Shown here: in pieces, positions 1 through 64,000 of the stretch | Layout of the letters: each line of letters starts with the position of its first letter | How positions within the stretch are numbered: the first letter of the stretch is position 1 | Source of the DNA: a bacterium | GTDB lineage: Bacteria > Patescibacteriota > Minisyncoccia > Phycocordibacterales > UBA2100 | Direction of reading: 5' to 3' | Assembly: GCA_016789445.1 (NCBI GenBank) | Contig: JAEUQT010000003.1 | Span: forward strand, 82,600-146,599 | DNA: 64,000 nt | The notes under the pieces: model-generated | The model's input: the letters and a program-made list of their open reading frames with translations, nothing else | Database searches by the model: none | What the model was told of the DNA's origin: nothing | Translations under genes and position numbers: made by a program

Positions 1-292
1 CGTCGTACTCGTTTTCCGGAAGCGCATTCAAAACCGCGCCTCCCGTTTTCAGCGAGAGATCGTATTCGCTTGATGCGCCACCTCTTAGAACGCCAACAAC
101 CGTGCGAGCCATGAAAAACGCGCCAGAATTTCCCATCTACATCGTTGCGGGTCCCTCCAGGTTCGTCATCGTACATTTTGTACGCCTCCTCACCTGTCTT
201 CCCGCGCCTCGTATCTAGAAAATTCTGATCACGTTTTAAAGTATACCCCACAAAAAAGAAGGACCGGTCGAATGTCGACCGGTCCGTGATGC

Positions 293-487
293 TTAGTGCC
301 GCCGCACGGCGTGAGCATCGAACGCTTCGATCTGTGACGGCGACATCGCCATCAGCATACCGAGCCTGAATTTCGCTTGTTCGTAGAGCGGGGTGTTCGC
401 TTTGACGAGCGCCTTCTCCTCTTCGGTGAGGCGATCGAATGCGGTGCGAACTGCGATGTCATGCGTGGTTGCCATTACGGCCTCCAT
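293..487 (-). CDS. hypothetical small protein (64 aa)
   Basis: ORF-track ORF; no recognisable motif; lies just outside the left boundary of the IS-like unit. Confidence 0.3.
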   Translation of the reverse strand: MEAVMATTHDIAVRTAFDRLTEEEKALVKANTPLYEQAKFRLGMLMAMSPSQIEAFDAHAVRRH

Positions 488-564
488 TCACTGGATCCCT
501 GCCCTCAGTGGACATTAGGATAATTATACACCATTTCGGCGTATTTTGTCAATATCCTAGACGA

Positions 565-587
565 GGGAACTATATACCTATCTACCC
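565..587. repeat. left terminal inverted repeat of the IS-like unit, with 8-bp direct repeat ctagacga at 557-564
   Basis: Read from the sequence; reverse-complement match to 2585-2607. Confidence 0.5.
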
Positions 588-598
588 TAGACGATAAA

Positions 599-778
599 TT
601 ACTTACGTTCCTGCGTCCATTTATTGCCAAATTCGTCGTAGCCCTCTTTTGGCTTACTAAGCTTATCTATCTTCTCTTCCAGATCGTCTATCCGGTCAGA
701 AAGGCTGCCGAGCGCAGCGCGGTGCGCTAAGAAACCGATAAAAGCGACAATTGCAAAAATCCACAGTAGCCACTGCAT
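599..778 (-). CDS. small membrane/coiled-coil protein (59 aa), MQWLLWIFAIVAFIGF...DDLEEKIDKL
   Basis: Hand-translated, below the ORF-track cutoff. N-terminal TM helix then charged helix. Its start lies 1 nt after the stop of the upstream 44-aa ORF; the only purine-rich stretch upstream (aaggtaag) is within that ORF's 3' end. Confidence 0.35.
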   Translation of the reverse strand: MQWLLWIFAIVAFIGFLAHRAALGSLSDRIDDLEEKIDKLSKPKEGYDEFGNKWTQERK

Positions 779-779
779 A

Positions 780-914
780 TCATTTCTTCTTACCTTTTAA
801 TTGCTTCTTGCTCTTATAGCCTGACTTGGCGAGTGCGCCAAGCACCTCATCGAATGAGGCGGGAATGGGTTTATGGATTTTGGGCTTGCGGCCGCGTGTT
901 TCTTTCTTGCTCAT
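780..914 (-). CDS. small Lys-rich protein (44 aa), MSKKETRGRKPKIHKP...KGKKK, translationally coupled to the transposase
   Basis: Its ATG overlaps the transposase TGA stop (ATGA, 911-914). Hand-translated; not in the ORF track. Confidence 0.35.
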   Translation of the reverse strand: MSKKETRGRKPKIHKPIPASFDEVLGALAKSGYKSKKQLKGKKK

Positions 915-1795
915 GCCGTGAGTTTCCTCAAAGGCATTTTACCACTTTTGGCGATACGTCGTGTCGTATCCTCGAATATCGTCTGCATAGGGCTGGTGCG
1001 GTGGTTGAACCGGAACGCCACCTCATCGACGTATCGCTGGAGGTGCTTCTTGCTCATCGAATGATAGGTACCGTGATAGTTACGCTTGAAAAGCGCCCAG
1101 AATGACTCGATAGAGTTGGTGCTGACGGTGCCGCGTACCCAGTGCTTCTTCCCGTGCTTGATATATCCCCACTGATAGCCGAGCTTCGGCAGCTTCGAGT
1201 ACACGCGAGCCTCGTCGGACATAATCTTCGTCTTAGGATGGATGTGCTTGCGGATTGTCGGCAAAAGGGTTTCTGTCCCACGATCGGGAACGGCAACAAC
1301 GCGGATACGGCCACCGCGCTCTGTCATGCCCATAAGCACCTGCTTCTTGCGGAAGCCGTCTTTGCGCTTGTGCTTGCCTCCGAGGTACGTTTCGTCCACC
1401 TCGACAACGCCAAGGAGTTTAGCCTTGGACTGCTTAAAAGACGCGCGGATACGCATATCCATGAACCATGCCGTCTTCTGCGTAACGCCGACATGTGAGG
1501 CGAGTTCGATGCTGGAGATGCCCTTCTTGCGGGTTGTGAGGAGGTAGATGGCGATGAACCATGAACGCATCGGGATTTTGCTCTCTCCGAAGAGCGTACC
1601 GGTCTTGATGGTGAAGTCCTTACGACACTTGTGGCAGCGGTAGCGGATGCCATCGGAGAAGCGCATGATTTGGTTGTGCTTGCAGTGCGGGCAGTAGTCG
1701 CCCTTGGCAAAGCGCATACGTTCAAAGTAGGCGCGGCACGCCGCCTCGTCGGGGAAAGCTGCCATGAACTGGGCGAGGGTCTTAAAGTTATTCAT
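911..1795 (-). CDS. IS1595-family transposase (N-terminal zinc ribbon plus ISXO2-like DDE domain)
   Basis: N-terminal Cys pairs (CPHC...CHKC) and an ISXO2-like DDE core (~294 aa). Confidence 0.9.
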   Translation of the reverse strand: MNNFKTLAQFMAAFPDEAACRAYFERMRFAKGDYCPHCKHNQIMRFSDGIRYRCHKCRKDFTIKTGTLFGESKIPMRSWFIAIYLLTTRKKGISSIELASHVGVTQKTAWFMDMRIRASFKQSKAKLLGVVEVDETYLGGKHKRKDGFRKKQVLMGMTERGGRIRVVAVPDRGTETLLPTIRKHIHPKTKIMSDEARVYSKLPKLGYQWGYIKHGKKHWVRGTVSTNSIESFWALFKRNYHGTYHSMSKKHLQRYVDEVAFRFNHRTSPMQTIFEDTTRRIAKSGKMPLRKLTA

Positions 1796-2299
1796 AGCCC
1801 CATCCTATACTCCCGCTTTAGGGTTGTCAAGTGCTGGAAATAAATATCGCTTCTGCCTGTGGATAAACCCCCTCTATACAAGCGAAAGAGCCTTGCTACG
1901 ATATTGGTAGACAGCTGCGGAGCGGCTTGGTCGCCTACCTCCGTTGTCATAGCTTGCACCGAAACAGACAACCTGTTTCTTACTCTCGGCACAGGATCCA
2001 AAAGACCATGCGCCGATAAGGCGTAACCACCGAAAGGTGCAAGCGCCTGCGCCGGGAGTAAGGGATAGGTTTTTTGAATATCGGAAAAGCGAATACCCCC
2101 GAAGTGGGGGCATTAGCGTAGTTGGTCTGGATTGCCTCTCCTAAAAACGGATAGGGCGGGACGACATGAATCCCGGTACAGAACCTATTATTGCGACTTT
2201 AGGCCTAAAGTCTTCGAAAACAAGTACTTGTACGGCTGACACGTTTTATAGTGCCTCCCCCTCGCGGGCTTCCGCGATCACCTTCAAAAGGTGATACAT

Positions 2300-2384
2300 G
2301 CGTCCGTGGCGAAACTAGGTAAACGCAGTGGATTTGTAATCCACCATCCCCTCGGATTTGCGGGTTCAAGTCCCGTCGGACGCA
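2300..2384 (+). tRNA. class II tRNA (long variable arm, 3-bp D-stem, A73 discriminator); anticodon loop ttTGTaa reads UGU
   Basis: Manual cloverleaf: acceptor gcgtccg/cggacgc, D-stem gcg/cgc with GG in the loop, anticodon stem gtgga/tccac, variable arm atcc-cctc-ggat, T-stem gcggg/cccgt with T-loop ttcaagt. No encoded CCA. Confidence 0.7.
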
Positions 2385-2584
2385 AATATCAACTCTCAAA
2401 GACCATAAACAACAGCCAGTTATCTGACTGTCGCGCACGACTGCTAGTAATTGAACGATCCCGCGGTTCCCCCTTTCAAATCGTTTCCGATTACCACCAT
2501 TGTAGACGAAGGTGGTACATGCGGTAAATAGAGTTATCCACGCGGATTCGGACTATACAACAATCTTCATGCGATTGGAATTAA

Positions 2585-2607
2585 GGGTAGCTATCTATAT
2601 AGTTCCC
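2585..2607. repeat. right terminal inverted repeat of the IS-like unit, with 8-bp direct repeat ctagacga at 2608-2615
   Basis: Read from the sequence; the direct repeat includes the uvrC stop codon. Confidence 0.5.
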
Positions 2608-3867
2608 CTAGACGATGCTGGTCGCTTGTCGTCGCTTACGATGCCACGTAATCGCGAAACGATGCGCCTCAGAATTGGCGAGAAGGATGTCACGTTCAAA
2701 CGATTGTATGGCATTGAGATTGCCGATGAGACGTTCCGGACGATGGCGTTCGTTCTTTACGACACCCACCAGCGGAATGGTGATACCCGCTTTGGAGAGC
2801 ACTTTCTTGGCGGCATTCATCTGTGCCGTCGAGCCATCGACGACGATGACGCGCGGATACTGCCATTCAGGATGAAGTAATCGGCGCGACAAGACTTCAG
2901 TCAGAGCTCCCGGATCGTTGTTGGTGAATCCCTTCACTTTGAATTTGCGATAGGCGCTTTTGAGCGGTTCCCCTTCTTCGACGGCGACCATGACGCCGAC
3001 CGTTTCGGTGCCGGAGGTGTGGGCGACGTCGAATGCTTCGATACGTGCGCCGCGTTGCGGGATGTTGCCGCCGCTGGAGATGCGGGAATCATCCTTGATG
3101 AGCGCGATGTCGTTGATGTGGGTCAGCGCGCCGACCTGACGGCGTGCGCGTTCGGCATCTTCGAATCGTTCTTCTTTGGCAGCCACTTTCATTTCCTTCT
3201 CGAGCTCCTTCACGAGCGTTTTCTTCTTGCCGCTGAAAAGAAGGCAGATGTTGCGGATAGTGATTGCGTATTCCTGCGCATCGGTTTCTCCGGTGCAGAC
3301 GCCAGGGCACAGCCCTATTTGCCTGTTAAAACAGGGACGGCAATTGGCTTTGCCGGACTTGAGTTGTTCCGAGCATGGGGTGCACTTGTCATCGCGATAC
3401 GGGAAGATGCGACGCACGAGCTTCATCGCTTCGCGCAGCGCGAGGCCTTGCGGAAACGGGCCGAAAAGCTGCTTCACCTTCCCTCCCTGCCAGTTGGTGA
3501 AGTATTCACGACCACGCACGACGAGCAGGCGCGGGAATGCTTCTTCGGTCACCACGAGGTAGTTGAAGCTGCGGTTGTTCTTGTCGATGATGTTGTAGGG
3601 CGGCGTGTGCTTCTTGATGAGATTCGCTTCGAGGATCATCGCTTCGAGTACGGAATCCGCTTCTTCCCACGTGATGGTGTCGGCTTCCTGCACCATGGCC
3701 GCGATGGCGGTGGAACGCGATTCCTGAAGGCCGGCATTGAAATAGCTGCGCACGCGGTCGCGCAGCACCGTTGCCTTGCCGATATACAAAATCTTCCCGC
3801 CCTTCTGGAAGCGGTAGATGCCCGGTGTTTCCGGAAGGTCGAATTTTTGGAGGTCATCTTTCTGCAT
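2608..3867 (-). CDS. uvrC: excinuclease ABC subunit C (UvrC), short form of 419 aa that lacks the C-terminal (HhH)2 region
   Basis: N-terminal GIY-YIG (PGIYRF...ILYIGKA), UvrBC-interaction region, RNase H-like endonuclease domain. Confidence 0.9.
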   Translation of the reverse strand: MQKDDLQKFDLPETPGIYRFQKGGKILYIGKATVLRDRVRSYFNAGLQESRSTAIAAMVQEADTITWEEADSVLEAMILEANLIKKHTPPYNIIDKNNRSFNYLVVTEEAFPRLLVVRGREYFTNWQGGKVKQLFGPFPQGLALREAMKLVRRIFPYRDDKCTPCSEQLKSGKANCRPCFNRQIGLCPGVCTGETDAQEYAITIRNICLLFSGKKKTLVKELEKEMKVAAKEERFEDAERARRQVGALTHINDIALIKDDSRISSGGNIPQRGARIEAFDVAHTSGTETVGVMVAVEEGEPLKSAYRKFKVKGFTNNDPGALTEVLSRRLLHPEWQYPRVIVVDGSTAQMNAAKKVLSKAGITIPLVGVVKNERHRPERLIGNLNAIQSFERDILLANSEAHRFAITWHRKRRQATSIV

Positions 3868-4052
3868 GACGACTCAGTGTGCAACACTTGACGCCGCACA
3901 TCAAGCGTTACCTTATTTTTCAGAATCTTCATTTTCCGGCTCTAGCGCTCACCATCCACATCCCCCACTTGCCGCCAATCGCGTGCGGGCGTATATCTGC
4001 GGCAGAAGTCGTCCCGAAGTGGGAACGACCGTAAACGTCCAAGGAGATTGGA

Positions 4053-4406
4053 ATGGACCTACAGAAATGGCTGGTATGGGCGGTAACGCTCGTGGTGCTC
4101 GGCTTCGGTTACTCGATGTGGAGCGGCATGGGCTTTATGGCACTCCTCACGGATTGGTGGCTGGTCGCGCTCCTGAGCGCACTCGTCATCGCGTGGGCGC
4201 CGGACATGACGATCGAGTTCGAGACCGGATCGGCCGACTGGATCGCGTGGCTGCTCGTCATGTGCGTCCTCTTCGGCGCATACGGACTGCTCGCCGGCGG
4301 TGGTGTCCTTGCGCTCTTCACGATGTGGCACTGGGGCGTCGCGCTCGTAAGCGCGCTCGTCATGTACTTCGTCGCCCCGTGGGGCAAGCAGTACATACCG
4401 GCCTGA
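4053..4406 (+). CDS. hypothetical membrane protein (Trp-rich, 3-4 TM)
   Basis: aaggag RBS 7 nt upstream; hydrophobic composition; terminator follows. Confidence 0.55.
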   Translation: MDLQKWLVWAVTLVVLGFGYSMWSGMGFMALLTDWWLVALLSALVIAWAPDMTIEFETGSADWIAWLLVMCVLFGAYGLLAGGGVLALFTMWHWGVALVSALVMYFVAPWGKQYIPA

Positions 4407-4443
4407 AAAAGACGCGCCCGCAGCAGTGCTGCGGGCGTTTCTC
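4405..4443. terminator. bidirectional intrinsic terminator (gcgcccgcagcagtgctgcgggcg flanked by A and T tracts)
   Basis: GC-rich hairpin between convergent genes. Confidence 0.5.
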
Positions 4444-4681
4444 ATAGAGTCGCGAGCGGTACGTGCTTAAGATACTCGCACTGGACACTCGGCGGCAGAT
4501 ACGCGCATCCGCCGGCAACGAAGATACGGTATGCAGCGCGGCCTTCGGAGACCTGATTGTTCTCGAACGCCTTGATGAACACATCTTCGTCTGACACCGC
4601 GCTCAGTTCGCCTCGCAGGAACGCGAGGATTTCCGGGATCGGCGTCAAAAGCCGGGGGTCTTCAAGCGTGATTGCTGACAT
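4442..4681 (-). CDS. hypothetical protein (start taken at MSAITLEDPRLL, 79 aa)
   Basis: gggaaaggg RBS before the internal ATG; the ORF track gives a longer form to 4708. Confidence 0.4.
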   Translation of the reverse strand: MSAITLEDPRLLTPIPEILAFLRGELSAVSDEDVFIKAFENNQVSEGRAAYRIFVAGGCAYLPPSVQCEYLKHVPLATL

Positions 4682-4813
4682 CTGCGGTCCCTTTCCCTGT
4701 AGGAGCAATCTAAAAATGCACTATACCCGCTTGCAGTCATTTTTCAAGGTACCGCTGGACAACGGCTGCGCGAAGCATATGCTGCCAGCGGGACTAACCA
4801 ACGGAGGAAAAAG

Positions 4814-5068
4814 ATGAATAATCTGCTCGAAGGAGCGAGGGATGTCGCCATCGGACTCGTCGTGTACGCAACAGGCGTCTTCCTGGTGATACTCATCGGA
4901 CAGTTCCTGACGCCCAAGGGCGTCCTGTCGATGGCACCGGTCTACACCTGGCTCGCGTACATCAGCCGACCGGACATCCTCGTTACCATGATCGGTGCTG
5001 GGATCGCGGTCAAATACGCATCACAGCTCTCGTGGGCACACTCATCTGAACCTAATAGGAGGAAATAA
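4814..5068 (+). CDS. hypothetical small membrane protein (84 aa)
   Basis: ggagga RBS; two predicted TM helices. Confidence 0.5.
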   Translation: MNNLLEGARDVAIGLVVYATGVFLVILIGQFLTPKGVLSMAPVYTWLAYISRPDILVTMIGAGIAVKYASQLSWAHSSEPNRRK

Positions 5069-5074
5069 GTCCTA

Positions 5075-5110
5075 GGCCCGCGGCCCGCACGCTAGCGGGC
5101 CTTTTATTTT
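5075..5110. terminator. bidirectional intrinsic terminator (ggcccgc...gcgggcc followed by ttttattttt)
   Basis: Hairpin plus T-tract between the 4814 ORF (+) and uvrA (-). Confidence 0.6.
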
Positions 5111-7740
5111 TTCTTCTTCGTACGCTTCGCGAGCTCGCGCTTGAGGTACGTGCCAGTGTGGGAGCCTGTTTTTTCCGCGACTTGCTCCGGAGTGCCCTTC
5201 GCGACGATCCTGCCGCCATTGGAACCGCCTTCAGGACCGAAATCGACGAGATAGTCGGCGGATTTCAGGACATCGAGATTGTGTTCGATGACGACCACGG
5301 AATTACCCCGATCGACGAGACGCTGGAGGATCTCGATGAGCTTCGCGACGTCGTCGTAGTGCAATCCCACGGTAGGCTCGTCGAGGAGGTACATGGTCTT
5401 CGTCTGGTGCGGACGATACAGTTCCGACGCGATCTTCACGCGCTGCGCTTCTCCGCCGGAGAGCGTCGTCGCGCTCTGCCCGAGCTCGAGATACGAGAGG
5501 CCGACATCCATGAGGGTCTGCAGACGATCAGAGATTGCCGGGATGTCTTGGAAGAATTCGGTCGCTTCCTCCACCGTCATCTTCAAGACGTCGTGGATGC
5601 TCTTCTTCTTGAACTTCACATCGAGCGTCTCTTTCATGAATCGCTTGCCGTTGCAGACATCGCACGTGACGTAGACCGTCGGGAGGAAGTGCATTTCCAC
5701 CGCGACCATACCGTTCCCTTCGCACGCTTCGCAGCGGCCGCCTTTGCGGTTGAATGAGAATCGCGACGGACCCCATGCGCGTGCTTTTGCCTCCTCCGTC
5801 ATCGCGAAGAGATCGCGGATGTGCGTCCATGCGCCGGTGTAGGTAGCAGGGTTCGATCGCGGCGTGCGGCCGATCGGCGATTGATCTATCAAGATACTGC
5901 GGCCGAGGTACTCGGTGCCGGAAAACTCTGCAACGTTGTACTGCTTCGCGGTGCGGAAGCGCTTATCGAAACGGGCCTGCAGGTTGCGATGGAGGATCTC
6001 GTAGAGGAACGTGGATTTACCGGAGCCGGAGACGCCGGAGATGACGACGAGTTTGCCGAGCGGGATCTCGACATCCTGATTCTGGATGCTGAACTTCGTC
6101 GCGCCTTTTATCTTGATCTTTCCCTTATCCTGCGTGCGGCGCTCCTTCGGGACTTCGACGCGGACTTCGTCACGTAGGTATGCAAGCGTGCGCGAGCCGG
6201 ATTTGTTCGTCTTCGCGGTAAGGAGATCTTCCAGCCACCCATCGGCGACGATGTTGCCACCGTGCGTTCCGGCGCCGGGGCCGATATCCACGATGTAATC
6301 AGCGGCGAAAATGGTGTCTTCGTCGTGCTCGACGACAAGGACGGTGTTTCCTAAGTCGCGCAGACGCTTGAGTGTCTCGATAAGGCGATCGTTGTCTCTC
6401 TGATGGAGACCGATGGTCGGCTCATCCAAGACATAGAGCGCTCCCACGAGACCGGAGCCGAGCTGTGACGCAAGACGGATGCGCTGCGCTTCCCCGCCGG
6501 AGAGGGTGTTTGCCTTACGATCGAGGGTGAGGTACTCGATGCCGACGTTGAGCATGAATTGGACGCGGCTGGAGATCTCCTTGATGACCGCCTTCGAGAT
6601 CTCCATCTCTTTTTCACTCAACTGAAGCGCATCGAAAAACTTCTTTGCGTCCTCGATCGACATCGAGCTCACTTCGACGATGTTCTTACGGGATTCCTCC
6701 TTCCCCTTCGTGTACAGGTAGACGTGAAGCGCTTCGTTGCGCAGACGCGCGCCCTTGCAGGTCTCGCACGGCTCATCGCTCCAGATGTACTTGGTGCCGA
6801 TACCGTTACAGGTCGGGCACGCGCCGTACGGCGAGTTGAATGAAAAGAGACGCGGTTCGACTTCCGGAAATGAGAAGCCATCGTACGGGCACATGAACTT
6901 CGCGGAGACGATCTTGCCTTCGCCTCCCGGCTCATAGATCTTTACGAGCCCCTCGGCCTCGTGGAGCGCGCGCTCGATCGCTTCGGAGGCGCGTTCGCGG
7001 GTTCCCTTCGGATCGTCATTGAATTCGCTGACGAAGATCTCATCGACGATGATGTCGATGTCGTGCTTGAAGTTCTTTTTCAGTTCCACTCTCTGACGGA
7101 GAGAGTGCTCATTGCCGTCGATGATCGCTTTCTCAAAGCCCTTGTTGAGCATATCGTAAAGGAGCTGGTAGTACTCGCCCTTACGGCCGACGACCATCGG
7201 TGCGGCGATGCGGATTTTTGCCTTGGAAACTCCTGACGTAAGCGCTTCAGGATTCGCTTTCTTGAGTGCCTTCGAGGTCTTCTCGACGGATTTCAAGATG
7301 GAATCGAGGATTTCTTCATTCGTGAGCTTGCGGACCTCGCGATCACAGATCGGGCAGTGCGGATGACCCACGCGCGAGTAGAGGACGCGGAGGTAGTCGT
7401 AGATTTCGGTGATGGTCGCGACCGTGGATCGCGGGTTGTTGGAGCGGGACTTCTGGTCGATGGAAATCGCCGGTGAAAGGCCGCTGATCTCGTCGACATC
7501 CGGCTTCTGCATCTGGCGGAGGAATTGTCGCGCGTAGGCGGAGAGCGATTCGACGTACTTGCGCTGACCTTCCGCGAAGATGGTATCGAACGCGAGTGAT
7601 GACTTCCCCGAGCCCGAAAGGCCGGTGAATACGATCATTGTGCCGCGCGGCATCTCCACACTCACGTTCTTGAGATTGTGCGTGCGGGCGCCCTTCACGA
7701 TGATGCTGCCTTCCGTAGTGTGTTTCTTGTTCTTTTCCAT
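5104..7740 (-). CDS. uvrA: excinuclease ABC subunit A (UvrA); start reassigned to the internal Met (MEKNKK...)
   Basis: Two ABC ATPase modules (GLSGSGKSS, GVSGSGKST), zinc-finger Cys clusters, signature motifs. The N-terminal 58 codons of the track ORF are not UvrA-like. Confidence 0.95.
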   Translation of the reverse strand: MEKNKKHTTEGSIIVKGARTHNLKNVSVEMPRGTMIVFTGLSGSGKSSLAFDTIFAEGQRKYVESLSAYARQFLRQMQKPDVDEISGLSPAISIDQKSRSNNPRSTVATITEIYDYLRVLYSRVGHPHCPICDREVRKLTNEEILDSILKSVEKTSKALKKANPEALTSGVSKAKIRIAAPMVVGRKGEYYQLLYDMLNKGFEKAIIDGNEHSLRQRVELKKNFKHDIDIIVDEIFVSEFNDDPKGTRERASEAIERALHEAEGLVKIYEPGGEGKIVSAKFMCPYDGFSFPEVEPRLFSFNSPYGACPTCNGIGTKYIWSDEPCETCKGARLRNEALHVYLYTKGKEESRKNIVEVSSMSIEDAKKFFDALQLSEKEMEISKAVIKEISSRVQFMLNVGIEYLTLDRKANTLSGGEAQRIRLASQLGSGLVGALYVLDEPTIGLHQRDNDRLIETLKRLRDLGNTVLVVEHDEDTIFAADYIVDIGPGAGTHGGNIVADGWLEDLLTAKTNKSGSRTLAYLRDEVRVEVPKERRTQDKGKIKIKGATKFSIQNQDVEIPLGKLVVISGVSGSGKSTFLYEILHRNLQARFDKRFRTAKQYNVAEFSGTEYLGRSILIDQSPIGRTPRSNPATYTGAWTHIRDLFAMTEEAKARAWGPSRFSFNRKGGRCEACEGNGMVAVEMHFLPTVYVTCDVCNGKRFMKETLDVKFKKKSIHDVLKMTVEEATEFFQDIPAISDRLQTLMDVGLSYLELGQSATTLSGGEAQRVKIASELYRPHQTKTMYLLDEPTVGLHYDDVAKLIEILQRLVDRGNSVVVIEHNLDVLKSADYLVDFGPEGGSNGGRIVAKGTPEQVAEKTGSHTGTYLKRELAKRTKKKK

Positions 7741-7826
7741 ACCCGAAACGGCCCCCTGTCTGAGATAGGGGGTACGTGGGACCACTATAGCATACGAGGA
7801 CCCTTGGAAGAGTCCTCGCTGGTTTC

Positions 7827-8048
7827 CTAGGCGGCCTGTTCCTGAGTGCTCGCGATACATTCTGACGGGAGCCAGTGATTGATGATCGATCCCTCGAATC
7901 TGACGGCAAACCATTCTATGCCGTCAACATCCTCAGAATCGACCACCTCGACACGTGCTCCTACCTTGGCGACCTGCGGCATGCCGCGATGATGCTTCGC
8001 CAACGTACCACGCCTCGGGATCGTCGATCCGTCTGCGTTTTCGTCCAT
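7827..8048 (-). CDS. hypothetical small protein (73 aa) upstream of uvrA
   Basis: Strong aaaggagg RBS 7 nt before the ATG. Confidence 0.45.
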   Translation of the reverse strand: MDENADGSTIPRRGTLAKHHRGMPQVAKVGARVEVVDSEDVDGIEWFAVRFEGSIINHWLPSECIASTQEQAA

Positions 8049-8110
8049 GAAAGATCCTCCTTTCGAACGATGCGCGTACTATAACCGCCTGAGCGGTGCT
8101 TCATTTTGAT

Positions 8111-9034
8111 CTACCTGAGGATAACTGCTTCTTCTTCGAGCTCGACATCGAATTTCTCTTTCACTTCCCTTTTGATGCGATCGGCGAGTTCACGGACTTC
8201 GCTCGCTTTTGCGTTGCCGGTGTTTACGAGGTAGTTGGGATGCTGCTCACTCGATTGTGCACCACCGATCTGTGCTCCCTTGAGACCTACCTTCTCGATA
8301 AGCCAGCCTGCAGGTACTCTTCCTCCGCGGCTTTGGACACCCTTCTCTTCTTCAAACATGGAGACGATCGCCTGTGGTGCGATGGGATTCATGAAATAGG
8401 AACCTGCAGCGCGGACATTCTGGATGTGGCGCTTTTCACGCTCATGGATGGTCGCCTCAATGGCTGCAACGCTTTCGTTCGGATCGACTTTCTCAAGCTT
8501 CAGGTGCACCTTTGTGATGATCCACTCAGGGTTCTTCTTGAAATAACTTTGTCGGTACGCGAATTCGCACTCTGCATTCGCGAATTCGTGCGTGTCTTCG
8601 GTTTTAGTATTGATTGCGTGCGCATAGACGAGGAAGTCCTTTATCTCAGGACCGAAGGCTCCTGCGTTGCCGCGCACCGCACCGCCAAGGCTGCCTGGAA
8701 TGCCGGAGAGCTTCTCCCAGCCGCCGAGACCTTGTTCAGATGCTGAGCTGATGAGTGAGAGCAAATTGCATCCTGCGTCCGCTTCAAGAATGTCACCGGA
8801 AAATCCGAAATGGTTGCTCACGATGTGGATGACAAGGCCGTCGAAGCCTTCATCAGGAATGAGGAGATTACTTCCGCCGCCGAGGATGAAGAACGGAACG
8901 TCATGTTCACGTGCCCAACCGAGCGCGTCACGGATTTCCTCTTCGGTTTTCACCTCGACGTAGTGTTTTGCTGGCCCGCCGATCTCGAAGGTCGTGAGAC
9001 TAAAAAGTGGCTTATTATTAAGGATTTCTAACAT
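8111..9034 (-). CDS. murB: UDP-N-acetylenolpyruvoylglucosamine reductase (MurB); start reassigned to MLEILNNK
   Basis: FAD-binding PCMH domain (ILGGGSNLL) and MurB C-terminal region; length 308 aa from the internal Met. Confidence 0.9.
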   Translation of the reverse strand: MLEILNNKPLFSLTTFEIGGPAKHYVEVKTEEEIRDALGWAREHDVPFFILGGGSNLLIPDEGFDGLVIHIVSNHFGFSGDILEADAGCNLLSLISSASEQGLGGWEKLSGIPGSLGGAVRGNAGAFGPEIKDFLVYAHAINTKTEDTHEFANAECEFAYRQSYFKKNPEWIITKVHLKLEKVDPNESVAAIEATIHEREKRHIQNVRAAGSYFMNPIAPQAIVSMFEEEKGVQSRGGRVPAGWLIEKVGLKGAQIGGAQSSEQHPNYLVNTGNAKASEVRELADRIKREVKEKFDVELEEEAVILR

Positions 9035-9101
9035 ATTGACATTTACACGTTTTGATGCTATTATTATATCAGAAATCAGCCAAGGGACAAAGGAGTACGT
9101 G

Positions 9102-9299
9102 ATGGTAAAAAAAATCCCCATCGAAGTCTGGGTAGGAATGATGGTAACCTCTTCCATTGCAGCCATAATCGTCATGGTAACTGCCAGCTTTTATACGGAC
9201 TGGGTGACCACCATGAAAATCGCGGCATCTGTCTTGGTTATGCTGATCCTCCTAAAATACCTTGCATACACTTGGATACTGAATTCCAAGAAGCTCTAA
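9102..9299 (+). CDS. hypothetical small membrane protein (65 aa) in an AT-rich pocket
   Basis: aaggag RBS then ATG; two TM helices; local GC clearly below the flanks. Confidence 0.35.
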   Translation: MVKKIPIEVWVGMMVTSSIAAIIVMVTASFYTDWVTTMKIAASVLVMLILLKYLAYTWILNSKKL

Positions 9300-9345
9300 A
9301 TAATTACTGAACATCCTCAACTGGTTGCCCTCTTGGCAGCCAGTT

Positions 9346-11367
9346 TTATTTTTTACGCGTCTCCAGTTTCGATATTTCGTCACGGAGGAGTGCGGCAGTC
9401 TCAAAATCCAAGCGATCGGCTGCTTCGTGCATTTCTATACGCTTCTGCTTGATGAGTTTTTTGATGTCTCCCCCGGCCGCTGCCATGTCGCTCTCGGCGA
9501 GCGTCGCAACGGTACGATCACGCATCTTCTGGATGTCCCCGATGATGTCGTGGATCTTCTTGGCGACCGTCTTCGGCGTGATGCCGTGTTTTTTATTGTA
9601 CGCGATCTGGATTTCGCGACGACGGTTCGTCTCCCCTATCGCGCGCTCCATGGAGCCGGTCTGCATATCAGCATAGAGAAGGACGCGGCCGAGGACGTTG
9701 CGGGCGGCACGACCGATGGTCTGGATGAGTGACGTTTCCGAACGGAGGAAGCCTTCCTTATCGGCATCGAGGATGCCGACGAGTTCGACTTCAGGAAGAT
9801 CGAGTCCCTCGCGAAGCAGGTTCACGCCGACGAGGACATCGAACGCGCCTTTCCGGAAATCGGTGAGCGTCTCGATGCGATCGATGGTCTTCACATCGGA
9901 GTGGATGTAGCGCGTCTTGATGTCCTTCTCCTTCAGGAATTCCGTGAGATCTTCGGCCATCTTCTTGGTAAGGACGGTGACCATGGAGCGGCCGCCGCGC
10001 TTGGTGACGACTTCCGCTTCTTTGATGAAATCGCGTACCTGACCTTCGTAGCCGTCTTTCGCCACGATCGGGCGCACTTCGATCTCCGGATCGATGAGAC
10101 CGGTCGGGCGGATGATCATCTCGACCGGCTTCCCGCCTTCCTTGATCTCGAATTCACCTGGTGTCGCGGAGGTATAGATGGTCTGCCCTGTTTCTTTGCG
10201 GAACTCATCGAATTTCAACGGACGGTTATCGACCGCGCTGGGGAGGCGGAAGCCGTGCTCGATGAGCGTGAGCTTACGTGCACGATCACCTGCATACATC
10301 GCTCCCAACTGCGGCACGGTGACGTGGCTTTCATCGATGATGGTGAGGTAATCCGGCGTACCGTCGGCTTTGTGCGGGAAATACGAAAGGAGGGAATACG
10401 ATGGCTCGCCCGGTGCGCGGCGATCGAAGTGGCGCGAATAGTTTTCGATTCCCGAACAGAAACCGAACTCCTTGATCATCGCGAGATCCTGACGCGTGCG
10501 ACGCTTCAAACGTTCCGCCTCGAGGATCTTCCCTTCCTGATCGAGCTCCTTGAGGCGCTCTTTCAATTCGTGCTCGATATCCTTCACCGCCGCATCCATA
10601 ACATCCTTCGGCGTGACGTACTGTTTCGCCGGAAAGAGGAAAAGCTCAGGCAGTTCTTCGGTAATCGCGCGGGTGATGTGGTCCATCACCTCGATTTTCG
10701 AGACCTTTCCGCCCGCAAGATCGATGCGGTAGATGATGCGTTCCCCTGCGGGCATGAATTCGACGTAGGAACCGAGTGCACGGAAGGTCCCTGGGGAGAG
10801 ATCGCCCGTGGTGCGTTCGAAATACATTGCGATGAGTTTGCGGGTGAGATGGGCGCGCGTCATCGCTTCGCCTTTCTCCAATTTCACGATGTACTTCGCG
10901 TATTCCTGCGGATTACCGAGACCGTAGATGCACGAGACGGACGCCACGATGATGACGTCTTTACGCGTCAGGAGCGCTTGCGTCGCCGCATGGCGCAGAC
11001 GCTCGATGTCTTCGTTGATCATCGCCTCCTTCTCGATATAGGTGTCGGTGACCGGTACGTACGCTTCCGGCTGGTAGTAGTCGTAGTAGGAGACGAAGTA
11101 GTGGACCGCCGCGTCCGGGAAGAATTCGCGGTACTCGGCGGCGAGCTGCGCGGCGAGCGTCTTGTTGTGGGCGATGACCAGTGTGGCTTTTCCGTGCTTC
11201 GCGATGACGTTCGCCATCGTGTAGGTCTTTCCGGAACCGGTGACACCGAGGAGCGTCTGATCACGCTTTCCCTCCTGAAGCCCTTTCATCATGGCTGAAA
11301 TAGCCTGCGGCTGGTCGCCGGAGGGTTCGTAGTCGCTCGTGAGGGTGAACGGAGATTGATTTTTCAC
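9346..11367 (-). CDS. uvrB: excinuclease ABC subunit B (UvrB)
   Basis: Helicase motifs ([12 protein letters not shown]), UvrB beta-hairpin region, C-terminal UVR domain. Confidence 0.95.
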
Positions 11368-11414
11368 AGGTACATGGTATTATTTTTCGAGCTATTCTGC
11401 AAACGGAGGGACAC

Positions 11415-11621
11415 GTGACGACATTCATGCAGGAGCTTCGTAAGAACCAGAAGAAATTCGGGAAACGACTCAGTGTCGGCGAACTGCAGATGCGCATCCA
11501 GTCAGAGGAGAAATTCCGCGAGGATGACCCTGCAGAAGCCGCGGCCCAGCAGCGACTCATCGAGTCACTCAAAGCCCAGCGCGACAAGCGCTTGAAACGA
11601 CTATTCAACGGCAGCCGCTAG
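11415..11621 (+). CDS. hypothetical small basic protein (68 aa)
   Basis: acggaggg RBS; terminator follows directly. Confidence 0.4.
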   Translation: MTTFMQELRKNQKKFGKRLSVGELQMRIQSEEKFREDDPAEAAAQQRLIESLKAQRDKRLKRLFNGSR

Positions 11622-11638
11622 GCTGCCGTTTCTTTTTT
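11607..11638. terminator. bidirectional intrinsic terminator (aacggcagcc gcta ggctgccgtt tctttttt)
   Basis: Hairpin plus T-tract between the 11415 ORF (+) and tyrS (-). Confidence 0.6.
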
Positions 11639-12884
11639 AATCGAGCACCAAGACGGCGCTCTGGCGCTTCCCTCGCTTCAATATCGCGAGATTGTTCTGG
11701 AAATCCGATTCTTGGAGGACACGCGCGACATCGGTCACCTTTTCATCGCCGAGGGAGATGGCTCCGTCTTCGATGAATTGACGGGCCTCACGCTTCGAGG
11801 CCGCAAGATTGGCTGCGATCAGCGCATCAACGACCGGAAGACCGAGCTGGATGCCGGCATTCGGCGCTTCCTGCGCGAGGAGTTGTCTCGCATCGCGCGA
11901 GACTTCTGCGAGGGTTTTCTCTCCGAAGAGGACTGCCGAGACGTTTTCTGCATTCTCTGCTGCCTCGGCGCCATGCACGATCGTGGTGACGGCGCGTGCG
12001 AGCTCCTTCTGCGCGAGACGCGAGCCCGGCTCCCCTTTGTGGGCATTCATGATGCTCTCCACTTCGTGGAAATGCAGGAGCGTGAGCTTGAGGAGAAGCT
12101 CCTCGACCGCTTCGTCGTCGACATTGAGGAAGAACTGGTAGAAGGCATAGGGGGAGGTCTTTTTCGGATCGAGCCAGATCGCGCCCTGTTCGCTCTTGCC
12201 GAACTTCTTACCGGTGGATTTATTCACGATGAGCGGCCACGTAAGCGCATGGACTTCCTTCTCGCTCCTGCGGCGGATGAATTCGACGCCCGCGAGAAGA
12301 TTGGACCACTGATCGGAGCCGCCGACCTGCAGATCGACGCCGTAGGTGTCGTTGAGATGGAAATAATCGTAGCCCTGCAACAAGGAGTAGCTGAATTCCG
12401 TGAACGAGATCGGGGATTCGGCATCAAGACGGTTCTTCACGATATCCTTCTTGATCATCGCATTCACCGTGAAGTGTTTGCCGACATCGCGGAGGAATTC
12501 GAGGAGCTTCAGTTTCGAGAGCCACTCGGCGTTGTTCACTTCGATGAAATCCGAGGAGCCGAAGACCTGACGGATCTGCTTCGCGACCGCCTTCGTGTTG
12601 TGTTCGATCGTCGCTTCGTCGAGAAGATTGCGCTCGGCGCTCTTTCCTCCCGGATCGCCGATCATGCCGGTGCCACCGCCGGTAAGGATGACGATGCGGT
12701 GTCCTGCTTCGAGGAACCGACGAAGGACGATGAGCCCCATCAGGTTACCGACATGCAAGGAGTCCGCACTCGGATCGATGCCGAGGTAGAGCGTGCGCTT
12801 CTCACCGTCGGTGATCTCTTCGAGGGTTTCAGACGAATGCTGGTGGACATAGCCACGCTGGCGCAGGAGTTCTGAAAGCTTCAT
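11637..12884 (-). CDS. tyrS: tyrosine--tRNA ligase (TyrRS)
   Basis: Class I HIGH-like (SLHVGNL) and KMSKS-like (KFGKS) motifs; C-terminal S4 domain. Confidence 0.95.
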   Translation of the reverse strand: MKLSELLRQRGYVHQHSSETLEEITDGEKRTLYLGIDPSADSLHVGNLMGLIVLRRFLEAGHRIVILTGGGTGMIGDPGGKSAERNLLDEATIEHNTKAVAKQIRQVFGSSDFIEVNNAEWLSKLKLLEFLRDVGKHFTVNAMIKKDIVKNRLDAESPISFTEFSYSLLQGYDYFHLNDTYGVDLQVGGSDQWSNLLAGVEFIRRRSEKEVHALTWPLIVNKSTGKKFGKSEQGAIWLDPKKTSPYAFYQFFLNVDDEAVEELLLKLTLLHFHEVESIMNAHKGEPGSRLAQKELARAVTTIVHGAEAAENAENVSAVLFGEKTLAEVSRDARQLLAQEAPNAGIQLGLPVVDALIAANLAASKREARQFIEDGAISLGDEKVTDVARVLQESDFQNNLAILKRGKRQSAVLVLD

Positions 12885-13023
12885 CCCATTAGAAATAGAA
12901 CACGGACTACAAAGTTCCGCACTCTACTTCATTACGGCATATAAAACCGACCTGTATGAGAAGTTCAGATTTCGCGCGTCCGCGATTTCTAACGGGATAC
13001 ATGCAGCAGAATATAGCACGGAT

Positions 13024-13053
13024 TCAAAAAGCGGGTGTCCGGTAGGACACCCG
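13024..13053 (-). terminator. minus-strand hairpin plus T-tract (cgggtgtcc ggtag gacacccg) in the tyrS upstream region
   Basis: Read from the sequence; 140 nt upstream of the tyrS start. Confidence 0.4.
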
Positions 13054-13140
13054 AGGCTGCATTCGCGGATACGGGAGATGGGCAGGGCGCACCTCTGTTC
13101 CGTGTTCATTGCATCATGCGGCCAGCCGGTGTGGGTGGGA

Positions 13141-13171
13141 TGAAAAGAAAAGGCCTCGCTGACGCGAGGCC
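13141..13171 (-). terminator. minus-strand hairpin plus T-tract (ggcctcgc tgac gcgaggcc)
   Basis: Read from the sequence. Confidence 0.4.
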
Positions 13172-13277
13172 TGTAAGGTGCGAATGCGGCGAATGCCTCC
13201 ATAGTGGTGGCAGTTGACTTCAGAGACAGTCCCCCGATTCGTCCCGTGAATATACCACAGATTCATGATGTGTCCAT

Positions 13278-13303
13278 GAAAAAGGGCCATCGGAGGATGG
13301 CCC
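13278..13303 (-). terminator. minus-strand hairpin plus T-tract (gggccatc ggag gatggccc), about 95 nt downstream of the zincin gene
   Basis: Read from the sequence. Confidence 0.45.
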
Positions 13304-13395
13304 AAGTCACGTGGCTGTGCACTTGCAAACGCAGCGCCGTTTCCGAACTTCGGAGAAGCGCAACTACATACACTGTAGCAAGCCCCGCTAATGCG

Positions 13396-13788
13396 TCAAA
13401 TGCGGCCGTCGCGGATATTTTCGCGATGCCTTACTTCGTGCTCATCGAGGCCCATGTAGTGCCCGACTTCATGCCAGATTGTTTCCGCGACCACCTGCGC
13501 TACTGAGAGCTCATCTTCTTGAGCAGCATGCTCGATGGGCAGCTGGTAGAGCGTGATGGTATCCGGCATGGTGATCCCGACGCCGTAGTGATCGCCGCGC
13601 GCGGTAAGCGGGATGCCTTGGTAGTAGCCGAGGAGCGTTTCGTCTTCTTCGAGACCTTCGCGCACTCTCACTTCCTCAGACGGTTCATCTTCGATGAGAA
13701 TGGCGACGTTCTTGATCTTCGCGCGCACCCATTCCGGCAGCTTCTCGTAGCCTTCTTCGATCAGCTTCTCGAATTCCTCCCGTGACAT
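13396..13788 (-). CDS. zincin-like metallopeptidase family protein (HExxH: HEVGHYMGLDE)
   Basis: Small (~130 aa) HExxH protein of the 'possible zinc metallopeptidase' type; last gene of the lysS operon. Confidence 0.7.
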   Translation of the reverse strand: MSREEFEKLIEEGYEKLPEWVRAKIKNVAILIEDEPSEEVRVREGLEEDETLLGYYQGIPLTARGDHYGVGITMPDTITLYQLPIEHAAQEDELSVAQVVAETIWHEVGHYMGLDEHEVRHRENIRDGRI

Positions 13789-13803
13789 CAGCGCATCCTA
13801 GTA

Positions 13804-14340
13804 TCACACACCGGGATTCACAAGCTCGGCGAATCGTTTGCGGACTTTCTCGATCTTCGGCTCGATGACGAGCATGCAATACGGCGCTGATGTGTGGTTG
13901 GCGTAGTAGTTCCGGTGGTAATCCTCTGCGGGATAAAAGTCCGTTGCGGGAACGAGCTGCGTAACGACGCGCGTGCCGTCGTTGAGGGACTCATCCACTT
14001 CCTTGATGATGCGTTCGGCGGTCTTCTTCTCTTCCTCGTCGGCGTAGAAAATGATGGAGCGGTACTGTTCGCCGATGTCGTTCCCCTGCCGGTTCGGCGT
14101 CGTCGGATCGTGCGAGCCGAAAAAGACCGTGATGAGGTCTTCGTAGCTGACGAGCGAAGGATCGTACGTGATACGGATCACTTCCGCGTGACCGGTAGTT
14201 CCGGCACTCACTTCGGCGTACGTCGGATTCACGACGTGGCCACCGGCGTATCCCGGTTCGACTTTCGTCACGCCCTTCAGCATCAGGAATACCGCCTCCG
14301 TGCACCAGAAGCAACCGTTGCCGAAGACCACCTGCTTCAT
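13804..14340 (-). CDS. msrA: peptide-methionine (S)-S-oxide reductase MsrA
   Basis: GCFWC active-site motif. Confidence 0.9.
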   Translation of the reverse strand: MKQVVFGNGCFWCTEAVFLMLKGVTKVEPGYAGGHVVNPTYAEVSAGTTGHAEVIRITYDPSLVSYEDLITVFFGSHDPTTPNRQGNDIGEQYRSIIFYADEEEKKTAERIIKEVDESLNDGTRVVTQLVPATDFYPAEDYHRNYYANHTSAPYCMLVIEPKIEKVRKRFAELVNPGV

Positions 14341-15254
14341 ACCGCTTGGGCAACCGCTTCAGGCAGTTTGGGTGAATTGAGCTGCGCGACCTTGTACATG
14401 GCAAAAAGCAGGATCGCGGCGGCGAGGTATTGGGTCCAGATGAGCGTCGTGCCGTAGAGGAAGTAGTCGATGATGATGGCGGTCATCGGGAACGCGAGCT
14501 CCACGATCGCCGAGATACGCGCAGGAGTCGTTTTCAGGCCGCGATAATAGATCCACAGCGCGAGCATGCCGGTGGAGAGCGCGATGCCGAAGAGTGTGAG
14601 AAGTTGGATCCCCGTGACCGCGGTGACGGAATCAAGCTGGCCGAAACCGATCACGAATCCGAATGCCAAGGGAACGGTGAGGAGGAACCGCATACCGGTT
14701 ACCAAGGTATTGCTGTGTCCGATGAGCACGTAGCGCGAGAAGGCGGTGGAGGAACCCCACGCGATCGCCGCAGCGAGCGCCAGAAGCGCGGCGCTGACGT
14801 GTGCACCATCTCCCGACATATTCACGACGCCGTTCGGGAAGGTCATGAAGTATCCGGCGACCAAGGCGAGTGCGGCCCACGGCAGATACTTGGTACTCAC
14901 CTTTTCCCCGAGCACGAACCACGCCGTGATGATGGTGAAGATCGGCTGCAGCTTCTGGAGGAGGAAGACGACGCTGAAGGAGATGTAATTGACCTTCATC
15001 AGTGCCGTCGTGAAAAAAAGCGTCCCGAGGACGCCTGAAAGAAGCGAGACGAGGCCGAGCGCGGTGAGTTCGTTCTTGCTGAGCACTTCCTCCTTCCATG
15101 CTTTCCAGAGGAACGGCGCGATGAGGATGGCGCCGATGAGGTGTTCATAGAACACGATCGTTGCCGGCGGGAGACCGTAGAGCGAGCGTCGCAGGATGCC
15201 ATCCAGGCCCCACAAGACAGCGGCGATGAAGATAAGCAGAGGCCCGTACTGCAT
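14337..15254 (-). CDS. DMT superfamily transporter (EamA-like, 10 TM)
   Basis: Two EamA repeats; 4-nt overlap with msrA. Confidence 0.85.
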   Translation of the reverse strand: MQYGPLLIFIAAVLWGLDGILRRSLYGLPPATIVFYEHLIGAILIAPFLWKAWKEEVLSKNELTALGLVSLLSGVLGTLFFTTALMKVNYISFSVVFLLQKLQPIFTIITAWFVLGEKVSTKYLPWAALALVAGYFMTFPNGVVNMSGDGAHVSAALLALAAAIAWGSSTAFSRYVLIGHSNTLVTGMRFLLTVPLAFGFVIGFGQLDSVTAVTGIQLLTLFGIALSTGMLALWIYYRGLKTTPARISAIVELAFPMTAIIIDYFLYGTTLIWTQYLAAAILLFAMYKVAQLNSPKLPEAVAQAV

Positions 15255-15280
15255 AGCGGCAGTATACCGCGAAACGACGC

Positions 15281-16741
15281 CTATTCCGACTTCGGGCGAA
15301 GGAGCGGGAAGATCTGGGATTCGTGGGCGGGGCGATTCTCGAGAAACGCGAATAATCTCTCCGAGACGCCGAAGCCGAAGGCCGGCGGCATGCCGTATTC
15401 CATCGCTTTCACGTAATCCTCGTCGAGGCGCTGCGCTTCGTCATCGCCTGCATCGCGGAGTTGTTGTTGTTCTTCAAAGCGTGCGCGCTGATCCTGCGGG
15501 TCGTTGAGTTCGCTGAAGCCCTTGCCGACTTCGGAGCCGGCGATAAGAACCTGGAATCGTTCGACGACATTCGGATTCGTCTTCGAGCGTTTCGCGAGCG
15601 GTTCGAGATAGACCGGAACACCGACGAGGAATGCCGGGCCTGAAATCTTCTTGCGGAGCTGCTTCCAGAGATTATCGATGGCGCGTGCTTTGTTGGGCGA
15701 ATCGCCGAGGTCCACTTTCGCGTCGCGTGCGGCCTGGATGGCCTCCTCTTCGGTGCAGCTGATCGGATTCACGCCGAATGCCTTCTCGATCTCCTCGCAG
15801 AAATCGACGAGCGGCCATTCTTCAGCAAAATCGACGGTGTGCTCCCCTATTTCGAACGTGTATTTCGCATAGACCGCATTCACGATGTGACGATAGAGAT
15901 CCTTCGTGAACTCCATCCCCTTTTTCATGTCGCTGTAGGCCTCGTACGTCTCGAGCTGGACGTAATCCTGCAGGTGTTCGCGTGACTGGCCTTCGTTGCG
16001 GAAGATGCGGCCGATCTCGAAGACCTTCGGGAACCCCGCGACGAGAAGACGCTTCTGCCACAATTCCAGCGAGATACGGAGGTACACATCCATATCCAGC
16101 GAGTTGTGCTTCGTGATGAACGGACGCGCATCGGCGCCGCCGGGGGAATTCTCAAGGACCGGCGTCTCGACTTCGACGAAACCTTTCAGCGTGAGGAATT
16201 CGCGGATCGATCGCCAGAATGCGGCGCGGCGCTCGAACATGGCGCGGACATCTTCGTTGAGGAGGATGTCGAGGTATCGCTGGCGCAATATCGCTTCCTC
16301 GTCTTTGAGGCCGAACCACTGATCGGGGATCGGCATGAGGCTCTTCGCGAGCATCTTCCATTCCTTTACCTTGAGCGATTGGTGACCGCGCTGCGTCTTG
16401 AACGCGATGCCGCTTACCTGTATGAAATCACCGATATCCGCGGCCGAGGCGAAAAGATCGAACAGCGCATCATCGAATTCCCCTTTCTGGAAGACGGCCT
16501 GCGCCTTGCCGGTACCGTCGAAGAGATCGACGAACATGATGCCGCCTTGGCCGCGCTTGGACATGACACGGCCCGCGAGGGTGACGGGTGTCGCGGATGC
16601 TTCGAGATCATCGAAACGTAGGAGAAAATCTGCAGCGTCGGTGTCTTTTTCGGTTTGTGCCGGATACGGCTCCATTCCTGCGAGCTGGAGGAGCTCCAAT
16701 TTCTTCAACCGATCCTGCTTGAGGTCGTCGCCGCTTGCCAT
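15281..16741 (-). CDS. lysS: lysine--tRNA ligase, class II (LysRS)
   Basis: N-terminal OB anticodon-binding domain; class II motifs including FRNEG. Confidence 0.95.
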   Translation of the reverse strand: MASGDDLKQDRLKKLELLQLAGMEPYPAQTEKDTDAADFLLRFDDLEASATPVTLAGRVMSKRGQGGIMFVDLFDGTGKAQAVFQKGEFDDALFDLFASAADIGDFIQVSGIAFKTQRGHQSLKVKEWKMLAKSLMPIPDQWFGLKDEEAILRQRYLDILLNEDVRAMFERRAAFWRSIREFLTLKGFVEVETPVLENSPGGADARPFITKHNSLDMDVYLRISLELWQKRLLVAGFPKVFEIGRIFRNEGQSREHLQDYVQLETYEAYSDMKKGMEFTKDLYRHIVNAVYAKYTFEIGEHTVDFAEEWPLVDFCEEIEKAFGVNPISCTEEEAIQAARDAKVDLGDSPNKARAIDNLWKQLRKKISGPAFLVGVPVYLEPLAKRSKTNPNVVERFQVLIAGSEVGKGFSELNDPQDQRARFEEQQQLRDAGDDEAQRLDEDYVKAMEYGMPPAFGFGVSERLFAFLENRPAHESQIFPLLRPKSE

Positions 16742-16759
16742 GAGTGAGAATATAGCACG

Positions 16760-17185
16760 CTACTCGGCCGCTACGCAGTCGGCGTAGGTGATGCTCTCAC
16801 CCTCCTGCAGATACGCGTCGTTACCCTTGCCGCGGAATTCGATGGTCTCCGAACTGTTGGTGTAGCGGATGCCGCTGCCGGAGATGGCCTGATTGAGCGT
16901 GAGTTGTCGGCCGTCGGAGAGCGTGAGATCGACGAGGTCGCGTACGAAGACCGCGGTCATCGTCTTGCCGCCGCTGCAGGTGAAGGTCGCCAAGGCCTCT
17001 TCGCCGCCATGCGCGCTTACCTCGCTGCTCTCCGGTGGCGGGGATTCCTCATGGCCGCGTTGCTGCTGCGGTTTCGGCGGAAGCGCGTCGTTGTGCGCGG
17101 TCTCGATATTGAGCGACGTGTAGTACCACAGACTGCCCGAGAGGATGACGATGGCTGCAGCGATGAGTGCGTACATCTTATTCAT
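16760..17185 (-). CDS. MliC-family protein (membrane-bound lysozyme-inhibitor-like); start reassigned to MNKMYAL
   Basis: Signal/anchor segment, SGSGIRY motif, Cys pair spacing typical of MliC. Confidence 0.65.
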   Translation of the reverse strand: MNKMYALIAAAIVILSGSLWYYTSLNIETAHNDALPPKPQQQRGHEESPPPESSEVSAHGGEEALATFTCSGGKTMTAVFVRDLVDLTLSDGRQLTLNQAISGSGIRYTNSSETIEFRGKGNDAYLQEGESITYADCVAAE

Positions 17186-17192
17186 ACCGGAA

Positions 17193-18272
17193 TTATACCC
17201 CTTCCCGCTTGATGAGCATGCGTACCGCGACGGCCGTCGTGATAGGGACCGCAAGGACCAATCCGATGGATCCGACGAGGATACGGACGATTTCCGTCGC
17301 AAACATCTCGCGGTTGATGGTGAGACCGAGGTTGAGATCGCCCGTCTGGTAGAAAAGAAGGAGGAGCGGGAGGCCCGCGCCGAGATAGGCGATCGCAAGC
17401 GTGTTTACGAGTGCGCCGACATGCTCGCGGCCGATGCGGATGGCTCGCTGGTAGATCTCCTTGCGGGAAAGGTCCTTGCCGGCACGGCCGAGTTCTTCCA
17501 CGGCGACTGCCTGACCGATCGCTCCGTCGTAGAGGACGCCAAGGAGTCCGATAAGGATTCCTCCCAAGAGAAGACCGGCGAGATCGATGGCGCCGCGCGC
17601 ATTCAGGTTGAGATAGGTCACCTCTTCGCCGCTCCAGCCTTCGAGATGCGTGAGATAGATCGCTGCGTACGCAAGCAGGCCGGTGAGAATGATGGTGAAG
17701 ATCATGCCGACGACCGCCGCAGACGTCATCCTATTGAAGCCGTGGGTCACGTAGGAGCCGAGCGTGACGATGATCGCGGCGACGCCGATGGAGACGAGGA
17801 TCGGCGAATAGCCGTTGAGGATGCCCGGCAGAAGGAATGCGCCGATGAATACGAGGCTGCCGATGAGGGCAAGAAGACCGCGCGCGCCTTGTTTGCCGCC
17901 GAAAACCAGCGTGACGACGATAAAGAGGATGAGAAGCCCGAGCAGTGCGGGCGTGCGATCGCGCTCGAGGACCGAATAATAGTCGGTGCCGTCGTACGCG
18001 CTGGTCGTGTGGTTGAGGAAAAAGACATCTCCTTCTTCGAGCTCGAGATAATCATTCTCGATGATAACCTCTTTGCCCTCTTCGGGTGCTTCGAGGATGA
18101 CGGCACGGATAGTCTGATGCTTCGCCGTGAGATCCATGCCGGGGATCTGACGGATTTCCTCGGTAACGACCTGGATCACCTCCGCTTTCATCGTTACGAC
18201 GGTGTCAGCGACGAGTTCTTGGGCGCCAGCGAGACTCGGGATGAGAAGGATGGTGAAGAGAAGTGCTTTCAT
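17193..18272 (-). CDS. YibE/F family membrane protein
   Basis: Signal peptide, extracytoplasmic domain, then multi-TM YibE/F-like region. Confidence 0.8.
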   Translation of the reverse strand: MKALLFTILLIPSLAGAQELVADTVVTMKAEVIQVVTEEIRQIPGMDLTAKHQTIRAVILEAPEEGKEVIIENDYLELEEGDVFFLNHTTSAYDGTDYYSVLERDRTPALLGLLILFIVVTLVFGGKQGARGLLALIGSLVFIGAFLLPGILNGYSPILVSIGVAAIIVTLGSYVTHGFNRMTSAAVVGMIFTIILTGLLAYAAIYLTHLEGWSGEEVTYLNLNARGAIDLAGLLLGGILIGLLGVLYDGAIGQAVAVEELGRAGKDLSRKEIYQRAIRIGREHVGALVNTLAIAYLGAGLPLLLLFYQTGDLNLGLTINREMFATEIVRILVGSIGLVLAVPITTAVAVRMLIKREGV

Positions 18273-18287
18273 GGATTCAGTATAGCC

Positions 18288-18686
18288 CTAGGCGCAGGAG
18301 CGGCATATACCGAAGAATTCGAGCGCATGATCGTTGATGCGCGAGAATCGCGATGAGGCATGGAGCGCTTGATGCTCGAGTGGAGAATTCCTGCACCCTT
18401 CCAGCTCCTCGATGAGACCGCAGCTCGTGCAGACGATGTGGTGATGATGGCCGTGAGAGAGCTCGAAGCGCACCGCGGTGTCCTTGAAGCGCACTTCGTG
18501 GACGATACCCGCCTTCACGAGCGATTGGAGATTGCGGTAGATCGTGACCAGATCGGCATCGGCTTTCGCGTGCAATTCTTCCGCGGTCTGCGGACCTCTT
18601 GCCTTGCCGAGCGCATGCAGAAGCGCGAGGCGCTGGGGCGTCGCGCGCAGTCCTGCACCTCGCAATATGATGGCGTGATCCGACAT
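18288..18686 (-). CDS. Fur-family transcriptional regulator (Zur/PerR-like)
   Basis: N-terminal wHTH (TPQRLALLH), HHHH cluster, CxxC pairs. Confidence 0.85.
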   Translation of the reverse strand: MSDHAIILRGAGLRATPQRLALLHALGKARGPQTAEELHAKADADLVTIYRNLQSLVKAGIVHEVRFKDTAVRFELSHGHHHHIVCTSCGLIEELEGCRNSPLEHQALHASSRFSRINDHALEFFGICRSCA

Positions 18687-18703
18687 ATCCCCAGTATACT
18701 ACA

Positions 18704-18718
18704 TGCAAATGATTTGCA
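18704..18718. promoter_or_regulatory. perfect 7-1-7 palindrome TGCAAAT-G-ATTTGCA in the divergent Fur-family/ZIP intergenic region; candidate Zur/Fur-box operator
   Basis: Read from the sequence; sits between the regulator start and the ZIP transporter start. Confidence 0.5.
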
Positions 18719-18732
18719 AATAGCTAAAAGGC

Positions 18733-19575
18733 GTGTATGCTGCCCGCATGAGCATCACTTTCATATCATTTGCCGCCGCGTTCGCGGTCATGCTGATCTC
18801 GTTATCGGGCGTGCTGTTTGCCGCGGGCCCCTTGCATCGTTTCGCACAGCGACGCCTCCCCTATCTCGCATCGTTCGCGGGCGGTGTCTTCCTTATCGTC
18901 GTCTATCACCTCTTGGAGGAATCGCTGCATGAGGGATCTGTCGCGGTTGCGGCGGGCGCCATACTCTTCGGTGCGGCATTGATGGAAGCACTGCATCACA
19001 TCCTGCCGGATTCGCACCATCACCACGGCGTCGATCATGGGCACGCGTATACCTCCATCGATGGACGACGCGTACTGCTCTCTGATGCCTTACACAATGT
19101 CGGTGACGGCGTACTCATCGTCGCATCGTTTGCGGCGGACTTCCGTGTCGGTATCGCCGCGACGATCGGCATCCTCATCCACGAATTCGTGCAGGAGATC
19201 TCCGAGTTCTTCGTCTTGAAAGAGGCAGGATATTCGACTCGGGATGCTTTGCTGCGGAATTTCCTCGCGTCTTCGACCATCCTCATCGGCGTTGTTATCG
19301 CGCTCTACTTGGCTTCTGCTGCGGAAATAGCGCTCCTTTTCGCCGGACTTGCCGCAGGTGGATTCCTTGCAGTCATCCTTCGCGACATCATCCCACACAC
19401 CATCTCCTCGATACGTACCCGCGGCGGTGGCATCGTGCATCTTTTTGCGGTCGTGGCAGGTATCGCACTTATGGTGGGCGTGCAGATCGCGCTCCCGCAT
19501 CAGGAACACGAGGAGTCGGGCCTTGAAGACGTGGGCGCTACGACTGCGGTTCGAACTCCAGACACACTGAGTTGA
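18733..19575 (+). CDS. ZIP-family metal (zinc) transporter, ZupT-like
   Basis: HNVGDG and HEFVQE metal-binding motifs, His-rich loop, 8 TM; track start is GTG, an alternative ATG lies at 18748. Confidence 0.85.
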   Translation: MYAARMSITFISFAAAFAVMLISLSGVLFAAGPLHRFAQRRLPYLASFAGGVFLIVVYHLLEESLHEGSVAVAAGAILFGAALMEALHHILPDSHHHHGVDHGHAYTSIDGRRVLLSDALHNVGDGVLIVASFAADFRVGIAATIGILIHEFVQEISEFFVLKEAGYSTRDALLRNFLASSTILIGVVIALYLASAAEIALLFAGLAAGGFLAVILRDIIPHTISSIRTRGGGIVHLFAVVAGIALMVGVQIALPHQEHEESGLEDVGATTAVRTPDTLS

Positions 19576-19927
19576 TGCAATGACGCTTGCCCGTCTGCGT
19601 AGGACCGTCGTTGAAGACGTGGCCTAAGTGAGACTTGCACTTCGCGCAGACGACTTCGGTGCGGTGCATCCCATGCGAGGAATCCTCGACGAATTCGACG
19701 GCGCCCGGAAGCGCCTCATCGAAGGACGGCCAGCCGGTGCCGGAATCGAATTTCTTCGACGATTCGAAGAGCTGGTTGCCGCAGGCGGCGCATCTGAACA
19801 TCCCTTCGCGCTTCTCATTGAGGAGTTTCCCCGTGAACGGAGCTTCGGTCCCCTTTTCGCGCAGCACCGCGTATTGCTCAGGGGTGAGCTTCTGCTTGAA
19901 ATCCTCTTCGGTGGGCTGCGTATCCAT
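19538..19927 (-). CDS. msrB: peptide-methionine (R)-S-oxide reductase MsrB
   Basis: SelR domain with two CxxC pairs and the GWPSF...RTEVxC...HLGHVF core. Confidence 0.9.
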   Translation of the reverse strand: MDTQPTEEDFKQKLTPEQYAVLREKGTEAPFTGKLLNEKREGMFRCAACGNQLFESSKKFDSGTGWPSFDEALPGAVEFVEDSSHGMHRTEVVCAKCKSHLGHVFNDGPTQTGKRHCINSVCLEFEPQS

Positions 19928-20002
19928 GTAAGCAGTATACCCTTGCCTAGATGACGCTCCAGTGAGAGACTGCGGTCCTCTCGTTCTTTAGAGGAAGAAT
20001 GA

Positions 20003-20356
20003 ATGCGATTGATCCTTTGTGTGGTGGCGGTGCTTATGCTGAGCTCTGCCGCTGAAGCCCGCTGTATGGCACGGCTTTCAGAGCCGCAGGTGTATGTGGC
20101 TGATGAGTGCGACGAATGTGAACAGCTTCTCTTCTCACTTCGAGCGCTTCGGCTGAAGCCCGACGTATGCAATATAACCACCGATGCCGAATGCCGGTCG
20201 GTGTACGAGACATGGAAGGAAGGCGATGCTATGCCGCTCACCTTCGTGTGCAATACGCCGATATTCGGTAACAAACCGAAAGCGATCATGGATCAGATCG
20301 CGCAGGAGAAGAAAGAAATCCATCCCGATGACTACGACTACGGGGATTGGGATTGA
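20003..20356 (+). CDS. secreted glutaredoxin-like protein (signal peptide, CDEC motif)
   Basis: Signal peptide, CxxC, C-terminal PxTF/FG thioredoxin-fold signature; paralog of the next gene. Confidence 0.55.
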   Translation: MRLILCVVAVLMLSSAAEARCMARLSEPQVYVADECDECEQLLFSLRALRLKPDVCNITTDAECRSVYETWKEGDAMPLTFVCNTPIFGNKPKAIMDQIAQEKKEIHPDDYDYGDWD

Positions 20357-20461
20357 CTGCAGCCGCTCCGCAAGGGGCGGCTTTTTCTTGTCAGAACGGG
20401 CTCATTGCGTTCCGGTATGGAAGTGGCAGACTTGCGGCAGTCAGGGAGAAAGGAGGCAGAT

Positions 20462-20806
20462 ATGCCCATACGCCTGATGGGGACGAGCATGGCGATCGCC
20501 CTGCTCGTGTTCACTGCTCCGGCATACGCGGACTTCACGTGCGCGAATCCGAAACGGAAGCTTGATGCGAAGATCTTCGGTGTCGACGTCAGTTGTCCCG
20601 AATGCATCGAGGCACGGGTGTTCTTCTATCGCGAAGGCATCCCGTTCCGGGATTTCGATGCCGGCGATCCCGATGTGTGGAAACGCCTACGGGACGGGCC
20701 CGGACGCGGACAGATGCCCGCGATCCAAGTATGTGGCGAATGGTTCTTCGGATTCACCGAGGATACCGCCGCGCAGATACTGAGACTCTTCCCGCACACC
20801 GTCTGA
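20462..20806 (+). CDS. secreted glutaredoxin-like protein (signal peptide, CPEC motif); start at MPIRLMG
   Basis: aaggagg RBS; same architecture as the 20003 gene. Confidence 0.55.
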   Translation: MPIRLMGTSMAIALLVFTAPAYADFTCANPKRKLDAKIFGVDVSCPECIEARVFFYREGIPFRDFDAGDPDVWKRLRDGPGRGQMPAIQVCGEWFFGFTEDTAAQILRLFPHTV

Positions 20807-20840
20807 GAGCGGCCGCCCGAGAGGACGGCCGCTTGTTTTT
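20807..20840 (+). terminator. intrinsic terminator (gcggccgcccgagaggacggccgc ttgttttt)
   Basis: Hairpin plus T-tract. Confidence 0.6.
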
Positions 20841-20957
20841 ATGTTGTGGATAAGTCGCATTCTTTACAAATGAAGATGCGGGTGTACTTTTAGGAAAGCG
20901 ACGTTCGGAATCTCTCCGGAGGTCGCTTGTACTTTTTTGATACGAAAGGAGTAAACA

Positions 20958-21197
20958 ATGTTGGAACTCCTGCTTATTGTTGCCATGTGTGGACCGACTG
21001 ATCGCATCAACGATCATGCCCGCCAGATTCGCTGCAGAGAACGCGAGGTCTCTCTTATCGGAGCCGATGAGAACATGACCCAGATGCAGTGCTTGATGGT
21101 CGCACCGATGGTCATCGCGCAATGGATCGACGAGCATCCCAAGTGGGTGCAGCGTCGTTGGCTCTGCCGTCCGGCGGGACAAGTCGCGAAGATCTAG
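20958..21197 (+). CDS. hypothetical small protein (79 aa)
   Basis: aaaggag RBS; hairpins downstream. Confidence 0.4.
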   Translation: MLELLLIVAMCGPTDRINDHARQIRCREREVSLIGADENMTQMQCLMVAPMVIAQWIDEHPKWVQRRWLCRPAGQVAKI

Positions 21198-21320
21198 GCT
21201 GGAGGCCTACCATGGAGGAAACAACGACTTACGACTAAAGGGCCGCGACGCAACGACGCCACGGCCCTTTGGATTGAATCCCGCCTTCTGGCGGTTTTCT
21301 TATTTCAGACTAGAGAACGA

Positions 21321-22547
21321 CTATAAGACAAACTGGCCGTCGTCGTAGATGACTTTCGTGGAGCCATCCTTCAGATGTGCCGTTACGGTGCGCTTCGTCG
21401 TCGAGATGATGTCGGTGTGGACGGATGAATCGTTGTAGCCGAGTTTTTCCGCCATCTTCTTGGTGAAGGTCTTGTGGTTGCCGGCGTAGGTATCCTTGTA
21501 GCTCATGCCGACCGCGAGGTGCGTGTTGCCCTGACGGCCGCCCATGTTCTCGTCGAAGAGCGTCTCCGCCATGAACTTGGTGATGCGCGAGTGGCGTCGA
21601 TCGGTGAGCGAGTATTCGCCCATCTTGTCGGCGTCTTTCGTCGCGATCATCTGCTTGAGAAGCTTCTCATTGGTCTCGGCGGTCGCTTTGACGACCTTGC
21701 CGTTCTTCCACCAGAGTTGTATCCCGGTGATCTTCGCGCCATAGCGATAGAGCGGCTGGTTGAAACGGATCCAACCGTTGGTGCCGCGCCAATCCGGCGA
21801 GGTGAAGATCTCGAAAGACGGGATGTTGCGGCCTGAGCCTGCGAGCCACTGACGCTTCTCGCCGAGCGTGATCCAGAGATCAGCGTCCTCGCCTTGTACG
21901 TGGAGCTTATCGATCTTCGGTGAGAGCTTGTTGAGACGGCTGCGGTACTTCTCGATGTCCTTGTAGACGTTCTTCCATTCCTTGATCGGATCTGCCTTGT
22001 CGAGGAAGCAGGCCTTGATGATTTCTCCCCAGTATTCTTCTTCGGTCAGTCCCGCTTCTTTTGCCATTGCGGGCGTGCCGTAGAGCGCGATGGTCCAGAA
22101 GAACTTGCCCTGCATCTCCTTCGCGTTTTCCCAATCGCGGAACGGCTTCCACGCGACGCCGCGACGCATGATCTTCTTCGGATCGATGCCTTCGAGTTCC
22201 TTCTTATCGTTCTCCGCGATGATGTGGACCGCATGGGTGATGGTATCCACGATGCCGCGGACGTACTTCTCCGGGAACCAGTCGAGCTGATGATCCTTCG
22301 CGAGCTTGTAGTAGTCGCGCGAGAAGGAATCCTCGCCCGGATGCGCATCGGGGATGTAGTTCACGATGCAGTGACCGCCGCTCTTCAGGACCGCGTTGCG
22401 GACGGCAAGGAGGAGCGGCTTCGCGCTCTCCGGTGCCGTGATCTGGACGACTTCGTTCTTCTTGATGCCTTTGCCGCCGCCGAGGGCGAAATTCACGAGG
22501 ACATCTGCGTACTTATCAAGGATTTTCTTGTCGGGTGTGTAGGCCAT
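21321..22547 (-). CDS. aminopeptidase, M29 family (AmpS/PepS-like)
   Basis: Full-length similarity pattern to thermophilic metalloprotease M29 (~408 aa). Confidence 0.85.
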   Translation of the reverse strand: MAYTPDKKILDKYADVLVNFALGGGKGIKKNEVVQITAPESAKPLLLAVRNAVLKSGGHCIVNYIPDAHPGEDSFSRDYYKLAKDHQLDWFPEKYVRGIVDTITHAVHIIAENDKKELEGIDPKKIMRRGVAWKPFRDWENAKEMQGKFFWTIALYGTPAMAKEAGLTEEEYWGEIIKACFLDKADPIKEWKNVYKDIEKYRSRLNKLSPKIDKLHVQGEDADLWITLGEKRQWLAGSGRNIPSFEIFTSPDWRGTNGWIRFNQPLYRYGAKITGIQLWWKNGKVVKATAETNEKLLKQMIATKDADKMGEYSLTDRRHSRITKFMAETLFDENMGGRQGNTHLAVGMSYKDTYAGNHKTFTKKMAEKLGYNDSSVHTDIISTTKRTVTAHLKDGSTKVIYDDGQFVL

Positions 22548-22588
22548 TTCCAGAGCGTACTTCTGAATAGTGAATTTGTCGAGAAAGC

Positions 22589-23638
22589 CTACACGTTTCG
22601 TCGCTGTGCGATTTCGCTATAGATGGAAAGGAATGCGAAGAGAAGGCTGATGGAAAGGGGGCCGAGGAACAGGCCGATCGGACCGAAAAATGCGAGGCCG
22701 CCGAGGACTGAAAGCAGGACGAGGAGCGGGTGGAGATTCACTCCCCTGCCGATAAGCTGGGGACCCAAGAAGTTGTCGATCATGCCGACCGCTACGATAC
22801 CCCAGATGGTGAGGCCGAGCGCAGAACCCGTGTGTCCGGTGAAGTACATAAAGAGGACGGTCGGTATGAATACCAATCCGGTGCCAAGACCCGGGATCAA
22901 GGCGGCGATGGCCGTCACCGTGCCCCAGAGGATGCTGTTGGGAACGCCGAAGATGGTGAAGCCGATTGCCGTGAGCGAGCCTTGGATGAGCGCGATGGTG
23001 AGGTTCCCCTTGATGATGGAATTCACCGCGAGCTCGAGCTTGTCGGCGATGCTTTCATCGTAGGTGTCTTTGAGCGGTGAGAGATGGACGAGCGTATTTT
23101 TCAGTTTGCGGCCATCACGAAGAAGGTAGTAGAGCGCGATGAAGAAGAGGAATGCTTTGAGGAGGATGCTCGCGACGCCGGATGCCGCCGTACCGATGTG
23201 CTGGATGATCCATTGGAGTGCGCCCTCCGCGTACTGTGAGATATTCGCAGGGATATCCTGCGTGAATCCGCTTGCGGCAGGCACGTAGCGTGCGACGACT
23301 CTTTCGAGATCGTTGGCCGCGGTCTGGATTTCTGCACGAGTATCCCTATCGGAGATCTGCGTGTAGAGACTGCGTGCTTCGATGCCGACCTGCGTTCCGA
23401 TGATGGTGACGGGAACGAGAATGATGATGACGCTGATGAGGACCGTGATGAGCGAAGCGAGCGAGGGCCAGCGCGGGATGGTATGCAAAATGCGGCGATA
23501 GAGCGGATTCAGGATGACCGCGAAGACGAGGGCGAGGACCAAGGGCGCGAGGAACGGCTGGAAGATGAAATACGTGAGGACGAGCGCGCCGACAAGGAGC
23601 GCCAGAAGGAAGTACATGCCCAGATGCTGGGTGTGCAT
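22589..23638 (-). CDS. AI-2E family transporter (UPF0118/PerM-like)
   Basis: 8 TM helices with the characteristic conserved C-terminal half. Confidence 0.85.
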   Translation of the reverse strand: MHTQHLGMYFLLALLVGALVLTYFIFQPFLAPLVLALVFAVILNPLYRRILHTIPRWPSLASLITVLISVIIILVPVTIIGTQVGIEARSLYTQISDRDTRAEIQTAANDLERVVARYVPAASGFTQDIPANISQYAEGALQWIIQHIGTAASGVASILLKAFLFFIALYYLLRDGRKLKNTLVHLSPLKDTYDESIADKLELAVNSIIKGNLTIALIQGSLTAIGFTIFGVPNSILWGTVTAIAALIPGLGTGLVFIPTVLFMYFTGHTGSALGLTIWGIVAVGMIDNFLGPQLIGRGVNLHPLLVLLSVLGGLAFFGPIGLFLGPLSISLLFAFLSIYSEIAQRRNV

Positions 23639-23651
23639 GCCGGAAGTATAG

Positions 23652-23680
23652 CAAAAAACCCCGCTCGACGCGGGGTTTTC
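23652..23680 (-). terminator. intrinsic terminator (ccccgc tcgac gcgggg with A/T tracts) downstream of the GH18 gene
   Basis: Hairpin plus T-tract on the minus strand. Confidence 0.55.
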
Positions 23681-23690
23681 ATCATGGATG

Positions 23691-23779
23691 TTATTTCAAG
23701 ACGTCCCAGATCTTCGGGTCTTGGTCCCGATCTTGTTTCAGGAGCATTACTTCAAGACATCCCAAATCTTCGGATCCTG
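23691..23779. repeat. imperfect direct duplication of the last 33 nt of the GH18 gene (codons QDPKIWDVLK plus stop), 23691-23723 vs 23747-23779
   Basis: 28 of 33 nt identical, mostly synonymous differences; the downstream copy is out of frame. Confidence 0.5.
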
Positions 23780-24943
23780 GCCGCCATCGATCTTGAAGAC
23801 GGAGACGCCGCGGATGCCGAGCTTCTTGGCGAGCGCGACTTTGTCGGCGATCGCTTGGGAGTCCTGCCACGTCACCATGCGATAGGTCAGGTTGGTGTTG
23901 TTGGAAGTGGTGAGCGCGGCTGCTGCGGAGGCGACGGAGTTGTACGCCTGCGCGGACTGCGGACGCGGGACGTTCAGCGCGCTGTCCTTCGGGAAGTACG
24001 TGAAGCCTAATTCCCCTCCGGCATTGCGGCCCGGCGTGATGTTGTATTCGTTGGCGAGATCCCAGCCGTACTGCGGATTGAAGGTCCAGAGGAGGTCGTA
24101 CATGTGCTCGTTGTTCGCGTAGGTAGTGACGCTCCATTCGTAGCCGTAGGTCGGGATGCCGAGCATGATCTTATTCGCTGGAATGGTCTTCATCGCTTCC
24201 TTGATGGCTTTCTCTACCCACACGGTGTCGGAAACCGGACCGTAGGGCTCGGTGACTTCTGCCTCGCGTTTCTGGTCGATGGTCTGCTGGTCGTAGGTCA
24301 TGAAGCGGACGCGATCGCAGTATTTCTTGAGCGCCTCGAAGTCGTTGGCGTATTTGCCTGCGTCGGCCGGCGTGTCGGTGCCGTAGTAACGATCGCTGAG
24401 CGGCGTGCGGCTCTCGACGGTGCACTGCACCCACTTGTTGCCCATTGCCGCGTAGAGCTCTTTGAGGAATTGCGAGAAATACGGACGCGTCTTCTCGTAC
24501 TTACCCTCGTAGTCGATGTCGATGCCGTCGAAATTATTGACCTTCACCTCGTCGACGATCATGGCGATGTGCTTCTTGCGGAGCGTCGGATCGGAAAGGA
24601 CGGTATGCATCGCATCGGCGTTGGACCACATCACCGTCGGGATGTAGCGGATGTTCTTCTTCTTGGCCTCAGCCTGGAGCGTCGTCCATGGTTCCACTGA
24701 GATAGCGGCAGCATCCCAGAGCGTGCCGTCGTTCTGGACGGTATAGCCGAAGGGATTCACCTCTTTGAACGTATCAAGATGAGCGAGTGTCTCGCGGGTG
24801 GAGGTGGCTGCACGCCAGTATGGGAGCCAGCCGGAGATCTCGAATTTCGAGGACCACGTGGCGGCGGAGGCCGGTGTTGGAAGTACAACAAAGAGTGCCC
24901 CGATAAGGAGCATGGGAACCGAGGCGAGTGCGGTGTTCTTCAT
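23747..24943 (-). CDS. glycoside hydrolase family 18 (chitinase-like), secreted; start at MKNTALASV
   Basis: Signal peptide; catalytic motif FDGIDIDYE (DxxDxDxE). Confidence 0.85.
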   Translation of the reverse strand: MKNTALASVPMLLIGALFVVLPTPASAATWSSKFEISGWLPYWRAATSTRETLAHLDTFKEVNPFGYTVQNDGTLWDAAAISVEPWTTLQAEAKKKNIRYIPTVMWSNADAMHTVLSDPTLRKKHIAMIVDEVKVNNFDGIDIDYEGKYEKTRPYFSQFLKELYAAMGNKWVQCTVESRTPLSDRYYGTDTPADAGKYANDFEALKKYCDRVRFMTYDQQTIDQKREAEVTEPYGPVSDTVWVEKAIKEAMKTIPANKIMLGIPTYGYEWSVTTYANNEHMYDLLWTFNPQYGWDLANEYNITPGRNAGGELGFTYFPKDSALNVPRPQSAQAYNSVASAAAALTTSNNTNLTYRMVTWQDSQAIADKVALAKKLGIRGVSVFKIDGGQDPKIWDVLK

Positions 24944-25026
24944 AGTTGAAATCTTTACCCTACACTTCAAAAGACGCAGGAGATTCATTTACATTACCGG
25001 ATATTCCCAGATGAACAAGGAAGAAC

Positions 25027-25419
25027 GTGGAAAACGGCGATATAATCGCTCTAATGCTGTACAAATGGTGGCCGAATCTGCGGTATGCCGTTTTGGGGAT
25101 GGAGATCGCGTGGCGGAACGAGCCGCACTTCCGCTCGCACGTAATCGCAAGCGCCGCGCTCATCGTTCTTTCCTTCATCTTGAACATCTCAGCGTTGGAA
25201 TTCGCGGTCATCGTGCTCTCGTGCGGATTCGTGATCGCGATCGAGGTGTTGAATACCGCGCTGGAGGAACTCTGCGACAAGCATACGAAGGAACACGATC
25301 CGCATATCGCGCGTATCAAGGATCTGGCGGCGGCGGCGGTTTTGATTTCATCGATCTTCGCGGCAATCGCACAGGCGGTGATCTTCCTCCCGTACATCAT
25401 CCACTATGTTTCCCGTTGA
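25027..25419 (+). CDS. dgkA: diacylglycerol kinase (prokaryotic DgkA family)
   Basis: ~120-aa three-TM protein with DAGK_prokar conserved residues; GTG start after aaggaag. Confidence 0.8.
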   Translation: MENGDIIALMLYKWWPNLRYAVLGMEIAWRNEPHFRSHVIASAALIVLSFILNISALEFAVIVLSCGFVIAIEVLNTALEELCDKHTKEHDPHIARIKDLAAAAVLISSIFAAIAQAVIFLPYIIHYVSR

Positions 25420-25957
25420 TCTCTCCGTTGCGGCTTCCCTTGCAGCGGCGCGGACTGACGGGCTGACCGCGTTCTTCGCGACGATAACGAATCTCGGCGA
25501 GGTGTGGTTCTGCATCTTTGCCGCATCGCTGATCTGCCTCTTCCTGTATGCGGCGCGGCAGCAGAAATTCGTGCCGGAGCTGTTGGTCATATCGCTTGGA
25601 AGCGCGGCGACGGTGTGGGCACTCAAGATCTTCTTCGCGCTTCCGCGCCCATCTGATCCTATCGCGCTCATGACGATCGATTCGTTCTCATTCCCGAGCG
25701 GACACGCAGCTGCAGCGGCTACGCTCTACGGATTTCTCTTGTGGATGATGCTTGGCACGGGAACGACGGATCGCGTGCGTACGCTCGCTGCCGGTATCTT
25801 CTTCATGATCATCGTACTCGTCGGTTTCTCTCGTATGTATCTGGGCGTGCATTATCTCAGCGATGTCATCGCCGGATATGTGATCGGATTCGTGTGGGTC
25901 ATGATCGGCGTCTCACTCGCCCGATCGAAGAAGTTTACGCGGTTTTTCGCGCGTTAA
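25406..25957 (+). CDS. PAP2-family phosphatase (undecaprenyl-diphosphatase / PgpB-like)
   Basis: PSGH and SRMYLGVHYLSDV motifs; overlaps dgkA by 14 nt. Confidence 0.85.
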   Translation: MFPVDLSVAASLAAARTDGLTAFFATITNLGEVWFCIFAASLICLFLYAARQQKFVPELLVISLGSAATVWALKIFFALPRPSDPIALMTIDSFSFPSGHAAAAATLYGFLLWMMLGTGTTDRVRTLAAGIFFMIIVLVGFSRMYLGVHYLSDVIAGYVIGFVWVMIGVSLARSKKFTRFFAR

Positions 25958-27158
25958 AGAGTACGAACCACGCCGAGAGGACGAGGATGCTTCCGGCGAT
26001 GAACGGTGCGGCGATACCGATGACTCCGGATGCGACGCCGGCGATAAGCGGGATGGAGCCCTGCGCGAATGCCTGCAAAGAGCCGCTGATGCCGAGTGCG
26101 GCGCCTTGCCGGTCGACCGAGACGCTCTTGGAGACGAGTGACTGGAGATTCGCCATCGTGAAGCCGACCGGAATCGCGATGAACGGCATGATGAAATAGA
26201 ACGCAAGGAGCGAAGGCAGGAACGGGTATGCCGCTAGGACCGCGGCGATGGCGATGAAGGTCACGCGCAGGATCGAACGCTCGTTGAAGCGGGGAGCTAT
26301 GAGTCGCAACAGGACGAGCTGTGTGAAGACCATCCATGCGCCGATGGCACCGAAGTATGTCCCTACTGCGGCTTCCGAGACACCGAACCGCTGCACGAGA
26401 AGGACGCCGGTGAAGGAGGTCATGAACGCGAAGCCGGACATATAGAGAAGGACCGTGAGGTAGACCGGTCGCGCATCGACGTCATTGAATGCCGCGCGGA
26501 GGTTGCGGATGCCTTTGAGGAGGGAGAATCTGTGGCGCACTTCCGCGCTCACCTGACGCGTCTCCGGCAGCATGTAGGCGACGAAAAGCAGATTGATGAT
26601 ACCGAGCGCTCCGGCGAGCCAGAACGGCGAGGCGGCATCCTGCGTGACGCCGGCGATCCAGCCGCCGAGAACGGGTCCCAAGATGAATCCCGTGCCGAAT
26701 GCCGCGCCCATGAGACCGAAATTCTTTGCGCGGTCCTGTGGTTCCGTCACGTCGGCGATGGTCGCCTGTGCGATCGAGAAATTCGCCGCCGCGAGACCGG
26801 CGATGGCACGCGCGAAGAGGATGAGGCCGACGCTGGCGATCGCGATACCGAACCCGAAGACGACTTGGGAGATCGCGAGGACGCCCACGCCGAGCATGAG
26901 CAATCTCTTACGACCATAGACGTCGGAGAGTTCGCCCAAGACCGGTGCCGCGATGAATTGCATGAGGCCGAAAAGCGACGTGACGAGGCCGGCGATGAGG
27001 AACTGCATGCCCTGCGAATAGCCATGCAGCATGAACGAGTGCGATGCCGGATCGGTAAAGAGGATTGGGATGATCGGAAAGACCATACTGGTCCCGATCA
27101 TGTCGAGCAGCAAGGTGAAGAAAAGGATCGGGAGTACGTATTTGCGTCGCATATACAA
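25935..27158 (-). CDS. MFS transporter
   Basis: 12 TM; MFS signature between TM2 and TM3. Confidence 0.9.
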
Positions 27159-27387
27159 AGCCGGCAGCGCCGGCGAGAGTGCAGTATAGCAAACCGCCCT
27201 ACGCGAAGCGGCCGAGGCTTTCGCCTCGGCCGCTTCTTCGGCTTATTCAGCCGCCTTTTCCTCCGCGTCTTCCGACGGCGTCGGCTTCACTTCCGGATCG
27301 TCACTCATACTCATTATGCAAATTACGCTCTGCTAATGACGACCGTATCAATTGTCTGCCTCTCAGCAGATGAAGTCAAATCGAGGA

Positions 27388-28224
27388 CTACGGCGTGTAC
27401 ACTTCTTCGATCATGATCACCTGGTTGTTTTTCACTGTCACGTTGTAGGGAAGCTTGTTCCAGTGCTGGGAATGGTCGTTGATGAGTGCGGCGAATTCAT
27501 TCGTGCGGATCGACTGTCGTTTGATGCCGCTTTCCCCCGCATTCCACGTGAGCATGTAGATCGTGAGGTTCGGTGCGAGCGGGATGGTTACCGGCTTCGC
27601 ATCAGCGTTGCCGATGTAGAAATCGTTCGGGAGACACTCGCTGCGCGTCTCCTCGGTGCAAATACCTGCGGCGATCGCTGCATCTTCCCCTGCAGCTCCC
27701 GTCATCCACTGCGCATCATCGAACTGGAGTGTGCTGGACGCGGTATCGAACGAACGGATGTAGCCGAAGTCGATGGCGAAAAGGGTCTGGAAGTTGCCGC
27801 GGGATCCTCCGCCTTCAGCAGTTCCCTCTTCGATCTCACCTACTTTGATGAGTGCACGCCCCCCGTCGCTGAAGACACCGATCTCCGTGCCAGCGCCTGC
27901 CCACCAGCAGATCGCTCCCGCGAATTCGCCCTGATCGCTGAGGAGTTGCCATTCGGACGCCGTGATGTCGAAGCAGCTGCCGTCCATGGTGCCGATGACG
28001 TAGGAGGTGCCGCCATTATTGAGGGTGACGTTCGTCTTCGGGATGCCGTCACTCTCCCCCATCGGGTCGAATTGCCACTGCCACTGTGCGCTGCTATCGG
28101 TGGTGGTCGCGAAGACGTTTTCGGCGTCCACGTTGGAATCACGGGATTGCGGGACGACGACGAAGCCCCACCAGAGGCTGATTCCTATGATAAGAAGGCC
28201 GACAAAGCCCAGAAATCGATACAT
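27388..28224 (-). CDS. hypothetical membrane-anchored secreted protein (278 aa) with a conserved 2-Cys domain
   Basis: N-terminal TM; internal about 70-aa domain (GTS...DGSC...ICWWAGAG) shared with the 43168 gene. Confidence 0.55.
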   Translation of the reverse strand: MYRFLGFVGLLIIGISLWWGFVVVPQSRDSNVDAENVFATTTDSSAQWQWQFDPMGESDGIPKTNVTLNNGGTSYVIGTMDGSCFDITASEWQLLSDQGEFAGAICWWAGAGTEIGVFSDGGRALIKVGEIEEGTAEGGGSRGNFQTLFAIDFGYIRSFDTASSTLQFDDAQWMTGAAGEDAAIAAGICTEETRSECLPNDFYIGNADAKPVTIPLAPNLTIYMLTWNAGESGIKRQSIRTNEFAALINDHSQHWNKLPYNVTVKNNQVIMIEEVYTP

Positions 28225-28356
28225 AGGGGCATCCTAGGATAAAGCCGCTTCCGGCACAACCACACGTAGTTGCGTCTCCTGTCGCGCTGGTTATATACTT
28301 GCGCCACCTTCGTATTCCCTGCGAAGGTGACGTTGATCATAAGGGGCGTCTCCGAG

Positions 28357-28396
28357 GGGCACCGGTATATCTAATATCCGGTGCCCTTTTTCTTTT
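28357..28396 (+). terminator. plus-strand hairpin plus T-tract (gggcaccgg...ccggtgccc tttttctttt) with no annotated upstream plus-strand gene
   Basis: Read from the sequence. Confidence 0.45.
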
Positions 28397-28487
28397 GGTA
28401 CACTGTAGGGAGTCTTGGTCTTTCGCCGCTCGCATCCACACTGCGACGGCACGGTTGAGATTGATCAGCGGGTTTATTTCCCACTGA

Positions 28488-28524
28488 CAAAAGCGGACAC
28501 TTCCACGTGTCCGCTTTTCTTTTT
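28488..28524. terminator. bidirectional hairpin (gcggacac ttccac gtgtccgc) with A and T tracts
   Basis: Read from the sequence. Confidence 0.5.
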
Positions 28525-28743
28525 GTAGGCGGACTTGTGGTCACACATCATTTCCTGCTGGAAATGTGCGCGATCGCACGTAAATCGCTGCTGCGATTTC
28601 GTGCGATCCCGGCTCGGGCCAGCCCTGCGCCCTTGCGAAAGCGCACTGCGCTTTCTCACCCGCCTCGGCGCCGAGCGCCTCCGGCCTTGCGAAGCAACGC
28701 TTCGCTCGCTTCTCACGCTTTTTTTGTGCTCTTTGGAATCCTC

Positions 28744-29373
28744 TTATTTGCCCGCGAGCTTGATACCGGAGACCTGCTCGAGCTTCGTCATGAGGCCCGG
28801 CGTTGAGTTGAACACGATCGGAAAGGCGAAGAAGAAGAGCGCCGCAGGAATGGAGATGGTCGTGAGAAGAAGCCCGAAAAAGGTAATCATCGGCGTGAGA
28901 TAGATGCGGGCGCGCACGAGCGCGATCGTGTGTGCATCGTTGTGTCCGGTCTTCACCTCATTTGATGAGAGCGCGTACTCGAAGAGCGCGACCACGATGA
29001 TACCGAGAACGAGCACATTAAGACCGTAGAGCTGCGCAGCTATCGGGAATTCCATGTAGCGGCCGAGCATGTGGGCGGAAAACGGAATGAGCGCGAGGAA
29101 TCCGAGAAAGAGCGCGTTGATAAGGGCGAGCGGACGATTCACCGTCTTCACGAGTGTGCCAAAAAAGACGCTATGCGTGATCCAGAACATGATGATGACC
29201 GCGAACGAGATCGCGTAACCGATAAGCAGCGGTCCGAAATCGGAAAGGATGTGGATGAGTTCCGCTTCGGTGTTAGAGCTGATCTTGTCGGGAACGAGCA
29301 ATTCGATGACGAGAAGCGTGAGGATGATGGCAAATGTTCCGTCGGAGAGGGCTTCGATGCGGCTTTTCGTCAT
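28744..29373 (-). CDS. TMEM175/DUF1211-family potassium-channel-like protein; start at MTKSRIEALSDG
   Basis: Signature RxxxxSDG in TM1 plus 6 TM. Confidence 0.75.
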   Translation of the reverse strand: MTKSRIEALSDGTFAIILTLLVIELLVPDKISSNTEAELIHILSDFGPLLIGYAISFAVIIMFWITHSVFFGTLVKTVNRPLALINALFLGFLALIPFSAHMLGRYMEFPIAAQLYGLNVLVLGIIVVALFEYALSSNEVKTGHNDAHTIALVRARIYLTPMITFFGLLLTTISIPAALFFFAFPIVFNSTPGLMTKLEQVSGIKLAGK

Positions 29374-29527
29374 GCGGATATCGTACCGTGATGTTGCTCC
29401 AGGACCAGTCGGTATCCCCACATGCCTGTGCCGTCGCTGTCCGTGCCTGCTGGCACAGCGCTCACTCTCGGCCCGTCGGCCTGCGAGAGACGGCACATGC
29501 ATGCGGAGCTACCTCCTCCTTCGCGAT

Positions 29528-30052
29528 TTACCTAGGTAGATACTTCCGTAACTCAAGCCGCTGTTTTTTGTAGTTAGGAAGAGCTCTCTCGACGAGCGCC
29601 CAGAATTGCGGTCCGTGGTTGTGTTCCTTGAGATGACAGAGCTCGTGGACGACGACGTAATCGGCCAGTTCGCGAGGCAGAAAGAGAAGCGTGTACGAGA
29701 AATTGAGATTCCCCTTTCTTGAGCAGCTGCCCCACAAGCGCTTCGTGTTCTTTATCGAGACCCGCTGATACGGGTGATCGTAGAACTGGTTCCAATATTC
29801 GAGACGCTCATGGATGAAGGCGCGCGCTTCTTCTTTGTGTTTGAGATATGCCCTGCGGCCGCTCACGGGAAGAGATTTGAAATCACGCATCCGCGCAACG
29901 CTACGCTCGATCCATGATCGATGGCCGCTGAGAAAGCGGTTGATGGAACTCTGCGACATCCACAGCGGCGCTGTCAGGATGACAACGCCGCCTGGTTGGA
30001 CCTGGAGGCGCATGGTGCGGGCCCTGTTTGATCGCTTCAGCGTGATTTCCAC
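29528..30052 (-). CDS. YgjP/DUF45-family metal-dependent hydrolase (HExxH, WLM/SprT-like)
   Basis: HELCHLKEHNH motif in the C-terminal half. Confidence 0.75.
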   Translation of the reverse strand: MEITLKRSNRARTMRLQVQPGGVVILTAPLWMSQSSINRFLSGHRSWIERSVARMRDFKSLPVSGRRAYLKHKEEARAFIHERLEYWNQFYDHPYQRVSIKNTKRLWGSCSRKGNLNFSYTLLFLPRELADYVVVHELCHLKEHNHGPQFWALVERALPNYKKQRLELRKYLPR

Positions 30053-30126
30053 CTCTCTATTGTAGCTGATTGCCCCTCAGGGGCTTTCTTGCTAGGTTTC
30101 CTGCAGTCTGTACACAGGAGGAAAAC

Positions 30127-31527
30127 ATGTCAGACGCACTCACGGCGCTCTGTCCGTTGGACGGGCGCTATCAGAAGACTGGCGCGAAGCTCGCGAAATA
30201 CTTCAGTGAGCAGGCGCTCATCTTGTATCGCCTACGGGTGATGCATCGCTGGCTCGTAACGCTCGTCGGACAGAGAGGCGTTCCAACGCCGGAACTTACC
30301 GCCGAACAGCACGAGAAACTGACAGACCTCGGCAACTCGTTCGAGGCCGCGGACTGCGTGATCGTGAAGAAGATCGAGACCGAAGGCTACGGCGCCTACA
30401 AGCGCACGAACCACGACGTGAAAGCATGCGAGTTCTACCTTCGAATCCTCTTGGAAGATGCAGGGCTCGGTATGCTCTGCGAATGGGTGCACTTCAGCTG
30501 TACGTCGGAAGACGTGAACAACGTCGCGTACATGCTTATGCTGCACCGCGGCGTCAGTATCCTTGTGGATAGCACAACGGCTATCAGCGAGGAAATCACG
30601 ATCATGAGTTCGGACCATGCAGGGCTGGCAATGCTCGCCCGGACGCATGGGCAACCGGCGACGCCGACTACTTTCGGCAAGGAGATGAGCGTCTTCGAAC
30701 GACGTATCGACCTCCTTATCACCCGCCTCATGGACGTGCGTATCAGCGTCAAATGGAACGGCGCCAGCGGCAATTACAATGCGGCGAACGCTGCACTTCC
30801 ACATATCGCGTGGCAGACGCTCGCGGAAGGCTTCTGCACGATGATCGTCGAGAAAAATGAGCGCATCGACTTCAATACTCACACGACGCAGATCGAACCG
30901 CATGACAGCTATGCGGAGTTGTTCGATCTCCTGACGCAACTCAACACGGTCCTCATCGGTTTCAACCAGGACATCTGGCGGTATGTAAGCGATGACTGGC
31001 TCGTGCAGAAAGCAGTCGAGGGCGAAGTGGGATCATCGGCGATGCCACACAAGGTGAACCCCATCGACTTCGAGAATGCCGAGGGTAACCTCGGTATCGC
31101 GAACGCGCTCTTGGGACACATGGCGCGCAAGCTTCCGATATCGCGCCTCCAGCGCGATCTCTCGGACTCGACGGTGGAGCGGAACTTCGGTATGGCGTTG
31201 GGCTACTGCCTCCTGGGATACGAAGCTATCCTGCGGGGGTTACGTAAACTATCTCCCAACGAGGCGAAGATTGGTGCGGCGCTTGCGGAACATCCGGAGG
31301 TGCTGACCGAGGCCTACCAGACGATCCTACGGAGCGTGAACTATCCGAATGCGTACGATGCCCTCAAAGGACTCGCCCGCGGAAAGAAGATCACACTCGA
31401 GGATCTGCATGCTTTCGTGCATTCACTGGATGTACCGCAATTCGTGAAGCAGCAAATGCTTGCGCTGACGCCCGAAACATATCTCGGGATCGCACCCGAA
31501 CTGGCGAGACAGAAGTTGTTCACCTAG
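30127..31527 (+). CDS. purB: adenylosuccinate lyase
   Basis: Fumarate-lyase signature GSSAMPHKVNP; start MSDALTAL after ggagga RBS. Confidence 0.9.
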   Translation: MSDALTALCPLDGRYQKTGAKLAKYFSEQALILYRLRVMHRWLVTLVGQRGVPTPELTAEQHEKLTDLGNSFEAADCVIVKKIETEGYGAYKRTNHDVKACEFYLRILLEDAGLGMLCEWVHFSCTSEDVNNVAYMLMLHRGVSILVDSTTAISEEITIMSSDHAGLAMLARTHGQPATPTTFGKEMSVFERRIDLLITRLMDVRISVKWNGASGNYNAANAALPHIAWQTLAEGFCTMIVEKNERIDFNTHTTQIEPHDSYAELFDLLTQLNTVLIGFNQDIWRYVSDDWLVQKAVEGEVGSSAMPHKVNPIDFENAEGNLGIANALLGHMARKLPISRLQRDLSDSTVERNFGMALGYCLLGYEAILRGLRKLSPNEAKIGAALAEHPEVLTEAYQTILRSVNYPNAYDALKGLARGKKITLEDLHAFVHSLDVPQFVKQQMLALTPETYLGIAPELARQKLFT

Positions 31528-31546
31528 AAAATGACCCGCGGCCAGA

Positions 31547-31885
31547 CTATCGGCTGCGGGTTTTCTTTTTCGCTTTCTTCTTCGGTGTGGGGACGTGTTC
31601 GGCAGTGATGCGGATGAGATCGGAAAGCCACTCGCGGTCATCAAGAAGGTCTTCATCGATGCGCATCGAGGGTTTCGCGCCGGGATACGCGGCGTCTTCT
31701 TCATAGTAGGTGCCGACGAATTTCTTCCCTTCGACGGTGATCTTCACGAACAGCGTGTCATCACACACAAGGGCGATGACTTTGCCTTTTGCATAGAGTG
31801 CATATTCACCGAACATCTTACGCGCGGTTACATTCTCGCCGACTTGGTCGAGAATATAATCTACGGTGGATTGTTTGGTAGCCAT
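31547..31885 (-). CDS. TfoX/Sxy N-terminal domain protein
   Basis: MFGEYALY...VIALVCDDTLFVK pattern typical of TfoX_N; Lys-rich tail. Confidence 0.7.
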   Translation of the reverse strand: MATKQSTVDYILDQVGENVTARKMFGEYALYAKGKVIALVCDDTLFVKITVEGKKFVGTYYEEDAAYPGAKPSMRIDEDLLDDREWLSDLIRITAEHVPTPKKKAKKKTRSR

Positions 31886-31899
31886 ACCGGCCTGCTTCG

Positions 31900-32601
31900 C
31901 TACTTCACCGAGATGCTTTCGATGATCATCGGCTGGACCGGGCGGTCGTTGGCACCCGTCTGCGCTGCTTCGATCTTCGCGACGACGTCCATGCCGGCCG
32001 TCACTTTGCCGAAGACGGTGTGTTTGCCGTCGAGGAAGTTGTTGGCGGCCACGTTGATGAAGAACTGGCTGCCGTTGGTGTTCGGGCCCGCGTTCGCCAT
32101 CGAGATGGTGCCGATTTCGTTCTTGTTGTTGGCATGGATCTCATCCGCGAACTGGTAGCCTGGGCCGCCGGTTCCCCAGCGTGCCTGCATCGCCTCATCC
32201 TTTGAAAGCGGATCGCCGCCCTGGATCATGAACCCTTTGATGACGCGGTGGAACTTAGTGCCGTTATAAAAACCTTCCTGCGCGAGCTTGGTGAAGTTCG
32301 CGACCGTGTTCGGTGCGTCGGTACCGAGGAATTCGATGGTAATGTCGCCCTGATTCGTGTGAAGCGTTGCCTGCATAGCTTTCTGGATATTAGTACTAGT
32401 AGTAGATGTGCTGGTAACCGGCTGCGTTCCAGCCGCTGCGCCCGTCTGCGCGCCGCGTGCGGCTGCGAACTGATCCATAAAACTCGCAGTCATCGAATCG
32501 ACGTTCCCGCCCGTGGCCGTGGCATCCGAGCCCGAAAAGAGCCAGACGCCGCCTGCCGCGAGAGCGACGACGAAGACGCCCGCTACGATCGCATTCTGCA
32601 T
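31900..32601 (-). CDS. ppiB: peptidyl-prolyl cis-trans isomerase, cyclophilin type, with N-terminal signal/anchor
   Basis: FHRVIKGFMIQGGDP core. Confidence 0.9.
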   Translation of the reverse strand: MQNAIVAGVFVVALAAGGVWLFSGSDATATGGNVDSMTASFMDQFAAARGAQTGAAAGTQPVTSTSTTSTNIQKAMQATLHTNQGDITIEFLGTDAPNTVANFTKLAQEGFYNGTKFHRVIKGFMIQGGDPLSKDEAMQARWGTGGPGYQFADEIHANNKNEIGTISMANAGPNTNGSQFFINVAANNFLDGKHTVFGKVTAGMDVVAKIEAAQTGANDRPVQPMIIESISVK

Positions 32602-32628
32602 TGCGGGAGTATATCAAACGTGAACGGA

Positions 32629-32793
32629 CTAGCCCAAAAGCGGACTCACGTGTACGCCCAGATAATAGGGCCACACGATAAGCGCCAAGACTCCCTTCCA
32701 GAACGAAAGCTGGAGGTAGCCGATGGTAAACAGCCAACCCGCGAACCAGACGCCGCCCGAGAACGTGTGATTCTCGATCTTTATCTTTTCCAT
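32629..32793 (-). CDS. small membrane protein (54 aa), MEKIKIENHTFSGGVWFAGW...
   Basis: Hand-translated, below the track cutoff; two hydrophobic helices. Confidence 0.3.
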   Translation of the reverse strand: MEKIKIENHTFSGGVWFAGWLFTIGYLQLSFWKGVLALIVWPYYLGVHVSPLLG

Positions 32794-32828
32794 CTATCAA
32801 GTATACGCCTGCCTGCAGGCGAGCAAGA

Positions 32829-33671
32829 CTACGCGGTGCGTAACTCGCTATGCTGTGGAATGCAGTCTCTGCAGCAGATGACTTTAAGTGACGGCTTCTG
32901 GCTGTCGTCGCTGTAGAAATCCTCGCTCGCTGTGCCGCAGTAGGTGCACTTCCCGACGACTTCGCGCTTGGCGACGGAGACGACGTCGGTCGTCATGCGG
33001 TTGTCGAAAACGAAAAGCGTGCCCTTGAAGCGTGCCCCAGGATACTTCTGCATGTAGGTGTGGATACCGTCTTTCAATTGATGGATGTCCTCGAAGCCTT
33101 CTTTCTTGAGAAGACAGGTCGCCTTCTCGCAGCGGATGCCACCGGTGCAGACGGCGACGACTTTCTTTTTCTTGAGATGCTTGATCGCGTCGATCTTCTC
33201 CGGCAGGTCGCGGAAGTTGCGCAGGTTCGGGTGTTCGGTCTTCTCGAAATATCCTGCTTCGATCTCGTAGTCGTTGCGCAGATCCAAGACGACGAAATCT
33301 TCGCCGCTCTCGTAGAGCTGGTGCAGTTCGTCGGCGGACATCTGCGCGGCGGTTTCCTTGGCGACGTCGAATTTTCCGGCACCGAGGGTGACGATCTCGT
33401 TGCGGACGCGGATGTCGAGCGAACGGAATGCCTGGCCTGTACCAGCGCTTTCCTTGAACGGCATGTTTTTGAAAAGTTCGCTCTCGCCCATCGCCTTCTT
33501 GTAGGCGCTGATAGCATCGTTGGTGCCTTCGAGCGTGCCGTTGATACCTTCGGTGGCAATGAGGATGCGGCCCTTGAGGCCGAGCTGTTCGCAGAGAGAT
33601 CGCTGTGCATCGCGAACCACTTCCGGATTCGCGATGTCGACGAAGCTATAGAAAAGGATGACCGTATGCAT
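32829..33671 (-). CDS. trhO: rhodanese-domain protein of the UPF0176/TrhO family (tRNA U34 hydroxylase-like)
   Basis: Rhodanese active-site Cys (CTGGIRCEKA) and C-terminal Cys cluster. Confidence 0.8.
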   Translation of the reverse strand: MHTVILFYSFVDIANPEVVRDAQRSLCEQLGLKGRILIATEGINGTLEGTNDAISAYKKAMGESELFKNMPFKESAGTGQAFRSLDIRVRNEIVTLGAGKFDVAKETAAQMSADELHQLYESGEDFVVLDLRNDYEIEAGYFEKTEHPNLRNFRDLPEKIDAIKHLKKKKVVAVCTGGIRCEKATCLLKKEGFEDIHQLKDGIHTYMQKYPGARFKGTLFVFDNRMTTDVVSVAKREVVGKCTYCGTASEDFYSDDSQKPSLKVICCRDCIPQHSELRTA

Positions 33672-33984
33672 GGGATTTCAGACTAGCACTATTTGGCGGG
33701 AGTAAAAAGAAATACCCCTTGGCGCGCGTACGGGGTGTCGCTACGCCAAGGGGCCCGTGCTCCTCCACATACGTGGGCTAGACGCAAACTCGCGGAGGGA
33801 CGCCCACTCTAGCTCTGGCCGCTGTGGGATGCAAGGCTACCTACCGCACGAGGCTGACGATGGAATTCGCGAACGAAAGAATGAGATTCAGGATGGTGAT
33901 GAAGAAATTGATGGTGAGCGTAAGAAGCTGCATCAGGAAGTCGATGATCATCTGGATGAGGGCCATAGCGGAAGTGTAGCATTA

Positions 33985-34013
33985 TTGCTATTGGATAGTA
34001 CATGTGGTATAAT
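33985..34013 (+). promoter_or_regulatory. sigma70-like promoter with extended -10: TTGCTA, 17-bp spacer, TGgTATAAT
   Basis: Read from the sequence about 33 nt upstream of the 34046 ORF. Confidence 0.4.
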
Positions 34014-34045
34014 GATGCCAGTGTGAACAACTCAGTAGGTGTGAA

Positions 34046-34333
34046 ATGGCAGAAATCAAGACGGGCGCGGAGAATGTCGGCTCCCTCCTTCTTCAGTACG
34101 AGAAACGCCGCGGAGTCGTCATCGACTCCCTTCCCGAGCCCGTACGAGAAGCAGTCGTGAGACAGATCGCTCGCAACCTCATCATCCTCGCGGACATGCA
34201 ACTCATCGCGCTCGAGAGCCCCAGTCCTATGGAGACCCTCAAGAAGATCGATTCGATCATGGATCAGATGAAGCAAGAGATCGGCCCCCTGCAACGACCG
34301 TCGTCCCGACCGACCAACAAGAAGCATCACTGA
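34046..34333 (+). CDS. hypothetical small protein (95 aa)
   Basis: Own promoter-like element and own terminator. Confidence 0.45.
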   Translation: MAEIKTGAENVGSLLLQYEKRRGVVIDSLPEPVREAVVRQIARNLIILADMQLIALESPSPMETLKKIDSIMDQMKQEIGPLQRPSSRPTNKKHH

Positions 34334-34335
34334 AT

Positions 34336-34371
34336 CGCGGCCGCGCCCGTTGGGACGCGGCCGCTTTTTTT
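34336..34371 (+). terminator. intrinsic terminator (gcggccgcg...cgcggccgc ttttttt)
   Basis: Hairpin plus T-tract. Confidence 0.6.
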
Positions 34372-34432
34372 CGGATCCGCTTGTGTTCTTCTGCTGCTTC
34401 GGTTCAAATGAATGCAGACGAAGGAGGTATCC

Positions 34433-34624
34433 ATGGAAAAGATACAGGAATCGGCATTAGTCGGCGTGAAGATCTATCCTCACGCCACCTATATCGGCAT
34501 CTATCGTCGCGAGACCTATGATGACGGCACGATCAGCAGTCTCGAGATGAAAGACAGCAGGGAGCACCGCTGGATCCATCGAGGCAATCCTGAAAAGATA
34601 ATCTCTCGTCTCTCGCGTCGCTGA
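34433..34624 (+). CDS. hypothetical small protein (63 aa), start at MEKIQESAL
   Basis: aaggagg RBS; own terminator. Confidence 0.45.
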   Translation: MEKIQESALVGVKIYPHATYIGIYRRETYDDGTISSLEMKDSREHRWIHRGNPEKIISRLSRR

Positions 34625-34629
34625 CGCGC

Positions 34630-34663
34630 TGCGGCCTCGCTTTCGCGAGGCCGCTTTTCTTTT
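34630..34663 (+). terminator. intrinsic terminator (gcggcctcgc tttc gcgaggccgc ttttctttt)
   Basis: Hairpin plus T-tract. Confidence 0.6.
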
Positions 34664-34725
34664 GACTTGCAGATACTGGAGACATAGGCCAATCTACAGC
34701 CAGACGTGAAATGGAGGAGGAACGC

Positions 34726-34923
34726 ATGTTCACGCGTATACGCAATCTCTGGAAGCGCCTCGAAGACTACCGGAATACGCCCCGCACGATCGGATCGGAG
34801 TACACGTCGCACATCCTCGGGGTGAGCGGCAACTTATGGACGGTTGAGTTGTGTCGGGACGGCGTCCCCTACCGTCGGATGCAGGTGCATTCGATCTCGA
34901 ACCTCCTGCGGCGATATGAATGA
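34726..34923 (+). CDS. hypothetical small protein (65 aa), start at MFTRIRNLW
   Basis: ggaggagg RBS; own terminator. Confidence 0.4.
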   Translation: MFTRIRNLWKRLEDYRNTPRTIGSEYTSHILGVSGNLWTVELCRDGVPYRRMQVHSISNLLRRYE

Positions 34924-34931
34924 AAGACCGA

Positions 34932-34962
34932 GCGGCGGCCCTCCGGGCCGCCGCCTTTTTTA
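34932..34962. terminator. intrinsic terminator (gcggcggccc tcc gggccgccgc ctttttt)
   Basis: Hairpin plus T-tract between convergent genes. Confidence 0.6.
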
Positions 34963-35418
34963 TTGCTCTGAAATGCGTTTGAGTTCCGCGAGTGCCTTCT
35001 GCCACATCTCCGCGAACATCGCCGCGTATTCTTCCGCGATATCCATCGATACCTCGAACTCGGTACCCCCGTCTTTCTCGGTGAGCGTGTATGCCTCGAT
35101 TGCGGGAGTCCATTTTTTTACCTCTTCGCTCGTCGTATCTTCGACACCGTCTTTGATCATGCCGAAGTGTTCGAACGCGATGTGTTCCGGCTTGCGGCTT
35201 TCCTTCACATGCGAGAGCATGCCGCCTTCCTTGCCGGTCTCCGGATCAGGACCGGTGAATTTCACGACGGAACCGACCGCGTTCCAATCTCCCTCATATC
35301 GTGAGCCACCCTCGTTAAACGGCTTCGTCCATGCGGTATAGGTCGCCGGGGTACTCATTACCTCCCACACCTTTTCGCGCGGTGCGTTGATGTGAATGGA
35401 TTGTTGCAGTTTTTGCAT
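34960..35418 (-). CDS. SRPBCC-family protein (AHSA1-like)
   Basis: Bet v1-like fold pattern; paralog at 52691. Confidence 0.75.
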   Translation of the reverse strand: MQKLQQSIHINAPREKVWEVMSTPATYTAWTKPFNEGGSRYEGDWNAVGSVVKFTGPDPETGKEGGMLSHVKESRKPEHIAFEHFGMIKDGVEDTTSEEVKKWTPAIEAYTLTEKDGGTEFEVSMDIAEEYAAMFAEMWQKALAELKRISEQ

Positions 35419-35842
35419 ACGCTAAAAAATGATGAGCGGTTATTTTTTAAGGATACGTACAATGTAGCAAAGCCGTATGAAGAACACCCTTCCGCACGGG
35501 CGGAAGGGTGTCGGTTACGCGTGTTCGACGAGCGTATCCACCAGGAGCTTCTGGAGCTCCTCGGGGGAAACTTCGCGTATCTCCATGTGCTGCGCCGGCC
35601 ATCTGAATCCTCTGATCCGCGGACGGATATGTTGGTTCCAGAAAATATCCTTAGCCGCAGATTCACTCTTGGCGCCGATAAGGCGTGCGAGTGAGATGGT
35701 ATGCAGTGCGGGCACCGTGAAGATATAGAACGAGCGGCGGCTGCGCATACGGCATACCGATCCGCTGCAGAGATAGATCGGCATGTAGCACCTCGCTTTC
35801 TGCCGCATTGATTAGACGGCCAAGCGGGACCGGTGTCAACGC

Positions 35843-36349
35843 TTACGATGTATACACGCCGCCGCTTCCCGATGCCGCTGCCTGATTGATATAGAGCTGC
35901 AAGTAGTACATCGCAAAGATGAGAAGCGGTAGTAATTCTTTTTCGCTGCCTTCGAATATCTCGATCGTGCCCGGCTTGAAGTAGCCGCCGAGGCGGACGT
36001 GCGCGATTTTCCTCTCTCCTTTTGAGAGCGTGAATCCGGAATACCATGTCTGTGGCTTCCATGCGTATTCAGCACCACCGTAGGAAAGCGTGGTGTTGCC
36101 CCACCAATCTTTCGGCTCGGCGCTGCCGACGCTCTGCCCTGAGGCGTCCGTCATGACGGCGCGGCGCAGATCCCACATGCTTTTCGGCGCGAAAAGGTAT
36201 TTCTTTCCGTACACCTCGCCTTCCGCCTTGTTGGACCATGCGCTTACCATCACGAGATTGCCCGCCTTCCCGTGCGACGCGTCACGAAGTTCGCGGCGTG
36301 GATTCCAGAACGATGGCTTCTCGATCGTGAACGCCGGTCGGGAGTTCAT
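35843..36349 (-). CDS. hypothetical protein (168 aa) with a C-terminal hydrophobic anchor
   Basis: ORF-track ORF with protein-like composition. Confidence 0.5.
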   Translation of the reverse strand: MNSRPAFTIEKPSFWNPRRELRDASHGKAGNLVMVSAWSNKAEGEVYGKKYLFAPKSMWDLRRAVMTDASGQSVGSAEPKDWWGNTTLSYGGAEYAWKPQTWYSGFTLSKGERKIAHVRLGGYFKPGTIEIFEGSEKELLPLLIFAMYYLQLYINQAAASGSGGVYTS

Positions 36350-36383
36350 GCATTCATCCTAGCACCTCGCTTTGTTTTGACTA

Positions 36384-36875
36384 TCAGTCGTCGGCATCGA
36401 TGAATTGCACCGGATCTTCCCCGTTCTGTGCGGCTTCCTGTTTGAATTCCTTGCGCTTTTTCGGGTGGAAATGCGGGATACGCGGGATGGCGATGGAGGC
36501 GAGGCCTGCGATGATCGCGATCACGTGATAGCCGAAGCCGAGCGACATGCCAATGGCTCCCGCAAACCAGATGCTCGCGGCAGTGGTGAGGTTCTTCACG
36601 TTGGCACCGTCTTTGAGGATGAGACCTGCCCCGAGGAAGCCGATGCCCGAGACGATCTGCGCCGCGATGCGGGATTTCGATGCAGGATCCACCATCATCG
36701 AGAGGAAGGTGAAGAGCATCGCCCCGCAGATGACGAACGTGTGCGTGCTGATACCAGCATCTTTACCGCGTGATTCACGTTCAGCGCCAATGATGAATCC
36801 CATTGTGACCGCCACAGCGAGATTGAAGAGGAATTGGATCTCCGTCGGGCCGATAAGCGCTGAAAACATATCCAT
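36384..36875 (-). CDS. MgtC/SapB-family membrane protein
   Basis: N-terminal MgtC TM core. Confidence 0.85.
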   Translation of the reverse strand: MDMFSALIGPTEIQFLFNLAVAVTMGFIIGAERESRGKDAGISTHTFVICGAMLFTFLSMMVDPASKSRIAAQIVSGIGFLGAGLILKDGANVKNLTTAASIWFAGAIGMSLGFGYHVIAIIAGLASIAIPRIPHFHPKKRKEFKQEAAQNGEDPVQFIDADD

Positions 36876-36900
36876 CTTTTATAGCATATGACGCTCACGC

Positions 36901-36931
36901 AAAAGAAAAGCGGGCATGCTTCGCATGCCCG
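36901..36931 (-). terminator. intrinsic terminator downstream of the ParB-like gene (gcgggcatg cttcg catgcccgc)
   Basis: Hairpin plus T-tract on the minus strand. Confidence 0.5.
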
Positions 36932-36941
36932 CGTGAGTTTC

Positions 36942-37982
36942 CTACCTCCGACGCGTCTTTTTGCGCCTGAGTTCCTTCCGCATCGCGGCTACTGCCGAGA
37001 CGTTCCGCCCGATCTGCTCCGCGATGTCCTCATCGCTGAGGGATTTGTCCTCGAGGAGCTTCACGTGACCAGCCGGCCACTCAGTACCGTGGCTTCGTGC
37101 CGTCGGCACGTTGCCGCTGCTCTTGCGGATGTTGATACCGAGCGAGACACGTCCACCGGCAGAAATCCGATCGCGGATTCGCCGCGAGGCTTCTTCCAGT
37201 TCGAGATGCACCTGCATCAGCCGTCCACGTTCTTCAGGCGTCATCTCTGCACTCTCGATGAGAGCGAACGCCTGCTCGACGCTTTGGCGGATGCCTGCAA
37301 CACGCAGACGGTACTTCTGCACCGTCATCTCGCGCGGCTTCCCTGCCTGGCCGACATAGCGAGCCTGCCGTTCACGGATAAGCTGCGTTGTCTCACCGGC
37401 AGCAAGCCCTTGTCGCACGACTTCCTGTGCGACCGCGACCTGCTCTTCGCCGACGATGATGTTCGCGAGAACGACCGCCGTACTTGGCGCAAGAGAACCT
37501 TCCGCGACAAGATGCTGGACACTCGGAGCGAGATCGAGAAGCTTGAGCCGATTCCGAATATGCGAGACGTTTTTACTTAACCGCTTCGCGATATCCGACG
37601 GCTGCAACCCGTACTCCTGGAAGAGCCAGAGGTACGCATTCGCTTCTTCGAGAGGATCGAGTTCTTCACGCTGCACGTTTTCCGCAAGCGCGAGAACGAC
37701 GATATCGCACGGACTTGAGACGTCGACGATCACGCACGGGATCACGGTGAAGCCGCCGGCTCTCGCAGCCCGAAGGCGTCGAGAACCTGCAACGAGGGTG
37801 TAGTACCCGTCACCACGCTCCGACACGATCACGGCCTGCATGAGGCCGTCGCGCATCGATCCTGCCAGCTCGAGAAGCGCCTCTTCCGAGTACTTCTTGC
37901 GCGGCAGGTACGGATCTTCGATGATCCGATCGAGCGCGATGTCACGTAAGTTCCTGCCGACGAACGGCACGATTTCCGCCAT
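36942..37982 (-). CDS. ParB/Srx-fold N-terminal domain protein with a C-terminal HTH (orphan ParB-like); start at MAEIVPFVG
   Basis: ParB N-domain with GxRR box (AGSRRLRAA); C-terminal LSDEDIAEQIGRNVSAVAAMRKEL HTH. Confidence 0.75.
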   Translation of the reverse strand: MAEIVPFVGRNLRDIALDRIIEDPYLPRKKYSEEALLELAGSMRDGLMQAVIVSERGDGYYTLVAGSRRLRAARAGGFTVIPCVIVDVSSPCDIVVLALAENVQREELDPLEEANAYLWLFQEYGLQPSDIAKRLSKNVSHIRNRLKLLDLAPSVQHLVAEGSLAPSTAVVLANIIVGEEQVAVAQEVVRQGLAAGETTQLIRERQARYVGQAGKPREMTVQKYRLRVAGIRQSVEQAFALIESAEMTPEERGRLMQVHLELEEASRRIRDRISAGGRVSLGINIRKSSGNVPTARSHGTEWPAGHVKLLEDKSLSDEDIAEQIGRNVSAVAAMRKELRRKKTRRR

Positions 37983-38087
37983 TAGTTCCTCCTTTCTGTG
38001 CTGAAGGTGACCAAAGACCTTCTGTTTGCATACAACCATTACACTATAGGCGTGTCAAACAAAAGACCGCACCTCGAAAGGTGCGGT

Positions 38088-38945
38088 CTAATTCTCCTGA
38101 TCCGAGCTCCTCAGGAAGGGTCGAAGGTGCTTGATGCGACGCTTGGTCTGCCAGACTTTGATGACGGTATCGTAGGGTATGCCCGCTTTCTCGACGGCAT
38201 TCTCCCAGGTCCCGAAATAACGATACCCGGCCTCCAGCAAGGGACTATCCTCTATCTCCATGTCTCCATGACTCAGAGAATAGCCCGCACGCGCACGCGC
38301 ACGAATGGAAACGATAACGAGCTTCTTAGACCAATACCGCACGATCCATCCTTTCTTGACGCGATCATACGTAAATCCAGTAGCTTCGATCACCGCCTTC
38401 CAACTGCCTTTGAAATGCCGCATCCCCGCCAGATAGAGCGCCTCGTCATCTTTGCGTACCGCGCCGATGTTGAGATCACGACCTGACGCTGCGCGCTCAC
38501 GCATACGCTCGACGACAAGGGCTTTCGACCAGTACGGCTTCGGTTTTGGAAGTCTTTTTCGTACCTCCGCATACGAAAAGCCGCTCGCCTCGATTGCCTT
38601 TTCCAAACTGCCTTCGAACTGACGAAGCGCCATCGATAACAGCGCAGGCTCCTCTCGACGCAGGTCTTTCGAACTGATCGACTTGCCGCTTGCGTGTCGA
38701 TCTTGGATGCGTCGGATGACTTCAGCTCGACGATCGATTGGCCTTTTGACTTTTCTTCGTCGAGGAAGATCAGTGGCACGCGTAATACGCACAGCTTTCT
38801 TCCATCCTTCCGGAAAGAATCGCTGTACGGTCTTCAGCAGTGCAGGATCGCTATTGAGCACATCCAGATACCGCATGGAGAGCCCTGTCTCGATTCGTCG
38901 CCGAATGCGATTCATCGCGACCCGACGCGTGATTCGTCGTGTCAT
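38088..38945 (-). CDS. hypothetical basic protein built from four tandem repeats of roughly 60 aa (F-x-G-[ST]-W-x-x-A-[IV]-E-x-[AS]-G-[FI]-x-Y)
   Basis: Repeats read directly: FPEGWKKAVRITRAT / FEGSLEKAIEASGFSY / FKGSWKAVIEATGFTY / FGTWENAVEKAGIPY. Confidence 0.55.
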   Translation of the reverse strand: MTRRITRRVAMNRIRRRIETGLSMRYLDVLNSDPALLKTVQRFFPEGWKKAVRITRATDLPRRRKVKRPIDRRAEVIRRIQDRHASGKSISSKDLRREEPALLSMALRQFEGSLEKAIEASGFSYAEVRKRLPKPKPYWSKALVVERMRERAASGRDLNIGAVRKDDEALYLAGMRHFKGSWKAVIEATGFTYDRVKKGWIVRYWSKKLVIVSIRARARAGYSLSHGDMEIEDSPLLEAGYRYFGTWENAVEKAGIPYDTVIKVWQTKRRIKHLRPFLRSSDQEN

Positions 38946-39053
38946 TTCCTACCTCCTTTCTTTTGGCTTTCGCCTCTGATCGGACAATACAACGATTCGA
39001 GATGGACGTCAAAACATGAAAAAAGCGGGCATCCGGAGGATGCCCGCAGGTAT

Positions 39054-39428
39054 TCATTCTTCTTCAACGCCGCAGATCGCGATGTACTCCTTGAGGATGG
39101 CGCGCATCTCGGTGGCCGGATAGCCGCCGACCTTGGTCGATCCATCGTCGCTTTTGCAGACGCGCGCTGCCCTGTCGTTCTTCGCGATGATGCCTTCGAC
39201 CAGCGTCAGTCGTTTGCGGGCGATCGGCAGCATCTTCGTGCATTCGACGAAGTAGTTGAAGTCGAAGCTCGTCGCATCCGCGCCGAGCACCGTCTTCACT
39301 TCCGCGGCAAACCAGTGCCGCTCTTGGTCCTGCGCATCATGTACGCGCGCGATCGCATCCGTACAATCGTCGGCCCATGCGGTCGTGATCATGAGCGAGA
39401 CCGCCGCCGCTACTGCCATGCGAATCAT
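39054..39428 (-). CDS. hypothetical secreted protein (signal peptide, 4 Cys)
   Basis: N-terminal signal peptide ...TTAWA. Confidence 0.5.
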   Translation of the reverse strand: MIRMAVAAAVSLMITTAWADDCTDAIARVHDAQDQERHWFAAEVKTVLGADATSFDFNYFVECTKMLPIARKRLTLVEGIIAKNDRAARVCKSDDGSTKVGGYPATEMRAILKEYIAICGVEEE

Positions 39429-39489
39429 GTCCGTACCTCCGTGTGGTTGAACCGAGGTGATTCAACCACGCCTGCATAGGCGGAGCAAG

Positions 39490-39888
39490 CTATCCGCGCT
39501 TGGCGATGAGTTCGTCGACCGCCGCGACGATCTCCGAGGGGATGTACTGCGCTTTCTGCAGATACGCATCCATACCCAACTCGGCGAGACGTTCTTTCGC
39601 ACCTTCGCGGCCTTCGTTGGTGAGCGCGACTTTGATCGCTCGCTTGGCCAGGCCCTCTTTGGTGACGGCTTCGACGAATTCGTAGCCACTGCGACTATCC
39701 GGCATGGTGACGTCGAAAAGAATCACATCTGGTTCGTACTGGCCGCTGCGCAGCAAGTCGAGCGCGTTGTCAGCTTTGTAGTAGGTGGCCACTTCATACC
39801 CGCGCTTCTCGAATGCGAGTTTGTACATCTCGAGGAGGAACGCTTCATCGTCGAGCATCAGGACTTTGGGCTTCATTTCTCCATTCAT
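39490..39888 (-). CDS. single-domain response regulator (REC/CheY-like)
   Basis: Acidic pocket LMLDDE, phospho-acceptor D in ILFDVTMP, conserved T/K positions. Confidence 0.8.
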   Translation of the reverse strand: MNGEMKPKVLMLDDEAFLLEMYKLAFEKRGYEVATYYKADNALDLLRSGQYEPDVILFDVTMPDSRSGYEFVEAVTKEGLAKRAIKVALTNEGREGAKERLAELGMDAYLQKAQYIPSEIVAAVDELIAKRG

Positions 39889-39990
39889 GTACCAAATTAT
39901 ATATTGTCAGATGCTTTTTTCGATACAGTCCGGAATTGACATATGCTATAAATCGAAGTATAAAATATACAGGTTGCACGGAGTGAACAA

Positions 39991-40233
39991 ATGACACAGC
40001 AATCGGTGGATCCCGAACGGAAAGCGACTCCTATCGCATCGGGATCAATGGCCATCGCTTTAGCTTCAATTCGCAATGCAGAAGCATATTTGCGCTGGCA
40101 AGGAGCACAGTGGGTTATTGCACTCAATCTCTCGGCATTCGTCGCTCTTCTCTATCGCCTTTTAGCTAAGCCCGATATTGCAGAGATAATCGTACTTGCT
40201 ATAGGCTGTATAGGCGTCGCATCACTCGATTAG
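39991..40233 (+). CDS. small membrane protein (80 aa), first gene of a three-gene plus-strand unit
   Basis: ggagtg RBS; two TM helices; AT-rich region. Confidence 0.4.
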   Translation: MTQQSVDPERKATPIASGSMAIALASIRNAEAYLRWQGAQWVIALNLSAFVALLYRLLAKPDIAEIIVLAIGCIGVASLD

Positions 40234-40245
40234 GAGTGGTATAGC

Positions 40246-40491
40246 GTGGTGCGAAGAAACGGCCGTCTCTTCGATTTCTGGAATCGGAAATTTGAAGAGC
40301 ACGAACGACTGAACGGAATCGATGGAGGAATTACGGTGTTTACAGCACCGGAATACCATAATCTTTCAGGTTCGCGTGAACGTCTGCAAAGACGACTTGA
40401 ACGGATCTCGGTAATATTCGTTGTTGGGTGGTCTGCTGGTGCTATAGTGTTTATAACTCTTGCATTCGTCGCCTTGAAAGGAGGTTCATGA
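40246..40491 (+). CDS. small membrane protein (81 aa, GTG start)
   Basis: taggagtgg RBS; C-terminal TM helix. Confidence 0.4.
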   Translation: MVRRNGRLFDFWNRKFEEHERLNGIDGGITVFTAPEYHNLSGSRERLQRRLERISVIFVVGWSAGAIVFITLAFVALKGGS

Positions 40492-40607
40492 TGAAATCGC
40501 ATGAGATCTTTGCGGTTACGGTCGGAACAATTGGCGTTCTTCTGATGTTTGTGACCCCTGCGCTAATCAGCGCATGGAATCAGTGGAAGGAACGCAAGGA
40601 TCGTTAA
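40488..40607 (+). CDS. small membrane protein (about 39 aa); start overlaps the previous stop (ATGATGA)
   Basis: Hand-translated MMKSHEIFAVTVGTIGVLLMFVTPALISAWNQWKERKDR; terminator follows. Confidence 0.3.
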   Translation: MMKSHEIFAVTVGTIGVLLMFVTPALISAWNQWKERKDR

Positions 40608-40617
40608 CCCACTTCTT

Positions 40618-40648
40618 CAGCCAGCTTCAATCGAAGCTGGCTTTTTTC
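40618..40648. terminator. intrinsic terminator (agccagcttc aatc gaagctggct tttttctt)
   Basis: Hairpin plus T-tract. Confidence 0.6.
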
Positions 40649-41344
40649 TTATCCAAGAAGTCCCCAGCCAGTTGATTCGCCTCGATCTTTCGCGCAGAGG
40701 AGCTTGAGGGTCCTCCCTTCCTTTACAAATCGGAGGCCGCTTTGGATTTTGCACTTCGCGCAGCGGCCTTTGGCCTTCTCCCATGCCGCCGCTTTGGCGG
40801 CGGCCCCGAGGTAGCGTTCTTCTTCAAGCGCCGCGTCTTTGTCGCGGCGCGCTCGGTCGGCGGGCAGTAGAGAGAATTTGAAAATCTTGCGGCCGTTTTC
40901 GGTCACACCCGCCGCATCCACGAGATCAAAGATGCCTTTGTCGAACCACACGCCTGGATCGAGCTTCTCATACACCTGTATCTGGAGCGGCTCTTTGCGT
41001 ACGCCGTCCTTGAAGGCGTTCGCCGCTTTATAGAATTTCCCGTTCTCGGTCAGCTTGTCGCCGCCATACATGAGGAGCTGGTCGTTCGATTTCCCTTGCG
41101 TTTCTTTCGTCGTCGAATCGTGTCCCTCGAAGGAATAGATCTGCTTTTTCGGATTCCATTCGTCGCGGAACTCGCCATCGTCTTTCTGCAGGACGAGGAA
41201 GACGCTCAGGAGTTCTCCCTGATGGCGGAAGTTCATGCTCTTCTGCAGCATGATGCCCTCGCGCTCCATCAGCTCGTTGGCCGAGAGGATAGACGTCGCG
41301 CGTTGTGGCATGTGCACATCGCCTAAGAAATTGGACATCGGCAC
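40649..41344 (-). CDS. hypothetical protein with a possible SRA/YDG-like (PUA-fold) N-terminal region and a C-terminal Cys4 zinc-ribbon-like segment lacking His
   Basis: Weak motif resemblance only (LSVFLVL..DDG, MYGGDK, FDKGIFDL resembling the SRA YDG region); C-terminal CAKCK...LC. Confidence 0.35.
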   Translation of the reverse strand: MPMSNFLGDVHMPQRATSILSANELMEREGIMLQKSMNFRHQGELLSVFLVLQKDDGEFRDEWNPKKQIYSFEGHDSTTKETQGKSNDQLLMYGGDKLTENGKFYKAANAFKDGVRKEPLQIQVYEKLDPGVWFDKGIFDLVDAAGVTENGRKIFKFSLLPADRARRDKDAALEEERYLGAAAKAAAWEKAKGRCAKCKIQSGLRFVKEGRTLKLLCAKDRGESTGWGLLG

Positions 41345-41419
41345 AGCGTATCACTCATGTAAGCATGTTGCTAAAACAATCTTTCATTGTATAATGATTA
41401 CAGATGAAAGGAGGTTCCT

Positions 41420-42058
41420 ATGCGTCATCTTACGAAACACGCGCGTGAGCGCATCCTGCTTCGTACGGAATTGAAGCCTGAGAATGTATTGCAGCTAATC
41501 AATGACAGTGCCGCAATCAGTTTGGGCAAAGGTGAAATCTTCGAATACCTGCTCTTTTTCTCCCCTTTCGACCTCTGCTGCAAGATCGCGGTTGTGAGTC
41601 ATGATTGGGGAAATATCGTGTCTGTTTGGGACGAAGATTTCGATCTACCTGAAGGGATACTTGTGCCGACCGAACGCGACCGTTACAAGGCCAAGAAACT
41701 CTATCAAGCATTCACGTTCCGCCGTATCGGTGAAAGACAGCAAACGGCGGAAGGTCTGCCTTATTATTCGGCAACGATCGATGTCGTAGTCGAGGCCAAG
41801 ACTGTCTATTCGCACGCTGCCGGTGAAATCACGCGTTCTCAAGGCACATTCAAGAAAGAATGCATCAAAGCAATCTGGAAAGAATTGTCGACGCTTGCTA
41901 GCATCACTGAAGAGAATCGCGACAAGCTCCACGGATTCGTGCAATACCAGATCTCACTTAAGGCATTGAACGGCATTCAGGACTTCAAGCGCTACGCTAT
42001 CTCTCATAAAAAGGTCCTCCGAAAAGGAAGACCGATCACTCGACAGGCTGCCGAATAG
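41420..42058 (+). CDS. hypothetical protein (212 aa) with a DUF4258-like N-terminus (LTKHARERI...)
   Basis: aaaggagg RBS and a TATAAT -10 element upstream; lower GC than the flanks. Confidence 0.5.
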   Translation: MRHLTKHARERILLRTELKPENVLQLINDSAAISLGKGEIFEYLLFFSPFDLCCKIAVVSHDWGNIVSVWDEDFDLPEGILVPTERDRYKAKKLYQAFTFRRIGERQQTAEGLPYYSATIDVVVEAKTVYSHAAGEITRSQGTFKKECIKAIWKELSTLASITEENRDKLHGFVQYQISLKALNGIQDFKRYAISHKKVLRKGRPITRQAAE

Positions 42059-42072
42059 GCAGCCTGTTTTCT

Positions 42073-42555
42073 TTAAAACTCTGCGTCGGCTTCGGCCAAA
42101 AGTGCATCCAGATCCAAGGGGAGCGAGGTCATCTCCACCATACCGTCGTTGGATACCTTCCACTCACCTTTCGGGCGGTCGGCATATATCTCCACGCCGT
42201 TATTGTCCGGATCACGCAGATAGATGGCTTCGGAGACGCCGTGGTCGGCTGCGCCTTCGATCGGATAGCCCGCATTGGCGATGCGCTTCAGCGTGTTCGC
42301 GAGGGATTTCCGGTCGGGATACAGGAACGCGACGTGATACATGCCCGCGTATCCCGGCGGCGCCGGCTTCACGCCTTCTCCGTTCCACGTGTTCAGTCCG
42401 ATGTGATGGTGGTAGCCGCCGGCGGAGAGGAAGACGGCGCTCGTGCCATACTTCGCCGTAACCGCGAACCCCAAGAGGTCGCGATAGAACGCTACCGAGC
42501 GTTCGAGGTCGGCGACCGTGAGATGGATGTGTCCGACGATGGGGTGGGTGCTCAT
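42073..42555 (-). CDS. VOC-family protein (glyoxalase / extradiol-dioxygenase fold); start at MSTHPIVGHIHL
   Basis: Two beta-alpha-beta-beta-beta modules with conserved metal-binding His and Glu. Confidence 0.8.
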   Translation of the reverse strand: MSTHPIVGHIHLTVADLERSVAFYRDLLGFAVTAKYGTSAVFLSAGGYHHHIGLNTWNGEGVKPAPPGYAGMYHVAFLYPDRKSLANTLKRIANAGYPIEGAADHGVSEAIYLRDPDNNGVEIYADRPKGEWKVSNDGMVEMTSLPLDLDALLAEADAEF

Positions 42556-42565
42556 ATTCTTAAGA

Positions 42566-42853
42566 TTATCCGAAAAGTTCTGAATGGCTGCCAATGTCTA
42601 TGAGCACCAATATCAAGACTTCGTTTCTCACTTCGTACACCAACAAGAGATCACCTTTGATATGACATTCGCGATATCGCTTTACATCCCCAGTCAGCTG
42701 ATGGTCTCGATACGATGCCGGCAGCGACTTGCGCGCAGCGAGAGACAGAATCACATCTTCGAGCTTTTTCATCAGGGCAGGTTTCAATGTCCCGGATTTC
42801 TTCAGTTTCCGGAACGATCGTTCGAACTGTTGCGTTCTGACGACGCCGTACAT
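42566..42853 (-). CDS. yafQ: type II toxin, YafQ/RelE-ParE family
   Basis: DHQLTGDVKRYRECHIKGDLLLVY core typical of YafQ. Confidence 0.8.
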   Translation of the reverse strand: MYGVVRTQQFERSFRKLKKSGTLKPALMKKLEDVILSLAARKSLPASYRDHQLTGDVKRYRECHIKGDLLLVYEVRNEVLILVLIDIGSHSELFG

Positions 42854-42860
42854 GCGAGCA

Positions 42861-43109
42861 TTATAGCCCCTTCAACGCATCGCGCGCGCTATACACTTTC
42901 CCCTTCTTCAGAGCATCAGCAACTTCCTTGTCCCATTTCGCTGCTATCGAAGCCATGTTTTTCGTAGGAGTGAATGGCAATCCTTTTTCAAGAGCGACCT
43001 GATGGAGAAATATTTTCACACCCGATGACAAATCGAGACCGACATCACGCAATACCTTGCTTGCCGCTTTCTTGGTTTTCTCTTCGATCCGAATGTTAAG
43101 CGTAGTCAT
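42861..43109 (-). CDS. dinJ: type II antitoxin, DinJ/RelB family; start at MTTLNIRI
   Basis: Ribbon-helix-helix N-terminus (TTLNIRIEEKTKKAASKVL). Confidence 0.8.
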   Translation of the reverse strand: MTTLNIRIEEKTKKAASKVLRDVGLDLSSGVKIFLHQVALEKGLPFTPTKNMASIAAKWDKEVADALKKGKVYSARDALKGL

Positions 43110-43167
43110 ATGTAGAAAGTATATACATTGTATACACATTGTCAATACACTCACATATTACATACGA

Positions 43168-43641
43168 CTAGAATACCACTATCGTTTCAAAATTGGTGAC
43201 GGGCGGCGTGTAATCGGGAGAGGTTTCTTCGAAGGTGCGCTTTTGGACGAGATACTTCCCATCCTGCGCGACGATCTTAAAATAGTGCCCGAGACCTGCG
43301 TAGTAGCAGATGATCTGATCGGATTTCGGATACACGTCGTCGTCCGGTGATGGATACGTATTGCAGGTGCCATCGACGGTGTCGATCTCCTTCGTGCGCG
43401 AAGTGCCGTCGAAATACATGGCGCGCAGCGTGATCTTCGTGCGCGGGATCTCCCCGCTCTCGTCGGTCGAGTAGCTCCAACTGAATGTCGGCTCCCCGTG
43501 CGGCACTTCCTCTCCCTGAATCACCGGCTCAACCGCCACATCCACCACAGGCCAGAACGCGTTATATCCCGCAATCACGACAACTGCAGCAACCACGAAT
43601 GCGAGGAGGTATCTGAGTGCTGTGGGCATATGGAGGCTCAT
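43168..43641 (-). CDS. hypothetical membrane-anchored secreted protein (157 aa) sharing the 2-Cys domain of the 27388 gene
   Basis: FDGTS...VDGTC...ICYYAGLG aligns with GTS...MDGSC...ICWWAGAG. Confidence 0.5.
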   Translation of the reverse strand: MSLHMPTALRYLLAFVVAAVVVIAGYNAFWPVVDVAVEPVIQGEEVPHGEPTFSWSYSTDESGEIPRTKITLRAMYFDGTSRTKEIDTVDGTCNTYPSPDDDVYPKSDQIICYYAGLGHYFKIVAQDGKYLVQKRTFEETSPDYTPPVTNFETIVVF

Positions 43642-43893
43642 TTAATCACCTTTCTCACCAAGCTGCTCATCGATGCTGGTCGCGGCCTCCTTAACGTCTT
43701 CCAATTCCGAACGTATATCCTCCATCTGGCTGCTTAGCTCACCCTCCTCCTGTTCGATCTTAGCTTCAATCAATTCGAGCTTTTCCATCACATCCGCATG
43801 TTGCGATTCTTGCGCGTCAATCAGCTTTTCCATGAGCTCGGAGAGCGCGTCAACATCCTGACGGAGCTTCTTGATCTCGGGATTATCGAACAT
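43642..43893 (-). CDS. hypothetical acidic coiled-coil protein (83 aa), abuts the 43168 gene (TAA then ATG)
   Basis: Heptad-like E/L/I pattern. Confidence 0.45.
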   Translation of the reverse strand: MFDNPEIKKLRQDVDALSELMEKLIDAQESQHADVMEKLELIEAKIEQEEGELSSQMEDIRSELEDVKEAATSIDEQLGEKGD

Positions 43894-43926
43894 GGCTATA
43901 GTATGTACCTTTTATAATTTAAAGTC

Positions 43927-44262
43927 TTATTTTTGCTCCCCTCCATCTTCGCCGAATAAATGATCCCCAAAAATTGGTCTCGTACGTGGATTCTTAAAAA
44001 CGGACGTTGGATCTTTATCCTCTTCTACAGTTAGGAGAAAGAGGCCTCCGGTATCGAGAAGAAAACCATTCATGTGCTCCTCGATTACTCTCTTACCTAC
44101 AGCATCAGATGCCGTCTTTTTGTCGGGAGCTTCGAGAAAATAGTGCCATAGCACCGTTCCTTCAGTCGGGTGAATGATTTCGGCATAGAATTTCATAAGT
44201 TCATGCTGGCACAAATGCTTGGAAAGTATTGTATGCTCAGATTGCGGCAATAAACCTGCCAA
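43927..44262 (-). CDS. hypothetical protein (111 aa) immediately downstream of hsdR
   Basis: ORF-track ORF; low GC like the R-M island. Confidence 0.4.
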   Translation of the reverse strand: MAGLLPQSEHTILSKHLCQHELMKFYAEIIHPTEGTVLWHYFLEAPDKKTASDAVGKRVIEEHMNGFLLDTGGLFLLTVEEDKDPTSVFKNPRTRPIFGDHLFGEDGGEQK

Positions 44263-44291
44263 TTTTTCCGCTCAGTTGCAAATATAGAACC

Positions 44292-47200
44292 TTAACGTCG
44301 AAGTATTGAACCTTCAGAAATGCCAATGAATCTCTCGAAGAAGCTCGTCAATTTATTCAAGACACTATCACGTTTCCGCGAGCGCTCTCCACTTGGGGAG
44401 AAGCGAGAAACTGGTGGCAGCACCTTTGTGAGTGCTGTCCCCGTTATGGCGACTGCGCCGTCGCGAAAGGCATTTTGAACGAAATTATAGGTGGCATCAG
44501 GATCCAGATTTTCATCCTTGATGATTTGGTCCAATTCTTCCACTTTCTTTTCCTCCACATACTTCTGCCAATCCTCGTCCACGACCGAATTCGCATCGAG
44601 CGATGAAATGAATTTGTTGATGAGGTCTTTCTTGTTGCGCAATTCAACGCTCGAATCGATTGCCTTGTTGATGTCAATCAAGAGCTCTTTGTTCTTAGTA
44701 TGGTCTTCGTGGTACTTCTTGATGAGGGCAAGGATGTAATCGATATTGATCTCGATCTGCTTAATGAGCTCCATCTCAAACACCAGATCGTCGTTGATGT
44801 TCTCTTTCTCCTTGTCGATGCTGGTACGGAACTCGTTGTACAGATCAATGTACATGCTGTGGTAGTCCTGCAGATCTCGCGCAGAAAGTATTTCGTTTCC
44901 CGTGAACTGGTCGAAGGTCACCAAGATATTGCGCAACCGCAATACAGCGCCGTACAGCTTTATGAAGTCCTTTTGGCTCTGTTCACCCATAATGCGCTCG
45001 CCCACAGGAAACTTTTCCAGAAGTTCGTCTACCAAGCTCTTGTAGCCCCGCACCTCCTTGTTACGTTCCGTGTAGCCGTTGTAGTAGTCCTCGTATGCTT
45101 TGAGAAGCACGATGCCGCTCGCTTCCTTGTCTCCGAAAAGAGCGATTGCTTCGTTGGTAGCTTTCTCTAAATTGCGGAAGCAGACGATATTGCCGAAGGT
45201 CTTCACGCTGTTAAGGATGCGATTCGTACGGGAATATGCCTGCAGTAGCCCGTGGAGTCGGAGATTCTTGTCCACCCACAGCGTGTTGAGTGTGGTGGCA
45301 TCAAAACCGGTCAGAAACATATTGACCACAATGAGAATATCAATCTCGCGACTCTTTACGCGCTCACTCACGTCTTTATAGTAGTTTTGGAACTTATCTG
45401 ACGAAGTATCGTACGATGTGCCGAACATCGCATTGTAGTCGGCGATAGCACTCTCTAAGAACTCACGCGAACTAGCATCAAGTCCGCTAGTGTCTTCCGA
45501 GTTTTCATCAACCATCCCGTCGGCATCCTCGTCGTTGACGCCAAAACTGAAGATTGTGGCGACCTTCAATTTTTTGTCACTGGGAACGTCCGCGAGCTGT
45601 TTTTTGAACTCGGCATAATACTTCTTTGCGACATCAATGGAAGACACCGCGAATATTGAATTGAAACCGGCAAGGCGTCTGTCTTTCAGCTTGTAAAAGC
45701 TATTGCGCTTTGTCTTTTGGTCGAAGTGTTCGCGTATATAACGCACGATATTCTCGAGTCGTTCAGGCGAAGCGAGAGCTGCCTCACGATCTATACCGCT
45801 CACTTGCTTGTCCTCGATGTCTTCCGCTTCGCGGATTGTGGAGACGTAATCAACCTTGAAGGGCAACACGTTCTTGTCCGCAATCGCGTCCACAATCGTA
45901 TACGTATGGAGCTTGGTGCCGAATGCCTGCTCGGTGGTCTTTAGGTCTGGACGACCACCAGACGAGGCGTTTGCGGCAAATATTGGCGTACCCGTGAAGC
46001 CAAATAGGTGGTAGTTATTAAATGCCTTGGTGATAGCGGCATGCATGTCGCCGAACTGCGAACGATGACACTCATCAAAAATAAGCGCTACATGCCCATC
46101 AAATATGGTGTGTCCGCTGTTGCGCGCTATGAAGCGGTCGAGCTTTTGGATGGTGGTAACGATGATGCGAGCCTTAGAGTCTTCAAGCTGCTTTTTCAAT
46201 ATTGATGTCGAGGTGTTGCTGTTCGCCGCTCCTTTCTCAAACTTGTCATACTCACGCATTGTCTGATAGTCGAGATCCTTGCGGTCTACGATGAAAAGGA
46301 CCTTGTCGATGTACGACAATTTGCTGGCAAGTTGTGCTGCCTTGAAGCTGGTGAGCGTTTTACCCGATCCAGTGGTATGCCAGATGTATCCACCTGCCTC
46401 TACCGTGCCTAGCTTTTTATAGTTGGTACTTACCTCGATGCGGTTCAAAATGCGCTCTGTAGCCACTATTTGATACGGGCGCATAACCAGCAGTTGGTGG
46501 TCGGTCGTGAACACGCAATAGCGTGTGAGGACATTGAGGAGCGTATGCTTGGCAAAAAACGTCTTAGCAAAGTCCATGAGGTCAGCAATCGGCTTGTTGG
46601 TCGCATCTGCCCACCAACTGGTAAACTCAAAGCTGCTGCTCGAACGCTTACCACGCTTTGCTGCGCCTTCGTTTGCTTCCTTGATATGCTGCCAGCGAGT
46701 CGTATTGCTGTAATACTTCGTATGCGTGCCATTCGAGATAACAAAAAGCTGGATGTATTCATAAAGCCCCGAAGCCGCCCAGAAGCTCTCGCGCTGATAG
46801 CGATTAATTTGGTTGAATGCTTCTTGAATAGCCACCCCACGACGTTTGAGTTCAATGTGGACTAACGGCAAGCCGTTCACGAGGATGGTCACGTCATAGC
46901 GATTCGCGCGCGCACCATCCTCGGTCGCGTACTGATTTATGACCTGTAACGTGTTGTCATGCACGTTGTCTTTACGGAGTAGGTAGATGTTCTTTGTGGA
47001 GCCATCATCCCGTGTGAGATTTTTTATGTAGTCCTCTTGAATGGTTGCTGTCTTTTCTTCAATGCTCTGGTTAGGGTTGGCTATTTCACCCTTAAAGAAC
47101 CGTTCCCACTCCTTGTCGGTAAAGATGTAATCGTTGAGCTTCTCAAGCTGGGTGCGGAGGTTTGCAATGAGGTCGTCTTCGCTTGTGATGGGGAGGCAAC

Positions 47201-47354
47201 CATAGGCCTGGGATTCGAGCTGCTCGATAAACGCACGTTCAAGCTCCGCTTCGCTCTGATAGTGTTCCGCGCGGTTCTTGTCCGGCGTGTATTCAGCTAC
47301 GACGGTGCTCTGCGCGTTCTCGGCAACTAAATTGTATTTGTTATTAACTGACAT
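44292..47354 (-). CDS. hsdR: type I restriction enzyme R subunit (HsdR)
   Basis: N-terminal nuclease region, SF2 helicase motifs (TGSGKT, DECH), C-terminal domain; 1020 aa. Confidence 0.95.
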   Translation of the reverse strand: MSVNNKYNLVAENAQSTVVAEYTPDKNRAEHYQSEAELERAFIEQLESQAYGCLPITSEDDLIANLRTQLEKLNDYIFTDKEWERFFKGEIANPNQSIEEKTATIQEDYIKNLTRDDGSTKNIYLLRKDNVHDNTLQVINQYATEDGARANRYDVTILVNGLPLVHIELKRRGVAIQEAFNQINRYQRESFWAASGLYEYIQLFVISNGTHTKYYSNTTRWQHIKEANEGAAKRGKRSSSSFEFTSWWADATNKPIADLMDFAKTFFAKHTLLNVLTRYCVFTTDHQLLVMRPYQIVATERILNRIEVSTNYKKLGTVEAGGYIWHTTGSGKTLTSFKAAQLASKLSYIDKVLFIVDRKDLDYQTMREYDKFEKGAANSNTSTSILKKQLEDSKARIIVTTIQKLDRFIARNSGHTIFDGHVALIFDECHRSQFGDMHAAITKAFNNYHLFGFTGTPIFAANASSGGRPDLKTTEQAFGTKLHTYTIVDAIADKNVLPFKVDYVSTIREAEDIEDKQVSGIDREAALASPERLENIVRYIREHFDQKTKRNSFYKLKDRRLAGFNSIFAVSSIDVAKKYYAEFKKQLADVPSDKKLKVATIFSFGVNDEDADGMVDENSEDTSGLDASSREFLESAIADYNAMFGTSYDTSSDKFQNYYKDVSERVKSREIDILIVVNMFLTGFDATTLNTLWVDKNLRLHGLLQAYSRTNRILNSVKTFGNIVCFRNLEKATNEAIALFGDKEASGIVLLKAYEDYYNGYTERNKEVRGYKSLVDELLEKFPVGERIMGEQSQKDFIKLYGAVLRLRNILVTFDQFTGNEILSARDLQDYHSMYIDLYNEFRTSIDKEKENINDDLVFEMELIKQIEINIDYILALIKKYHEDHTKNKELLIDINKAIDSSVELRNKKDLINKFISSLDANSVVDEDWQKYVEEKKVEELDQIIKDENLDPDATYNFVQNAFRDGAVAITGTALTKVLPPVSRFSPSGERSRKRDSVLNKLTSFFERFIGISEGSILRR

Positions 47355-48552
47355 ATTCGGGGAAGGTTAAGAGCTTGCCTCGATAGTATTCGTACTGTTT
47401 GCGCCGTGCCGAGATTTCCGCCGGGAGACCTTCGGATTTGTCATTCACAAGCGCATCAAACTTGTCCAGAATTGACACAATATGTTCTTGCTCTTCCTCT
47501 GACGGAACTGGTACGGGTATCTTGTTGAGGTTTGTTTTGTTGAGCTTTGGTTGTGCTCCTCCGCTGACATAAGATCGTAAATCGATAGAATTCAAATAGA
47601 TCTCAATCAGACGTCGCATTGCATAACTCTCAAACTTAAGAACATGAGCGTGGTTATTGACCCAGGTCTTTCCTGAAATCGAAAAAGCGATTGGCGTCGT
47701 TCTTGCAAGAAGATTGGCTCCATCTTCTGAAACAAGTAAGTAGTCACCCTCAAATATGTAGTCGCTAACATAGTCAACAATGCCGGACGCCCCATAGTAA
47801 GGAACGTTTCCAGCCGTCCGTGCTGATCGCGTGACTGGTTTACGCTTTGAGTCTAAGTTGATGGAAATTCTATCGAGCGTCGTCCATCTTACTCTCTCAC
47901 TCTCGTTAAACGTCAAGAGCTCAGAACGATAATGCTCGTATTGCTTCCCTCTCGCTTCTAACTCTGCTTCTAACTCTGCTTCTAACTCTGTAAAAGCATC
48001 GAGGATGCTTGCAATCTCCTGCTGGATTTCAAGTGGCGGAACGGGAATTTTGATTGATGCCAATGTTGCCATTCGTACTCCTTTAAGCGTACTGCCGACC
48101 GATTGACTTTGATACTGGTCCTTTGCGATGTCTGAACCAAGGATATACATCAAATACCTTGGCAATATTGTTTCTTGCTTGGGTTTTATGATGAAGACAC
48201 TTTCACTGCAATTCCAGTTGTTTGTCGGAATATCTGCCAATGCAACTTTTCCAATAGTTCCAATACCAGAAAACAGCACGTCGTTCAATTCCAAGTCAGA
48301 GCGGTTCTGAATTATTCTTACAGCTTCATCATTAATCTTATCTGTCTTGTCACTGAACTGAACCTTACCAGAAGTAATCTCCTTGACCGTTACATAAAAA
48401 TTGGTTGCGTCGGGCGTATTCAATCTGAAATTCTGGCGCGGATTCAATCCTGTCTTAATTGATTTTGTGATAACTCCCAACTCCCTAAACTCCACACCTT
48501 TCGAGCATTTTTCAGCAATCAACTTTTCAATTTGACTCTGGTGTTTGGTCAT
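47344..48552 (-). CDS. hsdS: type I restriction-modification specificity subunit (HsdS)
   Basis: Two target-recognition domains separated by a central conserved helical region; overlaps hsdR by 11 nt. Confidence 0.9.
   Translation of the reverse strand: MTKHQSQIEKLIAEKCSKGVEFRELGVITKSIKTGLNPRQNFRLNTPDATNFYVTVKEITSGKVQFSDKTDKINDEAVRIIQNRSDLELNDVLFSGIGTIGKVALADIPTNNWNCSESVFIIKPKQETILPRYLMYILGSDIAKDQYQSQSVGSTLKGVRMATLASIKIPVPPLEIQQEIASILDAFTELEAELEAELEARGKQYEHYRSELLTFNESERVRWTTLDRISINLDSKRKPVTRSARTAGNVPYYGASGIVDYVSDYIFEGDYLLVSEDGANLLARTTPIAFSISGKTWVNNHAHVLKFESYAMRRLIEIYLNSIDLRSYVSGGAQPKLNKTNLNKIPVPVPSEEEQEHIVSILDKFDALVNDKSEGLPAEISARRKQYEYYRGKLLTFPEYVS
47953..47988. repeat. 3 x 12-bp tandem repeat (tgcttctaactc) encoding ELEAELEAELEA in the HsdS central spacer
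   Basis: Copies 2 and 3 identical, copy 1 differs at its first base (3 x 12 nt); in frame. Confidence 0.7.
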
Positions 48553-48554
48553 GG

Positions 48555-50156
48555 TTATTTTTTACCTTCAATATCAGCAACGATAGCGTCGATAGCGTTA
48601 CGGAGTTCGTTTTGGCGAGCGACAATGTTCGCAATACTCTCGTTCAGCTCCTTGATATCAACTACCTCACGAGTGTCTTTTCCGTCCACATAGCTTGAGA
48701 CCGAGATATTGTAGTCGTTCTCCGCAATATCATTGTTGTTCACCAGCGCGGCAAAGTGCTCAACGTCTTCTCGGTCAATAAAGGCATCGAGGATCTTTTT
48801 GCGATTTGTTTCGCTGAGTTTGTTCTTATTGCCACTGCGAACGAACTCGGTCGATGCGTCAATGAAAAACGTCTTATTGTCTTTCTTACTCTTTTTCAGA
48901 ACAATTACGCAGGTCGCAATAGTTGTGCCGAAGAAGAGATCCGGCGGCAGCTGGATTACAGAGTCGATGTAGTTGTTGTCTATGAGATACTTGCGGATCT
49001 TCTGCTCTGCACCACCGCGATAGAGCACGCCAGGGAACTCGACGATGGCTGCCGTGCCGTTCGTCGCAAGCCACGAGAGCATGTGCATTGTGAATGCGAG
49101 ATCCGCTTTGCTCTTAGGCGCGAGTACACCTGCCGGAGAGAAACGGGGGTCGTTGATGAGAATGGGATTAGCGTCACCCTCCCATCGGATTGAGTAGGGA
49201 GGGTTCGATACGATGGCCTCAAATGGCTCATCGTCCCAGTGCTTAGGGTCTGTGAGAGTATCACCATGCGCGATATTGAACTTCTCGTAGTTGATATCGT
49301 GCAAGAACATGTTGATGCGGCATAGATTGAACGTGGTGAGATTGATTTCCTGTCCGAAAAACCCCTGACGTACTTTGTCTTTACTCAGTACCTTGGCGAA
49401 TTTGAGCAACAGCGAACCGGAGCCGCACGCAGGGTCATACACTTTATTGACTTCCTTTTTGCCTACCGTAGTTATCTCTGCCAGTAGCTCGCTTACTTCC
49501 TGTGGCGTAAAGAACTCGCCGCCGGACTTACCGGCGTTGGAGGCGTACATGGTCATGAGGAACTCGTATGCATCGCCGAAAGCATCTATTGAGTTGTCGG
49601 CATAGTCGCCAAAGCGCAAACCCCCTATTGCCTCAAGGAGCTTTGCGAGCTTCTGATTGCGTCTTTCTACGGTGTTGCCCAGCTTGCCGGAGTTAACGTC
49701 GAGGTCGTCGAAAAGTCCCTTGAGGTCATCCTCGCTATCTGCGCCCTTCGCGGAGCTCTCTATGTTGTTGAAGACGCGCTCAAGTGTTTCGTTGAGGTTC
49801 GCGTCATTCCGAGCGTTTTTTGTGACGTTTACGAACAGCTCGCTTGGCAGTATGTAAAAACCTTTCTCTTTTACCGTATCGGCGCGACCAAATTCAGCTT
49901 GTTTATCTGAAAGTGATGCGTAATCAAAATCCTTTTTTCCAGCACGCTGCTCCTCTTCATTGATGTAGCTCTCGAGGTTCTCGCTAATGAAGCGATAGAA
50001 GAGCATTCCAAGCACGTACTGCTTAAAATCCCACCCGTCCACACTGCCACGAAGATCGTTGGCAATCTGCCAAATGGCACGATGCAATTCTGACCGCTCT
50101 TGGTCTTTCGTGACTGCTGAACCTTGTTTGTTCACCATATAGTCGATCTTGATCAT
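48555..50156 (-). CDS. hsdM: type I restriction-modification methyltransferase subunit (HsdM)
   Basis: N-terminal HsdM helical domain (LHRAIWQIANDLRG), N6-adenine MTase motifs including NPPY (VSNPPYS). Start is probably MIKIDY (50156) or MVNKQ (50138); the track extension to 50255 is unlikely. Confidence 0.9.
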   Translation of the reverse strand: MIKIDYMVNKQGSAVTKDQERSELHRAIWQIANDLRGSVDGWDFKQYVLGMLFYRFISENLESYINEEEQRAGKKDFDYASLSDKQAEFGRADTVKEKGFYILPSELFVNVTKNARNDANLNETLERVFNNIESSAKGADSEDDLKGLFDDLDVNSGKLGNTVERRNQKLAKLLEAIGGLRFGDYADNSIDAFGDAYEFLMTMYASNAGKSGGEFFTPQEVSELLAEITTVGKKEVNKVYDPACGSGSLLLKFAKVLSKDKVRQGFFGQEINLTTFNLCRINMFLHDINYEKFNIAHGDTLTDPKHWDDEPFEAIVSNPPYSIRWEGDANPILINDPRFSPAGVLAPKSKADLAFTMHMLSWLATNGTAAIVEFPGVLYRGGAEQKIRKYLIDNNYIDSVIQLPPDLFFGTTIATCVIVLKKSKKDNKTFFIDASTEFVRSGNKNKLSETNRKKILDAFIDREDVEHFAALVNNNDIAENDYNISVSSYVDGKDTREVVDIKELNESIANIVARQNELRNAIDAIVADIEGKK

Positions 50157-50500
50157 TCTAACGCACAAGACTGATTCCCCACCCCAGAATGCTGAGAAAA
50201 AGAACCCAGCTGAGAAATTGCACAAAATGCCCATATGCCCCATGTACAACAGCACTCGCCAAGCGCCACAACGGATATAGCAAAAAGAAAGCTGCCCTCA
50301 GAACTGCATTGAGCAAATATTCCCACCATCGCTGTCTGTACATTGGGGAATCCTACGCCCAAAATGAAGAAACGCCACTGCTTGTGGGCTTGTGCACACC
50401 CCTTGAATTCACTTGATTTTAACGAGGCGCTCGGTTATAATACATGCAAGATCACCACGGAAAACGCCCTTCAAGGCTCGTCCTTGCGGGGTTTTTTCTT

Positions 50501-50986
50501 TCAGCCCCGCTTGGTATATTCGAGTTTCTTACGCAAATCTGACACAAAGGCCAGATAACCCGAATCGAACTTCTTAAGCAAAGCAGAATATTTTGCTTGG
50601 TTCGGGATAAGTAATTTCTCAAACTTCTGCTGCTTGACCAGGTAGTCGACAAGACAATAAAAATCCCCGTCGCCAGTGACGATGACCGCTTTAGAATACT
50701 CATCACGATCGATCATTGCCTGTAGCACAAGCTCTGCGTCACAATTACCCTTTGTAGTCCCGTCCTTATAACGTAATGTGGGTTTGAAAATGAGAATATA
50801 GCCCTTCTCTTGTAGCGATTTATACAAGTCGGCATGTTTCTCGACAAAACCGATGAAAAGATATGCCTTTTCGACCTTATATTTGTCCTTCAAATACCGT
50901 CGGAACCTCAACCAATCAATCTTCCACCCAAGACCCTGGACGGCAAGATTGAGGTTCTGACTGTCGATAAAGGCGTAATTCGCCAT
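50501..50986 (-). CDS. NYN-domain protein (LabA-like); start at MANYAFIDSQN
   Basis: Conserved acidic residues (FIDSQN, DAELV, VIVTGDGDF). Confidence 0.75.
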   Translation of the reverse strand: MANYAFIDSQNLNLAVQGLGWKIDWLRFRRYLKDKYKVEKAYLFIGFVEKHADLYKSLQEKGYILIFKPTLRYKDGTTKGNCDAELVLQAMIDRDEYSKAVIVTGDGDFYCLVDYLVKQQKFEKLLIPNQAKYSALLKKFDSGYLAFVSDLRKKLEYTKRG

Positions 50987-51052
50987 ACGAATTAATCCTA
51001 CGCTCAAAATGAAGAAAATCCACTGTTTTCAGGCTAAAGCCCGAGCCAAGAC

Positions 51053-51080
51053 TTGGCTAAAATGGCGCCATTTTAGCCAA
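51053..51080. promoter_or_regulatory. 28-bp perfect palindrome ttggctaaaatggc/gccattttagccaa between the NYN gene start and the stop of the 51088 gene
   Basis: Read from the sequence; operator or terminator-like. Confidence 0.4.
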
Positions 51081-51087
51081 GGGCGCC

Positions 51088-51666
51088 CTAAACTAGCTCG
51101 TAGACTGTCCCCGCACGGATTCCTGACCTTTTGAGCTTTCCTTCGCGCACGAGCTGGCTTAGGTAGTTAGTCGCAGTCGCATCGCTCACCCGGAGCAGCT
51201 TTTCGACGTCGTCGTTTTTGATGGAGCGCTTGGCTTTGGCGAGGACAATGATTTTCTCCAATTTGGCTCGCTTTCGGAACTGCACTTTCTCGAGGGCGGC
51301 GTAGAGGCGATCTTTGATGTTTACCCCGTAGGATGCCGCGGGAGCGGCTATCGTATCGGGGGTGATTGCTGTCGGATTGGTTGGCGGTGAGACAGGGTCG
51401 GGCCCCTGTCGCAAGGCCGGACCAGCTTGGCTGGGAGGCGGGGTCGCGGAAAATCGTTCCGACGATTTATCTGTGACCGGGTTAGACGGCGGCCGTGAGG
51501 GTTGCGGCACTTCTGGTGCGGGAGTTTCCACCGGTGGGATTTCGGGAGATGGCTGGACAGCTTCGGGAACGGGAGGCGGCGGCGAAGCCGCCGCCGGGCT
51601 CTCGACAACAGGCGCGGTCGAAGTCGGAGTCTCTACGCTTACGCCTGCATCCGCGACGTCGCTCAT
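51088..51666 (-). CDS. hypothetical protein with a Pro/Ala/Ser-rich N-terminal half and a C-terminal winged-helix-like domain
   Basis: Low-complexity PPPPVPEAVQPSPEIPPV...; C-terminal LLRVSDATATNYLSQLVREGKLKR resembles a wHTH. Confidence 0.5.
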   Translation of the reverse strand: MSDVADAGVSVETPTSTAPVVESPAAASPPPPVPEAVQPSPEIPPVETPAPEVPQPSRPPSNPVTDKSSERFSATPPPSQAGPALRQGPDPVSPPTNPTAITPDTIAAPAASYGVNIKDRLYAALEKVQFRKRAKLEKIIVLAKAKRSIKNDDVEKLLRVSDATATNYLSQLVREGKLKRSGIRAGTVYELV

Positions 51667-51730
51667 ATATGGATTATACGCCTCATATAAAAAACCGCCG
51701 CAGATATTCTCTGCGACGGGGAAAGAGCGG

Positions 51731-52003
51731 TTAGGCTAGTTTCGCGCGATGGATGGCTTCGGCGAGCTTCGGATCAGCCTCGTTGCAGATGCTGTCGAAG
51801 TAATTGTTCTGCACCATGTTCTGATGCTGGTGCAAAACGACCTGCTGTGCGAAATGGACGCTGTTTGCGTGTTCGCAGCTACGGCAAAGCCATGGCCCGA
51901 GCGCGACGCCGTTGCGAACGGACTTCGCGACCTGGCTTTCCTCGACCGGTTTACTACATTCGTCGCATCGAGGATCAGGAACGGGAACAAAGTAATCAGC
52001 CAT
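51731..52003 (-). CDS. hypothetical small zinc-ribbon protein (CxxC...CxxC)
   Basis: CDEC...CRSC pairs. Confidence 0.4.
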   Translation of the reverse strand: MADYFVPVPDPRCDECSKPVEESQVAKSVRNGVALGPWLCRSCEHANSVHFAQQVVLHQHQNMVQNNYFDSICNEADPKLAEAIHRAKLA

Positions 52004-52126
52004 AACAACCTCCTGTTTTCCTGGAGCATCCTATCTTCAAATAGAATAAAAGCCACCCCCGCATTGCTCCCGTGTGGTAGCTGTGGTTTAGTGCCCCCAG
52101 CCTGAACCTTAGGAAAGGATGAGGAC

Positions 52127-52654
52127 ATGGGCTGGTTTCCATTATTCCTACGTCGTAGCGCGCTCGGGAGCATCTGCGGACATCCGACGAAGCTCAAAGG
52201 AACGCTCTCGGCATTCGGCGAGACCATCAAGATGAAGATCAATCTGAGGGAGGACGGCTCGACGCCGTACTGCCTCGATTGCCTCGCGAAGATGTCCATC
52301 CGGTGCGGATGGTGCGGCAAGCCGATATTCATCGCCGACGTCGTCACGCTCTACTCGCCGACAACCACCGAGGAGTTCAATGCCCGATGGAAGGAGGATC
52401 TTCCCTTCACGCTCGTCGAGGATGCCGCGACCGGATTACGGCTGCCGGAGACGGCCGTCGTGTATCAACCGACACAGGGTCGCACGCGACCAACGATCGT
52501 CGGGTGCGGGCGCACCAGCTGTGCCGAGAGCGGCGCCGATTACGCCGGCACTTGGCTTCCGGGGAAATTCGGCAAGGGATACGCGCAACGTATCCGGACG
52601 CCGTATGAGCAATTGCTCAACGCCGAAGCCGGGACGATCACGAACGTACGATAA
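52127..52654 (+). CDS. hypothetical Cys-rich protein (175 aa)
   Basis: aaaggatgagg RBS; CLDC, CGWCG and GCGRTSC clusters; terminator follows. Confidence 0.45.
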   Translation: MGWFPLFLRRSALGSICGHPTKLKGTLSAFGETIKMKINLREDGSTPYCLDCLAKMSIRCGWCGKPIFIADVVTLYSPTTTEEFNARWKEDLPFTLVEDAATGLRLPETAVVYQPTQGRTRPTIVGCGRTSCAESGADYAGTWLPGKFGKGYAQRIRTPYEQLLNAEAGTITNVR

Positions 52655-52657
52655 GGC

Positions 52658-52692
52658 ATGCGGCCGCGCTCCAGCGCGGCCGCTTCTTTTTT
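52658..52692. terminator. bidirectional intrinsic terminator (gcggccgcgct ccag cgcggccgc ttctttttt)
   Basis: Hairpin plus T-tract. Confidence 0.6.
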
Positions 52693-53101
52693 ACAAACTT
52701 TCAGCGAGCGTCTTGAAGTTATTTAAAATCGCCTGCCAGCCACCGATCTGGAATTCGTGCGGATTCTCGCTCTCCGGATCAAAGGAAACGCGGACATGGG
52801 TGCTATTGCCGAGCTCTTCAAACACGACCAGCGCTTTGCGGCCGTCGCTCATGGTGTACGCGATGCGCTCCGGCGCAACAACTTCGTCATACACACCGGT
52901 GAAATCAAAGCCCTCGGAGCCATCCTTGGCTTCCATGCGGGTGAGGAACTTCCCTCCTTCTTTAAGATCATTCTCGGCGCGCGGCGCGTGCCAGGTATCG
53001 TCAGCATGCGCCCACTTCGTGATGAACTTCGGATTCGTGTAGGCCTCCCACACCTTCTCGCGCTCGTTATTCACGATCGCTTCTACCGTAAGCTGCGCCA
53101 T
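52691..53101 (-). CDS. SRPBCC-family protein (AHSA1-like), second paralog
   Basis: Same fold pattern as the 34960 gene. Confidence 0.75.
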   Translation of the reverse strand: MAQLTVEAIVNNEREKVWEAYTNPKFITKWAHADDTWHAPRAENDLKEGGKFLTRMEAKDGSEGFDFTGVYDEVVAPERIAYTMSDGRKALVVFEELGNSTHVRVSFDPESENPHEFQIGGWQAILNNFKTLAESL

Positions 53102-53110
53102 AGTGCGATC

Positions 53111-53785
53111 TTACTGCTTCACGAGCGACTGGCGGATCGAGTCGAATTCGCCGAGAAGCGCTGGCATATTGAACTCACGCACCGTGCCTTCTGGGTAATT
53201 GCCGATCGCCGTCGAATGGATGTGGTAGCGCACCGCGGTGCACGGCTTGCTGCCCGTGAGGGCGAAGACGTACTCGTCGTAGCGATTGCCTGCACCGGCA
53301 TCGCTCGAAGTCGCGACGGAGTACGAAACGGCACCATCAGTGACCGGTACCGCCTTCACGTTGGCCGCAAGGAAGATGTCTCCCGTGCATGCATTCGCGC
53401 GCGGAAGCTGTTCGACGGAAATAAAGCTATCGGCGGAGAGATTCGTACCCGTGGCAACCTGCGCCGGAATGGTGAACTTCACGCCGAGGATCGGCTTGGT
53501 CGGCGAGACCGAGGTGTTGGCGAATTTGTCATCGACGGTGTAGCCCTGCGGATACTTGATCGAGATACCCATGGTCGTAGAAGCGAATTCACCGCGCTCG
53601 TCGGTGACGACGGGAGCCTGTTCTACCGGCGCGGGAGCCGGTTCTTCCGCGGGAGCACTGTTGGAAATCGCCTTCCAGGCGAGGAAACCGCCCACTACTA
53701 ATACAAGAAGGATGGCACCGGCGGCGATCGGCGACATGTTGCGGCCGCGGCGCGGGTTGCGTTCCTGTCCGAATTCATCTGGCAT
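53111..53785 (-). CDS. hypothetical membrane-anchored extracytoplasmic protein (224 aa)
   Basis: N-terminal TM then Ala/Pro linker and a beta-rich domain. Confidence 0.5.
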   Translation of the reverse strand: MPDEFGQERNPRRGRNMSPIAAGAILLVLVVGGFLAWKAISNSAPAEEPAPAPVEQAPVVTDERGEFASTTMGISIKYPQGYTVDDKFANTSVSPTKPILGVKFTIPAQVATGTNLSADSFISVEQLPRANACTGDIFLAANVKAVPVTDGAVSYSVATSSDAGAGNRYDEYVFALTGSKPCTAVRYHIHSTAIGNYPEGTVREFNMPALLGEFDSIRQSLVKQ

Positions 53786-53880
53786 GGCTTCAGTATCTCA
53801 CTCCCACTCCGGGCCGCAACCCTTTTGAGTCTTGACGCTTCATCTCGGCGTTGTACGCTAGCCGGAGAAAGGAGACGAAC

Positions 53881-54237
53881 ATGAATCGTTCTGAGTGCCG
53901 TAAGGCGATTATCGCGCATCTGCCGGTAGGAAGCTGGATGCGCGCGACCGAACTGCGTGCGTATATCGCGCACGAACTCGATACCGACGACGTGCCGCTC
54001 TCGATCTTTTCCCTGATGAACGACCGTGCCCGGCTCGCCGCGCTCGATGTCCCGTCGATCTGGAAGATCTGGCGGGAATTGCGGCGGATGCAGAAGGAAG
54101 GGCTCGTAGTATCGCGCCGGACCACCCGTTACCGGCTGAATCTGCCGGTGGGATACGTGCGGGAATGGAAGCTCCAGCGCGTCTGCCAGAAGCGGATGGT
54201 GCTCGAGACGCCGCCGCGCTACTCGGTCGTCCAATGA
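53881..54237 (+). CDS. hypothetical winged-helix-like small protein; start at MNRSECRKAI
   Basis: aaaggag RBS; paralog of the next gene; own terminator. Confidence 0.45.
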   Translation: MNRSECRKAIIAHLPVGSWMRATELRAYIAHELDTDDVPLSIFSLMNDRARLAALDVPSIWKIWRELRRMQKEGLVVSRRTTRYRLNLPVGYVREWKLQRVCQKRMVLETPPRYSVVQ

Positions 54238-54241
54238 ATAC

Positions 54242-54275
54242 TGCCCGCCGTCGAAGACGGCGGGCATTTCTTTTT
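54242..54275 (+). terminator. intrinsic terminator gcccgccgtcgaagacggcgggc plus T-tract
   Basis: Hairpin plus T-tract. Confidence 0.6.
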
Positions 54276-54335
54276 CATTTGACAATCACCCGTCGCACCC
54301 TACTCTTGGCAGAGGACTTTGAGAAAGGACATCCG

Positions 54336-54695
54336 ATGTCAGAAGCCGAAGTTCTTGAGAGCGAGTTGGAGAGATTCATCCTGCCGCATCTTCACCGGTT
54401 CCGCTCGACCACTATCGCAGAATTGCGGCAATGGATGGCGGAATGCAGGAAAAGCTGTAACACGTGGCCGCTGTCGGCCTCCATCGTCGAGAAGCTTTTC
54501 GGCGAAGACGCCGCCCTCGCGTGGGTCGGCATCCCGAGCGAAGATCATCTGCAGAAAGCACTCGACACGCTGCGCGATCGCGGCGAAGTCGAGAAGATCA
54601 GCGGTTCGTGGCGGCTCACCCGGATCGGCGCGCTCATGCGCCGGCTCGAACAGGTCGAACACGAGATGGATGAATGCAAGCCGCCGACTCGATAG
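54336..54695 (+). CDS. hypothetical winged-helix-like small protein; start at MSEAEVLESE
   Basis: gaaagga RBS; C-terminal GEVEKISGSWRLTRIG wing-like segment. Confidence 0.45.
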   Translation: MSEAEVLESELERFILPHLHRFRSTTIAELRQWMAECRKSCNTWPLSASIVEKLFGEDAALAWVGIPSEDHLQKALDTLRDRGEVEKISGSWRLTRIGALMRRLEQVEHEMDECKPPTR

Positions 54696-54699
54696 CCAC

Positions 54700-54730
54700 C
54701 GCCCGCCGTCTTCGACGGCGGGCTTTTTTT
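54700..54730. terminator. intrinsic terminator gcccgccgtcttcgacggcgggc plus T-tract (exact reverse complement of the 54243 hairpin)
   Basis: Hairpin plus T-tract. Confidence 0.6.
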
Positions 54731-55058
54731 AGAGATACTGCTTCGCGTATTCGATCATCGCCTTCTCGATGATGCGCAACCCTGCGCCTTTTTCGGTGGC
54801 TTCATACACCCCTTCGTCTGACTTCGCGATAAGCCCGCGTTTCTTGAGCGTGTCTAATTTGAGGGTCAGCGTGCGCGAGGAGATGCCGTTGAGCCACTTT
54901 TCAAGCTCGGAAAAGCGCTTCGGACCCTCCGTGAGAGAGCGCATGATGAGCATCGTCCAGGTATCCGAGAGGATCTCGGCGACTTTCGTCGTGGGACAAT
55001 CGCTGCGCGAGGTGCTGCAATCGTCGGCGCGCTTTTTCATCGGGGCTTTCGTCGTCAT
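54729..55058 (-). CDS. HxlR-family (DUF24) transcriptional regulator; start at MTTKAPMKK
   Basis: CPxxxxxxxxxxKWTxLIxRxL-like N-terminus (CPTTKVAEILSDTWTMLIMRSL) and wHTH. Confidence 0.8.
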   Translation of the reverse strand: MTTKAPMKKRADDCSTSRSDCPTTKVAEILSDTWTMLIMRSLTEGPKRFSELEKWLNGISSRTLTLKLDTLKKRGLIAKSDEGVYEATEKGAGLRIIEKAMIEYAKQYL

Positions 55059-55180
55059 GGAGAGAATATAGCACGTCGAAGGTGCTTTACAAAGTACAGT
55101 AAATGACGCCGAACGCGATATACACTTTACATTGTAAAGCATACGCGCATACTTACCTTCTATCACTAACCCTACGCACC

Positions 55181-55798
55181 ATGGATTATGCAACGCTCGC
55201 CTCTGAGGCAACTATCACGAAGACGGCTGAGAACATCACGCCGCGAAATTTCATCCCTCATGTCGTCGCCGATCGCGCGGCAGCACTTACCCTCATCAAG
55301 GAACTGATCCCTCAGGGTGCATCGGTGCAGACCGGCACCTCGCGCACGCTCGAGGAGATCGGCTTCATCGATTATTTGAAAGACGGTGAACATGGATGGG
55401 ACAATCTCAAGGGTACAGTCGCCAACGAGAAGGACCCTGCTACGCAGACAAGGCTTCGCAAGGAAGCGACGATGAGCGATTTCTACCTCGGCAGCGCACA
55501 CGCACTCACGGAAGACGGCGAGATCTACATCGCCTCGAATACCGGCAGCCAGCTGCCGAATGTGGTCTTCAACTCCCCGAACGTCATTCTGGTGATTGGC
55601 GCACAAAAGATTGTCCCCGACAGGGCGCATGCCTTTGACCGCATCGAGAAACACGTCGTCCCGCTTGAAGACGAGCGCATGATGCAGGCGATGAACGCCC
55701 ATACCCAGTGGTCCAAGACCTTCGTCTTCAGCAAGGAGCCGGCCTTCAACCAGCGCCAGATCCACGTCGTGATCGTGAAGGAAAAGCTAGGGTTCTAG
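55181..55798 (+). CDS. LUD-domain protein (LutC/YkgG-like, DUF162); start at MDYATLASE
   Basis: Divergent from the HxlR regulator; LUD-domain pattern. Confidence 0.75.
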   Translation: MDYATLASEATITKTAENITPRNFIPHVVADRAAALTLIKELIPQGASVQTGTSRTLEEIGFIDYLKDGEHGWDNLKGTVANEKDPATQTRLRKEATMSDFYLGSAHALTEDGEIYIASNTGSQLPNVVFNSPNVILVIGAQKIVPDRAHAFDRIEKHVVPLEDERMMQAMNAHTQWSKTFVFSKEPAFNQRQIHVVIVKEKLGF

Positions 55799-56524
55799 CT
55801 CCATCATTTCCGGCATCGGTCCGCGCGGCGGGCCACCTCCTTCTTTGCGCACCCCGAACGCTTCAATGACGCCGTCATCTTCCCTGCCAGCAATGAATAC
55901 GATGTCTCCCACCCTGAGGCCCGTGGTCGTCGCGCGGCGATCATCCATTGGCAGAATGATTTCGAGGGTCGTCGTCGCGTTGCGGGTATCTTCGACGGTA
56001 ATCACGTTTCCCTCGATAGCCAGGATAGTGCAGCGACAGATCCCGCTTCCGCGCGGATGCGGCCGATGCGCATCATCATAGAATCCGCGCATCGGCGGCG
56101 GCAGGTGTTCGCGACGCTCCTGGAGCGCCTCATTGAATTGGGCACGGTCGAGCACGAATCCGAAGGCGAGTGATGCTACCAGAAGCACCGCAAGCAGGTG
56201 GAGTATCGGCACACGATAGCCGAAGCGGAAGTATCGCAAGAGCCACTGCAATACGGCGATGAACGCGATATCCAGGATCAAGAGCAACCACGGGAAGAAG
56301 GTAAGGAACGCACGTACGCCCTGCGGCCCGAATGAGAGTAGCGCCGTCTCGTTGCCGATGCGGATCGAGAAGAATATGAAATTGAAGATGAATACCGTGA
56401 CCGCGACGATCGCGACCGACACCACGGCGAGAGCGGCGACTTTGAGCGAGAAATATACACGCGGCGTCATCCCCACGTTGCCCGCATGGATCTCTTTGAG
56501 AAGCCTGTCTTTTAGATCGCTCAT
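55787..56524 (-). CDS. putative anti-sigma factor-like membrane protein
   Basis: Directly downstream of the ECF sigma gene with a 4-nt overlap; multi-TM, then a C-terminal soluble region. Confidence 0.5.
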   Translation of the reverse strand: MSDLKDRLLKEIHAGNVGMTPRVYFSLKVAALAVVSVAIVAVTVFIFNFIFFSIRIGNETALLSFGPQGVRAFLTFFPWLLLILDIAFIAVLQWLLRYFRFGYRVPILHLLAVLLVASLAFGFVLDRAQFNEALQERREHLPPPMRGFYDDAHRPHPRGSGICRCTILAIEGNVITVEDTRNATTTLEIILPMDDRRATTTGLRVGDIVFIAGREDDGVIEAFGVRKEGGGPPRGPMPEMMELEP

Positions 56525-57114
56525 ATGATGTCTCGTAGCGGTTCTCGTAATGCCTCCCGCAATGCCTCCTTCGCGCGGCGCATGCGGATTCCCACCGTTC
56601 CCATCGGGATCTGCAGCACATCCGCCATGTCCTTGTAGGACAGCTCTTCGTAGTAATGCAGCACCAATACCTCGCGGTACTTCGGGCTCAACTTCTCCAG
56701 TCCGGTATCAATCATAGCGCGTATTTCCTTCAATTCGCGTTCCGTCTCCGCCGATTCGTCGACCACGTGATGTGCAAGAAATGTATCGAAATCGATATCA
56801 ACTGGGCCATGCTGATTCTTTCGCAGATGATTAGCAAATGCATTGTGTGCGATGCGATATATCCACGGAGAGAATCGTAGTGACGCATCGAAGCCCTGGA
56901 TACTGCGGTAGACACTGATGAAGACATCTTGGACGACGTCGGTGATGTCGTCGGCGCGTGCGATGAATTTGGTGCCATAACGGTGCAATTTCTTCTCGTA
57001 GCGGTCGACCAACTCGCCGAACGCGTCGATATCCCCGCGCTGCACGCGGATCGCTATCTCTTCGTCGGTGAGGGGTGTCTGGTCCACCACGCTATAGTAC
57101 ACGCGAACCTTCAT
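56521..57114 (-). CDS. RNA polymerase sigma-70 factor, ECF subfamily
   Basis: Region 2 (VQDVFISVY...) and region 4 HTH (SYKDMADVLQIPMGTVGIRMRRA). Confidence 0.9.
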   Translation of the reverse strand: MKVRVYYSVVDQTPLTDEEIAIRVQRGDIDAFGELVDRYEKKLHRYGTKFIARADDITDVVQDVFISVYRSIQGFDASLRFSPWIYRIAHNAFANHLRKNQHGPVDIDFDTFLAHHVVDESAETERELKEIRAMIDTGLEKLSPKYREVLVLHYYEELSYKDMADVLQIPMGTVGIRMRRAKEALREALREPLRDII

Positions 57115-57179
57115 TTTTCTTTCACCTATCTTTCAAAGGGAAAAGCCCCCGATCGGGGGCTTTTCGCATGAGAGAACCC

Positions 57180-57824
57180 TTACTGTTGTGCCGGTGGCTC
57201 CGGAAGATCATCCATGATCTGTGTCGCCGTCACCGAATTGCCCGAGACCGTTCCCTGGACGCCGATGCGATCCCCGACCGCGATGTCTGAGATGCTGCCC
57301 GCAACCATTTTCTGGACCGTCGCGCTACCGGCGTTCACCGTGTAGCTCTGGCCGTCCTTGCCCGTCACCGTGATGGTATTCCCATCGACCGCCGTGACCT
57401 GGCCCATGACGCCATGTCCGCGCCCGCCTGGGCCGCCGAAGCCATGTCCGCCTTTCGGCATGCCACTCATGACTTTCGTCGCGGTGAGTGTCGTGCCATC
57501 AAGCGTGCCTTCTGCCATCACATGACCGCCGACCGTGACGCTCGAGATGTCCGACGAAGCGCCATCTTTTATGAACGTCGCACCGCTGGCATCAATGGTG
57601 TAGGTGCCGCCTTTGCGCATATCGTTCACCGTGATCGTGGTGCCACTCACCGCCGTGACCTCGCCGCCGACGTGCGGCGTCGATTCATCGAACATGTGGC
57701 GTTCCTGATTCGTGTTGGTAGAAGTGTCGGCGGAAACCATGCCGACGTATCCCGCGATACCGCCACCGAGGAGCATGAGACCGCCAAGGATGGGGAGCGT
57801 GATGAATTTCTGAGAGTTCGTCAT
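57180..57824 (-). CDS. DUF5666-domain secreted protein (two internal G-x-V-T-A-V-x-G-T-I-T-V repeats)
   Basis: Signal/anchor; repeats GEVTAVSGTTITVND and GQVTAVDGNTITVTG. Confidence 0.7.
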   Translation of the reverse strand: MTNSQKFITLPILGGLMLLGGGIAGYVGMVSADTSTNTNQERHMFDESTPHVGGEVTAVSGTTITVNDMRKGGTYTIDASGATFIKDGASSDISSVTVGGHVMAEGTLDGTTLTATKVMSGMPKGGHGFGGPGGRGHGVMGQVTAVDGNTITVTGKDGQSYTVNAGSATVQKMVAGSISDIAVGDRIGVQGTVSGNSVTATQIMDDLPEPPAQQ

Positions 57825-57894
57825 AATCGAATGTACTAGTTTTCTAATGTGGAGGCGTCCCCCGCACGTATCTAGTACACCCCTTCTCGCCGGT

Positions 57895-59247
57895 TTATTT
57901 CACCTGAGCCACCGCCGGCAAGACGATGACGAACGTCGTCCCCGCGCCAAGGATCGATTCGACGCGGATGGTGCCGTTGTGGGCTTTCAGTGCCTCCTTG
58001 GTGAGGAAAAGGCCGAGACCCGTCCCCTCCTTCTTGGAAGCCGCAGCGGCAGCAGTGCGCTCGTATCCCTTGAAAATGCGTTCCTGATCCTCCTTCGCAA
58101 TGCCGTTGCCTTGATCACTGATGCTGATCTCGTGCATGCCGTCTTTGAGCATGTACGCCACCAAGACGCGGGTGTTCTCTTTCGTGTATTTCACCGCGTT
58201 GACGATGATATTGAAGAGGATCTGGCGCAGGTACTCCTGATTCGCATGCACCGTGATGCCTTCGTGGAGCTGTGCATCCATTTCCAGCCGCACGTTGCGC
58301 GCGGCGGCCGTGAGCGCGAGATCGTCGAAAACCTCCTTCACTGCCTTGCGCAGCGGCACTTCATCGCGGCGCAGTTCATTCGCCTTCCCTTCGAGCGCAT
58401 TCACCGAGAGGAAGTTGGAGATGCGGTAGATGAGATCGACGGTGTTCGCGTAGGATTTGAGCACCATCCCTTTCTCTTCTTCCGGTATCGGATTCTTCGA
58501 GGTGAGGACGCTGCCGAGCGCCCAACGGATGCCGGTGAGCGGCGAGCGGATCTCATGCGAGGCGATGGCGAGGAATTCCCCCTTCTTGCGGACGTATTTC
58601 AATTCCTGCTCACGCGTATACCACGCGAAGCCGATGAGGAGCGCGATGAGGAACGAGACGATGAACGGGATGCTCGCGTAGAAGAGCGCATTGCGCAGAT
58701 ATTCGTCGGCCGGCACATCGACGCCCAAGAGCCCGACCACCTGCCCGTACTGATCATAGATAGGCGCCGAGCCCGAGACCCACGTGCCCCAGCGATCGGT
58801 GGTCTGTTCCGAGTAACTCTTCCCCGTCTGGAAGACGCGATGCATCATCTCCGACGCTTCGTCGTAGGTCTGTCCGGGCGGCGAGTAATCCTCCGAATCG
58901 GAACGTTCGGAATCCATATAGAAGAAGAGCATGCCGTCCGGCCGCTGCCCGACGATATAGATGAACCGCACATCAGGGTTCGCGAGGCGCACCAGCTGGA
59001 GCGTGGCCTTCATCGCGCGATAGCGCGTGTCGTAGAGATCCGCTTCGGTTCCGCTCAATTGCTTCAGGTTCTCGTAATCCACCATGAGCGCGATGGTGTT
59101 GGTGCGATCAAGGATGTGCTTCTGGAGGTTCTGATCGACGCGTTCATACACGTAGAAGCCGCCGGCCGCGCCGATGATAAGCAGCACCGCCATGATAGAG
59201 AGGTAGGGCAGGAACGGCATCGTGCGGACGTTCGAGGGCGTCATCAT
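57895..59247 (-). CDS. sensor histidine kinase (extracytoplasmic sensor domain, HisKA, HATPase_c)
   Basis: H-box IASHEIRSPLTGI; N, G1 and G2 boxes; two TM segments flank the periplasmic domain. Confidence 0.9.
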   Translation of the reverse strand: MMTPSNVRTMPFLPYLSIMAVLLIIGAAGGFYVYERVDQNLQKHILDRTNTIALMVDYENLKQLSGTEADLYDTRYRAMKATLQLVRLANPDVRFIYIVGQRPDGMLFFYMDSERSDSEDYSPPGQTYDEASEMMHRVFQTGKSYSEQTTDRWGTWVSGSAPIYDQYGQVVGLLGVDVPADEYLRNALFYASIPFIVSFLIALLIGFAWYTREQELKYVRKKGEFLAIASHEIRSPLTGIRWALGSVLTSKNPIPEEEKGMVLKSYANTVDLIYRISNFLSVNALEGKANELRRDEVPLRKAVKEVFDDLALTAAARNVRLEMDAQLHEGITVHANQEYLRQILFNIIVNAVKYTKENTRVLVAYMLKDGMHEISISDQGNGIAKEDQERIFKGYERTAAAAASKKEGTGLGLFLTKEALKAHNGTIRVESILGAGTTFVIVLPAVAQVK

Positions 59248-59375
59248 TACGGGAAGTATAGCGCCGCTTCATGCACGCCAGCCGGGTTATCAAGGCATGC
59301 CTTCGCACATCTCGTTGACTTTTCCTCGTGAGACGTTTTAATACGCAGCGACTGCAACAACCGAAAGGAACGACT

Positions 59376-59609
59376 GTGACAGTCAGAACGATTCCGCTTC
59401 CCTTACCTCCCCTGAAGAAAGGTCTTCGCTATCGGCTTTCAAAGCCGGTACAGTCGAGCTTCAAGTGGTACAAGGAAGTGATCTACGACGGACGGGTCGA
59501 CGGTCGCGATGCCATGTGGGTACGCGGCACACCTGATAGCGGCGGGCCGGAGAACCGGATTCTCCTGTTCGGCCCGCAGATCAAGGACATCGAATTCCAT
59601 CCCGTTTGA
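59376..59609 (+). CDS. hypothetical small protein (GTG start after aaagga; the track ORF begins at 59328)
   Basis: RBS-guided start; terminator hairpin at about 59610-59655. Confidence 0.35.
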   Translation: MTVRTIPLPLPPLKKGLRYRLSKPVQSSFKWYKEVIYDGRVDGRDAMWVRGTPDSGGPENRILLFGPQIKDIEFHPV

Positions 59610-59721
59610 ACGCGGCCGCCCCGGAAACAACTGTTTCCGCGGGCGGTTTTTTCTCATACTTTGACACTTTTCTATTACAATGGCATTTTAATGCCAGCTT
59701 GATCTTGCAAAGGAGGTAGGC

Positions 59722-60342
59722 ATGCATCGGCTGTTCCTGCTGGCGCTTATCGTCAGCACACTTTCAGTAACCCCTGCGCAGAGTGTGAATCTTCACCGCA
59801 AGCATGGTCCGGGTTGGGATTGTTCCTACATCACGACGGGAACACCCTACAAGGAAGCATGCCTCGCGTGCGAAGCACAGGGCAAGCAATTCGACCAACG
59901 AGGAGATGGCGGCATCTGCGTCGGCGGAGGTACTCCGAATTTCCCATCGCCCCGCGATGCGGATTACGGAAAGCGGGAGAGTCCCCGCCAACCGCAGTAC
60001 TCGAGTCCGCAACGGCAAACCACGAAAAAAAGACTCTGGGGTGCGATAGCGGGATCAGTCGATCGCCAAACAAACGGCGGCGTCAGATACTCGATTGCTT
60101 CCTCGTTAAACTACAACTCGGAATCTGAAGCTTCTGCAGCAGCACTACAAGGCTGCCGGAGCAAAGGCGGCAAGAACTGCGAAGTCTCTACGTTCAACAA
60201 CGGTTGCGCGTACATCGCCGGCGGCACTTCCAATACGGGTGCCGGGTATGGTGGTTCCAGCACTCGTGCAGCAGCAATATCCAAGTGCCAAAGCCAAGGA
60301 CTTTCGTGCAGCGATGTAGTCGGTGGCTGTGTAAACCAGTGA
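59722..60342 (+). CDS. secreted DUF4189-domain protein
   Basis: aaggagg RBS; signal peptide; C-terminal GCAYIAGG...GYGGS...C...C pattern of DUF4189. Confidence 0.7.
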   Translation: MHRLFLLALIVSTLSVTPAQSVNLHRKHGPGWDCSYITTGTPYKEACLACEAQGKQFDQRGDGGICVGGGTPNFPSPRDADYGKRESPRQPQYSSPQRQTTKKRLWGAIAGSVDRQTNGGVRYSIASSLNYNSESEASAAALQGCRSKGGKNCEVSTFNNGCAYIAGGTSNTGAGYGGSSTRAAAISKCQSQGLSCSDVVGGCVNQ

Positions 60343-60347
60343 CAGAG

Positions 60348-60381
60348 GCCCCGCGGAACTATTCCGCGGGGTTTTTATTTT
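60348..60381 (+). terminator. intrinsic terminator (ccccgcggaa ctat tccgcgggg tttttatttt)
   Basis: Hairpin plus T-tract. Confidence 0.6.
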
Positions 60382-60631
60382 GAAAACCCCTTGGGCATCG
60401 GAGCGGTGTATTTGACGCGCCATGCGAAGGCGGAGCGCTACGGCAGGACCACATTCTGGACACCGATCGACTACGTCGTTGATTTCGATTCCGAAGAAGA
60501 GGTCGAGATTATCGAGGAATGAGCGGCCGGAAGCGAAAGCTTCCGGCCGCTTCTTTTTCGCGGGTTTGACATATGGTGTGGAAATGTTTTAATCCATCCG
60601 GACTGAGAACCTTAACTGGAAAGGCACAACG

Positions 60632-61597
60632 ATGGAAAATCAGAAGTCATCTCGATGGCTGACGACGTTCCTCATCCTCATGGCGAAGTCCAAATACATC
60701 GCCGTCGCCGCGAAGACGGTCAAGATGATGAAGGTCGCGAAGCCGTTGGTGACGGTGATAACGGTACTCCTCTCCGTACTCGCGTACGGCTGGGCGTATG
60801 GCTCGTGGTATTTCGCCGCGGGTCTCGTCATCATGATCCTGATCCACGAGTTCGGGCATGTCATCGCGATCCGACAGCAGGGTCTGCCGCCGGCACCGAT
60901 GGTCTTCATCCCCTTCTTGGGCGCGGCGATCTTCGTCCCGCCCCTGAAGACGCGACACACCGAAGCGGTCGTCGGCATCGGCGGCCCCCTCTTGGGGACC
61001 GCGGGAGCCGTCGCCGCGTTCGCGCTCTGGGCGATTCTCCCGGGCGAAAACCCGATGCTGCTTTTGACGAGCTACGTCGGCATGGTGCTGAATCTGTTCA
61101 ATATGATCCCCCTCAGTCCGTTGGATGGAGGAAGGATCACGCAGATCTGCGGACCATGGTTCAAAGCGGTGGGCTTTATCGCTCTCTTCGCGTTCACCCT
61201 GATGGCGGCGCAGCCTGCGCTGCTTCTCATCTGGATCCTGGTCTTGGATGGATTCGATCGCATGCCCGGGCATACACGCCCGATCATCGCTTCGATCCTT
61301 CTCGTGACCATGAGCGGACTGATGCTCGCCGGATTCGGCCACCAGCCGTGGTGGCTGGACTGCATCGATATCGTGCTTGCTCTTTCGTTCACCGCCGGAT
61401 TCTACTTCCGTGCGCGAAACCCCGGGCTGTTCACGCCTCAGACCTATGAGGATGAACGCACGATAACGTCGCAGGACAGAACGCGATGGGCTGCGGCATG
61501 GATCGCCTTGGTGATCTTCCTCAGCGGCATGATGGCGGTTCAGATACCGTTCATGCCGAAGGAGATCAAGCAATCGATCGAAGCCAGTGAGCAGTGA
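60632..61597 (+). CDS. site-2 protease family (M50) metalloprotease
   Basis: HEFGH zinc motif and NMIPLSPLDGG motif; multi-TM. Confidence 0.85.
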   Translation: MENQKSSRWLTTFLILMAKSKYIAVAAKTVKMMKVAKPLVTVITVLLSVLAYGWAYGSWYFAAGLVIMILIHEFGHVIAIRQQGLPPAPMVFIPFLGAAIFVPPLKTRHTEAVVGIGGPLLGTAGAVAAFALWAILPGENPMLLLTSYVGMVLNLFNMIPLSPLDGGRITQICGPWFKAVGFIALFAFTLMAAQPALLLIWILVLDGFDRMPGHTRPIIASILLVTMSGLMLAGFGHQPWWLDCIDIVLALSFTAGFYFRARNPGLFTPQTYEDERTITSQDRTRWAAAWIALVIFLSGMMAVQIPFMPKEIKQSIEASEQ

Positions 61598-61603
61598 CTC
61601 CAT

Positions 61604-61640
61604 GAAGCCCCGGATTCAACCCCGGGGCTTCTTCTTTTTA
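61604..61640. terminator. bidirectional intrinsic terminator (aagccccgg attcaa ccccggggctt cttcttttt)
   Basis: Hairpin plus T-tract between convergent genes. Confidence 0.6.
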
Positions 61641-62321
61641 TCCAAACACTGCGGGCGGCGGCGCTTCGAACATCAGGCGCACCCCGGATGGCAACGTGAG
61701 TGCAATCGAATGCGCATGCAGCATGACGCGATCGAATCCATGCGTCGGCATTCCGGCGCCGTAGATACTGTCTCCCACGATCGGGTGGCCGATGTGCGCG
61801 AAGTGCACACGCAGCTGATGCGTGCGTCCGGTACGCGGCATGGCTTCGATGAGCGTCATGCCGTCACGCACTTCAAGTGATTTCCAATCCGTAATCGCCG
61901 CTCGCTTCGAATCAGGCGGGCACTCCTTCGCAAACCACTTTTTAGGATTCCCTCCTTTATCTATCTCTGCACTGATGCGTCCCTCGCCCTCGAGTTTTCC
62001 GTGCACCAGCGCGAGATACTTCTTCTCGACCCTGCGCGCCCTGAATTCAGCCCGCAGGTATTCCCACGCCTCCTCTGTCTTCGCAACGATCATAACCCCC
62101 GAAGTAGTCCGATCCAATCGATGTACAATTCCCGGCCGCGGGATCGATTCGCCCTGCGGCGAGAGCCACGGCTCGCCCACGTCTTTGAGCTGCGGCCATC
62201 GTTCAAGCAACCAATCGACGAGCGTCGGCTCGTCGGTGCGCCCATCGGAATGAACGATCAGGCCCGCCGGTTTATCCAGCGCGATCAGCAATTCATTCTC
62301 CTCGATGATGCGCGGTTCCAT
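61638..62321 (-). CDS. RluA-family pseudouridine synthase
   Basis: Catalytic HRLDRTTSG motif. Confidence 0.9.
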   Translation of the reverse strand: MEPRIIEENELLIALDKPAGLIVHSDGRTDEPTLVDWLLERWPQLKDVGEPWLSPQGESIPRPGIVHRLDRTTSGVMIVAKTEEAWEYLRAEFRARRVEKKYLALVHGKLEGEGRISAEIDKGGNPKKWFAKECPPDSKRAAITDWKSLEVRDGMTLIEAMPRTGRTHQLRVHFAHIGHPIVGDSIYGAGMPTHGFDRVMLHAHSIALTLPSGVRLMFEAPPPAVFG

Positions 62322-62420
62322 GACCTGAGCATATACAAAGATGCCGTCGAACGCGATGCGAGGCGTTCTTGACGCTCAACCAGGAGAGGCGCATCATTGT
62401 GCCCAGAAAGGCAGGTGCCC

Positions 62421-62696
62421 ATGGATACGATCATGCTGTTCGCGATACTTGCGCCGGACGAGACCCCGGACGAAGCGGTTCCTCTGTGCGTGTATTCAGA
62501 AGTGCTCTGGAATTGGATACCGAAGGAGAGGACGCTGACCTGGATTCCGGAAATCCGTGAGTTCGTACGGGTCGCATCGCTTCGCTATCCGCGAGGAGAC
62601 TACGGCCCCGAAGCCCCGTTGGCGGAAATCGAATTCTTCGTGACCGCCGCTCAGATACGGGAACTCGCGACGATCGAGAACTGGGAAATAGGCTGA
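62421..62696 (+). CDS. hypothetical small protein (91 aa), start at MDTIMLFAIL
   Basis: aaaggcagg RBS; terminator at 62698-62730. Confidence 0.4.
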   Translation: MDTIMLFAILAPDETPDEAVPLCVYSEVLWNWIPKERTLTWIPEIREFVRVASLRYPRGDYGPEAPLAEIEFFVTAAQIRELATIENWEIG

Positions 62697-62786
62697 ATGC
62701 CCGCCGGTGCAAACCGGCGGGCGATTTTTCGTAAAAAACAAGGCCGCAGCAAGCTGCGGCCTTTCGAGCATAGAAACGTGTTGACG

Positions 62787-62948
62787 CTAGTCTTCGTCCC
62801 TCCGCCGACGCTGTTGGCTGGCGTGATGTACGGCATAGCCGTCATCATCGTCATCTGAACGGACCTTGATGCACGGTAGCATCACCGGCTCATCCATTCC
62901 CTGTTGCATCTGCGGTGCCGAAAGATCAGACTTCCCTTCATGCTGCAT
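62787..62948 (-). CDS. small acidic protein (53 aa), MQHEGKSDLSAPQMQQGMDEPVMLPCIKVRSDDDDDGYAVHHASQQRRRRDED
   Basis: Strong gggagga RBS 6 nt upstream; minus-strand hairpin plus T-tract at about 62733-62761; below the track cutoff. Confidence 0.3.
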   Translation of the reverse strand: MQHEGKSDLSAPQMQQGMDEPVMLPCIKVRSDDDDDGYAVHHASQQRRRRDED

Positions 62949-63067
62949 GAATTCCTCCCTGAATGCAGCCTCACGTCAAACGCCACGAGCATACTCTGCC
63001 CGTCCGAGCCCGTCAATCAAGCTATCCCCGGTGCATGAATCCTGCATGAGCACAAAAAAGGCGGGCC

Positions 63068-63376
63068 CTACGGGCCCGCCATGGTTATCATCCTCCACAC
63101 CTGGATCACGCTCTCCGTAACGCCGATGTTGTACGCCAACACCAGACTGATGACGGTCGCGAAGAATCCCGCGGCCAGACCCTGCATCGGATCATTGGTC
63201 ACGAAGGCGATGAGGAAACCGAGTGCGTAGAGGTTGAACGCCACCAGCGCCAGCTGACCATTGATGGTCTCCAGACATCCGGCTTCGATCTTCGGCATGT
63301 CGACGTAGACAAGGATCGCCGCAGCGAACATCGCCGAGACGATCACGCGTGAGTAACTTGCCATTACACCCTCCAA
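63068..63376 (-). CDS. hypothetical small membrane protein (3 TM)
   Basis: ORF-track ORF; hydrophobic. Confidence 0.4.
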   Translation of the reverse strand: MEGVMASYSRVIVSAMFAAAILVYVDMPKIEAGCLETINGQLALVAFNLYALGFLIAFVTNDPMQGLAAGFFATVISLVLAYNIGVTESVIQVWRMITMAGP

Positions 63377-63421
63377 AAGAACGAGACGGCCATTCTGCCT
63401 GCCCCGAAGGCCTGCGTCAAA

Positions 63422-64000
63422 CTACTTCCCGTCCTTGATCGCATTGAGTATCTTTTTCACTTCCTCCATCTTCGCGTCATCGATGACCGAAATCGCGATC
63501 ACGTTTGTGTTCTTTTTCTTGAGCTTCTTCAGCTGATCCTTGAGATCCGCTTCGGAGACCATGTCCATCTTCGAGAGGAAGAGCTGCTCCGGCTTATCCA
63601 GAAGCTCGGGATTGAACGCTTCGAGTTCTTTGCGGACGATGTCGTAGTCGCGCACCACATCATCGCTCTCCGCGGATACGAGATGGAAGATGCTCTTGGT
63701 GCGCTCGATGTGGCGGAGGAACTTGTCTCCCAACCCTTTTCCTTCCGAAGCGCCTTCGATAAGCCCCGGCACGTCGGCAAGAATCAAACCGTAGTAGGCA
63801 CCGAGGTGCGGCTCGAGCGTGGTGAACGCGTAATTGCCGATCTTCGAGTGCGCGCCGGTGAGTGCATTGAGGAGCGATGATTTCCCCGCATTCGGCAAGC
63901 CGATGAGTCCCACATCCGCGATCATCTTCAATTCCAAGCGGAATTCGAAGCTCTCGCCGGGCTTTCCTTCCTCCATGTTCATCGGCGTGGTGTTCGTCGA
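63422..64000 (-). CDS. obg: GTPase Obg (CgtA), C-terminal part only; N-terminus lies beyond the window end
   Basis: G1 box GLPNAGKSSLL; FTTL, DVPGLIEGA and FLRHIERT motifs. Confidence 0.9.
   Translation of the reverse strand, partial: STNTTPMNMEEGKPGESFEFRLELKMIADVGLIGLPNAGKSSLLNALTGAHSKIGNYAFTTLEPHLGAYYGLILADVPGLIEGASEGKGLGDKFLRHIERTKSIFHLVSAESDDVVRDYDIVRKELEAFNPELLDKPEQLFLSKMDMVSEADLKDQLKKLKKKNTNVIAISVIDDAKMEEVKKILNAIKDGK

Follow-up and report, generated by a model that had tools for sequence, protein, structure and literature searches.

An IS1595-family element of Patescibacteria carries a class II tRNA gene with a threonine anticodon as passenger

Insertion sequences are usually seen as bearers of transposition genes alone, at times with protein-coding passengers. 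In a 64,000-nucleotide stretch of a Patescibacteria contig (JAEUQT010000003.1; the window), a transposase gene lies just behind uvrC together with two small open reading frames, a hairpin-rich region and a tRNA gene. The locus raises the question of whether this whole set arrived as one mobile unit and, if so, which amino acid its tRNA would deliver. The features are collected in Table 1.

Table 1. Features of the insertion unit and its flanks, in window coordinates
Feature	Position	Strand	Basis
Left copy of target-site duplication (TSD), CTAGACGA	557-564		Single copy in empty sites of L249 and L265
Terminal inverted repeat, tRNA-distal end, downstream of small ORFs, GGGAACTATATACCTATCTACCCT	565-588		Same terminus in all family members
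Internal third copy of CTAGACGA, subterminal element sequence, not a duplication	587-594		CCCTAG in repeat consensus; L001 counterpart TGTTCTAG
59-aa ORF, hydrophobic N-terminal helix then charged tail	599-778	-	Slot variable in relatives
44-aa basic protein, conserved RGR(K/P) AT-hook-like motif	780-914	-	Core gene of clade, after transposase in 14 elements
IS1595-family DDE transposase, 294 aa, intact	911-1795	-	Pfam DDE_Tnp_IS1595 and Zn_ribbon_IS1595; 98% identical to L001 transposase
Putative transposase promoter, TTGACA-17-TAGGAT	1802-1830	-	Motif
Lineage-specific non-coding stretch, long imperfect hairpin (arms 1965-1995 and 2046-2076)	1833-2084		Repeat/hairpin search
Conserved region upstream of tRNA, hairpins 2096-2110, 2195-2212, 2263-2276 and 2277-2295	2085-2299	+	Comparison with L001
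Class II (long variable arm) tRNA, anticodon UGU, discriminator A73, no encoded CCA	2300-2384	+	Rfam; cargo model R1
Conserved tRNA trailer, AATATCAACTCTCAAAGA...	2385-2415	+	Trailer-leader pairing in relatives
Variable spacer, tRNA trailer to repeat	2416-2583		Weakly conserved with L001 save last ~50 nt
Terminal inverted repeat, tRNA end, reverse complement GGGAACTATATAGATAGCTACCCT	2584-2607		Identical to tRNA-side repeat of L001 and L002
Right copy of TSD, with uvrC stop inside	2608-2615		Single octamer in empty sites

The first-pass annotation had read the locus as a single insertion after uvrC, bounded by 23-bp imperfect inverted repeats and an 8-bp TSD. The repeats, at 565-587 (GGGAACTATATACCTATCTACCC) and 2585-2607, matched at 20 of 23 positions, and a repeat search stretched them to 24 nt at 88% (565-588 and 2584-2607). 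The same octamer stands outside both, and the uvrC stop codon, TAG on the minus strand at 2608-2610, falls within the right-hand copy, as had been described. An uninterrupted site (...ACCAGTATCGTCTAGGATATTGACA...) with one octamer was found in two related contigs, L249 and L265; the element was absent from both, as was the tRNA within 8 kb. A spacer of 69 bp, which separates uvrC from a gene of 64 aa (orf64), is the target. The empty sites bear out a single insertion event, in which a DDE transposase cut this spacer with an 8-bp stagger and pasted in one IS1595-family unit of 2,043 bp (565-2607), duplicating TCGTCTAG and sparing the two host genes as well as their promoter. Because the site is empty in L265, whose UvrC is 99% identical to that of the window, the insertion must be recent.

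The window holds three copies of CTAGACGA in all, the third, unmentioned in the earlier annotation, lying just inside the left repeat. As CCCTAG belongs to the repeat consensus of the family and L001, the closest relative, matches at six of eight positions here, this copy is best regarded as mostly subterminal element sequence plus chance. The octamer count by itself is not significant (at least three copies in 23 of 100 shuffles). This count, and the presence of an octamer inside the unit, would suit an arrangement in which repeats and octamers arose by chance and an ordinary 1-kb IS adjoins a tRNA gene and small ORFs that belong to the host. However, both relatives with an empty site lack the entire 2,043 bp, tRNA included, and the unit of repeat, tRNA and transposase recurs, flanked by different duplications, at about 20 further sites. 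Chance repeats beside an ordinary IS are thus refuted by the empty sites, and we assign that explanation practically no probability. Within the 64-kb window the 23-mer repeat had no further site at up to three mismatches, and two hits were reached in none of 100 shuffles. Looked for more widely, the terminal repeat did recur: GGGAAyTATATA...TACCC ends delimit related elements in dozens of other contigs, every one with an 8-bp TSD of its own.

Membership in the IS1595 family, also claimed at first pass, held for the transposase domains, the inverted repeats and the 8-bp TSD alike. The predicted protein matched DDE_Tnp_IS1595 (PF12762; 2.4e-42, 145 bits against a cut-off of 27) and, at its N terminus, Zn_ribbon_IS1595 (PF12760; 6.4e-10) in a Pfam search. 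D134, D194, E230 and K237 were invariant in an alignment of 31 transposase sequences; their catalytic roles are given by analogy, and an acidic triad followed by K/R seven residues beyond the last acidic residue is the arrangement of the IS1595 family. The stretch around the promoter-like site was conserved with relatives up to about position 1844. The ends, GGGAAyTATATA, resemble the ISNwi1-type end (GGnnatTAT). The ISNwi1 group comprises IS1595-family 'transporter IS' with passenger genes (ISfinder/TnPedia).

Twenty more tRNA-bearing elements were found, all at different sites: 19 in contigs of Patescibacteria and one in a contig of IMG/VR. With the window copy this makes 21 elements, at unrelated genomic positions, whose repeats enclose a class II tRNA. 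These insertion sites were AT-rich and unrelated to tRNA genes, and a perfect 8-bp TSD, of differing sequence, flanked 18 of the 19 complete elements. The clade is confined almost entirely to Patescibacteria; distant relatives, with less than 56% transposase identity, have the same termini and no tRNA. With the tRNA enclosed in a TSD-bounded unit at 21 sites and missing where the site is empty, the element is a transporter IS, and the suggestion that the tRNA is mobile cargo is confirmed. The core of the clade consists of the transposase, the 44-aa AT-hook-like protein and the GGGAAyTATATA...TACCC ends, and its regular passenger is a tRNA cassette of roughly 130 bp. No description of this element was found in the searchable literature.

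The two small ORFs had been listed as cargo as well. Both are present and tightly coupled: the 44-aa ORF is coupled translationally by a 4-nt overlap (ATGA) with the transposase stop, and the 59-aa ORF begins 1 nt past the stop of the former. The cargo label fails for the 44-aa ORF, a conserved core partner of the transposase with invariant residues G8, R9, H14, P16, F21, V24 and L25. The 59-aa ORF, with no Pfam family match, is a variable putative membrane peptide, and its slot in relatives holds a small, mostly hydrophobic peptide of variable sequence. In seven relatives the tRNA is located directly 3' of a gene for a DUF5343 protein, in the same orientation. The protein matches PDC-M34A, a phage-defence candidate of PADLOC; its gene is missing from the window element and from L001, which both carry the tRNA.

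Of the 'structured RNA region' reported earlier, the hairpins stood and any link to a known RNA family did not, as the hairpin region at 2085-2299 gave no Rfam match; just these tRNA-proximal 215 nt are common to L001. They are roughly 70-75% identical to L001, with stems kept and loops differing, and the stem at 2195-2212 shows two compensatory changes. The adjoining stretch at 1833-2084 had no counterpart in any other locus examined, nor elsewhere in the window, its place in L001 being taken by about 770 nt of unrelated sequence.

The window tRNA scored 57.9 bits with the Rfam tRNA model (RF00005; gathering score 29) and 90.1 bits with the cargo-family model R1, among the top family scores, and forms a perfect cloverleaf with all invariant positions present. 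Across the 21 elements the tRNA measures 82-89 nt, with a 7-bp acceptor stem, a 5-bp T stem and a long variable arm, whose variable region is a stem-loop of about 13-20 nt. The anticodon is UGU in 20 of the 21 and UGA in one (L015); U34, G35, U36, A37 and A38 were likewise found in 20. In the family cloverleaf 96.8% of cells were paired and 20 of 24 pairs had changed on both sides in compensatory fashion, which none of 500 shuffles equalled. A tertiary co-change, G18/U55 to A18/G55, was seen in three elements, and two elements with 98% identical transposases have tRNAs that are 60% identical with their structure kept. These comparisons show the passenger tRNA to be structurally intact and under selection.

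Around the cargo tRNA, leader and trailer form a conserved helix with a mean duplex energy of -17.6 kcal/mol, versus -7.8 for 43 control tRNAs. The repeat search returned a leader/trailer inverted pair in the window copy at 2282-2306 and 2377-2401; the leader-trailer duplex of this copy amounts to -4.6 kcal/mol (z = 0), so that the pairing kept by L001 and most relatives is lost. This loss, the absent DUF5343 partner and the lack of a sigma-70-like promoter upstream of the tRNA on the plus strand, in a scan whose E. coli consensus may miss Patescibacteria promoters, could indicate that the window tRNA is an inert hitchhiker headed for decay, descended from functional ancestors and no longer expressed or needed. 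Its perfect cloverleaf, a score among the family's highest, the retention of every invariant position and an insertion recent enough for a strain with 99% identical UvrC to be empty make such decay very improbable.

The same helix, enclosing a tRNA whose sequence diverges fast under a conserved structure, might instead point to a role other than decoding. In the face of a toxin or defence system that targets tRNAs, the tRNA could stand in for host tRNA-Thr(UGU) as a nuclease-resistant replacement or decoy and so act as an addiction or immunity module; alternatively, it could be an RNase P, RNase Z or RNase III processing signal shaping the element's transcripts. Phage tRNAs are known to rescue cleaved host tRNAs, and the DUF5343 gene lies directly upstream of the tRNA in the seven relatives. 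However, DUF5343 does not accompany the tRNA in the window element or in L001, no toxin was identified, and a processing signal needs neither a strictly conserved anticodon and A37 nor a complete tertiary set. We consider a non-decoding role improbable.

As a decoder, the molecule is not an ordinary tRNA-Thr, which has class I architecture with a short variable loop and G15-C48; here a class II, tRNA-Leu-like body, with A15-U48 as its Levitt pair, stands under a Thr anticodon. In 17 sequences A73, A15, U48, G19, A20a, U54 and A58 were invariant and G18 was present in 14. The window copy has the full bacterial tRNA-Leu identity set as reviewed (A73, A15-U48, G18G19, A20a and the D/T-loop tertiary pairs; PMC9976931), with UGU where a leucine anticodon would be NAG or NAA. 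When R1 was applied to other tRNAs, genuine tRNA-Leu scored best (54-79 bits), followed by Ser (46), Tyr (40) and class I Thr(UGU) (40), and the top tRNA-Leu, at 79.3 bits, outscored one cargo tRNA. Bacterial ThrRS recognises the anticodon plus acceptor pairs (PMC9976931). The window copy has the Thr-type determinants G1-C72, C2-G71, G35 and U36; in the family G1-C72 occurs in 15 of 17 and C2-G71 in 13 of 17, the variants being A1-U72, C1-G72 and G2-C71.

The codons of the elements' own genes bear on the choice. ACA accounts for about 30% of their Thr codons, with no avoidance, and of the 16 cases that were informative across 19 transposases, 14 had ACA in a column of conserved Thr; the window transposase uses ACA for its invariant T87 and T174. 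It is enriched in element genes, but so are GTA and CTA; the effect is therefore not codon-specific and gives no sign that translation of the element's genes depends on the tRNA. Because these ACA codons occupy invariant Thr positions, the favoured reading, argued from sequence, is a tRNA that would decode ACA charged with threonine. Counting against it are the tRNA-Leu scaffold, the preference of R1 for tRNA-Leu and the non-conserved ThrRS acceptor determinants, as well as UGA on the intact tRNA of L015, which an anticodon-blind synthetase would fit better. Nematode nev-tRNAs, alike in design, were charged in vitro only with Leu (PMC3333845), which also weighs against threonine.

Were LeuRS to charge the tRNA regardless of anticodon, Leu would be placed at ACA (Thr) codons and the element would spread low-level Thr-to-Leu mistranslation, tolerated, regulated or stress-adaptive, as a bacterial, transposon-borne counterpart of the nev-tRNAs. 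Such charging would agree with an E. coli-type Leu identity set (A73, A15-U48, G18G19, A20a, U54:A58) that is invariant or nearly so, with genuine tRNA-Leu as the best non-cargo match of R1, with the varying first two acceptor pairs, with the intact cloverleaf of the UGA variant, and with the charging of Leu-derived nev-tRNAs bearing Gly or Ile anticodons by Leu alone. However, the transposases use ACA freely, even at invariant Thr positions, where efficient insertion of Leu would do damage, and UGU in 20 of 21 elements, though LeuRS would permit any anticodon, would require a specific gain from misreading ACA. Moreover, nev-tRNAs caused no detectable mistranslation in vivo (PMC4300185). Leucine charging as the full account is in our judgement unlikely; because none of the known identity elements for bacterial LeuRS is missing from the body, some leucine charging is likely unless the host LeuRS discriminates against the tRNA.

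Under the favoured threonine reading, transcription of the tRNA would start in the conserved hairpin-rich region ahead of it and run counter to that of the transposase, and the host would mature the product. The tRNA would read ACA, possibly all ACN, and our best guess is that host ThrRS would charge it with threonine via G35-U36. For a reduced genome that has few tRNA genes, the element would in that case supplement or take over the reading of ACA codons, and the host would profit from the insertion or could not easily shed it. This explanation as a whole, a transporter IS1595-family element whose tRNA passenger is a Thr-charged ACA decoder, receives slightly better than even credence from us. 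Possible, though doubtful, is that an IS family spreads a chimeric tRNA, with the Leu set and a Thr anticodon, acting either as a missense tRNA that puts Leu at ACA or as a replacement of the host ACA decoder that makes the transposon indispensable.

An entire IS clade shifts a selected tRNA gene among sites and genomes, in hosts whose reduced genomes hold few tRNA genes. A Leu-type body with a Thr anticodon provides a natural test case for competition between ThrRS and LeuRS for one substrate, and raises the question of whether a host's genetic code can be changed or shored up by mobile elements. It also poses an annotation issue, as the cargo genes are at present labelled plain tRNA-Thr.

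The element resembles the transporter IS of the IS1595 family in its DDE_Tnp_IS1595 transposase, N-terminal zinc ribbon, short inverted repeats and 8-bp TSD, and the extra genes inside its repeats bring it above the size of a basic IS, roughly 1 kb. It differs in that a tRNA gene, not a protein gene, forms the regular passenger of its clade, in a second conserved core ORF (44 aa, AT-hook-like) and in being almost restricted to Patescibacteria. The nematode nev-tRNAs are class II and tRNA-Leu-derived, with Gly or Ile anticodons (PMC3333845, PMC4300185); like the cargo tRNA they have a long variable arm, Leu descent, a foreign anticodon, a clade-wide distribution and retained Leu identity elements. 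They are eukaryotic chromosomal genes with rare-codon anticodons (CCC, UAU), whereas the cargo tRNA is bacterial and transposon-borne and has UGU for a codon that the element uses often; given the strong dependence of ThrRS on the anticodon, its cognate charging is plausible. Allo-tRNAs and other irregular bacterial tRNAs share an anticodon-body mismatch and an association with mobile or addiction-type loci; they occur near toxin-antitoxin or transposon genes, the mobile-element association being anecdotal, with no repeat-bounded unit with duplications (PMC5389517). Allo-tRNAs are of Ser identity, with an acceptor/T-stem geometry of 8/4 or 9/3, unlike the canonical 7/5, Leu-like cargo tRNA, which is ruled out as one of them by its 7-bp acceptor and 5-bp T stem in place of a 12-bp 8/4 or 9/3 branch. 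The tRNA genes of phages, plasmids and integrative elements are likewise delivered to the host cell by their own mobile carrier, but there the carrier is a large replicon or an integrase-driven island, and many such carriers use tRNA genes as attachment sites, whereas the window element is a 2-kb DDE IS with a lone tRNA as internal cargo.

The inverted repeats proposed in the first-pass annotation agree at 20 of 23 positions, and a repeat search extended them to 24 nt at 88% identity. When up to three mismatches were allowed, the repeat 23-mer occurred at only two sites in the 64-kb window, and two matches were found in no shuffled sequence. The octamer CTAGACGA lies directly outside each repeat, as had been claimed, and the uvrC stop codon does fall inside the right-hand copy. 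The IS1595-type transposase was recovered with two Pfam domains, the two small ORFs after it are coupled as described (a 4-nt overlap, then a 1-nt gap), and both ARAGORN and Rfam detect the tRNA gene. The window element is of the IS1595 family by every criterion tested, and is a transporter IS; its ends resemble the ISNwi1-type terminus. A further CTAGACGA immediately internal to the left repeat, not mentioned in the first-pass annotation, was considered as a possible sign of a nested or two-step insertion. At that position the closest relative of the element, L001, reads TGTTCTAG, sharing 6 of 8 nucleotides with the octamer, and CCCTAG is a component of the family repeat consensus. Nested insertion was rejected on these grounds, and the internal copy is read as probable subterminal element sequence with some chance matches.

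The same site was found empty in two relatives, L249 and L265. On L249, uvrC (419 aa) runs straight into ...ACCAGTATCGTCTAGGATATTGACAAAATACGCC..., with a single TCGTCTAG, the reverse complement of the octamer, and the spacing from uvrC to the gene for a 64-aa protein is only 69 bp; the protein encoded left of the element in the window is identical in sequence. L265, whose UvrC is 99% identical to that of the window, has the same empty site, and neither L249 nor a further contig, L250, has a tRNA. Since the empty sites hold one octamer and L249 and L250 no tRNA, the 2,043 bp arrived in one event that duplicated 8 bp, in agreement with the single insertion just after uvrC that had been proposed. 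Neither uvrC with its stop codon nor the downstream promoter was damaged by the insertion. Directly after TCGTCTAG in L249 is a perfect TTGACA-18-TATAAT promoter; its window counterpart, serving the 64-aa gene, matches the sigma-70 consensus at 12 of 12 positions, lies 5 bp from the insertion point and is conserved in the empty sites. To judge from the undamaged transposase and ends, the perfect duplication and the empty site of a near-identical strain, the insertion is recent and the element is probably still active. The last ~51 nt of uvrC differ from L265 at ~10 positions, mostly synonymous, so that divergence is locally raised beside the insertion site despite the near identity of the proteins overall.

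Features of the window element, its flanks and related loci (window coordinates unless a locus is named)
Feature	Locus	Position	Strand	Remarks
64-aa protein gene	window	293-487	-	
Promoter of 64-aa gene	window	552-523	-	
Octamer, outer copies	window	557-564; 2608-2615		
Inverted repeats	window	565-587; 2585-2607		
Octamer, third copy	window	587-594		
44-aa ORF	window	780-914		
Transposase	window	911-1795	-	DDE_Tnp_IS1595 2.4e-42; Zn_ribbon_IS1595 6.4e-10
Non-coding region	window	1796-2298		
Promoter-like TTGACA-17-TAGGAT	window	1830-1802	-	upstream of transposase; conserved
Segment with long hairpin	window	1833-2084		
Segment shared with L001	window	2085-2299		
GC hairpin	window	2096-2110		
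Stem with compensatory changes	window	2195-2212		
Leader; trailer	window	2276-2299; 2385-2408		also L001-L258 flanks
Local hairpin	window	2277-2295		loop 2283-2289
Cargo tRNA	window	2300-2384	+	sole tRNA of window
uvrC	window	2608-3867	-	
End of uvrC compared	window; L265	2608-2660; 1757-1808		
DUF5343 gene	L008	294-1070	-	element coordinates
DUF5343 gene	L009	691-1425	-	element coordinates
DUF5343 gene	L011	457-1224	-	element coordinates
DUF5343 gene	L013	322-1059	-	element coordinates
DUF5343 gene	L014	348-1097	-	element coordinates
DUF5343 gene	L027	316-1038	-	element coordinates
DUF5343 gene	L251	2568-3317		
Element without duplication	L014	2701-5052		
Class II tRNA, UGA	L015	1804-1888		
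Class I tRNA-like gene, UGU	L012	3696-3769		
Distant family member	L227	90-1861		
Class I tRNA-Thr(UGU)	L227	1875-1948		outside repeats
tRNA cluster	L141	686-6958		

The host belongs to the Patescibacteria (Paceibacteria/Minisyncoccia), near Kaiserbacteria. Its UvrC has only 419 aa and is without the C-terminal helix-hairpin-helix domain. Truncation by the element was considered and discarded: UvrC of ~410-420 aa without this domain is normal for the lineage, and because all Paceibacteria homologues have the same length the short form is a lineage trait.

Relatives and their DNA were gathered by homology searches with the window transposase; exact-sequence look-ups of the transposase and of UvrC gave no match. 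All elements with a transposase at least 56% identical to it are bounded by GGGAAyTATATA......TACCC(TAG), and their sources are Patescibacteria or metagenome contigs without assignment; one of them, L169, is filed as viral in IMG/VR. Viral contigs held no close relative; L169, the best at 56% identity, has the cargo tRNA, and BLAST of the whole element against phage records found no match. A perfect 8-bp duplication flanks 18 of 19 complete elements, every sequence being different and most AT-rich (for example L001 CTAAAAAA, L002 AAAAAAAG, L004 GTTTCAAA, L006 TTCTTGGA, L008 ATTCGCTT, L009 CAATCAGC, L020 AATTAAAA, L027 CCTTAATT, L087 AAAAATTT, L089 CTTTTTTC, L091 GAGATAAC, L251 CTAAAAAC and L258 CCATTTTG). 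The search for the terminal repeat elsewhere that the first-pass annotation proposed therefore found family terminus and duplications recurring in related elements. The sole complete element without a matching duplication, in L014, is flanked by TATAAATAG and ATGAAAAT; two copies may have recombined there. Transposases P0010 and P0080, each found on several contigs, represent the same site in different samples and not independent insertions. Element length ranges from 2,043 to ~3,450 bp. In more distant relatives (below 56% identity; Verrucomicrobia, Bacteroidota and others) terminus and 8-bp duplication are retained and the class II cargo tRNA is absent.

L001 has the same layout as the window element and a transposase 98% identical to it, in an unrelated context with sortase and peptidase neighbours. 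The elements are mosaics, because identity between these two copies is 93% over the transposase arm but ~73-80% over the tRNA arm and 60% in the tRNA itself.

The 44-aa ORF had been counted as cargo. It is a core gene instead: in 14 elements it comes after the transposase gene, nearly always immediately, with invariant residues G8, R9, H14, P16, F21, V24 and L25 and an AT-hook-like RGR(K/P) motif. Its product may bind the AT-rich ends. A small peptide, in most elements hydrophobic, is encoded in the third slot; its sequence is not conserved. Seven relatives also encode a DUF5343 protein (240-258 aa) whose gene lies directly upstream of the cargo tRNA and in the same orientation; the protein has a match to PDC-M34A, a phage-defence candidate in PADLOC (E 4e-15 to 2.5e-16). 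The window element and L001 have no such gene. In the non-coding region before the tRNA and in 2386-2584, no remnant of a decayed DUF5343 gene or other passenger was detected with a profile of six DUF5343 proteins on six-frame translations or by tblastn with the other passengers.

The structured RNA region of the first-pass annotation lies in the non-coding region, which forms hairpins and on either strand has a more stable fold than its shuffled counterparts (z = -3.7 and -4.9). It is not a known family, since a permissive Rfam search over the window element and L001 matched nothing except the tRNA. Only one non-coding segment is common to L001; it contains four hairpins whose stems are kept and whose loops differ, and one stem shows two compensatory changes. 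A GC hairpin with a T-rich run behind it on the minus strand could stop uvrC read-through before the transposase gene. The segment with the long hairpin is unique to the window copy.

A tRNA of 82-89 nt with a long variable arm lies inside the repeats in 21 distinct elements and is absent at the empty sites, so the proposal that the element carries its tRNA holds. The anticodon is UGU in 20 and UGA, for a Ser codon, in one (L015; cloverleaf intact, 85.5 bits). In the window element and in L001, L008, L009, L011, L013, L014, L020, L027, L089, L091, L251 and L258 the gene stands beside one repeat and on the other strand from the transposase; in L002, L004, L006, L007, L086, L087 and L092 it is immediately upstream of the transposase and shares its strand; in L015 and L169 it is downstream of the transposase. 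In most elements the 24 nt before the tRNA pair with the 24 nt after it in a helix of 15-20 bp (consensus AGGAAGTCAG-tRNA-CTTGACCTTCT), with one G-U and one A-C position conserved. Mean duplex energy is -17.6 kcal/mol, compared with -7.8 for 43 other tRNAs of the same loci. Because the polarity of this pairing with respect to the tRNA does not vary with the position or orientation of the gene, the tRNA behaves as a ~130-bp cassette. In the window copy the pairing is lost (-4.6 kcal/mol) and a local hairpin is formed instead; in L001 both are possible. In the hairpin that directly precedes the tRNA, the loop is TTCAAAA in the window copy but TTTTGAGG in L001 (A4 columns 225-232), and it looks flipped between identical stems.

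Other tRNAs were seen near family members. In L012 the class II tRNA is replaced by a 74-nt class I tRNA-like gene with two anticodon-stem mismatches, undetected by the cargo model. On the viral contig L227 a distant family member lies beside a normal class I tRNA-Thr(UGU), which is not cargo because it is 14 nt outside the repeats. On the metagenome contig L141 a distant IS1595 relative is surrounded by 20 tRNA genes within 7 kb, resembling a phage-type tRNA array; one, a 77-nt tRNA with anticodon UGU, has a Leu-like D-arm. BLAST of the cargo tRNA against E. coli genomes gave no match.

Covariation shows that the structure of the cargo tRNA is under selection. In an alignment of 17 sequences 96.8% of cells are paired, against 71.5% in shuffles, and both partners vary in 20 of 24 pairs, three of them among the four pairs of the variable arm; neither shuffles nor slid registers approached these figures. 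In L001, L004 and L014 the D-loop change GGU to AGC co-occurs with UUC to UGC in the T-loop (A2 columns 19-21 and 68-70), a tertiary co-change from G18/U55 to A18/G55. The geometry is the canonical 7/5, which rules out allo-tRNAs, a class of irregular bacterial tRNAs. The anticodon loop has the sequence (C/U)-U-U-G-U-A-A, typical of a tRNA that reads ACA. The body is tRNA-Leu-like: the best other tRNAs under the cargo covariance model were genuine tRNA-Leu (79.3, 67.7, 62.5, 59.7 and 53.6 bits), with Ser at 46 bits and Tyr and class I Thr(UGU) at 40. Invariant positions include U8, A14, A15, G19, A20a, U48, U54, C56, A58 and A73, and G18 is kept in 14 of 17. These positions correspond to the reported E. 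coli leucine identity set, for which anticodon and variable arm are irrelevant (PMC9976931).

The presence of this complete set would allow charging with leucine. Acceptor pairs vary across the family, the UGA variant keeps an intact cloverleaf, and there is precedent in the nev-tRNAs of nematodes, class II tRNAs of Leu descent that bear a Gly or Ile anticodon and are charged in vitro with Leu only (PMC3333845), with no mistranslation detectable in vivo (PMC4300185). Codon usage points the other way. Among 19 transposase genes, ACA stands at conserved-Thr columns in 14 of 16 informative cases, and the window gene uses it for the invariant T87 and T174. Among Thr codons the share of ACA is ~30% in element genes and 12% in window host genes, so it is not avoided. 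For ThrRS, identity is set by the anticodon together with acceptor pairs (PMC9976931), and the window copy has G1-C72 and C2-G71. We tentatively favour charging with threonine, or at any rate Leu insertion too low to do harm. The ACA share (0.30, compared with 0.22 in host flanks; p = 0.04) might also suggest a phage-like supply of the element's own tRNA; this was rejected because GTA and CTA are likewise enriched, so that the enrichment is compositional and a need of the element for the tRNA in its own codon usage is unsupported.

In the searchable full-text literature no earlier account came up of IS1595 elements from Patescibacteria, of insertion sequences with a tRNA as passenger, or of class II tRNAs whose anticodon is that of Thr. 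The nearest items are the nev-tRNAs and the allo-tRNAs, the latter loosely associated with transposon and toxin-antitoxin genes (PMC5389517). The vehicle, an IS1595 element, is familiar; the cargo and its consistency across the clade are not.

Follow-up and report, generated by a model that had tools for sequence, protein, structure and literature searches.

A tRNA gene between the ends of an insertion sequence

The window, by which we mean the whole 64,000-nucleotide stretch of DNA that was analyzed, contains an IS1595-family insertion sequence (IS) of 2,043 bp at positions 565-2607, which encloses a tRNA gene at 2300-2384 on the plus strand. The left terminal inverted repeat, GGGAACTATATACCTATCTACCCT (565-588, plus strand), is 24 nt long and 88% complementary to the right one (2584-2607, minus strand). 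Identical copies of the 8-bp target-site duplication CTAGACGA lie at 557-564 and 2608-2615, the first three bases of the right copy being the stop codon of uvrC (TAG, minus strand). The sequence GGGAACTATATA was confined to the two IS ends (chance expectation, 0.04), and termini of this sequence are common to 11 related elements. The transposase gene (911-1795, minus strand) encodes 294 amino acids with a DDE_Tnp_IS1595 domain (PF12762, E=2.4e-42) and an N-terminal Zn ribbon (PF12760, Zn_ribbon_IS1595, E=6.4e-10), and these domains, together with the inverted repeats and the 8-bp duplication, place the element in the IS1595 family. Homologues of this transposase were found in Ca. Vogelbacteria and Paceibacterota. 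A promoter-like site, TTGACA-17-TAGGAT, is located just upstream of the transposase start (1802-1830, minus strand) and is a consensus match only (10/12). The minus strand also holds two small ORFs, namely, one of 59 aa with a hydrophobic N-terminus (599-778), an item of IS cargo with a membrane-like small ORF at the same position in related elements, and a basic one of 44 aa (780-914), MSKKETRGRKPK...P.PA.FDEVLGA, which overlaps the end of the transposase gene. A sequence-only reading of this DNA had placed the tRNA inside an IS unit, and the inverted repeats and direct duplication on either side bear this out.

The tRNA is divergent from the transposase. It was the sole ARAGORN call within the 64-kb window (2299-2385, plus strand, anticodon tgt), and it matched Rfam RF00005 end to end (2300-2384, plus strand; model positions 1-71 in full) with 57.9 bits (E=6.8e-10), where the gathering score is 29 bits. 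Read by hand, the cloverleaf has a 7-bp acceptor stem (GCGTCCG/CGGACGC), U8, G9, and A26, a 3-bp D stem (GCG/CGC) whose loop, AAACTAGGTAAA, includes G18G19, and an anticodon stem (GTGGA/TCCAC) that closes the 7-nt loop TT-TGT-AA. The variable arm is 15 nt (C-ATCC-CCTC-GGAT-TT) with a 4-bp stem, which makes this a class II tRNA by the usual definition of a variable arm longer than 10 nt with its own stem-loop. It is followed by a 5-bp T stem (GCGGG/CCCGT, with G49-U65), the T loop TTCAAGT, and A73; CCA is not encoded. All of the structural details given in the sequence-only reading agreed with this analysis, as did its central claim of a class II tRNA with UGU at positions 34-36, which is supported by ARAGORN, by Rfam, and by UGU in 13/13 distinct family members. 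A possible shift of the anticodon had also been raised; no tool moved the register, and UGU was the one triplet invariant in the 13 distinct members. The alternative register, with GUA at 35-37, was rejected, as these positions read GUG in one relative (L118) and the UGU at 34-36 does not vary. BLAST searches with the tRNA gave zero matches in E. coli genomes and, among phage records, a single near-full-length match that was weak and annotated as tRNA-Leu; both searches were too insensitive to use.

We recovered 12 further distinct, complete elements with transposases 56-98% identical to that of the window, each with a class II tRNA(UGU), and a class II tRNA(tgt) was present at every sufficiently long locus in this identity range. 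The tRNA was absent from about 150 more distant IS1595 loci (transposase identity of at most 51%). It lies between the IS ends in all of the relatives, but its position and strand vary, given that it can be upstream-divergent, upstream-codirectional, downstream-codirectional, or downstream-convergent with respect to the transposase, indicating that the linkage has outlived rearrangements. Inverted repeats and perfect 8-bp target-site duplications surround the transposase and the tRNA together in the window and in nine others (L029, L031, L109, L110, L112, L114, L118, L122, and L131), each of the ten being inserted at a different site. The inverted repeats of L032 and L136 have no matching duplication beside them. 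The hosts range from 30% to 64% in G+C content, and the insertion sites are unrelated. Ca. Vogelbacteria RIFOXYD1_FULL_44_32 (GCA_001823065.1; locus L116) is one complete genome with this IS, the element is also present in samples SRR14117730, SRR29476933, and JGI 3300025121, and the transposase clade comprises several hundred members. Based on this distribution, the tRNA may well be an obligatory cargo of one IS1595-family clade in CPR/Patescibacteria.

The tRNA is intact and has been under selection. Across 10 family tRNAs (transposases 56-85% identical), 97.5% of stem cells are paired, compared to 32-44% in slid controls, and compensatory double changes occur in 20/24 pairs and in all five helices, including the variable-arm stem, all four pairs of which covary. 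The variable arm in the relatives is 14-22 nt. Both UGU and A73 are invariant in 13/13 tRNAs, while all seven acceptor pairs vary; U33 is found in 12/13, conservation extends to the 7-nt loop length and a purine at 37, and the anticodon stem covaries. A mutated or pseudo tRNA had been offered as one option by the sequence-only reading, and a pseudogene of tRNA-Leu or tRNA-Ser, taken up by the IS and either decaying or mutated by accident, would fit an anticodon that is mismatched to the tRNA class, the lack of an encoded CCA, and a promoter/terminator scan that found no clear promoter or terminator for the tRNA. The conserved IS linkage and the strong compensatory covariation exclude this option, and the Rfam score, the invariant anticodon, and the absence of G73 and of a Ser-type D arm also stand against it, such that the pseudogene reading is effectively refuted.

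We also considered a non-translational role, in which the tRNA would serve as an RNase P/Z processing signal, transcript boundary, primer, or protein-binding module and the anticodon would be incidental. In several elements (L032, L110, and L118), the tRNA is on the transposase strand, 130-190 nt from its ORF, and could be cotranscribed with it, and allo-tRNAs near transposon or toxin-antitoxin genes have been suspected of such roles (PMC5389517). However, this explanation is improbable given that a processing signal does not need the conserved anticodon loop, the D-loop/T-loop tertiary partners that are kept or covary (A18 with G55), or the matching codon, ACA, that is fixed in the transposase. 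The variable orientation of the tRNA relative to the transposase further argues against a fixed cis role.

Leucine, serine, and threonine identity

The determinants of bacterial LeuRS are A73, A15-U48, G18G19, A20a, U8:A14, G18:U55, G19:C56, and U54:A58 (PMC9976931, section 12), and the enzyme ignores the anticodon (PMC9976931). The window tRNA has all of these determinants. Across the family, all 13 tRNAs read have A73, A15-U48, and U8:A14, every member checked has A20a and U54:A58, and 11/13 have G18G19, the exceptions being L109 and L112, which have A18 with G55 instead of G18:U55. The D arms match, exactly or almost so, those of genuine tRNA-Leu(UAA/UAG) located beside a related IS (L128). 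Judged by these identity elements, the tRNA body is of the tRNA-Leu type and not of the Ser type, and A73 is the Leu/Tyr-type discriminator that the sequence-only reading had taken it to be. The same reading had put the tRNA one base away from an ordinary tRNA-Ser(UGA), a claim that did not hold, given the lack of G73 and a D arm and T loop of the tRNA-Leu type. We rejected tRNA-Ser on the further grounds that the D arm scores best with Leu references and that C2-G71 is an anti-determinant for SerRS. An ordinary tRNA-Leu isoacceptor was likewise rejected, as the anticodon is UGU rather than an NAG or NAA that reads CUN/UUR. The tRNA probably descends from a tRNA-Leu, with an anticodon loop remodeled to U33-UGU-A37 so that it reads ACA.

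Threonine identity depends largely on the anticodon, with G35-U36 as strong ThrRS determinants and A73 of little importance, and the UGU of the family fits the NGU anticodon of tRNA-Thr. Given these determinants, charging of tRNA(UGU) with Thr via G35-U36 is plausible. We regard a complete switch to Thr identity, in which ThrRS would charge the tRNA via G35-U36 and in most members also via G1-C72/C2-G71, as possible but on balance unlikely. The window tRNA has both G1-C72 and C2-G71, which are ThrRS acceptor determinants by the E. coli rule and are also common in tRNA-Leu; however, neither pair is conserved in the family (G2-C71 in L031, C1-G72 in L032, G1-U72 in L131, and U2-G71 in L136). Described tRNA-Thr species have a class I shape with a variable loop of 4-5 nt, which differs from that of the tRNA at 2300-2384. 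At ordinary chromosomal loci, other bacteria have class II tRNA(UGU) genes whose acceptor stems resemble those of tRNA-Thr, suggesting that class II shapes are acceptable to ThrRS. On the other hand, the LeuRS determinants, above all A73, are retained in 13/13 tRNAs even though Thr identity does not need them, and the compensatory upkeep of the variable-arm stem would be superfluous for a Thr tRNA. Since LeuRS ignores anticodons, pure Thr charging would also need unknown anti-determinants.

ACA codons in the transposase and in host genes

The most informative fact in our analysis goes beyond the sequence-only reading: the transposase gene of the element holds ACA at four positions. These codons, all on the minus strand, are at residue 87 (1535-1537; ACA in 13/13 elements), residue 158 (1322-1324; ACA in 12/13 and TTT in L032), residue 174 (1274-1276; ACA in 11/13, with ACG in L031 and GTT in L032), and residue 278 (962-964; ACA in 10/13 and GTG in 3). 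With 13 elements, ACA makes up 46/47 of the Thr codons at the four columns; in the comparison with other conserved Thr columns, the counts were 35/36 versus 7/102 (Fisher p=1e-24). Synonymous sites in the codons adjacent to the fixed ACA vary freely. In distant homologues, residue 158 is V/K/L/R/I and residue 278 is V/I/L/F, never Thr at either. Residue 87 falls in a column that is genuinely Thr across the wider family, and by our reading Thr would also be acceptable at residue 158, in an exposed beta position, and at residue 174, a helix N-cap, which speaks for Thr delivery.

We compared the columns that hold ACA with those that hold other codons. A Codetta-style test assigned 20 control codons their standard meaning, among them ACC/ACG/ACT as Thr, but did not do so for ACA, for which Val was the best-scoring amino acid and Thr the second. 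In a BLOSUM comparison, Leu beat Thr in 8/22 ACA columns versus 6/41 columns for other Thr codons (p=0.06). Both tests set ACA apart from the other Thr codons, although they do not identify Leu. The sequence-only reading had proposed that a synthetase recognizing class II tRNAs charges this tRNA, which reads Thr codons. That proposal is now our leading hypothesis, with LeuRS as the candidate enzyme, while the comparative tests of Leu versus Thr at ACA were equivocal. An earlier claim that only ACA-coded Thr falls in hydrophobic columns (10 ACA versus 0/132 others) was withdrawn for sporadic sites. In a 117-member clade alignment, Thr coded by ACC/ACG/ACT also occurs in V/I- and L-majority columns, as the Thr reading would have it, and the argument for Leu from hydrophobic columns therefore fails; the early signal came mostly from the one column at residue 278. 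Six ACA codons at other columns are common to L032 and L137, two elements whose close kinship (89% amino acid identity and 66% identical 4-fold sites) makes this set uninformative.

In the host genes hsdR, uvrA, and purB, ACA behaves as any Thr codon. Of 22 host ACA codons tested, 8 are in columns with at least 50% Thr, including invariant ones such as UvrA residue 457 (Thr in 120/120 homologues), and only 1 is in a hydrophobic column, a frequency close to the background seen with other Thr codons. Homologues of the host UvrA come from Ca. Kaiserbacteria and Paceibacterota, and on this basis the host was placed as Ca. Kaiserbacteria-like. This ordinary reading of ACA as Thr implies that there is no host-wide code change. 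It is very unlikely that the host lineage has reassigned or ambiguously decodes ACA and that the tRNA, as a part of the host code, happens to sit in the IS. The host ACA codon at PurB residue 150, in a column that is Leu in 106/119 homologues, would fit that explanation, but the host columns as a whole, the spread of the IS over hosts of very different G+C content, and a code screen of >250,000 genomes in which ACA is unmentioned throughout the main text (PMC8629427) speak against it.

ACA makes up 31% of Thr codons in the transposases versus 13% in host ORFs (OR 2.9) and is the most enriched NNA codon. The enrichment is real but counts as weak evidence, given that GTA, CTA, TCA, and GCA are also enriched, that the IS is more AT-rich than its hosts, and that the transposases are not independent samples. 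ACA is also rare in host core genes (3/53 in UvrA). Under Thr charging, the tRNA could be an extra ACA decoder that secures or gates an ACA-containing transposase where this codon is rare in the host, in a bldA-like manner. Alternatively, it could be a host-beneficial cargo, e.g., a body-swapped tRNA-Thr able to evade a nuclease that targets tRNAs. The enrichment and the host rarity of ACA are in line with Thr charging. However, if the host already reads ACA as Thr, the transposase would depend on the IS tRNA only as a matter of degree, and the near-complete fixation of ACA at the four columns, alongside drift at the other Thr sites, would be poorly explained.

A tRNA that may decode the codons of its own element

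The locus is best read as an IS-borne, probably leucylated tRNA that decodes the ACA codons of its own element. We give a probability of about 0.5 to a working IS-cargo tRNA that is charged by LeuRS, and perhaps also by ThrRS, and that controls the decoding of the ACA sites in the transposase. In the mechanism that we propose from these comparisons, the tRNA would be expressed from the IS and then processed and CCA-tailed by host enzymes. Host LeuRS, blind to the anticodon, would aminoacylate it, and ThrRS, reading G35-U36, may do so as well. The charged tRNA would then compete with host tRNA-Thr(UGU) at ACA codons, and the element would in this way control which residue enters its transposase at the four fixed sites, be it Leu or a mixture of Leu and Thr, tying transposase function to its own tRNA. 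Somewhat more tentatively, at slightly less than even odds, this would amount to a private code, in which the LeuRS-charged tRNA(UGU) turns transposase ACA into Leu or a Leu/Thr mixture and transposase activity is tRNA-dependent; the element may also draw a regulatory benefit. One consideration against leucylation is that Leu at host ACA codons in invariant Thr columns, such as UvrA residue 457, would be costly.

Natural tRNAs rarely have an anticodon at odds with the identity of the body, and those that do supply the raw material for changes in the genetic code. In the present case, a mismatched tRNA is a conserved cargo of a minimal transposable element whose transposase gene is under codon-level selection for the codon that the tRNA reads. 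Delivery of Leu would make the system a naturally occurring case of sense-codon recoding restricted to a mobile element, and it would give an IS a new means of regulating or locking its transposase. The element would likewise be a vehicle for the spread of ambiguous ACA decoding in Patescibacteria, and nature's equivalent of the swapped-code firewalls that have been engineered. The private code, if true, would act as a natural sense-codon "firewall" or dosage gate on a 2-kb transposon across CPR bacteria. If Thr is delivered instead, this would demonstrate that a class II tRNA is acceptable to ThrRS and that an IS can bring along the tRNA that decodes its rare codons.

Several known systems share parts of this arrangement. 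The Streptomyces bldA gene encodes tRNA-Leu(UUA) and is paired with TTA-containing genes, the translation of which is gated by the supply of the tRNA. It thus resembles the IS in having a dedicated tRNA and a rare codon kept in particular genes, but it is chromosomal and encodes a correctly matched Leu tRNA, with no mismatch of identity and anticodon and no mobile element. Phages with recoded stop codons reportedly encode suppressor tRNAs, and here, too, a mobile element carries a tRNA required for decoding its own genes differently than the host by itself would do, and the tRNA and recoded codons co-occur. Those systems concern stop codons, belong to phages with large genomes, and may serve in the timing of lytic genes, whereas the codon read in the IS is a sense codon, and this roughly 2-kb element has a transposase ORF that is open in the standard code. 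Streptomyces is also said to mistranslate deliberately by means of tRNAProX and ProRSx, which is a natural bacterial case of disagreement between tRNA body and anticodon and of programmed missense decoding, including at Thr codons. That tRNA is a class I, Pro-type molecule with a dedicated synthetase paralogue, in contrast to the IS, within which no dedicated synthetase was found. IS1595-family elements with passenger genes are found in ISfinder subgroups such as ISNwi1, ISSod11, and ISNha5, and they match the element in their DDE_Tnp_IS1595 domain and Zn ribbon, terminal inverted repeats, 8-bp duplication, and cargo between the ends. To our knowledge, the passengers described for this family are protein-coding. 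Full-text literature searches turned up no IS, from the IS1595 family or elsewhere, with a tRNA as its passenger, and we found no published precedent for an IS-borne coupled tRNA, a class II tRNA-Thr, or an ACA reassignment. A paper on tRNA introns in Patescibacteria was set aside as irrelevant, as it concerns miscalled Thr(UGU) genes with introns.

Close parallels are also found in the nev-tRNAs of nematodes, which are class II Leu-type tRNAs with anticodons for Gly and Ile (Hamashima et al. 2012, PMC3333845). They likewise combine a Leu-type class II body with the anticodon of another amino acid and take advantage of the indifference of LeuRS to the anticodon. They differ in being eukaryotic chromosomal genes with other anticodons, no transposable element, and no reported coupling to fixed codons. 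The allo-tRNAs (Mukai et al. 2017, PMC5389517) are bacterial class II tRNAs from uncultured bacteria with anticodons for noncognate sense or stop codons, and they sometimes adjoin transposon-related or toxin-antitoxin genes (PMC5389517). Their acceptor/T-stem geometry is 8/4 or 9/3 and their identity mostly Ser, while the IS tRNA is 7/5 and of the Leu type, with both the 7-bp acceptor and the 5-bp T stem supported by covariation; neither status as an IS-bounded cargo nor codon coupling has been shown for allo-tRNAs (PMC5389517).

Apart from the tRNA, the small basic ORF that overlaps the transposase gene is conserved in all of the related elements, where it is 41-49 aa long and is called as a gene, and the version in L122 contains KRGRPRK, a motif that looks like an AT-hook.

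The element in the window and its insertion site

The mobile unit spans 565-2607 (2,043 bp), given that a repeat search placed inverted repeats (GGGAACTATATA...) at 565-588 and 2584-2607 and that 8 bp, CTAGACGA, are directly repeated without mismatch immediately outside them (557-564 and 2608-2615). The 12-mer of the repeats has no further copy in the window, where 0.04 matches would be expected by chance. The unit contains an IS1595-family transposase ORF (911-1795, minus strand; PF12762, E=2.4e-42; PF12760, E=6.4e-10), two small minus-strand ORFs (599-778 and the basic 780-914) and a tRNA gene transcribed divergently from the transposase. The sequence-only reading had placed this tRNA (2300-2384, plus strand) inside the IS unit, and it does lie between the inverted repeats and the 8-bp duplication. 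ARAGORN called a single tRNA in the 64-kb window, a Thr tRNA with anticodon tgt at 2299-2385 (+), confirming the anticodon first read from the sequence alone, and the Rfam tRNA model matched 2300-2384 over its full length (57.9 bits, E=6.8e-10; gathering score, 29). Read by hand, the cloverleaf comprises an acceptor stem (GCGTCCG/CGGACGC) followed by U8 G9, a 3-bp D stem (GCG/CGC) with loop AAACTAGGTAAA, A26, an anticodon stem (GTGGA/TCCAC) with loop UU-UGU-AA, a 15-nt variable arm with a 4-bp stem (ATCC/GGAT), the T arm GCGGG-TTCAAGT-CCCGT and A73; the anatomy described earlier was right in every detail.

The insertion point coincides exactly with the stop codon of uvrC (2608-3867, minus strand); uvrA and murB follow this gene. 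The target duplication starts with the reverse complement of the uvrC TAG stop, and thus the ORF was left intact. UvrC has only 419 aa, with GIY-YIG, UVR and RNase H-like endonuclease domains and without the C-terminal helix-hairpin-helix region; the IS is not the cause of this short form, as the gene's own stop codon is part of the duplication. A near-copy of the target, CCCTAGACGAT, occurs at 585-595, just inside the left end. The host is a CPR bacterium, judging by UvrA homologues of 78-97% identity, whose annotations read Candidatus Kaiserbacteria, Paceibacterota or Minisyncoccia.

The tRNA across the IS clade

The window transposase has thousands of homologues, the closest in Ca. Vogelbacteria and in Paceibacterota. 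DNA of relatives was taken from metagenomes, contigs encoding specific homologues and viral contigs. Wherever the transposase shared 56-98% identity with that of the window and enough flanking DNA was available, the locus carried a class II-length tRNA(tgt) (comparison loci L029/30, L031/129, L032, L109, L110/111, L112, L114-117, L118-121, L122-126, L131, L136 and L137), and no such tRNA was found at ~150 loci with an IS1595 transposase of ≤51% identity. The tRNA-less contigs of the clade (L113, L127, L133 and L128) all end before the expected tRNA position. Ten elements, of 2,043-3,456 bp, have both transposase and tRNA between GGGAACTATATA termini and an exact 8-bp target duplication whose sequence differs from site to site. 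The tRNA can lie upstream-divergent, upstream-codirectional, downstream-codirectional or downstream-convergent of the transposase, and other cargo inside the IS ends differs, including a 455-aa SLFN_AlbA_2/HATPase_c_4 protein (L118:3493-6136) and a DUF5343 protein (L122:3508-6529 and the L129 locus); thus, the transposase-tRNA pairing has been kept through repeated rearrangement. Between the window IS and L109, the transposase region is 93% identical, the tRNA surroundings are only 77% identical and the DNA between them is unrelated. The elements are mosaic, and the tRNA is their conserved cargo and no accident.

The small basic ORF has equivalents in L029-L136. Its product, a mini-protein of 41-49 aa (MKKETRGRKPK..P.PA.FDEVLGAI...), overlaps the transposase stop in every clade element, carries an AT-hook-like KRGRPRK in L122 and may be a DNA-binding accessory factor of the IS group. 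CPR phages or prophages may serve as vehicles of the IS: the neighbours of the L136 element are phage-like (Dam methylase, M23 peptidase and many small ORFs), and the L137 relative was found in a collection of viral contigs.

All 13 distinct family tRNA sequences parse as clean cloverleaves. In a ten-sequence alignment, standard pairs occupy 97.5% of stem cells and both-sided changes occur at 20/24 pairs, in all five helices including the variable-arm stem; sliding the partners by 1-3 columns as a control dropped pairing to 32-44%. The UGU at positions 34-36 and A73 are invariant, the anticodon loop is 7 nt throughout, and U33 and A37 are each found in 12/13 tRNAs. The sequence-only reading had allowed for a pseudogene, which is ruled out by covarying stems together with the invariant UGU and A73; these features argue for a tRNA working on the ribosome. 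A shifted anticodon register, GUA, is excluded, given that L118 has GUG there. In L109:4010-4093 and L112:3233-3317, G18->A occurs together with U55->G (D loop AGC, T loop TGCAAGT), a pattern suggestive of a covarying tertiary contact between D loop and T loop.

Fixed ACA codons in the transposase gene

The central new fact is that an invariant UGU anticodon and a fixed cognate codon occur within one 2-kb element. In a codon-by-codon alignment of transposases from tRNA-bearing elements, Thr codons are ACA in 10/10 elements at residue 87 (1535-1537 in the window; all minus strand), 9/9 at residue 158 (1322-1324), 8/9 at residue 174 (1274-1276) and 8/8 at residue 278 (962-964); a fifth ACA (1256-1258) is less conserved. 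The 11 other conserved Thr columns use synonymously variable ACC, ACG or ACT, with ACA in only 7/102 codons compared to 35/36 in the four columns (Fisher p 1e-24). Extension to 13 elements gave 46 ACA and one ACG among the Thr codons at the four sites. The third positions of flanking codons vary freely (CTC/CTA/CTT/TTG, GGC/GGA/GGT/GGG, GAG/GAA and others), and thus the constraint is on the ACA codon itself rather than on a longer nucleotide motif.

Column contents and a Codetta-style test both speak against ACA being simply Thr. Among 28 distant tRNA-less IS1595 transposases, column 158 holds V/K/L/R/I, column 278 holds V/I/L/F, column 174 holds M/A/S/L/V and a single Thr, and column 87 has Thr in most; clade members without a Thr codon at one of the four sites have TTT, GTT or GTG there. 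The Codetta-style log-odds test, with distant IS1595 homologues as column profiles, recovered the standard meaning of 20/20 control codons, including ACC, ACG and ACT. ACA was not called Thr in this test (per column, Val 2.8 and Thr -0.2; per occurrence, Val 34 versus Thr -35), nor was Leu its top call. By BLOSUM, Leu scored above Thr in 8/22 ACA columns versus 6/41 columns of other Thr codons (p=0.06). The claim that only ACA occupies hydrophobic columns fails for sporadic sites, given that a 117-member clade alignment also has sporadic ACC-, ACG- or ACT-coded Thr in V/I- and L-majority columns. The comparative data show that ACA is treated unlike other Thr codons in these transposase genes, and both Leu and Thr are compatible with them.

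Host core genes use ACA rarely, and among NNA codons it shows the strongest enrichment in transposases (OR 2.9); other A-ending codons are likewise enriched, and the IS is more AT-rich than its hosts. The 15 ACA codons of HsdR have a mean Thr fraction among homologues of 0.44, versus 0.45 for other Thr codons; 5/15 are in columns with at least 50% Thr and 0/15 in a hydrophobic column. UvrA has three ACA codons, one of them at an invariant Thr (120/120 homologues); of the four in PurB, two fall in Thr columns and one in a Leu column. Host-gene ACA thus behaves as an ordinary Thr codon, so the host reads it as Thr and must own a decoder. These columns rule against genome-wide ACA reassignment; a host-wide code change, a pseudogene and a non-translational role are improbable even when taken together, and any other explanation is less probable still. 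The PurB Leu column is residue 150 (ACA at 30574-30576, ORF taken as 30127-31527), which is Leu in 106/119 and I/V/M/F in 13/119 adenylosuccinate lyase homologues; this is one instance, roughly what the base rate of Thr codons in hydrophobic columns predicts. The HsdR-like ORF (44292-47354, minus strand; thousands of homologues) lies in a low-G+C island at 44000-50500 (0.47-0.48 versus ~0.57), where ACA is far commoner than in core genes; with the adjoining long minus-strand ORFs (47344-48552 and 48555-50255), it is read as a putative type I restriction-modification system.

Identity of the tRNA and related systems

Bacterial Leu identity comprises A73, the A15-U48 Levitt pair, G18G19, A20a, U8:A14 and D/T-loop tertiary pairs, with no contribution from the anticodon and little from variable-arm sequence (PMC9976931). 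The window tRNA has this full set. The family keeps A73, A14/A15 and U48 throughout and has G18G19 in 11/13 tRNAs, both exceptions pairing A18 with G55. Genuine tRNA-Leu(UAG) and tRNA-Leu(UAA) genes adjoin a related IS at L128, and their D arms are identical or nearly so to those of the IS tRNAs (UG-GCG-GAAUUGGUAUA-CGC-G is common to the L128 Leu(UAA) and L032). In D-arm alignments, Leu references scored above Ser and Tyr. A tRNA array at L081:686-6421, on a metagenomic contig that also encodes a distant IS1595 transposase, served solely as a source of reference tRNAs; among its 18 genes are four for tRNA-Leu, three for tRNA-Ser, one for tRNA-Tyr and two for class I tRNA-Thr(UGU). Ser identity needs G73, which is absent, and the SerRS anti-determinant C2-G71 is present, so a tRNA-Ser body was rejected; the LeuRS/SerRS comparison proposed in the sequence-only reading thus comes out on the Leu side. 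Given the Leu determinants, the Leu-like D arm and the lack of G73, the window tRNA is a tRNA-Leu derivative with a remodelled anticodon loop, e.g., UU-UAG-GA -> UU-UGU-AA. This remodelling brings with it the switch from G37 to A37 that is expected in a tRNA reading ANN codons. Thr identity rests solely on the anticodon and the first acceptor pairs, with little weight on position 73. The IS tRNAs have a matching anticodon, four lineages deviate from G1-C72/C2-G71 and A73 is unchanged throughout, an asymmetry that favours LeuRS as the enzyme constraining the tRNA.

We propose, as the reading that accounts best for all observations, that the IS clade carries a LeuRS-chargeable tRNA that would read ACA and that four transposase positions would be tied to the element's own tRNA. 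We put the probability of this Leu or mixed-decoding model at about one half. This would explain the fixation directly: were Leu inserted at ACA, a third-base change would effectively alter the encoded residue. Biochemistry, taken as a prior, points to at least partial leucylation, because LeuRS ignores the anticodon and the determinants are all retained under selection; concurrent threonylation is plausible given the anticodon. An extra decoder charged purely with Thr, gating or securing translation, is the less likely explanation, given that the host would be able to decode these codons by itself and that strict fixation, retention of the Leu determinants and upkeep of the variable arm would each have to be explained separately. 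Any benefit of the tRNA to the element is speculation.

Natural hybrid-identity tRNAs and decoders on mobile elements are already known. Nematode nev-tRNAs (PMC3333845) likewise have a Leu-type class II body and a foreign anticodon, but are found off mobile elements. Allo-tRNAs (PMC5389517) are also mismatched class II tRNAs of uncultured bacteria, but have 8/4 or 9/3 geometry and mostly Ser identity, neither of which fits the window tRNA. Phage suppressor tRNAs are similar in that a mobile element brings a decoder for its own genes, but they recode stop codons, and bldA also pairs a tRNA with a rare codon, but without identity mismatch. Neither a tRNA passenger in any IS or transposon, nor a class II bacterial tRNA-Thr, nor an ACA reassignment turned up in full-text literature searches. 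The coupling of codon and tRNA inside a minimal transposon appears undescribed and is directly testable.

A second, unrelated group of class II-length tRNA(UGU) was seen at loci L001-L028 (e.g., L007:7396-7481, L022:6411-6497, L015:3725-3812 and L004:7376-7462), and a literature search on it found nothing. Its hosts are Acetobacteraceae, Rhodospirillales, Alcaligenaceae, Succinivibrionaceae, Bacteroidaceae, Eremiobacterota and some archaea, and its genes occupy ordinary chromosomal loci or tRNA arrays away from transposases. These tRNAs combine a Ser/Tyr-type D arm (GGCAGAGCGGTTGAATGC) with a tRNA-Thr-like acceptor (GCCGAC..., GCUGGG...) and A73 or U73, and may be genuine class II tRNA-Thr.

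Follow-up and report, generated by a model that had tools for sequence, protein, structure and literature searches.

Gene Organization at the Locus

The locus lies in a 64 kb stretch of DNA that was analysed over its whole length and is called the window hereafter. A short palindrome separates two divergently oriented genes, one encoding a Fur-family metalloregulator and the other a ZIP-family metal importer (Table 1). On the regulator strand, a gene for a YibE/F-like membrane protein follows after a gap of 15 nt. The two genes are probably co-transcribed, which would place the YibE/F gene under the same operator. The MliC-domain gene follows 16 nt further on the same strand and may also be part of this transcript, although this is uncertain; lysS comes next. 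No minus-strand terminator-like site was found between positions 18288 and 15281. A literature search on YibE/F returned only unrelated matches.

Table 1. Coordinates of the genes, the palindrome and the predicted promoters in the window.
Feature	Position	Strand	Description
MliC-domain protein	16760..17176	-	Pfam MliC 7e-12
YibE/F-like membrane protein	17193..18272	-	359 aa; Pfam YibE_F 1.4e-65
Fur-family metalloregulator	18288..18686	-	132 aa, probably Zur-type; Pfam FUR
Predicted promoter of the regulator operon	18693..18720	-	-35 TTTGCA (18720-18715), 16-nt spacer, -10 TATACT (18698-18693), 6 nt to ATG
Candidate operator TGCAAATGATTTGCA	18704..18718	.	Perfect 7-1-7 palindrome
Predicted ZIP promoter	18713..18741	+	-35 TTTGCA (18713-18718), 17-nt spacer, -10 TATGCT (18736-18741; invariant TAnnnT hexamer), 6 nt to ATG 18748
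ZIP-family metal importer	18748..19575	+	275 aa from ATG 18748; Pfam Zip 1.4e-19

The ZIP gene has two possible start codons, the ATG at 18748, which leaves an intergenic region of 61 bp, and a GTG at 18733, which leaves 46 bp. The preliminary description of this DNA gave a region of 46 bp and thus relied on the GTG. Most gene calls on public contigs (275 aa) and the conserved promoter geometry favour the ATG, and hence the 61-bp region. Counted from its centre, the palindrome is 37 bp from the ZIP ATG. It is 25 bp upstream of the regulator ATG, so the regulator gene is presumably autoregulated. The importer had also been described as a ZupT-like ZIP transporter. Its membership of the ZIP family is borne out by the Pfam match, but the ZupT part of the name is not, as the NCBIfam ZupT equivalog scored 27.9 bits against a cut-off of 252. 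The protein carries a His-rich loop, HHILPDSHHHHGVDHGH.

The Palindrome Within the Window

The inverted repeat TGCAAATGATTTGCA was found as first described, and the window holds one exact copy of it. Perfect 7-1-7 palindromes of any sequence are not unusual by chance (8 in the window versus 4.1 +/- 2.2 in mononucleotide shuffles), and the significance of this one must therefore rest on context and conservation. Matches to TGCAAATGATTTGCA with up to three mismatches were at noise level (4 versus 2.4 expected). In a matrix built from related sites the palindrome scored 30.7 bits, with 5.0 bits for the next-best position in the window and about 7 for shuffled sequence. Neither the exact pattern, nor the search with up to three mismatches, nor the position weight matrix gave a further site above noise in the window. 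The preliminary description had regarded two outcomes as damaging to an operator, namely occurrence of the palindrome at many random locations and its absence from other metal-related promoters. The first was not seen within the window, which has a single copy and a low next-best score, and the second is contradicted by related genomes, where the box recurs at such promoters. The search for further sites at metal genes such as znu, which had also been proposed, was thus fruitful in related genomes, while the 64 kb window itself contains no znu gene and no second box. In a tblastn search the window likewise yielded neither a second Fur gene nor any ZnuA, COG0523 or CbiA-like gene.

The possibility of a further 7-1-7 site, overlapping the first and beginning at 18715, was considered and rejected. 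An overlapping palindrome, ATTTGCAAAT (18712-18721), does place two direct copies of TGCAAAT 11 bp from each other, but the right half of the candidate site (GCTAAAA) is mismatched and a single dimer site is therefore assumed. An RNA element was rejected as well: Rfam gave no match in 18200-19200, and a terminator or riboswitch was dropped as an explanation because a loop of 1 nt is too short for the 7-bp stem to fold into a hairpin.

Conservation in Close Relatives

Close relatives were collected by exact-protein look-ups and have regulators that are 60-100% identical to the one in the window. The box is present in all of these orthologous Parcubacteria loci with very few changes, the variants being TGCAAATGAGTTGCA and CGCAAATGATTTGCA and, in locus L173, TGCAAGTCACTTGCA, in which both arms have changed and the palindrome is still perfect. 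Where the regulators are at least 74% identical, the gene order is held as well, with the ZIP gene on one side of 61-63 bp and the regulator, YibE/F, MliC and lysS genes on the other. Alignment of seven orthologous intergenic regions shows three conserved blocks: the box, the sequence TGTAGTATACTGGGGATATG leading into the regulator ATG (invariant in six of the seven regions), and on the ZIP side TAnnnT followed by GCC-nnn-ATG. Sequence varies in this alignment over the 15 bases that separate the ZIP-side hexamer from the box.

In L174 and L176/L089, where the regulators are 60-66% identical, inserted genes split the ZIP gene from the regulator gene. A CbiA-like ATPase and a hypothetical gene are common to the insertions in L174 and L176; L174 has in addition MerC and a small gene, and L176 a SWIB-domain gene. 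The separated ZIP gene retains its own box, which in L174 lies 37 bp from the ATG as in the window and is followed by the same -10-like hexamer. Upstream of the regulator in these loci there are two boxes about 40 bp apart. The ZIP and regulator boxes are the only sites with two or fewer mismatches in these loci of 8-16 kb. Since the ZIP and regulator genes each retain a box when they are separated, the element tracks both genes independently, as expected of an operator.

Distribution Among Distant Homologues

A distant set was compiled from homologues 33-60% identical among the matches listed in genome and metagenome scans and comprised 160 loci, together 1.175 Mb. The closest homologues among the matches listed were 47% (genomes) and 60% (metagenomes) identical. 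Records are labelled Paceibacteria, Saccharibacteria, Nomurabacteria, Levyibacteria, Verrucomicrobia, Clostridia, Bacteriovoracaceae and others. The core of the box that is conserved throughout the family is TGCAA-N5-TTGCA with A/T-rich flanks (aaW...Wtt), and its centre is partly conserved, positions 6, 7, 9 and 10 favouring A, T, A and T. Among the matches listed, the 160 loci contain 82 exact cores, whereas 1.05 would be expected from base composition, an enrichment of about 80-fold. At least one exact core is present in 76 of the 160 loci, and in 44 such a core lies no more than 250 bp upstream of the regulator, a number that rises to 72 when a single mismatch is tolerated, again among the matches listed. 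In Verrucomicrobia-labelled loci the box is mostly 0.8-3.9 kb upstream of the regulator, directly before ZnuA or ZIP.

Genes were counted as lying behind a box if their start is no more than 160 bp from an exact copy, and the counts are of site-gene pairs. The regulator itself accounts for 59 pairs, ZIP for 29, the ZnuA family for 17, a CbiA/MinD-like ATPase for 10 and YibE/F for 7; there is also one pair with a COG0523 CobW GTPase, whose gene diverges from that of a ZIP protein. An 18-member group of ORFs behind boxes was discarded, as their sequences resemble antisense ORFs of high-GC loci. The YibE/F gene is present in 47 of 170 loci; it directly follows the regulator in 27 of them and diverges from it in 7, and in six distant loci the space between divergent regulator and YibE/F genes holds an exact box. 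The box had been expected to govern both divergent transcripts. Its presence in all orthologous loci, its duplication upon separation of the genes and its roughly 80-fold enrichment give strong support to such a role.

Predicted Promoters

Both flanking genes have a predicted promoter in the intergenic region (Table 1). That of the regulator operon was the only sigma-70-like match of a consensus scan in 18200-19700; the scan missed the ZIP promoter, which was found by eye. The arrangement of the ZIP promoter is retained at the displaced ZIP gene of L174. As each -10 hexamer is only 6 nt from its ATG, the regulator and ZIP genes are probably leaderless. The box overlaps four bases of the -35 hexamer of the regulator promoter and most of its spacer, and the -35 hexamer of the ZIP promoter lies inside its right arm. 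The two predicted -35 hexamers overlap each other within ATTTGCAAAT, which makes up the right arm and the adjoining flank of the box. The centre of the box at 18711 would correspond to about -25 of the regulator promoter and about -37 of the ZIP promoter. In its layout, an inverted repeat that overlaps both predicted promoters, the box agrees with 7-1-7 type Fur-family operators, and Zur boxes in particular often overlap the -35 element (PMC6103462).

This overlap raises the question of whether the palindrome is only a promoter element formed by divergent -35 hexamers, or a product of chance, with no repressor involved. TTGCAA and TTTGCA do resemble the -35 consensus TTGACA, both predicted -35 hexamers fall in the right arm, and the window has about twice the expected four perfect 7-1-7 palindromes. 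However, the left arm (18704-18710) is conserved although it falls within the regulator promoter's spacer, where no promoter constraint is expected, and the change of both arms in L173 retains the symmetry. A promoter element also does not account for boxes that stand at variable distances from the start codon (7 to >100 bp) and that across phyla are always near genes of the regulator's Fur subfamily or zinc-uptake genes, with the enrichment given above. Moreover, the same sequence is bound in vitro by other Fur-family proteins (PMC4506495, PMC8457756). We therefore consider it very improbable that the palindrome lacks a repressor. Conservation of the box could nevertheless partly reflect the overlapping -35 hexamers.

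The Regulator Protein

The assignment of the 132-aa regulator to the Fur family, previously made from its HHHH and CxxC motifs, is firm. The Pfam FUR profile (PF01475) gave 71.7 bits against a cut-off of 23.1 (E = 7.5e-20), and the HHHH motif and two CxxC motifs are present. The AlphaFold model (mean pLDDT 87.7) has the winged-helix DNA-binding domain and the dimerisation domain of this family, and the 50 PDB matches listed by Foldseek were all Fur, PerR, Zur or Mur. The subtype is less clear. NCBIfam, the PDB sequence search and Foldseek all gave the Fur family and none of them picked a subtype; the regulator is about equally far from PerR, Fur and Zur both in sequence (PDB search) and in fold (Foldseek). 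The NCBIfam model for E. coli-type Zur (NF008646) scored 31.3 bits against a cut-off of 167, and no Fur, PerR or Irr equivalog of NCBIfam reached its cut-off.

Residues E75, H80-H83, C86, C89, C98, H120, E123, C128 and C131 are invariant, as are the DNA-contact residues T48, Y50 and R51 and, in the L1 loop, T16 and R19 (43 homologues). C86, C89, C128 and C131, the cysteines of the two CxxC motifs, form a putative structural Cys4 site. In the Zur structures of Mycobacterium tuberculosis (MtZur) and Streptomyces coelicolor (ScZur), the sensing site consists of Asp, Cys, His and His. The regulator family has both histidines (H81, H83) but not the Cys and Asp of these actinobacterial proteins: in an alignment with ScZur (3mwm) the invariant Glu75 takes the position of the Cys, and position 63, that of the Asp, is occupied variously by R, H, S, K or N. 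Position 94 is E or D in 40 of the 43 sequences. Glu75, His81, His83 and Glu94 look more like the site of Fur and PerR, although an invariant Pro32 replaces the ligand His of these proteins (Fur H33, PerR H37). Cys98 appears to align with an acidic second-site ligand of other family members and may contribute to a second metal site.

Related Fur-Family Operators

The preliminary description suggested that the half-site could be a lineage-specific Zur box. This suggestion did not hold: the same consensus occurs in homologue loci labelled Patescibacteria, Verrucomicrobia and Clostridia, among others, and a full-text search located the identical 15-mer in two papers (PMC8457756, PMC4506495), and since the half-site is a known Fur-family recognition sequence it is not specific to the lineage.

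A close parallel is found in Clostridium thermocellum, where DAP-seq of Fur_1691 (Clo1313_1691) identified TGCAAATcATTTGCA, a pseudo-palindrome that precedes a zinc ABC transporter operon, clo1313_1690-1688, which is numbered consecutively with the Fur_1691 gene (PMC8457756). Other clostridia have similar sites, and a zinc regulator was inferred in that study. Its motif equals the box described here when read on the regulator strand. The same layout is seen in a clostridial homologue locus (L081), where ZnuA and two ABC genes diverge from the regulator with TGCTAATGATTTGCA in between; on our reading the two genes, which have features of an ABC-transporter ATPase and a permease, would be ZnuC and ZnuB. 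No named C. thermocellum protein was among the 120 matches listed in a search seeded with the L081 homologue. The target differs, as the gene behind the box here encodes a ZIP importer instead of an ABC transporter, and the host is a member of the Candidate Phyla Radiation (CPR), which the names given to homologous proteins assign to the Parcubacteria/Patescibacteria.

The DNA sequence itself is known from the Fur protein of Magnetospirillum gryphiswaldense (MgFur), which regulates the iron transporter feoAB1. The DNA of its co-crystals, TTAATTGCAAATCATTTGCAATTGC, was engineered from the native operator TTAATCGCAACTCATTCGCAATTGC as a symmetrised feoAB1 operator (PMC4506495; PDB 4RB2/4RB3) and includes the exact 15-mer found here. 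Mn2+-loaded MgFur binds it as one dimer per site, with Arg57 hydrogen-bonded to the G of TGCAA, Tyr56 on the thymines, and the L1 loop touching the backbone and the minor groove (PMC4506495). MgFur residues Tyr56, Arg57, Thr17 and Arg20 correspond to the invariant Y50, R51, T16 and R19 here. The two proteins are about 22% identical in a structural alignment, and the ligand His33 of MgFur is replaced by Pro32 in the regulator described here.

Streptomycete and mycobacterial Zur boxes are similar to each other. The mycobacterial box has the core TGAAAATNATTTTCA (PMC4298942) and shares the 7-1-7 layout and the A/T-rich flanks, but its half-site is TGAAAAT instead of TGCAAAT, with A in place of C at position 3. 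Zur proteins control zinc uptake genes and COG0523 (PMC4298942, PMC6103462), and genes of these kinds lie behind the box among relatives.

The Nur box of S. coelicolor, tTGCaa-N5-ttGCAA with a 6-5-6 layout (PMC2691836), has the same TGCAA and TTGCA arms at the same spacing, and the core TGCAA-N5-TTGCA is contained in its consensus. The regulator could accordingly be a Nur-like nickel sensor and the site a Nur box. The centre of the box is informative here and gives it a 7-1-7-like character, however, whereas that of the Nur box is reported to be non-conserved (PMC2691836). The targets also differ, being zinc-related rather than nickel-related, and neither a nickel transporter nor sodN was among the genes behind the box. 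The regulator is not close to Nur, as the match to Nur (3eyy, 1.6e-7) was more distant than those to PerR, Fur or Zur. A nickel sensor of this type is hardly credible.

Which Metal Does the Regulator Sense?

We regard the palindrome as the operator of the Fur-family regulator next to it and this regulator as most likely zinc-responsive (Zur), with a probability of about three in four. We infer zinc from the target genes only, the protein itself being ambiguous. The box stands at promoters of zinc acquisition genes, ZIP in the window and ZIP, ZnuA and COG0523 in relatives, a gene set typical of Zur regulons (review PMC6103462). The third-ligand motif of ZnuA was legible in 16 of the 17 ZnuA proteins behind boxes and had the His form xHxAFxYF in 15 of these, and most have His-rich loops. 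A His-form third ligand and His-rich loops are marks of zinc-specific members of the ZnuA family. The recurrence of ZIP, zinc-type ZnuA and COG0523 behind the box across phyla thus lends support to the Zur-type role that had been proposed for the regulator at the outset.

The same operator could also belong to an iron or manganese sensor of the Fur or Mur type, in which case the ZIP protein would import Fe2+ or Mn2+. ZIP and ZupT proteins can carry Fe, Mn and Co, and the ZIP and ZnuA families both include Fe and Mn transporters, which weighs against zinc. PerR and Fur were the best PDB sequence matches of the regulator, and its Fur-like ligands (E75, H81 and H83 invariant, E/D94 in nearly all homologues), without the Cys and Asp of Zur, fit such a sensor. 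Furthermore, the identical 15-mer occurs in the symmetrised feoAB1 operator; since MgFur, studied with Mn2+ and regulating feoAB1, binds identical DNA, the sequence of the box leaves the metal unspecified. The target genes argue otherwise. They include ZnuA proteins with His-rich loops and the His third ligand as well as the COG0523 GTPase, the ZIP protein of the window has a His-rich loop, and no feo, mntH or siderophore gene was found among the genes behind the box, where the one protein with a Ferric_reduct domain is in L103. The invariant Pro32 in place of the Fur and PerR ligand His and the fact that a protein sharing the motif was interpreted as a zinc regulator (PMC8457756) point in the same direction. 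An iron or manganese sensor therefore seems unlikely, and a zinc-responsive regulator is assumed below.

Proposed Mechanism

One metal-loaded dimer would bind the 15-bp inverted repeat, with Arg51 of each recognition helix reading the G of TGCAA and Tyr50 contacting the thymines, by analogy with the Magnetospirillum Fur-DNA structure. The 61-bp region would comprise two back-to-back promoters whose -35 hexamers overlap one another as well as the right arm of the box. Because the box overlaps the -35 hexamers of both promoters, a bound dimer would block RNA polymerase at both and so repress the ZIP importer and, in the opposite direction, the regulator-YibE/F operon, possibly with MliC. Metal scarcity would cause the protein to dissociate from the DNA, allowing expression of the two units. 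Sequence comparison is our basis for inferring the promoters, the transcription starts and the binding of a single dimer to the site, and likewise for taking the effector to be zinc and the regulator to repress rather than activate.

Implications

As judged from comparative data, the box is a well-supported candidate operator of a Zur-type regulator and ordinary in kind, with a consensus that has already been reported in other phyla. It leaves the understanding of how Fur-family operators work unchanged. What is new is modest. Firstly, it is an operator assignment in a CPR bacterium. Secondly, the site would be shared by a very compact pair of divergent and apparently leaderless promoters. Thirdly, the regulator belongs to a subfamily without the canonical Zur ligands, and lastly, the box is recurrently linked with YibE/F-like proteins and a CbiA-like ATPase.

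A more far-reaching interpretation, which we put forward tentatively and regard as possible rather than probable, is that these regulators form a distinct, widespread Zur clade that lacks the Asp and Cys ligands, has sites formed by Glu75/His81/His83/Glu94 and by His80/His82/Cys98/His120, and includes YibE/F and the ATPase in its regulon. Such a clade would span records labelled Patescibacteria, Verrucomicrobia, Clostridia and others. If it exists, YibE/F would be a new zinc transporter or a zinc-sparing membrane factor, and the CbiA/MinD-like P-loop ATPase, which is often beside MerC, would be a COG0523-like metallochaperone.

Bacteria of the Candidate Phyla Radiation cannot be grown alone and, to our knowledge, transcription factor binding sites have rarely been defined in them. 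The present locus indicates that an operator in such a bacterium can be assigned with good confidence by comparative data alone. The motif aaWTGCAAATNATTTGCAWtt should be usable for the prediction of zinc regulons in metagenome-assembled genomes, and it flags YibE/F-like proteins and the CbiA-like ATPase as candidate zinc-homeostasis genes. The reduced genomes of CPR bacteria would then retain a conventional switch for zinc uptake, operating through a DNA motif that they have in common with Clostridia and Verrucomicrobia.

Predicted promoter architecture and residues of the regulator

The Fur-family regulator and ZIP importer genes, which diverge from window positions 18687–18747, both appear to be leaderless. 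Judged from the sequence, the distance from the end of a -10-like hexamer to the ATG is 6 nt for either gene, and a ribosome-binding site would not fit in the space ahead of either start codon. The predicted -35 hexamers of the two genes overlap within the palindrome ATTTGCAAAT (18712–18721). At its other end, the ZIP gene overlaps the convergent msrB, and this 3' overlap of 38 bp is retained in the close relatives L001, L169, L170 and L172.

The window holds eight perfect 7-1-7 palindromes, about twice the number expected from shuffling; of the seven other than the putative operator, which include CTTTACATTGTAAAG at 55125 and TTCATGCTGCATGAA at 62937, none is box-like.

The regulator has a fifth cysteine beyond its Cys4 site, Cys98 in the motif ELEGC, and each of the 43 homologues in the alignment has this cysteine. 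Glu75, at the position equivalent to a Cys in Zur proteins, is likewise invariant. Together these residues suggest that the sensing sites are arranged in a non-canonical way.

Features of the window and of two loci with 60–66% identical regulators (L174, L176)
Feature	Location	Orientation	Remarks
YibE/F-like membrane protein	window 17193–18272	minus	PF07907
msrB	window 19538–19927	minus, convergent with ZIP gene	SelR domain
ZIP/msrB 3' overlap	window 19538–19575	ZIP plus, msrB minus	
Further perfect 7-1-7 palindromes (seven)	window 4419, 28639, 37096, 51044, 55125, 59433, 62937		
CbiA/MinD-like P-loop ATPase	L174 6808–7934	divergent from regulator	box(es) in front
CbiA/MinD-like P-loop ATPase	L176 7234–7920	divergent from regulator	box(es) in front

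Neighbouring genes in related loci

The scan of species-representative genomes (loci L009–L088) gave a best regulator relative of 47% identity among the matches listed, and closer regulators may be present in that collection beyond these. Assemblies of raw reads (Logan) contained many relatives at 60–100% identity. Several record titles (such as ‘uncultured Gammaproteobacteria’ or ‘Bifidobacteriaceae’) are automatic assembly labels and the true taxon may differ.

The YibE/F-like gene is a recurrent neighbour of this regulator subfamily (47 of the 170 loci compared). It lies directly 3' of the regulator on the same strand in 27 loci and is divergent from it in seven; six distant loci (L023, L028, L050, L113, L119 and L162) have the exact box (TGCAA-N5-TTGCA) between the divergent genes. 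We know of no established function for this protein, and consider it a candidate zinc-homeostasis membrane protein.

The CbiA/MinD-like ATPase (228–328 aa) is also encoded at L024, L039, L102 and L110. Its gene is divergent from the regulator and preceded by one or two boxes, and in L174 it adjoins MerC (PF03203). Both proteins inspected share a Cys-x-His motif (RCSHS and RCYHS). The ATPase could be a Zur-controlled, metallochaperone-like NTPase other than COG0523.
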